Positions 1 through 25,850 are shown, counted from the first letter of the stretch. The stretch is DNA of 25,850 nt from Thermoplasmatota archaeon (GCA_029762535.1 JARVGK010000037.1:1-25850), one strand, 5' to 3'. Program-made: numbers and translations. Notes: generated by a model from the letters alone, not told the origin.

Positions 1-489
1 GTCGCCATCGTAATCCCCCACGGCAATGGCCGATGAGATCGAGAGGCTGTTGCGGTTACCTCCCGGACTTTCTTTGAGGGTGTTGTTGCCATATATCGTG
101 ATATCGGGCTTGATCTCGTCTATATCAATTTCCCGGTAAAGCCATGCGCCCCTGCCGTAGAAAATGTATATCCTGCCGTCCTCTATACGATCCGACCTTC
201 CCCTGGACTGAGGCGCTGACACTGCAAGATCGGTAATTCATTCGCCATTGACGTCACAGATCCATGAATAAGTGGCCAGAGCTTCACCGACAGGAAGGAA
301 CGATTCGCCGATGATACGAACCGATGCCGCATCCTCCATCAGCTCCGTCCCGCCGAGGGATATGCCTTCCCTCTCATGGTGGCAATCATCATATATTCGA
401 CAGCCATTCCTTATAGAGGGGAATGATAACTGAAGAGAGGCGGGTACGATGATAACAACGATGATCAGGGTTGCATTGCTGAAGCGCAT
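1..489 (-). pseudogene. 5' part of a secreted FG-GAP/integrin-alpha-like repeat protein, interrupted by an in-frame TGA at 240-238 (pseudogene or sequence error); runs off the window start
   Basis: ATG at 489 starts a signal-peptide-like MRFSNATLIIVVIIV. The same frame reads ...WICDVNGE*ITDLAVSAPQSRGRSDRIEDGRIYIFYG...ISSAIAVGDYDGD to base 1, giving two FG-GAP-like motifs with the stop inside the first. Confidence 0.7.
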
Positions 490-655
490 GCTAATCGATC
501 CAGAATTCACCACAGAGTTAATCGATATATCAGTGAATTGACACTAGTGTTCTCCCATATTTCTCAGCAAACTGAAAGAAAACATTGAGCTACCGGTAGA
601 CTGTTCGTGAGATATCAATGGTCAACGATCGATGAACGTTTACTTTGTCGATCCT

Positions 656-670
656 GAAAAACTTTATCTA
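656..670 (+). promoter_or_regulatory. Putative BRE/TATA promoter of tRNA-iMet
   Basis: GAAAAAC followed by TTTATCTA (663-670), about 40 nt upstream of the mature tRNA 5' end. Confidence 0.5.
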
Positions 671-710
671 CAGGCTCTTACTATGGAGGCTGGAAACATC
701 CGACCATATC

Positions 711-788
711 AGCGGGGTGGGGTAGCCAGGATATCCCGTCGGGCTCATAACCCGAAGACCAATAGTTCAAATCTATTCCCCGCTACCA
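711..788 (+). tRNA. Initiator tRNA-Met (CAT), CCA encoded
   Basis: Acceptor stem AGCGGGG/CCCCGCT with A1-U72; anticodon CAT at 746-748 in a stem with three G-C pairs (GGG/CCC); T-loop TTCAAAT; ends ACCA. Confidence 0.97.
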
Positions 789-794
789 TTTTTT
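789..794 (+). terminator. Oligo-T archaeal terminator after tRNA-iMet
   Basis: T6 run immediately after the CCA. Confidence 0.5.
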
Positions 795-797
795 CAT

Positions 798-810
798 AAA
801 AAATTATAAA
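798..810 (+). promoter_or_regulatory. Putative BRE/TATA promoter of the 846..4355 gene
   Basis: A-run followed by TTATAAA (804-810), about 35 nt upstream of ATG 846. Confidence 0.5.
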
Positions 811-845
811 CCACAAAGCCTCTGGCCCGTGACGGTGCGATCAAA

Positions 846-3800
846 ATGAGGCTCCATATCAAGGGACCATACCCATTCCTCGCCGCCCTTATGGCCCTGT
901 TGATAAGCGGCGCATACGGTTTCGTCTTCGCCTCAGAGGATGTCCTCGAAGTCACCTCCCCTCTGCCCCCCTTAACTTACTTGGAGGATCTCCCAAAGGG
1001 TTCCTTCCCGTGGGGGGATCTCGACGGCGATGGTTTCGACGATATCCTCATCGCATCCCCTCTCGCTAACGGCGGAAAAGGATCGGCCATCATCCTTTAC
1101 GGCAACTCTACTGGAAGGACAACGGAAATAGGGTCCCTAATGGGGCAAATAGGCCTCGGATCCCACGTGAGGATAGGCGACCTGGATTCGGACGGTATCG
1201 ACGATCTGATCCTCCTTGACAGGGACTGGAGGCCTTTCATAATCTGGGGTCAGCAAGATATTCCCTCGCAACTGAACCTCGAGGCAACAGATGTGTTCAT
1301 GGACGTGTCGCTATACGAACTTCTGCTCATAGATGCGAACAACGACGGCCAGATGGATATGGTATATTTGGAAGACGGCATATCCACGGTCATCTTCGGA
1401 CCTGTGGAGCCCGTTTCGCGATCCTACGACCTCGGCCCGGAATCGTTGACAAGGCTATACGCGGCGGACATCGATGGGGACGGGGGGAAAGAGATCCTTG
1501 CATTGGACAACAGCTCTGATCTTCTTGTGATCCGCCCCGATGGCGGAGAGGTGACCATGGATCTCGGTAAGGTCCCCCATAACGCATCCTTCGCATTCGG
1601 GGATCTTGACGGGGACCTCTCCGACGACATCCTTTACCTGGACCTCGACGGGTCTGATCATGGCTCGATCAATATCATATACGGTTCGCATTCGCCGAAA
1701 GAAGAGGATACGAGCATCATCACTGCGATAAAAGGAAGCTCGGAATACCCTTTGAGCTCCGAGACGGTCATTACATGCACGGACATCGACCGGGACGGAA
1801 CATCGGACATCATCATCGGTTCTCCCGAACATCATGGAGGCCTTGGAGCTTTACGTATATTTTCAGGCAAAAAAGACCGCATCAACTCACCCAAGCTTAT
1901 AACGGATCCCGATTCCAGTATAGTAGGTAACTCATCTTTCTCACCAATTGGAGGGTCGATCATCGCAGGAGCGGACATGGATGGAGATCTGCTCCCCGAG
2001 ATCATCATCGGAGATGAAAAGAACCTCAGAAAGCTCGATCTTCCATCGAACTCCCCTCCCGGCGATCTGATATCCGGATGGATGTTCCTCGATCAAAGCA
2101 GTGAACAGGTGAGGATCGCCGAGATCGGCGATCTCGTTGGGATCAGGATCAGGGCCATCGATCGGTCGGAATCGACCATTGACCTCATGGCCGTGGAGAT
2201 CGATTCACCTTCGGGGACATCCAGGATCATACTGAAGGAGACAGAGATAGATTCCGGGGAGTTCATGGGACATATCCTGCTATCATCATACACGATGGAC
2301 GGTCGTTCAATCGCATGCAGTATCGGGGACCTCTTGATGGCCCGGTCCGATAACGGATGGTCGTATGAACTATTCGTGGCGGGGACCTCGGGCATCGATG
2401 ATCCGCCGATACTCGTGGGCGAGGTCCCGAGGATCGTTGCTGTGGAGGATGAGTACTACGAGATGACCCTGGACATAGTGGACCCTGACGGGGACCCGAT
2501 CGTATTGGTTCCAAAAAGCATGCCCTCATGGCTGACGCTCAACGGAACAAGGATCAGCGGAACCCCTGGCAACGATGACATATCATCCGGTAACTTCACA
2601 ATCAACGCCACCTCAACGGTCCATCATCTCTTTGTGGACATAGAATTCGAAGTGATCAACAGGCCGCCCGCCATTATTCCCATTTCGGCCCCAAACCAGG
2701 CATGGGAGGGCTCGGAGTACCTGGCGGTGTTCCAGTTGAGGGAGGATGGAAATAAAAGGTCCTTACATATAGTTCGGGAACGTGGACCCGGACCTGTACC
2801 GTGGATCGAGGCGGGAATGGACGGAGTGGTACGAGGGACCCCCGAGAATATTGACGTTGGATCATGGGTATTCTCCCTCTTGCTGCACGACGGCAACGAT
2901 GGATGGGCCAACCATACATGGACAGTGCAGGTGATAAATATCGATCCGGTTTTGGATGAGGTGCCGCCGATCCGCTGGATGGAACATGTGGAGCTTGTTC
3001 TGGATATAAACTGCACGGGGGAGGGGGATAACCTTACGAGATACAGTATGGAGGGCGAAAGCCATGGAGCGAGGATCGACGGATATTCCGGCTTTCTGCG
3101 GGTCGTTCCAGTAATTAGATCACAGAAGAACATCACTATCACCGTCAAGGCGGATGACGGCCATGGGGGTCATTCGACCATCGATGTGTCAATAGAGATC
3201 ATCAACCAGGCGCCATTCCTGCTGGCACCCCTTCCTGGAACGATCACTTCCTGGCGTACTTTAGATATAGACATGTCCTCGAACGAGGACGAATTGGGTG
3301 TGAGCCTGATAATGGATCCAATTCCCCCTTTTATTTTCAGGGACGGGTCCGACCCATATATGATCCGTGCGTTCCCATGGAACATGGACGCGGGAGATCA
3401 CCTCATAGAACTGGTGATCAGAGATGTATGGGGGGGAGAGAGGAACTATGAATGGAACTTCACGGTCGTGTCCGATACATCCATGCAGGATCCGGAAATT
3501 GTCCTTTCATCCGCACGTTATACCTCTTTGGACCATGTCGAGATAAGCTTCATCATAGACAACGGCAGCGCCCCAGTTAAGGACGTTCGGATCCGGTCCA
3601 CAGGGTCGGAGGATGAATGGATGGACATAGTTCTTAAGAGCGGGGGCTGGAGAAACGGGTCGGTTACGGTGGACGCTCCGCCTGAACGCGGAAGGCTTAA
3701 CCTATCCATAGAGGTATCATTCTATCTGGAAGGGGGTTTTGTGAGGAACGTTGTTTCGAGGGCAGAGCTCGATCCGGGCGATCCTCCTGAAAGGAGAACA

Positions 3801-4355
3801 GGTGCGATCTTTCTTATCCTCACCCTGACCATGATGATGATATTGATCGGTCTAGGAGCATCCCTTCTGAAGATCGAGAGGACCTCGCTTGCCCTTCAGG
3901 CGGCCTTTATAAAGGACGGAAAGGCATCCGAGGATGATATGCTCCCGATCATTCAGGATCGTCCTGGTATAACCTGGAGGCAGCTCCAGAGTGTGATCCC
4001 TCTCGATCGCAAGGATGCCCTCGCAACGCTTGAATCACTTGAAAGCGGAGGACATGTTTATGAGATCACGGACGGATTTCACATCAGACTGTATCCCATG
4101 ATGGGTTCGTTCAAGGACAGGCCCCTAGTTCTCAATCGATATCAAGGGATGATCGCCAGGGCGCTCCTGGCATCGTCAAGGGGCATGGACGAGGAGGATA
4201 TATCCAAAGCCACTGGTATTGACACGGTTCGGATCAGAAAGGAATGTCAGTTGATGCAGCTGAAGGGTGCCATCTCAATAAAGAGAAGGCGCACACTGGA
4301 CGTTTACAGTCTGAACGTTCACCAGAGGGAGATGTTGAAAAGATGGTCCAGGTAG
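846..4355 (+). CDS. Membrane-anchored protein: FG-GAP beta-propeller + cadherin/He_PIG-like Ig repeats + TM helix + two C-terminal winged-helix (HTH) domains
   Basis: N-terminal signal peptide; about 7 DxDGDG-type motifs (GDLDGDGFDD, GDLDSDGIDD, DANNDGQMD, ADIDGDG, GDLDGDLSDD, DIDRDGTSD, ADMDGDLLPE); He_PIG-like PSWLTLNGTRISGTP and VRGTPENIDVG; TM helix at ~3801-3869; wHTH-like IIQDRPGITWRQL...LESLESGGHV...RLYP and RGMDEEDISKATGI...LKGAI. Confidence 0.85.
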   Translation: MRLHIKGPYPFLAALMALLISGAYGFVFASEDVLEVTSPLPPLTYLEDLPKGSFPWGDLDGDGFDDILIASPLANGGKGSAIILYGNSTGRTTEIGSLMGQIGLGSHVRIGDLDSDGIDDLILLDRDWRPFIIWGQQDIPSQLNLEATDVFMDVSLYELLLIDANNDGQMDMVYLEDGISTVIFGPVEPVSRSYDLGPESLTRLYAADIDGDGGKEILALDNSSDLLVIRPDGGEVTMDLGKVPHNASFAFGDLDGDLSDDILYLDLDGSDHGSINIIYGSHSPKEEDTSIITAIKGSSEYPLSSETVITCTDIDRDGTSDIIIGSPEHHGGLGALRIFSGKKDRINSPKLITDPDSSIVGNSSFSPIGGSIIAGADMDGDLLPEIIIGDEKNLRKLDLPSNSPPGDLISGWMFLDQSSEQVRIAEIGDLVGIRIRAIDRSESTIDLMAVEIDSPSGTSRIILKETEIDSGEFMGHILLSSYTMDGRSIACSIGDLLMARSDNGWSYELFVAGTSGIDDPPILVGEVPRIVAVEDEYYEMTLDIVDPDGDPIVLVPKSMPSWLTLNGTRISGTPGNDDISSGNFTINATSTVHHLFVDIEFEVINRPPAIIPISAPNQAWEGSEYLAVFQLREDGNKRSLHIVRERGPGPVPWIEAGMDGVVRGTPENIDVGSWVFSLLLHDGNDGWANHTWTVQVINIDPVLDEVPPIRWMEHVELVLDINCTGEGDNLTRYSMEGESHGARIDGYSGFLRVVPVIRSQKNITITVKADDGHGGHSTIDVSIEIINQAPFLLAPLPGTITSWRTLDIDMSSNEDELGVSLIMDPIPPFIFRDGSDPYMIRAFPWNMDAGDHLIELVIRDVWGGERNYEWNFTVVSDTSMQDPEIVLSSARYTSLDHVEISFIIDNGSAPVKDVRIRSTGSEDEWMDIVLKSGGWRNGSVTVDAPPERGRLNLSIEVSFYLEGGFVRNVVSRAELDPGDPPERRTGAIFLILTLTMMMILIGLGASLLKIERTSLALQAAFIKDGKASEDDMLPIIQDRPGITWRQLQSVIPLDRKDALATLESLESGGHVYEITDGFHIRLYPMMGSFKDRPLVLNRYQGMIARALLASSRGMDEEDISKATGIDTVRIRKECQLMQLKGAISIKRRRTLDVYSLNVHQREMLKRWSR

Positions 4356-4523
4356 CTACTCGGTGTCCTCGAGGATGTCCTTTGCGATGTTCTCCAGAAG
4401 CTCCTCGAACGTGTTGGTCTTGTATTCCCTTATGGGTTTGTCCTTCGATTTGAAGGCGTGGATCTTCGCTGAGAAGAAGTTCGTCCCCTGGAATATCTCT
4501 ATCTCGTATATCTCATCGGCCAT
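4356..4523 (-). CDS. Small acidic hypothetical protein (55 aa)
   Basis: ATG at 4523 preceded by a GAGGTG RBS (4534-4529); MADEIYEIEIFQGTNFFSAKIH...EDTE. The longer ORF call to 4574 overlaps the tRNA. Confidence 0.8.
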   Translation of the reverse strand: MADEIYEIEIFQGTNFFSAKIHAFKSKDKPIREYKTNTFEELLENIAKDILEDTE

Positions 4524-4551
4524 TTTCACACCTCGATAGTTACGGTAAGAG

Positions 4552-4624
4552 TGCCGTGGGAGTGATTTGAACACCCGACCTTCTGATCTTCAGTCAGACG
4601 CTCTCCCAGCTGAGCTACCACGGC
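4552..4624 (-). tRNA. tRNA-Phe (GAA), no encoded CCA
   Basis: Reverse complement GCCGTGGTAGCTCAGCTGGGAGAGCGTCTGACTGAAGATCAGAAGGTCGGGTGTTCAAATCACTCCCACGGCA; anticodon GAA at 4591-4589. Confidence 0.97.
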
Positions 4625-4655
4625 ACATGCTGGCAAAATCGGGATAATATCTCCT

Positions 4656-4664
4656 TGTATAAAA
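4656..4664 (-). promoter_or_regulatory. Putative TATA box for tRNA-Phe (and the small ORF)
   Basis: TTTTATACA on the minus strand, about 32 nt upstream of the tRNA. Confidence 0.5.
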
Positions 4665-4706
4665 GTTATCCTACCAATGGTTTTTTAATCGCAATAGCCA
4701 ATCCGG

Positions 4707-5096
4707 ATGACAAAAAAAGAAAACGTTGGAGGATTATCCCTGAGCGTTTACGAGGAGGAACTCATTCGAAAACTGAAAAGACCGCTATCGTTCATGGGCG
4801 AGGAACGGGTAAGGTATTTTCACCTGGACGGTACATGGGTCGATCTCGATCACCTTCATGATGTTTTTGACCCATCAAAGACCGTCCCCATGCTGAAAGA
4901 TAGGCTGGAGGAGATCATCAGGTCCCTGAGCGAAGATAGTCCGGATAGGGACAGGGCCAAGGACCTCTACCTCGAAGGGCAGAGCATCAGAAGGGTACTC
5001 CACATGATCAAAAAGGGTGAGAGAAGGTCGGATGAATACCAGCTCAGGAAATCCGATATCCAGAGATGGGTGGATTATTCGCGAAGGATCAGTTGA
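4707..5096 (+). CDS. Archaeal hypothetical protein, DUF5788-like
   Basis: 129 aa. The pattern E..LI.KL......G......L.G..VDL ... I.R.L ... D.QRW..Y.R resembles my recollection of DUF5788 proteins. A TTTTAAT element about 20 nt upstream suggests a leaderless transcript. Confidence 0.65.
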   Translation: MTKKENVGGLSLSVYEEELIRKLKRPLSFMGEERVRYFHLDGTWVDLDHLHDVFDPSKTVPMLKDRLEEIIRSLSEDSPDRDRAKDLYLEGQSIRRVLHMIKKGERRSDEYQLRKSDIQRWVDYSRRIS

Positions 5097-5727
5097 ACCA
5101 ATTGAGGATCTCTCTGTACTCCGGAGACACCTTCGAGATATCTATCTTGTATCCCCTACCCGTGCCGCCACAGACCTGGCAGTTCCCCGACCCTTTGCAC
5201 TTGGAACAGGAGCCAAAACCCGAGCAGTAGCTGCATTCCTTGGACCCCTGACATCGTATGCAGGTCCCGGTCCTTTTGCAGTGAAGGCATTCGTCCGGCC
5301 TCTCCCCTTTGCACGTAGGGCATACGCCAGTACCGCCGCAATAAGAGCATTTCTTGGTGCCCCTGCACATGATGCATATGCCGGTCGAACCGCATTCGGG
5401 GCATTTGCCCGTCCCTCTGCAGTTGCGGCATCTATCGGTCTCCTGGGCGATACCGGACTCGACAAGGTCGGACCATGCCTCCATCCCGCTGCCTAATCGT
5501 ATCAGGCAGGCGGCTCTGAGGAACCAAGCATCCTTATCCCCGGGATTGTTCCTTATCACATCGGTGAACTTGTCAAGCGCCCTTCTGAAATCCTTCTTCT
5601 CCATTGCTTCGATGCCGGACCTGAGGGTCGATCTCAGCGATGCTATGGATGGCAGTTTTTCATGGCATTTTCCACAGTATAGCTCTCTATCGGCGTTCTC
5701 CCCACCGCATCGGGGACATTTCAGCAT
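5089..5727 (-). CDS. Zinc-ribbon + TPR + ten-CxxC (DnaJ-type CxxCxGxG) cysteine-rich protein
   Basis: N-terminal CPRC..YCGKC ribbon; TPR-like GIEAMEKKDFRRALDKFTDVIRNNPGDKDAWFLRAACLIRLG; ten CxxC motifs; AGGTGA RBS; starts 19 nt after the ftsZ stop. Confidence 0.85.
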   Translation of the reverse strand: MLKCPRCGGENADRELYCGKCHEKLPSIASLRSTLRSGIEAMEKKDFRRALDKFTDVIRNNPGDKDAWFLRAACLIRLGSGMEAWSDLVESGIAQETDRCRNCRGTGKCPECGSTGICIMCRGTKKCSYCGGTGVCPTCKGERPDECLHCKRTGTCIRCQGSKECSYCSGFGSCSKCKGSGNCQVCGGTGRGYKIDISKVSPEYREILNWFN

Positions 5728-5746
5728 CTATCTCACCTTATGACTT

Positions 5747-6913
5747 TCAGCGAATGAACTGTACGCCGAACCTTTCCTCTTTCCTGGTATAGCCGTACTC
5801 CTTCTGCCCGAATTTACCCACGGACTTGCCGGAGATCTGCTCGGAGGTCACTCCCACCAGGACCAGCATGACCCTGATGGCACCCTTGAGCTCTGGATCG
5901 ATGTAGGCACCCCAGATTATGGAGGCGTTCTTGTTGATCTTGCTGTTTATATAATCCGCGACCATCTCGGCCTCGGTGACGGTCATGTCCTCGCCGCCGG
6001 TGACGCATACTAGAGCTCCGTTGGCCGATGATATGTCATATTCAAGGAGAGGCGAGTTTATCGCCTCCTCAACGGCCTTGAGGGCCTTCTCGTGGCCGTC
6101 GTCGGATTCACCGATGCCGATCACGGCCACCCCTCCTCCCTTCATGATGGTCTTGAGGTCAGCGAAATCGAGGTTGACGAGACCTACCTTGGTGATCATC
6201 TCTGTGATCCCCTTTATGGCTTTCATCAGTATCTCATCCGCTACCTTGAACGCGGCGTTCAGTGGCAGCCTGGGAACAAGCTCCAGAAGCTTGTCGTTGG
6301 GGATGACGATGACAGTGTCGGAATTCTCTTCGAGCTCTGCAAGTCCCCACTCGGCGTTCTCCATCCGGGATACTCCCTCGCCCTGGAACGGTTTGGTGAC
6401 AACGGCTATGGTCAGCGCCCCGAGCTGTTTGGCGATCTCGGCTACGACCGGAGCGGAACCGGTGCCAGTTCCCCCTCCAAGGCCGCAGGTGACGAAGACC
6501 ATGTCAGACCCCATCAAGGAGGCCCTGATCTCGTCCTCCGCCTCCAGGGCGGACTCCTTTCCGATCTTGGGCTGGGCGCCAGCTCCCAGTCCCCGCGTGG
6601 TCCTCTTGCCGATGAGCAGCTTGTGCGGAGCGTGTATCGTCAGAAGATGCTGGGCATCGGAGTTGATGGCGAAAAGGTCAGCTCCTATGATGCCCTCTTC
6701 GACGATACGGTTGATGGTGTTCGAACCCCCGCCACCGCATCCGACGATCTTGATGTTCGTCCTAAGCGTGGACAGGACCCTTCGCAGCTCTTCATCCTCT
6801 GGATTCGTCTCAATGGGAGGCATCGCCTCCTGAACCTCGACGGATTTCGAGGAGTCATCGGCCTTGTTGTCGTACTTGTTCATGTATTGGTTTATGATAG
6901 ACTTGAACCCCAC
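5747..6913 (-). CDS. ftsZ: Cell division protein FtsZ (FtsZ1-like)
   Basis: IKIVGCGGGGSN, tubulin signature GLGGGTGTG, T7 loop VNLDFADL and C-terminal GVQFIR. GTG 6913 lies 7 nt after GGAGG; the frame is open to 6934. Confidence 0.97.
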   Translation of the reverse strand: MGFKSIINQYMNKYDNKADDSSKSVEVQEAMPPIETNPEDEELRRVLSTLRTNIKIVGCGGGGSNTINRIVEEGIIGADLFAINSDAQHLLTIHAPHKLLIGKRTTRGLGAGAQPKIGKESALEAEDEIRASLMGSDMVFVTCGLGGGTGTGSAPVVAEIAKQLGALTIAVVTKPFQGEGVSRMENAEWGLAELEENSDTVIVIPNDKLLELVPRLPLNAAFKVADEILMKAIKGITEMITKVGLVNLDFADLKTIMKGGGVAVIGIGESDDGHEKALKAVEEAINSPLLEYDISSANGALVCVTGGEDMTVTEAEMVADYINSKINKNASIIWGAYIDPELKGAIRVMLVLVGVTSEQISGKSVGKFGQKEYGYTRKEERFGVQFIR

Positions 6914-6989
6914 TGTCATTCCTCCAGGGAACACATGGCAGCTATATCCGACTCCGGAGACCCTAGTCGTCCCCCGGCCAACATAGAGA

Positions 6990-6997
6990 TATATAAA
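6990..6997 (-). promoter_or_regulatory. Putative TATA box of the ftsZ operon
   Basis: TTTATATA on the minus strand in the AT-rich intergenic region. Confidence 0.55.
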
Positions 6998-7057
6998 TTT
7001 AAAGTTTTGTCCGCTATTGTCCCCTCAAGACACCGAGAAGCCGCTTATTCAGGGTTT

Positions 7058-10000
7058 TCAGGTCTTTTTTCTGACATAGATTACGACCATGAGGACGGCG
7101 GCGATGATGACGAAGGCCGCAAGGGGGGCAGCCAAGAACATATCGATGCCTGCTACGTCCTTATCCTCCTCTTTTACATGTATCGATAGGGTGCCCTTTC
7201 CTTCGTTCATAAATGGATCGAGAACGCTCAACCGAAGCTTGTACAGGCCATGGTCGAGGGACCTGGGGAGGGGCCATGAGGCTCGGAAAAGATCATTCTC
7301 GAACTCTATAAGGTTGTGATGAACGGACCCCTGCAACACCTGGGACCCTGAATCATCTTCCAGCACCCAGATGATCCCGTCCACCATGGAGTCATCCATT
7401 GCCTCGAGTATGACCCTTCTCTCGCCAGTTTTAGGGTCAAGTTCCGTATCGAGCCTCATTATGACCGGGGCGAGATCATCCACCAATTTGAGAGCTATTG
7501 ATAGCATTGCCTCGTTCCCGGACCCGTCCATTGCTTTGAGTATGAAGTGATACGTTTCCATGTGCGATATTATCAGGGAGGTGGTCTTAGGAACTCCATC
7601 GATCAGGGATATCGCATCAGTCGAATAATAGAAGGTCTTCTGGGACAATAGATGGGATATATCCTCGTACGATGCGCCGGAATCATGGGAGATATGCAAG
7701 GATAACTCGTCCGAATCATCGATGATATGCCCGGATATCTCCAAGACCGACCTAATATCGATCGGGGCGCCCGCAGAAGGACTTGTCACCACGATGACCG
7801 GATCATCCCTATCGATCGAAGGTTGGTCCCTGGAGAAGATCTCGACGCGAACGCTCGCTGTGGCGCTGTTGTTCGACAGGTCAGTGGCCTCAACACGTAT
7901 CACTGCCCCTCCCGCGGGCCATGAGGAGGTATCCTCCGTGAACTGCCATGAATAACCCTGGTAGGAGGCGATCATGTCCTTTACGCCGTTGGGGGTATGG
8001 ACGATCAGGGATGACAGGCCGCCGCTGTCAAAAGCATTGCCCCTTACGGTGATCACATCGCCCTTGAATATCCTCTGGCCGTTCTTCGGGTCGTTTATCT
8101 CCACCAATGGAGGAGTTGTATCCGGTGGGGGCATGAGCGTGACGTTCATGATCTCCACCGAGTAGAGTCCGACATTGTCCGTCGCGTTGAGAACGAACGG
8201 ATACGGCCCGGGCTCCGGCCCGATCGAGGCAGTATATGAGAACGTGCCATCCTCCTTCATCTCCCGCGTGATATCGATCGCCCTTCCCTCCACTTCGAGC
8301 GCTAGGGCCTTGACCATTACATCATCCGATACCCTTCCGGTGATCTCGACCGTCGTCTCGCTGGTCGAGAAGTCCTTAGCTGGGGAGAATAGTTCGATCG
8401 CTGGAGGCGAGGCGATGAAGTTCGAGTTGAACACCAATGTGGTGATGTGATGTTCAGGATCCCAGGTGCTGATGCGCAATCTGTGCCGTCCAGAGGTGAA
8501 AAGGGAAGAATCAAGATCCCCTGTCGGATGTCTTCCACGCGTCCGATCGAACGACCCAGACCATATCAGTTCATCATCCATCCATCCGATGGAATGCAGG
8601 ATCGTGCTCATATCGTAGTAATGTGCCCCGAAGGCGAATGTGGATCCCCAACTTTGAGCTCCCGATCCTGTATAGCTGCTCCATAAGGGCCTCACCGTAT
8701 CCAGGAATTCCAATCCGAATGGCATGGCCAGATCGACGGGGCCGGTATCTAGGGTGATGTTCAGGACAACGAGCATATCCTTGGTCCCGGCCATTGAAAC
8801 GTGGAATCCAGTTGTGGACCATGTGATGAACATCGCATATTGGTGCTCGAAGGACCCATAGATTGTCGGGTATTGGTAACCCGTTGATGCCTCAACGATC
8901 CCGATCTTGAAATTGTCAATATCATCTTGCCACGCCCTCTCCGGGACTATGGCCATACCGAAGACCACGGGGTCGGGATCAAGAAGATCAGGGCCCGAGA
9001 TCCCCACATTCGGGTAGGTTATCAGATCTTTCTCCCCGGGATCGATCCTGCCGTTGATCCTGACCCTTACGAAGGCCGAGGTCGATATCGACCCGGTGTT
9101 CCGTATCACGAGGACCGCATTACCGCCGTGGTGGAAGGACATGACATCGATATAGGGATCATTGGAGGTGGTCGACCTCGAATAACTCCCGTAGCCCCCC
9201 CCTTCATCAACGTAACACAAAACCGGCGGTCCCTCCACATTTTGCCTGTAGGAAGCCCCCGATAGGAAACATGTGTGCTCCTGCATGCCTTGCAGAACCT
9301 CCACGAAGACGGGGTGTGCCTCATCGAAAGATGACCTGTAGAGATCCCTGCCCGGATCCTGCCTCGGGGCGATGCCGGTGAGCGTGACGAAGATCTCCTT
9401 GTGTTCATCATCCCCCATGCCGAACTTCTGGCTAACGAACGACCCCAGGTCCGAGGTCACCACGATGTTGAAGTTCTGTCTCCATACGTTGAGGACAACG
9501 CGCCCGTGGCTGTCCGTATAACCCCATATCGCTGGGAGCGGCGCGGTGACCGGTGGAGGTGCCTGGTATGGTCCCAGGTCCACCGACATCTGCTCCATGG
9601 CCCAATGGGACATGACCAGGACCCTCGCCCCGTCCACGCTGACGCCCCTTGCATCCCGGACGTATACCGACAGGCTCCCCGTGACATCAGGGGGTCGATA
9701 AGCTGTCCCAACGTCCTCTACGGACCCGTCGCCCATCAAGGCGAACAGGCCGGAACCGCCCCTGCTCCCCCATTCCCACCAGTAGTTCATGGAATTGGCT
9801 ATCACACCACCGGAATCGGACCAGTAATTGTCCCATTGATGCCATCCACCGGCGTAGAACTCGGACCAAACGTGGTCCTCGCCCATCAGGAGCACTCCCC
9901 TTGCGGGGATCAGAGCGCATCTCGCGGCCGCAATGGTCAGGTCCTGAAGCTCCCCGCAGTTCCCGTTGTGCAGATGTGCGATCCTAACAGGCTGGTTCGG

Positions 10001-11932
10001 CCTTTCGTTCTCGGGCGATTCCTGCTTGTTGAGAACGAGGGTCTTACCGACCCAGTGGGAAACCTTCTCTATGGCATGGTCCCTCAGGTCCCAAGGACGG
10101 TTGTTCACCTCACCAGCGTGGTCAAAGCCCGTAGGTGGTTCATACGGCTGCATGTCCCAAAGGATGAGTGGCGTCGATGCCACATCTTTAAGGAGAGGCG
10201 GGGAGAACTCTGTGGGATAGTATGCCTTGGGTCCGGTCCAATCATCTGGATATACCGGTCCCGCCGGGTATGATGGGTCGGCATGCTCCCAGAGGTATTC
10301 CCTCCAGAACCTGCCACCTGAAGAGGGATCGGCCTTATTCCCGGTCTCTGGATCTATATATGCCAGCTCCTCCTCGGTGATCCTGGGGTGGACCACACCC
10401 CAATAGTAGATGTCACGGGGTATCTCTATCGATAAATATTCCGATCCCGCCTTCATATTGTACCTGGCTGTTGTGTAACCGTCCCTTCCGGGGACCTCGA
10501 CCAGCGAGACGTAACTCAGCGTCGGCGCTCTCTCGTAAATGTATCTGGCGTTGTCATTGAATATCTGTACGAGTGCGCTGTCCCTGAGCTGTTCCGGGGG
10601 CGTGTAGGCGCACGCGAAGGCGATCTCGTCGCGGTAACGGGGATCGACAGGGTCGATGATGGAGTCGAGATACCCCTCGATCAGGGACTCGTTGAAGATG
10701 GTCAGTCGATCGTTGAAGGCCGAGCGATAGTTCGTCGCCTCCGAAGCAGGAGAGGTAATAAGGGGTCTCCAGTAGGGATCTCCCGATGTCTGGAGGTTGT
10801 TGAATATGGGTATTCCCCCGTCCTGTGTCCCGATGGCGAGATCGGATGAACCGTCCCCGTCCATGTCCAGGGATGCGGGCACCATCATGCTGGATGACGT
10901 TATTCCGCTGTAATAATTCTCCTGCAGCTGATAGTTCAGGACCGAGCCGATCCTGTTCTGGAATCGATAGTAATGTATCGTCCCCTCCCCGCTGCCTATT
11001 GCAAGGTCGAAGGGGCCGGGATCATTTAAGTCCCGGCGATGGGTCCAGGAACGGGGATTGGCGTTCGAGGATATCGGCATAATCCCGCTGATCCTCAGGT
11101 CCGTCCCAGGATAAGAGCCAGTGCTGTTGAAGGATTCGGATATGAAGAACTCGTAAGTGATCAGATCGCCGTTGGCATTGCCCATGACGAATGCCAGGTT
11201 GTTCATCAACTGCCCCTCACTTGTATATGTCGTCTTGTAGACCATCGTCGGGGATATCCTGAGACCTTCGACCCGGCCAGAACCAATCCTTCTGGAGATC
11301 GAGCCGTTGCCGGGATTGGAGAGCAATACATAACCGTCGATGGTGCCTAGGAGCAGGTCTGCATATTCATCGCCGTTGAAATATCCCAGATATGGAGAGA
11401 GGTACCCTCCGCTCTCGAACTCGATCGTCCGCTGGACATGATCGCTCGTCCAGAAATCGTATTCTGCCCTATCGAACACCGGGAATCCTTCCCATCCCAC
11501 GTTCATGTATATCTCCAGCGACCCGTCCCGGCCAAGGGCCATGTCGTCGTCACCGTCTCCGTCGATGTCACCGAAGGATGGTATTACCAAGTTTCCCTGG
11601 ACGGGTACCGACGCCGCCTTGAGCATGTTATGGACAAAGGCTTCCCTCAACCAATCCGGGACCAGCGAAGCCGCTTCGCCCAGCTTCCCATGGTCAAAAT
11701 AATAGGCCCCGGCATACCCTTCAACGCGTGGGATCCCATCCCCGTCTATCCTGACCCGGGTCTCCCCCCCGGGAGGTATCTCAAGGACGCTATCGAATAT
11801 CACACCATCGCCCCTTGCCGGGTTCGTGGAGGTTAAGATGGCCTCGGTCCTGCGCCCCTCATCCTGTCCGAAGAGGAATATGGACGACGAGCATATGACC
11901 GATACCAGCACCAGGGCGAGGGTCCTATTCAT
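7058..11932 (-). CDS. Large surface-anchored protein: FG-GAP repeats + transglutaminase-like (Cys-His-Asp) domain + Ig-like repeats + C-terminal TM anchor
   Basis: Signal peptide from MNRTLALVLV (ATG 11932; frame open to 11986); GDIDGDGDDD and DMDGDGSSDLAIG motifs; HNGNCGEL...EDHVWSEFY...WHQWD; Ig-like DTTPPLVEINDP repeats; terminal hydrophobic helix followed by RKKT. Confidence 0.88.
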   Translation of the reverse strand: MNRTLALVLVSVICSSSIFLFGQDEGRRTEAILTSTNPARGDGVIFDSVLEIPPGGETRVRIDGDGIPRVEGYAGAYYFDHGKLGEAASLVPDWLREAFVHNMLKAASVPVQGNLVIPSFGDIDGDGDDDMALGRDGSLEIYMNVGWEGFPVFDRAEYDFWTSDHVQRTIEFESGGYLSPYLGYFNGDEYADLLLGTIDGYVLLSNPGNGSISRRIGSGRVEGLRISPTMVYKTTYTSEGQLMNNLAFVMGNANGDLITYEFFISESFNSTGSYPGTDLRISGIMPISSNANPRSWTHRRDLNDPGPFDLAIGSGEGTIHYYRFQNRIGSVLNYQLQENYYSGITSSSMMVPASLDMDGDGSSDLAIGTQDGGIPIFNNLQTSGDPYWRPLITSPASEATNYRSAFNDRLTIFNESLIEGYLDSIIDPVDPRYRDEIAFACAYTPPEQLRDSALVQIFNDNARYIYERAPTLSYVSLVEVPGRDGYTTARYNMKAGSEYLSIEIPRDIYYWGVVHPRITEEELAYIDPETGNKADPSSGGRFWREYLWEHADPSYPAGPVYPDDWTGPKAYYPTEFSPPLLKDVASTPLILWDMQPYEPPTGFDHAGEVNNRPWDLRDHAIEKVSHWVGKTLVLNKQESPENERPNQPVRIAHLHNGNCGELQDLTIAAARCALIPARGVLLMGEDHVWSEFYAGGWHQWDNYWSDSGGVIANSMNYWWEWGSRGGSGLFALMGDGSVEDVGTAYRPPDVTGSLSVYVRDARGVSVDGARVLVMSHWAMEQMSVDLGPYQAPPPVTAPLPAIWGYTDSHGRVVLNVWRQNFNIVVTSDLGSFVSQKFGMGDDEHKEIFVTLTGIAPRQDPGRDLYRSSFDEAHPVFVEVLQGMQEHTCFLSGASYRQNVEGPPVLCYVDEGGGYGSYSRSTTSNDPYIDVMSFHHGGNAVLVIRNTGSISTSAFVRVRINGRIDPGEKDLITYPNVGISGPDLLDPDPVVFGMAIVPERAWQDDIDNFKIGIVEASTGYQYPTIYGSFEHQYAMFITWSTTGFHVSMAGTKDMLVVLNITLDTGPVDLAMPFGLEFLDTVRPLWSSYTGSGAQSWGSTFAFGAHYYDMSTILHSIGWMDDELIWSGSFDRTRGRHPTGDLDSSLFTSGRHRLRISTWDPEHHITTLVFNSNFIASPPAIELFSPAKDFSTSETTVEITGRVSDDVMVKALALEVEGRAIDITREMKEDGTFSYTASIGPEPGPYPFVLNATDNVGLYSVEIMNVTLMPPPDTTPPLVEINDPKNGQRIFKGDVITVRGNAFDSGGLSSLIVHTPNGVKDMIASYQGYSWQFTEDTSSWPAGGAVIRVEATDLSNNSATASVRVEIFSRDQPSIDRDDPVIVVTSPSAGAPIDIRSVLEISGHIIDDSDELSLHISHDSGASYEDISHLLSQKTFYYSTDAISLIDGVPKTTSLIISHMETYHFILKAMDGSGNEAMLSIALKLVDDLAPVIMRLDTELDPKTGERRVILEAMDDSMVDGIIWVLEDDSGSQVLQGSVHHNLIEFENDLFRASWPLPRSLDHGLYKLRLSVLDPFMNEGKGTLSIHVKEEDKDVAGIDMFLAAPLAAFVIIAAVLMVVIYVRKKT

Positions 11933-11960
11933 GTGTACCACAGGACCATATCGGGCTATT

Positions 11961-11970
11961 ATAATATAAA
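11961..11970 (-). promoter_or_regulatory. Putative TATA box of the transglutaminase-like gene
   Basis: TTTTATATTA on the minus strand, about 30 nt upstream of ATG 11932. Confidence 0.5.
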
Positions 11971-12039
11971 ACATCCATAATAGCATCGAACACGTTCTCG
12001 CCCGTTCATTTTATTAGACACCAGGCTTTCTCCAGGTAC

Positions 12040-12564
12040 ATGGAAAGGGAATGCCATCCCAAAGGGGACTGTAGTTACGATATCTTGTTCGACGAGGGTC
12101 CCTGCTCTGAAGGGCGTGACAGCTGGGACCTCTACTTCATGAAGATCGCAACTCAGGTGGCATCGAGAGGTACATGCCACAGGAAGCATGTGGGATGCGT
12201 AATAGTCCGCGACAGGACCATACTGGCCACAGGCTATAACGGGTCCATCAGGGGCCTTCCGCACTGCGACGAGGTTGGCCATATGATGGAGAACGGTCAC
12301 TGCACCAGGACCGTGCATTCGGAGGCCAACGCCGTTGCGCAGGCGGCCCGACATGGGATATCCTTGAGCGGTGGTGAGCTCTACGTTACGGCGAGCCCAT
12401 GCTGGACATGCTTCAAGCTGTTGATCAATTCCGGGATCCGGAGGATCATCTACGGGGAGTTCTACCGCGACGATAGGATATTCCAGGCCGCGGAGGCCCT
12501 CGGCGTCGAGATAGGCTACCTCGACGAGAAGGGAAAACTTCAGATCCTTGTCGCAGGGAAATGA
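12040..12564 (+). CDS. comEB: dCMP deaminase (ComEB/deoxycytidylate deaminase family)
   Basis: RDSWDLYFMKIA, RGTC.RKHVGCVIV, TGYNG, and zinc motifs HSEANA and SPCWTC. Confidence 0.92.
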   Translation: MERECHPKGDCSYDILFDEGPCSEGRDSWDLYFMKIATQVASRGTCHRKHVGCVIVRDRTILATGYNGSIRGLPHCDEVGHMMENGHCTRTVHSEANAVAQAARHGISLSGGELYVTASPCWTCFKLLINSGIRRIIYGEFYRDDRIFQAAEALGVEIGYLDEKGKLQILVAGK

Positions 12565-12570
12565 TCCCGT

Positions 12571-13419
12571 TCAAGCTGGGATGTAGCCCTTCTCCGCGAT
12601 GATCCTTTTACCCTCCTCGGAGCGCAGCTCATCAAGGAAGGCGCCCTTGAGCCCTTTTGGCTCACCCATGGTCATATAATATATCCTGTTCGAGAGGGGA
12701 TAGGCCCCGCTTTTCGCGTTCTCCTCGTTGGGGGGAATTTCCTGGCCCGAGCTCTTGATGTTTAGCGTTCTTATGCTGACATCCACCATATCCAATCTTA
12801 TGCACCCTATGCTTCCCGAACCAGATGAGACGATCGATCTGACATCCGCGTCCCCGCCACCCTTTATGGCGTCCCCCTCCATGTCCTCCTTGTCCAATAG
12901 CATTCGCCAGAGCAGGTGGGCGGACAGCGCTGACTCGGGGCCTATGACGACATCTATCGGCAGGTCCACACCGCCCACGTCCAACCAGTTGACATAGGTC
13001 CCGTTGAATATGCCTCTGAGCTGTTCGATGTTCAGGCTCATTACTCCGTTGTTCATGTTCACGATGAAGGCGATGGCCTCGAATGCTATGGTGTACTTCA
13101 CCATCTGAGGGAAGAGCGAGACCTCCGAGCTGTCCATATCCCGGTTGACCACCGCTACGTCGTACCTGCCGTTCCCCGTCATCGTTATGGCAGGACACGA
13201 GCCGGGTTCCTGCATGATTATCTCCGATCCAGGGTGAGAGGACATGAAAAGGGATCCTATCTCGCTGACGAAAGTGGCCTGCCATCGGTTAGTGGCCACG
13301 TTGAGCCTGCCAGATAGCTCATCGTCATCAGACCTAATACATCCAATTGAGAACGATACAGAGACGATCAGTGCAACGAGCATGACCACGAATCTGGTCT
13401 TCCCAAGCGTGTATATCAC
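12571..13419 (-). CDS. PstS-fold substrate-binding lipoprotein, divergent (phosphate motifs absent)
   Basis: Lipobox-like SIGC; PstS-family scaffold motifs AIAFIVN.NN, LNIEQLRGIFNG..VNW.DVGG, SGAYPLSNRIY and SEEG..II...GYIP. The start codon is uncertain. Confidence 0.8.
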   Translation of the reverse strand: MIYTLGKTRFVVMLVALIVSVSFSIGCIRSDDDELSGRLNVATNRWQATFVSEIGSLFMSSHPGSEIIMQEPGSCPAITMTGNGRYDVAVVNRDMDSSEVSLFPQMVKYTIAFEAIAFIVNMNNGVMSLNIEQLRGIFNGTYVNWLDVGGVDLPIDVVIGPESALSAHLLWRMLLDKEDMEGDAIKGGGDADVRSIVSSGSGSIGCIRLDMVDVSIRTLNIKSSGQEIPPNEENAKSGAYPLSNRIYYMTMGEPKGLKGAFLDELRSEEGKRIIAEKGYIPA

Positions 13420-13490
13420 CCCGAAACTGACAAGTGATATGCTATGTGATATACAACGTTATCTGAAAGAACATAACCTATGGTCCATGA

Positions 13491-15293
13491 CTATATCCTG
13501 ATATCCGGATTCTGTAGCCTGAGGTCGGGCAGCTCCTCTCTGATCCTGTGCACGAGCGGGTCCGGGTCCCTGTAATACTCGTTGATCACGTTCGCGACCT
13601 CGAAGTAGTTGGTCTGGTCCTTGAGGCCCAGCCACCGCAGGACGTCCGCCCTTCTCTGGATCTCCTCGGTTATCTCCTCGGTGGTCATGCCCTCACGGTC
13701 CATGATCTTCTCGTATAGCCTCGAATGTCCAGAGAACCTGAACTCGTCCCTGGCAGGGTTCCAGGCGTAGACCTTGTTCGATATGATCTCGTTCGTGGTA
13801 GGTTCTATGCCGATGATCTCCGTCAGCTCCCTTATCCTTCTGGTCCGTTTGTTCTTTACCCTGACCTGGGCCTGCAGCAATACCAGGTTCAGACCTAGAA
13901 TGAGGATCCTCGGGATGTTGATCGGCGGGTTCTCGAGCCTGTGGACGATGGCCGCGACCGAGTCCGCATGTATCGTTGCGTAGGTGACCTGCCCAGTTGC
14001 CATAGCCTGGAACACTGCCATGGTCTCCTTGCCCCTGACCTCGCCAACTATCATGTACTCCGGCCTCTGTCTGAGTGCGGCCACGAGTAGCGTGTACATG
14101 TCTATGGACCTGCCCGTGCCCTCGCTCTTCTTCTCTCTTGTGAGTCCAGCTATCCAGTTCATATGGGGAAGCTGCATCTCCCTGGTGTCCTCGATCGTAA
14201 TGATCTTCGATGAAGGGGGGATGAAGTGGCTTACGGCGTTGAGGGTTGTGGTCTTCCCCGATGCAGTTCCGCCGGACACCATCATCGAATCCCCGTACTG
14301 GACCGCGAGCCAAAGATGAGCGGCCATCTCTGCCGAGAGGGTTTTGAAGAGTATGAGGTTGACCATCGTCAGCGGGTCCTCCTTGAACTTCCTGATCGTG
14401 AAGGACGATCCCCTTGTGGTGATCTCCTTGCCGAAGGTGGCATTGAGCCTCGAGCCGTCGGGAAGCGTGGCATCGAGAATGGGATGCGCTATCGAGATCG
14501 CCTTTCCGGACCGCTGTGCGAGTCCTACCACGAAATCGTTGAGGTCCTCTTCTTCTTCGAAAAGCACGCTTGTCCTGACGTTCTTGTACTGTCTGTGGAA
14601 GACGAAAAGAGGTATCTGGACTCCGTCGCATGATACATCCTCCAGGTCCGGGTCCTCCATCATGACCTGTATCTTGCCATATCCCAGGAAATAGTTGGAG
14701 AGATAGTAGAATATCCTCTCAAAAGGGGCTGTTTTCAAATCCTTGCCGATCTTAGCGAGATATTTCCTCATCAGGTTCCTGATCTTCATCTCGTTCTCCA
14801 CCTCGGTGGATACGGTCCTGTCGAAGTCTATGTTCTCCTCCATCGTCTTCTTGAGGAACTTGAAGAGCCCTTTCTCCTCGTCATCCAGATGCGGTTCTAT
14901 AACATCATAGACCAGGTCCTTGGTCTTCTTGTTCCGCAGCATCCGGGTGAGGGAATAACCCTCTCTAACAGGTACGACGTCCTGGACCAACTCCCAATCC
15001 CTCTCGTTGAGCGGCAGGACCTCTACTATCTTCTCCCCCTTGAGCTCCATCTGGTCCTGCTTGGCCCTGAGATATCTGAAGCGCTCCATGGGCTTCAAGG
15101 ATTCCAGGTCGATCTCCTCCTCCATTTCCTTGGCCTTCTTTATGACAGCTCCTGGTTTCCTGAAGGCCCATTTCAGGTCGATCAGAGGGCGTTTGGCTCC
15201 TGTCTTCTTATCTTGGATGACAACACCATCACTCTCGAGTTGGACCATTTGTTCGGTTTCGTCATCCGTGGCCTTCTTGTTCTTGCTGTCCAT
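13491..15293 (-). CDS. Type II/IV secretion system ATPase (VirB11/PilB/ArlI/TadA family)
   Basis: YGKIQVMMEDPDLEDVSCDG, LDATLPDGSRL, SFTIRKF, Walker A GGTASGKT, IEDTRE, ALRQRPEYMIVGEVRG and His-box TIHA; GGGGGT RBS. Confidence 0.95.
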   Translation of the reverse strand: MDSKNKKATDDETEQMVQLESDGVVIQDKKTGAKRPLIDLKWAFRKPGAVIKKAKEMEEEIDLESLKPMERFRYLRAKQDQMELKGEKIVEVLPLNERDWELVQDVVPVREGYSLTRMLRNKKTKDLVYDVIEPHLDDEEKGLFKFLKKTMEENIDFDRTVSTEVENEMKIRNLMRKYLAKIGKDLKTAPFERIFYYLSNYFLGYGKIQVMMEDPDLEDVSCDGVQIPLFVFHRQYKNVRTSVLFEEEEDLNDFVVGLAQRSGKAISIAHPILDATLPDGSRLNATFGKEITTRGSSFTIRKFKEDPLTMVNLILFKTLSAEMAAHLWLAVQYGDSMMVSGGTASGKTTTLNAVSHFIPPSSKIITIEDTREMQLPHMNWIAGLTREKKSEGTGRSIDMYTLLVAALRQRPEYMIVGEVRGKETMAVFQAMATGQVTYATIHADSVAAIVHRLENPPINIPRILILGLNLVLLQAQVRVKNKRTRRIRELTEIIGIEPTTNEIISNKVYAWNPARDEFRFSGHSRLYEKIMDREGMTTEEITEEIQRRADVLRWLGLKDQTNYFEVANVINEYYRDPDPLVHRIREELPDLRLQNPDIRI

Positions 15294-15363
15294 CAGGCTA
15301 CCCCCTTAACTACGATCAATTACAGGTCTATCATCGAGGGGTCCGTATTTAATCATTGTCCAG

Positions 15364-17007
15364 TTATTTCCCGTCAATGTCAAAGAGAAGGTCCTTCGTC
15401 GATCCGGTCGCCTTCCAGAGCTCCTTCAATCCCTCGCGGAACTGAACGGGATCTTTGGTTATTAGCTTCTTCACAGTGGTATCCAATCCTTGCGCGTAGC
15501 CCACTTCATGTGTGGTATAGCTCCATCCTCCAACCTTCTCGAGCCCAAGGCCCTTGATGAAGGCGTACTTTGCGGCCTTGAGCTTGATGTCGTCCTCCTG
15601 ATAGCGCTCCAGCACCCTGGAGGCACCATCACCGCCCCTTATGGTGTATGCTATAGCGCATTCGTAGGCGAACTCGATCATCTTCGGGGGGTCCCTCGGG
15701 GGCCTTAGCTTCTTCCTAATACGCCTCTCTTCAAGCAGATACCTCCCCTCTTCTACGACGGTCATCGGCTGATATCTTGGGTAGGGGTGATCCCTGAACA
15801 CCTTGCTCGCGATCCCGTCATCACCCAGGGATCTTTTCAGAATTTCCAGGCCGATCTCCGCCCAGAACGGCCCGATCATTCTGTTGACCGATGGCTCGGG
15901 AGATATGATGGGCCCTTTCTCCAGTTCTAGGAATACACGCATGATCTCCAGCTCGCTCTCCTTCGGGGAGACTGCCTTTATTAGCTTGGACCGATCGTCC
16001 CCAAGGCATATGTTTCCGATTATGTACACCCTTCGCCCAGCCTCCTTAAGCGATGCCTCATATGTGTCCTTGGCCTTCTCAATGAGCCTGTGGTCCATGA
16101 TCTTTCCTTGGAGATACAGGTCCTCGTCGGTCTCCTCCTTTACCTTGCCCAGACGTTTAAGGAAAGAGACCTTTTCCGGCTTCTTCTCTGGAGGATTGCA
16201 GGGGCAATCAGCGGACCTGTCGCATAGGGGCTTGACCACTGATTCCACGCTGAAGAACTGGGAGATCTTTGGGGAGGCCATGTATGAGGCGCATGTCGCG
16301 TACATGTTGTCCTTGTTCTGAATGGAATGTGCGTATGACCTGGCCATGTCCAGGTCTGCGCTCTTCCATCTGACTATAAGATACGGATCGGCGTGAGGGT
16401 GCCTCTTGACCACCCTGCCTGGGTCGAGATCGGAACTGAATATCAACCCCTCTTTCCTTCTCATATTCTTCCCTAATCTCTTCGGGAGGACATCGAGAAC
16501 CTCCTTGGGTGGTTTTGGGTCCTTTCCGGTGCATATCAGCTCGTTCTCCGTGACGAACATGAAGAGGCCCTTGCTCTTCACCACGTCCAGATATGCCATC
16601 AACTTCACCCTTGGGTCGTCGTAGTTCTGCAATCCCACAAGCTTCTCGGGAGGGGTTGAACCCCTCATGGCGTAGACGACCTCCCCAAAGGGCCCTTTGA
16701 AGATGGCCAGATAGGGGATCTTGTCCTCATGTAGAAGAAGGAGGGTCCCGGCGTAGGCCTTGACAAGCGGATCACCTTTTTTCGAATGCCTCTCGAGGGC
16801 GGAGCGGTTGTCCTTCAGTCTCTGCACGTCCTTTAGCTCCTTTCTTATCTTGTTAAAATAAGGTACGGACACCGTACATCTGGGGAGGGCGAGGTCCACG
16901 TCCTGGGACAGTCTGGTGGCCTTTCTCTTGATCTCCTTCTCCATTCCTTTGGAGACGGACCTTGCCGCGGTCCTCAATCTCATTCCTTTCTTACCCGGAT
17001 TGGCCAT
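15364..17007 (-). CDS. Hypothetical basic cytoplasmic protein (547 aa)
   Basis: Long ORF filling the gap between the ATPase and thiR; Lys/Arg-rich; no catalytic motif recognised. Confidence 0.8.
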   Translation of the reverse strand: MANPGKKGMRLRTAARSVSKGMEKEIKRKATRLSQDVDLALPRCTVSVPYFNKIRKELKDVQRLKDNRSALERHSKKGDPLVKAYAGTLLLLHEDKIPYLAIFKGPFGEVVYAMRGSTPPEKLVGLQNYDDPRVKLMAYLDVVKSKGLFMFVTENELICTGKDPKPPKEVLDVLPKRLGKNMRRKEGLIFSSDLDPGRVVKRHPHADPYLIVRWKSADLDMARSYAHSIQNKDNMYATCASYMASPKISQFFSVESVVKPLCDRSADCPCNPPEKKPEKVSFLKRLGKVKEETDEDLYLQGKIMDHRLIEKAKDTYEASLKEAGRRVYIIGNICLGDDRSKLIKAVSPKESELEIMRVFLELEKGPIISPEPSVNRMIGPFWAEIGLEILKRSLGDDGIASKVFRDHPYPRYQPMTVVEEGRYLLEERRIRKKLRPPRDPPKMIEFAYECAIAYTIRGGDGASRVLERYQEDDIKLKAAKYAFIKGLGLEKVGGWSYTTHEVGYAQGLDTTVKKLITKDPVQFREGLKELWKATGSTKDLLFDIDGK

Positions 17008-17060
17008 GGCACCGAACCGTTTTCAACGTATATCAAGATGACCGAAGGCCTGTTTCCCAT

Positions 17061-17102
17061 CGCAAGTTATTTATTGGTTATAATAATTCACAACTTGATT
17101 AT
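17061..17102 (+). promoter_or_regulatory. thiR operon promoter with candidate ThiR operator
   Basis: CGCAAG-TTATTTAT BRE/TATA-like element (17061-17074), then the inverted repeat ATAAT-N10-ATTAT (17083-17102) abutting ATG 17103. Confidence 0.5.
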
Positions 17103-17993
17103 ATGAGGCCCCCGTGCGCTTTGGTAGTCGAGGAAGCTCTGCCCGAGATACGAAAGAGGATCGCGAAGCATCTCTATTCACGTGGGTCCTCCCAGGATGA
17201 GATCGGAAAGCTTCTTGGGGTCTCGCAGGCGATGGTCAGCCGATATATGAAAGAGGAGATCATAAGAATGGAGGCCCTCGAGGCCTTCGTTGATGGTATG
17301 TCCAGGCCTCTCAGCGCCCTTGCAGAGACCGGTGACGATCATGACCTCACGGATCTCTTTTGCACATTATGCTCCCGACTTATATCCGCGGGATATCTTG
17401 ACCTTGCATATGAGCGAAGATACGATGGAATGAGGATGCCGAGGTCCGTCTGCAATGCCAATTACGAGGACAGGTCCAGGATCATAGAGGAACTGTCGGC
17501 CGCCCAGAGATATCTTGAAGGCCACATGATCCCGGACCTCGTTCCGGCCGTCAAGATCAATATCGCGGGGTGTATCAAAGACCCTTCATCCAGGGAAGAT
17601 GTCGCCTCATTCCCGGGGAGGTTGTTGGAAGAGGAGGGATCTCTCAGGAGGACATTACCGCCGACCTTCGGCTCCTCCCGGCACCTTGCCGATATATTGA
17701 TGGAGGCCCATGGATCGGACGGTGCCGTCAACAGTGTCATGAACCTTGGATATTCTCAAAGGATAGGTTCAGCGCTCGATCGTTTGGGGGTCAGAAGTAA
17801 GCTCATAAGGAGGAATGAAGGGCAGATGGTCAAAGGCATAGGCCGGCTCATCTCTGAGGGTTACAGGGCCATTGCCGATCCCGGGGATTTTGGAATAGAA
17901 CCCTGCCTCTACCTCTTCGGATCTTCCCCTCTGGAAGTAGCGAGTATGGCCGTAAGCATACAGAAGCGGATCGATGGTTCGGAGGTGATTTGA
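17103..17993 (+). CDS. thiR: ThiR-type regulator (HTH + ThiN thiamine-phosphate synthase-like domain)
   Basis: MRPPC...SQDEIGKLLGVSQAMVSRY HTH; ThiN-domain motifs LVPAVKINI, VASFPGRL, FGSSRHLA and DPGDFGIEP; first gene of a thiamine ABC operon. Confidence 0.88.
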   Translation: MRPPCALVVEEALPEIRKRIAKHLYSRGSSQDEIGKLLGVSQAMVSRYMKEEIIRMEALEAFVDGMSRPLSALAETGDDHDLTDLFCTLCSRLISAGYLDLAYERRYDGMRMPRSVCNANYEDRSRIIEELSAAQRYLEGHMIPDLVPAVKINIAGCIKDPSSREDVASFPGRLLEEEGSLRRTLPPTFGSSRHLADILMEAHGSDGAVNSVMNLGYSQRIGSALDRLGVRSKLIRRNEGQMVKGIGRLISEGYRAIADPGDFGIEPCLYLFGSSPLEVASMAVSIQKRIDGSEVI

Positions 17994-18008
17994 ACGAACG
18001 GAAACAAA

Positions 18009-19049
18009 ATGGTCCCAAAGACGATCGCGATCGTCGCGGTCTTCTTGGTCCTTGCCTTTGCTGTAGGAGGGTCCATGTACTATCTTTGGAGATCTAAGGA
18101 GAATGATAACGACCTCGTAATATATTGTTATGACAGTTTCGTGACATGGGGGCTCGGACCCGAGGTCAAGGGGATATTCGAGGAAAGGTACGATGTGAGC
18201 GTATCTATGGTACCATGCGGGGATGTGGGCCAATTATTAGGCAAGCTTGATGCCGAAAAGGGATCCCCTAAGGCCGACCTTGCGATAGGCATTGACAATT
18301 CCATGCTGCACATCGCCAAAAGGCTCGACCTCCTTGAACCCTACGTTCCGCCGAGCATCGAACGGGTCAATACCTCCCTCATTTTCGATAACGGACATCT
18401 TGTGACCCCCTATGATCATGGCTACATCGCCATCATCTGCAACCGATCGCTGATGGAGAAGAGATCCCTCCCCTATCCGGGTTCCATATTGGAACTATCC
18501 GATCCGATATACAAAGGCCAGATAATGCTCATCGACCCCGCCACCTCTTCGACAGGGTCCTCCTTCCTGATCTGGTCCGCCGCAGTTGCCGGAAAGGATC
18601 TGGGTGGTTATCTAAAAGCGCTGTCGAGCAACAGTGGGGGACGGGTGGTCGGCACCTGGGATGCGATGTACGCGGCCTTTCTGTCGGGTGAGGTGCCCAT
18701 ATCCATCTCCTATGGATTGGATACGGCCTCAGAGATACTTTTCTACGGCAGCAGCGGCACTGTGACCATCGTCCCCGAGAAAGAGGGATACAGGCAGATA
18801 GAGGGGGCTGGCATCGTCAAGGGGGCGAAGAACAGGGAGCTTGCCGAGCGATTCATTGAATTCATGCTTGAGGAGGATTTCCAGTCTCGGGTAGGCTACA
18901 ATGTCATGCTCCCCGTGGTTCCCGGGTCCTATGTGGAGCCGGAGTTCCTCGAACACGGTCGTTATGCGATAGAGCATGTCGAGCCGGGATCGGACGTCAT
19001 AGAGGAGAATTACGGCACCTGGATGGGGATCTGGGAGGATTCCTTCTGA
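18009..19049 (+). CDS. thiB: Thiamine ABC transporter substrate-binding protein
   Basis: YCYDSFVTWGLGP, ADLAIGIDN, PYDHGY, DPATSSTG, ISY and YRQIEGAGI motifs of TbpA/ThiB. Confidence 0.92.
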   Translation: MVPKTIAIVAVFLVLAFAVGGSMYYLWRSKENDNDLVIYCYDSFVTWGLGPEVKGIFEERYDVSVSMVPCGDVGQLLGKLDAEKGSPKADLAIGIDNSMLHIAKRLDLLEPYVPPSIERVNTSLIFDNGHLVTPYDHGYIAIICNRSLMEKRSLPYPGSILELSDPIYKGQIMLIDPATSSTGSSFLIWSAAVAGKDLGGYLKALSSNSGGRVVGTWDAMYAAFLSGEVPISISYGLDTASEILFYGSSGTVTIVPEKEGYRQIEGAGIVKGAKNRELAERFIEFMLEEDFQSRVGYNVMLPVVPGSYVEPEFLEHGRYAIEHVEPGSDVIEENYGTWMGIWEDSF

Positions 19050-19075
19050 GGGTCCCTCGATTTGACGGATCGAGC

Positions 19076-20710
19076 ATGGGACGCTATTCTGGCTATCTGT
19101 TCTTCATATTGTTCCTTGCTGCGTTCTGTTACATCCCCCTGTATCATGTCATGAAGTACGCTTTCATCGGGGAGTGGGGGCCGGGATATATCGTTGATGG
19201 TCTTCTATCGAGGAGGTCCGCCGGTATCATCTGGTTCACAATCTATCAAAGCGCGATCTCATCGATACTGACGGTTCTCATCGCCCTTCCCGGGGCATTC
19301 ATACTGTCCAGGTACAGGTTCAGGGGCCTATCCATGTTCATGTCCATGAGCATGGTCCCCTTCGTGATACCGCCCATGGTCCTGTCCATAGCCTTTCTCT
19401 CTTTCTTCGGATCGAGAGGATATCTGAACGGTTTGTTGGGATCCCTCAGCGGAGGAAGGTTCGATCTTGAGATACTCTATACTCCCGTCGGCATCGTGTT
19501 GGCGCACATTATCCTGAACTATCCCGTGGCTTTGAGGATACTTCACGCCAGGGCATCGACCCTCGATGGCAGGCTCGAGATGGCATCGATACTTATGGGG
19601 GCAAAAAAGGCAAGGACATTCTTTCGTGTTGTTCTTCCCCAGATGAAATACTCGCTGATCGCGGCATCGTCCCTGGTCTTCACATTCTGCTTTCTATCCT
19701 TCGGGGTTATTCTCGTGATCGGCGGCATGACCAACGCGACCATAGAGGTCGAGATATACCGCCAGTTCAGCGGTGCCTTCGATAGAGGGCTTGCCGGATC
19801 CCTTCTTATTGTACAGACCGCGATCCTGCTCTTCACCACATGGCTCTATCTTTACAGCTCGAGCAGGGAAGCGCATATCAAAGCAGGGGAACCATTGCTA
19901 TCCAGGAGAGGTTTTCTTGGTGTCTCCCTTTCTGTTTCTTATACTATGATAGCCGCCATCCTTTTGCTCGGCCCCCTCCTGGCCGTGGTCGTTGGATCGT
20001 TCAAGTTAGGGGGTGGCCTTTTTAATGGATCGACCTTCGGAAATTACATGACCGTTCTGTCCAGGGAGGCGGATCCCACTATTGGCACGAGTGGACTGGG
20101 AGCTATCTTGAATTCCTTGATATTCGCATTTTTATCGGTATTGATATCCGTGCCGCTCTCGATATCATCCGCCTTCCTTCTGGATTCGAGATCGTTTCGG
20201 GGCAAGTCCCTTCTCGATGTCATGATCCTTTTTCCTATAGGCGCATCAGCGGTGGCGTTGGGTTACGGCCTTTCGAGGGGGTGGCCCTCATCACTGATGT
20301 CCGGGACATGGATCATCATCGTTGCCGTCCACGTCCTACTTGCGTATCCATTCTGCACCAGGGCCGTCACGGCCTCGAAGAGGGAGATGTCCCAAGAGAT
20401 GATGAGGGCGGCGGAATTGATGGGAGCTTCAAAATGGAGGATATTCGGCAACATATGGCTGCCTGTCCTTCTGCCCGGGATCATGGTCGCATCCGTTTTC
20501 GCCTTCGCGATCTCGCTTGGCGAGTTCGGCGCTACGTACATGGTCTATTCTCCCGAGTACACCACGATGCCGGTCGCTCTTTACAGGTTCGTCGCCGGAG
20601 GAAGGGATATGGGGGCGCTGACGGCATATTCCGTCATCATGATCTTCGTCATAGCCGCATCGATGCTGTCCTTGGACCTCATCTTCAGGAGGCTAAAAAG
20701 ATGGGTCTGA
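19076..20710 (+). CDS. thiP: Thiamine ABC transporter permease (fused two-domain)
   Basis: Multi-TM protein with FTIYQS, PFVIP, LAHIILNYP, two EAA-like loops (LEMASILMGA, RAAELMGAS) and FAISLGEFGAT. Confidence 0.9.
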   Translation: MGRYSGYLFFILFLAAFCYIPLYHVMKYAFIGEWGPGYIVDGLLSRRSAGIIWFTIYQSAISSILTVLIALPGAFILSRYRFRGLSMFMSMSMVPFVIPPMVLSIAFLSFFGSRGYLNGLLGSLSGGRFDLEILYTPVGIVLAHIILNYPVALRILHARASTLDGRLEMASILMGAKKARTFFRVVLPQMKYSLIAASSLVFTFCFLSFGVILVIGGMTNATIEVEIYRQFSGAFDRGLAGSLLIVQTAILLFTTWLYLYSSSREAHIKAGEPLLSRRGFLGVSLSVSYTMIAAILLLGPLLAVVVGSFKLGGGLFNGSTFGNYMTVLSREADPTIGTSGLGAILNSLIFAFLSVLISVPLSISSAFLLDSRSFRGKSLLDVMILFPIGASAVALGYGLSRGWPSSLMSGTWIIIVAVHVLLAYPFCTRAVTASKREMSQEMMRAAELMGASKWRIFGNIWLPVLLPGIMVASVFAFAISLGEFGATYMVYSPEYTTMPVALYRFVAGGRDMGALTAYSVIMIFVIAASMLSLDLIFRRLKRWV

Positions 20711-21714
20711 GGATAATCGATGTATCATATTCCTACGATGGAGGGGACAAGGTCCTCGATGGGATATCACTCGATGTGAACAAAGGGGAAATAGTATCGA
20801 TACTTGGGAGGTCCGGATCGGGAAAGACCACTCTCCTCAACATCATCGCGGGATTTTTGAAAACACTGAAAGGAAGGGTGACGATAAACGGGGTGGATGT
20901 GAACGCTCTCCTGCCAGGGGAGAGGAACGTGGGGATGGTGTTCCAGGACCTTGCCCTCTTTCCCCACATGACGGTCAGGCAGAATATCGAGTTTCCGTTG
21001 AGGGCAAGGAAGATGAATGGGATCGATATCCGGAAAAGAGCCGATGATGTTCAGAAGATGCTGGGGATCGGAAAACTATCCGAAAGGAACGTCACGAGAT
21101 TGTCCGGCGGTGAGAGACAGAGGACCGCTCTCGCCAGAGCCCTGGTTTACAGGCCCTCGGTACTTCTGATGGACGAGCCGCTCTCGTCATTGGACCCGAC
21201 GATGAAGGACGATCTGAGAAGGGATATCCTGCGCATCCTGAAGATGACCGGTACGACCACCCTCTTCGTCACCCATGATAGAACGGAAGCACTTTCGATC
21301 TCGGACAGGATATGCGTGATCGATGGAGGGAAGGTAATCGAGGACGGTCTGCCCGCGAAAATATTCTGGAGGCCGGGATCCCTCTCCGGAGCGGACTTCA
21401 TGGGAGTATGCGGTCCTATAAGGATCGTGGATCGAGATAACGGATGGGCATCTACGCCATACGGAAGAATACCGGATCCAGGGCCGGATGCCACCCACAT
21501 CGGGTTCAGGCCGGAATCGATATCTTTCGAAAGCTGTGGTGATTCCATATCGATGAGAGGCATAGTGCGTGAGTGGGAGTTCGTTGGAGGCCATTACCTC
21601 CTCGGTATAGAAACCGTGCTGGGAACGATCAGGGCTCCTTTTAACAGGGGGATCGATCCCGGCCTGGATATGACTTTTTTCATACGCTTCCGGGACCTGA
21701 TCCCCTTGAAGTGA
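20701..21714 (+). CDS. thiQ: Thiamine ABC transporter ATP-binding protein
   Basis: Walker A GRSGSGKT, VFQDLALFPH, LSGGERQR, LLMDEP and VTHD. ATG 20701 overlaps the permease end. Confidence 0.9.
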   Translation: MGLRIIDVSYSYDGGDKVLDGISLDVNKGEIVSILGRSGSGKTTLLNIIAGFLKTLKGRVTINGVDVNALLPGERNVGMVFQDLALFPHMTVRQNIEFPLRARKMNGIDIRKRADDVQKMLGIGKLSERNVTRLSGGERQRTALARALVYRPSVLLMDEPLSSLDPTMKDDLRRDILRILKMTGTTTLFVTHDRTEALSISDRICVIDGGKVIEDGLPAKIFWRPGSLSGADFMGVCGPIRIVDRDNGWASTPYGRIPDPGPDATHIGFRPESISFESCGDSISMRGIVREWEFVGGHYLLGIETVLGTIRAPFNRGIDPGLDMTFFIRFRDLIPLK

Positions 21715-21730
21715 GCGTCTCGGTGTGGTG

Positions 21731-24700
21731 TCATTGTTTTGGATCTTGGGCCACGGTCGTTGCCGGAGGCGAGGGTTGGGTAGGTGCCTGCGTAGCAGGA
21801 GGAGGCATCACCGATATCCTATTGGGCAACTGGCCGGCACTGACAGGAGCGTTAATCGATTGGGAGGGTATATTTTCATCAGGGCCTTCACCCTCGCTCA
21901 CCTTCTCTTCAGGAGGCTTCTCCATCTTGCCCCTGACGAAGAACATGACCGCCGCACCTATCGCCAATCCGATGAGTAGGAATATTATGATGAAGATTAC
22001 AAGCAGCCCGATCCCAACCTTGCCTGTATCAGATGAGACCTCTTTGATCATGAGGTCAGTGGGATGAGTTTGTGCCTCATATCCGATCGTATCGAAGCCG
22101 GCGATGATCATCCCATCCTCAGTGCTCATATACGATGTTGTGGCGTACATCCTCAGGGGCATGGAGACCCCTGCCTGTTCCAGGTCAGTCATAGGAATGG
22201 TCCATTCTATCTGACTACCGTTGACGGTAGGCGACCCATATGAATTTCGTTCCCCCAATGAAAGATAGCTCTCTTCCGCAAGAAGGTAGGTCAGACCTCT
22301 TGAAGGTCTCATCATATCGATATTGTCGATGCTTAGTTTGGATTGATCGTAATCCTGCTCACGGAATGAGTTCTTTACGAAGAAAACCCTGTACATACCT
22401 TTGGCGCCGGATTGGTCCCAACCATATCCTTCCGGGACTGGGTTTGAACCCAATGTCATCGTGATGAAGGCGAACTCATCATCGGCCGTGCACTCAAGTT
22501 TCGTAATGTTGATCTCCGGGATGTCGGTGTTGTCGGCCTGTGAAGGTAAACCATCAGCGTTTCGAATTTCCATCCTCACAGGAGGCGTGTTCTTTTCATA
22601 CAGCGTGTGGATCTCCTCGATCGAGTATGGGGGTTCCGGTTTCTCGATCGTGAGGGATATCTCCCCAATCTGAACGAGGAATTCCCCATCGTTCACGGTG
22701 CAGGTTATGAGGTATTCGCCGGGCTCATCGATCCTATACTTCATCTCCTTCGTCGTTCCGATCTCCTTTCCGTCGAGCTTCCATGAATAGGCTATCTCGA
22801 GCGGCCTGTTGTCCGAATCGGAGGCCTCTGCCTTTAGCCATATCTCATCTCCCCTCAGGAACTTCGCGACAGAAGGCGGTGATAATATGGACCCTATTGG
22901 TGGATCGTTGACGGGGTTCACATATATGGTGATGTTGAATCTCAGCTCCGACTGACCGTCCGTTACCGTGACAGGTACCGTCTTCGTTCCTGTGTAATTC
23001 TCACGAGGCATGATGATCAGTCTCAACGTGGAGGGATCCACCTCGAGATCGATATCCTCATAGATATCGAAGGTGAACTGGAGTTCATCATCGTCCTTGT
23101 CTCTGATAAGTTCGGAGAGATCGATCTGCTCATCATCGACATGGTCCTCGTCAATTATGGCGTATATGTTCTCCTTGGTTGTCAGGGTCGGCGGAGAGTT
23201 CTTTATGATGACCTCTGCAGAATGGACCGCTGTATGGTTCAGCCCGTCGGTGGAGTTCACCTCCACCCTGATGACATCTTGCTTCTTCGTCGCTGAGGGA
23301 GGGATGATGACATTATCCAGATCCGATACTCTGACCTTGTTGAACTCGGACCTCTCCTCTTCGTTTATGAACACGCGATAAGTGTAATATATGGTTTCAA
23401 GGTCCCTGTCCGTGCTTGGGACCAAGAGAGCGGACCTTATGGTGGAGTCGGTGTACGCTGGCATGGGGGTCAATGAGATCCGCGGATCGGTCGGAGCGTT
23501 GTTCTCGACGATTATGGCATCTGCGATCGTTCTATGTGTGATCACTCCGAATATATCGGTGACCTTGATTATTATGCTATAATTTCCCAGAAGAGATTCG
23601 GCAGTTGGACGGAAATCGATGTAATATCTGTTCTCGTTCTCCACCAGCATGATGTTCTCGAAGTATTCATCTGAGACCGTGAATTTGTCCGGGCTCAAAT
23701 ACATGAATTCTACCTCCAGGTCCTTTGTAGGCTGGTCCGCATCAACAATAACTGCCGTTATCGTGATTCTATCGGTCCTGAGTACCCTATCAGGAATGAT
23801 GACCTCCCCTATGGTGGGATTGATATTTTGTCTCCAACTTGCTGCAAGGGTCTGTAACGTTGCAGAATTACCATTTATCCTGTAGAAAAAAACTCTGATC
23901 TGAATGATGCTGTTCAAAAAGGGATCGATCGATCTGATATTTACCGTGGGTCCTTCGTTCATTTTATAGGAGGTTATCACCTTACCTGTTTCCGCGTTGA
24001 GGATCTGGACCTCGAGCATATTCGTGCTCGATCCTTCGGCTTGGAAGTAGAGGTTCTCCCAATAGTTATTCGAAGCGAGAGAGATGTTCTTTGAAACGAA
24101 GTATCCCATCTGCTGACCGCTTTGCAGTCTTATTGTACCTTGTAATGTGTCAGTGGATTTCATATCGCTTGTATACAGATGAGTATTGAACGAGTCCCGC
24201 CAACCGGAGGATGAATGATAGTCGATGATGAAGGCATTAAGCATCGGAACGAGCCCGATCCTTCTCTTCACAGAGATATTCATGATGAATGTATCCACCT
24301 TCTTCTCGTTCAAGGGGCTCAGATCGATTAGCGTTACTCCTTGATAGGTGGGAAAACCATCTATTGGTGACCGGTCCGTTTTCATGATCGATATCGTGAT
24401 CCCATGGCAGGTATAAGAGGGATCTTTGAATATCACACTGCTCCATTGCATATTCGAGGGCAGGACTATAGGTTTAGTGATCGCATATGAATCGTTATAC
24501 TTCTCAAAGACTCTAAGGTCATCGAAGTAAGATGTTATATATGTGTAACCAACGCGTTTTCCGGCGATGAGACCGATCCTATTGAAGGTATCATGGTTGT
24601 TACTGAACTTGTATGTGGTCACATCGGAAGATGCACCATATTGGGAGGTGGTGGACAATTTAAATTCGTTCTTCGAGCAGTCGAATTCGATGTTCACGGT

Positions 24701-25342
24701 GTACCACGTGTTTGTGTATCCATAAAGCAGCTGATTCCATTTGGTATCATAAACGCTCAATGCGTTGTCAATAAAACCGATCCTTGTTATTATATCGGAG
24801 GCTTCCGGATTGTTGCTGGTGGATGCATACAGGTATATGAGGGTAGTCTCCTGGGTCTGGGGAGCAACGTAGTTCGTTCCCATCTTGATCGATATGTATC
24901 CCTTCGTCATCGAGAAATTCTCTGACAGGATATAGGATGCGGTAGTGGTGGATCCGCAATACTGGACCCCGATAGTCCCCCCAGTAGGTGTCATGGAAGA
25001 GTCTTTTTGGGCCGTGAATTGGCCCATATTATGCGTATCATGACGGGTCCATCCGTTCAGACCTATGAGTTCTTCGTTATCGTTATAGCTCTCGAAGTCC
25101 TCGAACGGGACCTCGTCCATGGGTTGGACCATGGAGGATTGGACTCTTGCATTTATGATTTCTTCAAGTCCGTCCTCATCATCGAAATCCTCTGTGATCT
25201 CTCCACCATATACGTCCGATACAATATCCGCTCTTGATAACACAGGTGGAGCGGGTGAAGGCTCATCAGCGATCGTTGCCAAGTTCACGAATGATATCGA
25301 GATCAGCCAAAGCACTACCAATATTCCAAGTCCCCTTTGCAA
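21731..25342 (-). CDS. Large surface-anchored beta-rich protein with Ig-like/cadherin (tandem-95-like)/PKD domains, C-terminal TM helix and Pro-rich tail
   Basis: Signal-like LQRGLGILVVLWL after a GGGGGT RBS (TTG 25342; frame open to 25381); NNAP, NSPP, IDED..DKDDDEL, VNPVNDPP and YSWKLDG motifs; TM helix IGLLVIFIIIFLLIGLAIGAAVMFFV; P/Q/A/T-rich tail. Confidence 0.85.
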   Translation of the reverse strand: MQRGLGILVVLWLISISFVNLATIADEPSPAPPVLSRADIVSDVYGGEITEDFDDEDGLEEIINARVQSSMVQPMDEVPFEDFESYNDNEELIGLNGWTRHDTHNMGQFTAQKDSSMTPTGGTIGVQYCGSTTTASYILSENFSMTKGYISIKMGTNYVAPQTQETTLIYLYASTSNNPEASDIITRIGFIDNALSVYDTKWNQLLYGYTNTWYTVNIEFDCSKNEFKLSTTSQYGASSDVTTYKFSNNHDTFNRIGLIAGKRVGYTYITSYFDDLRVFEKYNDSYAITKPIVLPSNMQWSSVIFKDPSYTCHGITISIMKTDRSPIDGFPTYQGVTLIDLSPLNEKKVDTFIMNISVKRRIGLVPMLNAFIIDYHSSSGWRDSFNTHLYTSDMKSTDTLQGTIRLQSGQQMGYFVSKNISLASNNYWENLYFQAEGSSTNMLEVQILNAETGKVITSYKMNEGPTVNIRSIDPFLNSIIQIRVFFYRINGNSATLQTLAASWRQNINPTIGEVIIPDRVLRTDRITITAVIVDADQPTKDLEVEFMYLSPDKFTVSDEYFENIMLVENENRYYIDFRPTAESLLGNYSIIIKVTDIFGVITHRTIADAIIVENNAPTDPRISLTPMPAYTDSTIRSALLVPSTDRDLETIYYTYRVFINEEERSEFNKVRVSDLDNVIIPPSATKKQDVIRVEVNSTDGLNHTAVHSAEVIIKNSPPTLTTKENIYAIIDEDHVDDEQIDLSELIRDKDDDELQFTFDIYEDIDLEVDPSTLRLIIMPRENYTGTKTVPVTVTDGQSELRFNITIYVNPVNDPPIGSILSPPSVAKFLRGDEIWLKAEASDSDNRPLEIAYSWKLDGKEIGTTKEMKYRIDEPGEYLITCTVNDGEFLVQIGEISLTIEKPEPPYSIEEIHTLYEKNTPPVRMEIRNADGLPSQADNTDIPEINITKLECTADDEFAFITMTLGSNPVPEGYGWDQSGAKGMYRVFFVKNSFREQDYDQSKLSIDNIDMMRPSRGLTYLLAEESYLSLGERNSYGSPTVNGSQIEWTIPMTDLEQAGVSMPLRMYATTSYMSTEDGMIIAGFDTIGYEAQTHPTDLMIKEVSSDTGKVGIGLLVIFIIIFLLIGLAIGAAVMFFVRGKMEKPPEEKVSEGEGPDENIPSQSINAPVSAGQLPNRISVMPPPATQAPTQPSPPATTVAQDPKQ

Positions 25343-25548
25343 TGTTATTACCCCCTGATGTAAATGGAAAACATCCGGCACCCGTCAAATGTATTCCCAT
25401 CCATCCTTGTTAAGGCCCAGACTGTTATTTATATGTTATGAATGGCCATCAGCATCAAGGAGACTAAATCATAGATAACACCTTCTTTATTTGACGAATA
25501 GGCCGAAGGTTGGCAGTGGGTTCATATCCCTATCGTCAATATCTAGCG

Positions 25549-25576
25549 TTACATCAATGAGTATTACATCAATGAG
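25549..25576. repeat. 13-bp direct repeat pair TTACATCAATGAG (15-bp period)
   Basis: Identical copies at 25549-25561 and 25564-25576. Confidence 0.85.
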
Positions 25577-25585
25577 AAGATGTTG

Positions 25586-25850
25586 GTGCTTCCGTCGGGA
25601 CCTTTTGATCGTCCTCTCGTTGACGATAATTCAGATCCAAAGGTTCAGGAAAATGCCCAACGGGCATTTTTCGTATCTCAGCATCCTCTAGCATCTTTTC
25701 ACGTGAACGATCATGATCGACGAAAGTGATAAGATGCGAAAAGGGAGCACGACTATAAGCAATTAGAAGTTGAGTGCTTCCGTCGGGACCTTTTGATCGT
25801 CCTCTCGTTGACGATAATTCAGATCCAAAGGTTCAGGAAAATGCCCAACG
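25586..25850 (+). repeat. Non-coding structured tandem repeat, 188-bp period (one full ~165-nt unit plus a truncated second copy)
   Basis: 25586-25662 is identical to 25774-25850 (77 bp, running to the window end). The unit contains four inverted-repeat stems. Confidence 0.9.

Follow-up and report, generated by a model that had tools for sequence, protein, structure and literature searches.

At the end of the stretch of DNA analysed here stands a hairpin-rich tandem repeat, and the question that it raises is what kind of element it is, a structured RNA or a unit that is handled as DNA. The window, by which we mean the whole stretch of 25,850 nt, corresponds to contig C33:1-25850 of a Thermoplasmatota genome of 2.96 Mb that is 93% complete (G000, the source genome). 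An earlier note made from the sequence had described a tandem multi-hairpin unit there, and had proposed a four-way-junction non-coding RNA read from the plus strand or, alternatively, a non-autonomous mobile or REP-like element. The description itself was accurate. The two strands of the closing stem (GTGCTTCC at 25586-25593 and GGGAGCAC at 25743-25750), the three hairpins that they enclose and the restart of the unit at 25774 are all where they had been placed, and the boundary of the repeat is also the boundary of the structure. The start-to-start spacing is exactly 188 nt, and positions 25586-25662 and 25774-25850 are 100% identical over 77 nt. The second copy is incomplete, because a scaffold gap of 100 N (contig C33, 25851-25950) follows the last base of the window. 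Tandem Repeats Finder did not report the repeat in the window because the window holds fewer than 1.5 copies.

The unit of 165 nt has a predicted fold that consists of the closing stem and the three hairpins. On the plus strand its folding energy was -57.3 kcal/mol (z = -4.36), and none of 200 shuffled sequences folded as well; the corresponding values were -52.8 kcal/mol (z = -3.11) for the minus strand, and z = -2.79 when the unit was folded as DNA. Across these three runs, at most one in 200 shuffles equalled the real sequence. No coding signal was found in the unit, whose three short ORFs have no match to any Pfam family. A cmscan search of 25300-25850 against Rfam release 15 with E values up to 10 matched no family, RtT (RF00391) included, and what appeared at that limit was noise from snoRNA and miRNA models far under threshold. 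The unit is thus a multi-hairpin, non-coding element that matches no Rfam family, as had been suspected.

The neighbourhood of the repeat extends beyond the window. A tRNA-Glu(UUC) gene lies on the minus strand at 26210-26285 of contig C33, 360 nt past the window end. Between the scaffold gap and this gene we found the remainder of a repeat unit of the same kind (type B) and a different module of 189 nt (type A). In tRNA sense, the array therefore reads tRNA-Glu(UUC), A, B, gap, B and a truncated A (A'). The parts that fall within the window are the following, with hairpins numbered in tRNA sense.

25518 to 25585, minus strand: truncated A-type module A', which terminates the array distally and is homologous to the opening ~68 nt of the complete A module immediately behind tRNA-Glu(UUC); the motif TTGACGA..GGGATATGAACCC is present and the terminal tail copy is absent
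25586 to 25600, minus strand: tail copy ('core') that closes the first B unit, TCCCGACGGAAGCAC in tRNA sense, equal to the last 15 nt of tRNA-Glu(UUC) except for one G>A
25598 to 25646, minus strand: hairpin 3 of B (the first hairpin in the earlier note), a 13-bp stem that abuts the tail copy, its loop containing a small inner stem together with the conserved motif ATCGTCAA
25650 to 25670, minus strand: hairpin 2 of B, AAAATGCCC-loop-GGGCATTTT, of the GGAAAAT..ATTTTCC type that is common to most module types of the source genome
25691 to 25737, minus strand: hairpin 1 of B, a 12-bp stem with a loop that contains the palindrome CGATCATGATCG and the conserved motif TTTCGTCGAT
25743 to 25750, minus strand: the tRNA tail in inverted form, which reads GTGCTCCC in tRNA sense
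25751 to 25773, minus strand: linker of 23 nt, TCAACTTCTAATTGCTTATAGTC in tRNA sense, which resembles the start of the tRNA 3' flank (the start of the A module)
25774 to 25850, minus strand: distal 77 nt of the next B unit, comprising a tail copy (25774-25788), hairpin 3 as well as one half of hairpin 2; the unit is interrupted by the window end and the 100-N gap

The tandem arrangement is supported by a 132-nt unitig from the probable source metagenome, since it runs from the unit interior through the 23-nt spacer into the first 5 nt of the next unit, across the junction at 25750-25774, with zero differences. Its depth was 47.7, against 13.6 and 12.8 for the single-copy flanks, in a metagenome run that is not independent of the assembly. 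There are at least two B copies and likely three to four, a number for which contig depth gives a hint only. Among the Logan contigs of four DNA runs, none crossed the whole array, and the joints that were seen belong to paralogous loci with ~87% identity and are not variants of this one. Two ORFs flank the locus. One of 1216 aa (window 21731-25381, minus strand), directly past the distal end of the array, has a hydrophobic segment at the N terminus and what resembles a transmembrane stretch at the C terminus, and probably encodes a large surface protein. The other, upstream of tRNA-Glu (L001 2381-3187; C33 26466 onward, plus strand), starts with MESKLGRGLGALI, which we take to be a ParB-like N-terminal motif.

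Analysis of module borders at six loci of the source genome showed that every complete module terminates by repeating the final 15 nt of the tRNA, so that the tRNA gene itself stays intact. The copied tail comprises the 3' strand of the T-stem, the 3' strand of the acceptor stem, A73 and C74, and for tRNA-Glu(UUC) it reads TCCCGACGGGAGCAC. In tRNA sense, a B module is composed of the 23-nt linker, the inverted tail GTGCTCCC, hairpins 1, 2 and 3, and the tail copy. What had been read as a closing stem thus forms when the inverted copy pairs with the tail copy at the end of its own module; as an alternative partner, the inverted copy has the tail copy 23 nt upstream in tRNA sense. The Glu-type B module carries this inverted copy near its start, with Watson-Crick complementarity to the tail. 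The B modules behind Gly, Leu and Ser tRNAs have neither the linker nor the inverted copy, and the four-way junction is therefore not general to the module family. Of 11 cases from tRNA-Ala arrays, the inverted copy places A opposite U70 in 10 and reproduces G3 of the tRNA in none, which indicates that the inverted copy mirrors the tail and is not a remnant of the tRNA 5' end. For this reason we rejected a degenerate tRNA copy, that is, a pseudo-tRNA that keeps both ends, as its 5' element is not a copy of the 5' acceptor strand. Many tail copies are followed by a T-rich tract, as is found behind the tRNA itself, and no promoter conservation was detected in the linker. A CRISPR array was also rejected, since the apparent spacers are homologous modules; the true CRISPR array of this genome, on contig C5, has a 36-nt repeat.

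Arrays of this kind are found behind about half of the tRNA genes of the source genome (~20 of 40). When each tRNA was searched for copies of its own tail, 19 of the 40 tRNAs predicted by ARAGORN were found to carry one to five modules of 80-190 nt that end in that tail, and further arrays follow tRNA-Ser(UGA), an intron-bearing tRNA-Ser and tRNA-Trp. The genome contains several module types. A BLAST search with the B unit, as the earlier note had proposed, found relatives at eight loci, and all B copies in this genome sit behind tRNAs; a covariance model built from B (R1) detected 19 copies. No modules were found behind the two tRNA genes inside the window, tRNA-Met (711-788, plus strand), which is followed by a T-rich tract, and tRNA-Phe (4551-4624, minus strand), which is directly followed by a coding gene. 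Neither of the two 5S rRNA genes of the source genome has modules behind it. The modules that end arrays are truncated, and arrays break the assembly at several loci, where 100-N gaps are found. An exact 15-nt match to the tail of tRNA-Arg(UCU) on contig C6 was set aside, as it lies inside a coding region. In the tRNA-Ser(UGA) array (C47 81399-81901), internal modules end in ATCCCTGCACTCGTAC and not in the tRNA-Ser tail, the true tail being present only in the last module; these ends may be remnants of a Leu-type tail.

The modules are not restricted to this genome. R1 matched all 24 genomes of the family that were searched, with 4-23 matches each, and two of 13 other genomes of the class. Among the loci fetched from relatives, a tRNA gene lies upstream on the same strand for 38 of 41 R1 matches, and these tRNAs are Ala, Gly, Glu, Leu, Ser and Trp. 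The tails agree with the upstream tRNA in at least 13 of 15 nt in 33 of the 37 cases scored. Exact-pattern scans gave one match in a genome collection, in a Thermoplasmatota MAG; three patterns run against viral contigs detected no module, and two patterns run against JGI metagenome contigs gave nothing.

To evaluate the conservation of the hairpins, we aligned 14 sequences from four genomes with MAFFT, using 500 shuffles and slid pairings as controls. The proposed pairs were formed in 96% of the cells, and 23 of 31 pairs had changed on both sides, a result reached by none of the 500 shuffles; the slid controls gave 39-62%. Both-side changes were distributed over helix 1 (8/8 pairs, hairpin 1), helix 2 (6/9, hairpin 2) and helices 3 and 4 of hairpin 3 (9/11 outer pairs). 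The loops keep the motif TCGTC(A/G)A, which is found in tRNA sense in B modules and antisense in A modules. Both this motif and GGAAAAT are enriched 10-20 times in modules; for GGAAAAT we counted 22 and 21 occurrences on the two strands, compared with 0.9 expected per strand. The hairpins are thus maintained by compensatory change. The strand assignment of the earlier note was not borne out. Two G-U pairs had been taken to favour a plus-strand RNA. Across the modules of the source genome, however, the mispairs are G:T in 16 cases and A:C in nine, and in the 14-sequence alignment they occupy 13 and about nine cells, respectively. With no bias of G·U over A·C, a plus-strand RNA is unsupported. 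The upkeep of perfect Watson-Crick pairing would be more in keeping with recognition of the DNA itself than with a single-stranded RNA, and points to hairpins, cruciforms or symmetric binding sites as putative targets of such recognition. The conservation of the three hairpins in 24 genomes could equally reflect a function of cellular RNA.

The comparison of copies also gave information on how arrays change. The two B units are 100% identical and have in common a private G>A change in the tail that is absent from the A module, indicating that the B units multiplied locally after this change. In a tree of 52 B interiors from which the tails had been removed, sequences group by genome or genus and not by tRNA. 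Modules from seven tRNAs of the source genome form one clade (SH-aLRT 97), and the genus label requires 13 changes on the tree compared with a mean of 33 when shuffled. Interiors therefore appear to move or be converted between loci while tails stay local. The closest exchange was found between isoacceptor loci with similar tails, and related interiors at unlinked loci are about 75-83% identical. Copy number differs as well, since the orthologous tRNA-Gly(UCC) locus has one, one and at least four modules in three species of one genus. Distal tail copies are mutated more often, and tails decay while hairpins persist. In one array of a relative (G004), the distal modules carry the tail state of other genera and the proximal modules carry the present tail. 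In the tRNA-Gly(UCC) array of another relative (G003, locus L039), the first module ends in TCCCGGCACCCGCAC, which is the tRNA-Gly(GCC) tail of another genome and not the local tail; tails can thus travel with modules, and this one seems to have moved with its tail between isoacceptor arrays. A reading of the tails as time stamps is therefore a hint from one locus only, weakened by the foreign Gly-GCC-type tail.

We then looked for an enzyme that might act on the modules. The only Cas1 of the source genome is encoded beside the CRISPR array on contig C5, and Cas1 was found in five of the 24 family genomes and not in the other 19, which include genomes that are 95-97% complete. The C5 locus (L024 9004-14807) contains a Cas1 ORF of 555 aa beside the array, whose 36-nt repeat is CTCTCCATGGCCTTTTGGCCGTGGCCCCATTGAAGC; the ORF is unusually long and is perhaps a fusion. 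In the source genome (93% complete), no match to the Y1 transposase domain (PF01797) and no reverse transcriptase were found, TnpB (PF07282) gave a sub-threshold match only, and the one IS110 transposase is not near tRNAs. We therefore rejected a derivative of IS200/IS605-type elements or a REP, given that neither a Y1 (HUH) transposase nor an above-threshold TnpB is present. Tyrosine recombinases (PF00589) occur in 16 of the 24 family genomes, and the two families that we traced, in eight and four genomes respectively, do not track the modules.

One of these recombinases, of 270 aa, lies beside a tRNA array in a relative (G005). It was rejected as the enzyme of the modules, being present in eight of 24 genomes and having no tRNA within 1.5 kb at 11 of 12 loci. 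The family (loci L058-L071) is multi-copy in two genomes, with some copies broken by stop codons, and only the G005 copy adjoins a tRNA array. Given this patchy, multi-copy and partly stop-broken occurrence, it behaves like the integrase of a mobile element and not like a housekeeping XerA.

Integrase-bearing elements use the same tRNA tails as attachment sites. Integrase genes follow the arrays at tRNA-Ser(GCU) in G004 and at tRNA-Gly(UCC) in G005. In the source genome, the intron-bearing tRNA-Trp gene that ARAGORN missed (C53 ~7500-8098) is followed by an antisense fragment of a tyrosine integrase at the contig end, and a Trp-tailed A-A-B array begins another contig (C102, 1-810), behind a small ORF that by eye resembles a helix-turn-helix protein. 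An 18-nt block, ATCCCAGTGCCCCCACTT, which contains the tail, is found at both junctions. We infer that the two contigs, which are not joined in the assembly, adjoin, and the arrangement looks like an integrated element between tRNA-Trp and its older array. In a relative, B modules directly follow tRNA-Trp.

Taken together, the repeat unit in the window is best explained as a type-B module of a tRNA-anchored repeat system and not as a free-standing RNA gene. As to what the modules are, we give about an even chance to their being miniature DNA units, non-autonomous and without genes, that accumulate at the tails of tRNAs; they would be the archaeal equivalent of the tRNA-linked repeats of Escherichia coli. 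The proposed point of entry is where the T-loop meets the tail, whether in a tRNA gene or at a tail copy already in place, so that each unit would be bounded by tail copies in the manner of attachment-site repeats. Unequal recombination between tail copies would subsequently lengthen or shorten the arrays, and module interiors would be exchanged between tRNA loci within a genome. By analogy with the E. coli repeats, transcription from the tRNA promoter may also continue into the arrays. The alternative of a non-autonomous mobile or REP-like element, raised in the earlier note, was close to this reading. Against accreting DNA units stands the fact that no recombinase tracks the modules in the 24 family genomes, most recombinase copies being away from tRNAs. 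A tyrosine integrase would moreover need a site matched to the tRNA, yet related interiors are found with local tails behind at least eight tRNA species, a retargeting that the model leaves unexplained. One fixed pattern of cuts would not yield both the 15-nt copies of B modules and the copies of about 20 nt of A modules, and neither a circular form, nor an empty site to compare with a filled one, nor an excision joint was seen in the Logan contigs of the four DNA runs, for which contigs only were searched.

The main rival is that the modules are functional structured RNAs of the tRNA trailer, which would be transcribed by read-through from the tRNA promoter. The tail copy and the acceptor-like closing stem of each module would enable RNase Z, RNase P or the CCA-adding enzyme to release stable small RNAs, and these might serve as regulators or decoys, as proposed for rrA, rrB and rrF of E. 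coli. We consider this possible, if on balance unlikely. It would account for the co-orientation of modules directly behind tRNAs at the loci checked in the source genome and in relatives, for the strong covariation of three hairpins kept in 24 of 24 genomes, and for the T-rich tracts that follow many tail copies as they follow the tRNA itself. It also has a precedent, because read-through transcripts of the E. coli repeats behind rRNA operons are processed into sRNAs that bind Hfq and CsrA (PMC8144298). However, G:U and A:C mispairs are about equally frequent, unlike what is expected of a single-stranded RNA under selection, and distal tails decay while hairpins persist in arrays that end in truncated modules. 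Further, the interiors act like a repeat family that homogenises within each genome, the inverted copies mirror the DNA tail and not the 5' strand of the tRNA, and a promoter in the linker is not conserved. The other RNA reading, an independent four-way-junction RNA gene in tandem copies on the plus strand, was the first choice of the earlier note, and we now regard it as very improbable. The plus-strand fold is indeed the more stable one (-57.3 kcal/mol, z -4.36) and no Rfam family matches it, but the array is oriented with, and anchored on, a tRNA-Glu(UUC) gene of the opposite, minus strand, and its closing stem is made of the tRNA tail and the inverted copy. Neither this stem nor the junction is present in the B modules of Gly, Leu and Ser tRNAs, and the copies do not prefer wobble pairs on the plus strand.

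Other explanations invoke DNA in other ways. The arrays might be a passive by-product of tandem duplication and slippage, driven by palindromes and tails behind highly transcribed tRNAs and accompanied by gene conversion, with no insertion step and no function. The identity of adjacent B copies, the assembly breaks at several loci, the closeness of exchange between isoacceptor loci with similar tails and the fact that no dedicated enzyme was found are all in line with such an origin. It gives no account, however, of the origin of the initial tail copy at a tRNA that had none, of the constant position of module ends at the T-loop/tail boundary in at least eight tRNA species, of the compensatory upkeep of three stems across seven genera, or of the presence of related interiors (about 75-83% identity) at unlinked loci; we judge it improbable. 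Another proposal is that the modules are miniature casposon-like elements, inserted next to the T-loop by a Cas1-family integrase with a 15-bp target-site duplication. The 15-nt repeat does start right after the T-loop, and a target-site duplication would automatically match any tRNA; the casposase of Aciduliprofundum boonei makes a 15-bp duplication and needs an upstream segment of the T-psi-C loop, although that duplication overlaps the tRNA by 5 bp only (PMC5137440). The sole Cas1 of the source genome, however, stands beside the CRISPR array, and Cas1 is present in five of 24 family genomes compared with modules in all 24. About 20 nt are copied in A modules, and element-specific terminal inverted repeats are absent, the only inverted repeat being the copy of the target tail, which the Gly, Leu and Ser B modules lack. 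A casposon-like origin therefore has very little chance of being correct.

We also considered that machinery not described so far, independent of Cas1 and of any module-borne integrase, inserts fold-back DNA modules at the border next to the tRNA and makes a further copy of the tail with each insertion, an idea that we rate as rather unlikely. Several clues hint at it: the distal tails of the G004 array in the state of other genera and the proximal ones in the present state; the more frequent mutation of distal tails; and the integrase element between tRNA-Trp and its array, which would fit entry on the tRNA-proximal side, the order of events there being our interpretation. If such machinery existed, arrays would be ordered records of insertion, a CRISPR-like polar accretion seeded by tRNA tails, and it could explain the E. 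coli tRNA-linked repeats too.

Returning to accreting DNA units at tRNA tails as the preferred reading, the closest known system is that of E. coli. The tRNA-linked repeats of this bacterium include the 178-bp repeats of tyrT (RtT RNA) and rrA, rrB and rrF behind rRNA operons; they have been known since 1978, and we know of no accepted origin or function for them. They comprise 22 units at ten loci, with one to five units per locus, and the last 18-19 bp of a unit are the 3' end of the upstream gene (PMC8144298). Both systems consist of gene-less tandem units directly behind a stable-RNA gene, in the same orientation, with one to five units per locus and many loci per genome; in both, a unit finishes with the 3'-terminal bases of the gene that precedes it, 18-19 bp of them in E. 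coli and, here, 15 nt in B modules compared with about 20 nt in A modules, and in both, origin and function are unexplained. In contrast, the two have no homology in sequence or structure, RtT included, so the likeness is one of layout and not of descent. The host here is an archaeon, and its modules have covarying hairpins and, in some cases, an inverted copy of the tail. Behind the two 5S rRNA genes they are absent, and the share of tRNA genes that they occupy, about one half, greatly exceeds that in E. coli.

Likenesses to integrating elements are also evident. Aciduliprofundum boonei is, like the present organism, a Thermoplasmatota archaeon. Its casposon at tRNA-Pro, as noted above, has a 15-bp duplicated segment beside part of the T-psi-C loop, which recalls the 15-nt direct repeats of the B modules as a candidate target-site duplication, and its insertion is directional, at the tRNA-proximal border (PMC5137440), as module entry may be. 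It differs in that the duplicated segment lies mostly behind the tRNA and not inside it as in the modules, and in that no casposase or PolB partner was found here, Cas1 being missing in 19 of 24 genomes. Described archaeal elements integrated at tRNA genes are 9-23 kb long and bounded by repeats of about 44 bp (PMC9897764). As in tandem integrative elements at such sites, among them integrase-bearing elements and integrase-less ones mobilised in cis, the direct repeats correspond to the tRNA 3' end, the tRNA stays intact and units are stacked; in addition, integrase-bearing elements are found in or next to the same arrays, and the 18-nt repeat at tRNA-Trp contains the tail. The modules, however, with 80-190 nt, are far below the size of described integrative elements, have related interiors behind many tRNAs, and do not co-occur with any integrase. 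REP elements depend on a RAYT (Y1) transposase, and integrons on IntI and an attI site. REP/BIME elements and the attC sites of integrons are, like the modules, short non-coding palindromes with stems that covary as the sequence drifts, arranged in arrays behind genes; they are recognised as DNA hairpins, as the modules may be. Unlike the modules, neither copies the end of a neighbouring tRNA, and no Y1 transposase was found in the source genome.

The archaeal system is a far richer version of the E. coli tRNA-linked repeats. On the practical side, its arrays break assemblies, and the tRNA fragments that they leave can confuse the annotation of tRNAs and the mapping of integrated elements. For the biology of this family, the occupation of about half of the tRNA genes, the presence in 24 of 24 genomes, the several module types, the covarying hairpins and the conserved motifs in their loops provide ample natural variation, which allows one to ask where such repeats come from, whether they are selfish DNA or a source of processed RNA, and what enzyme singles out the junction of T-loop and tail.
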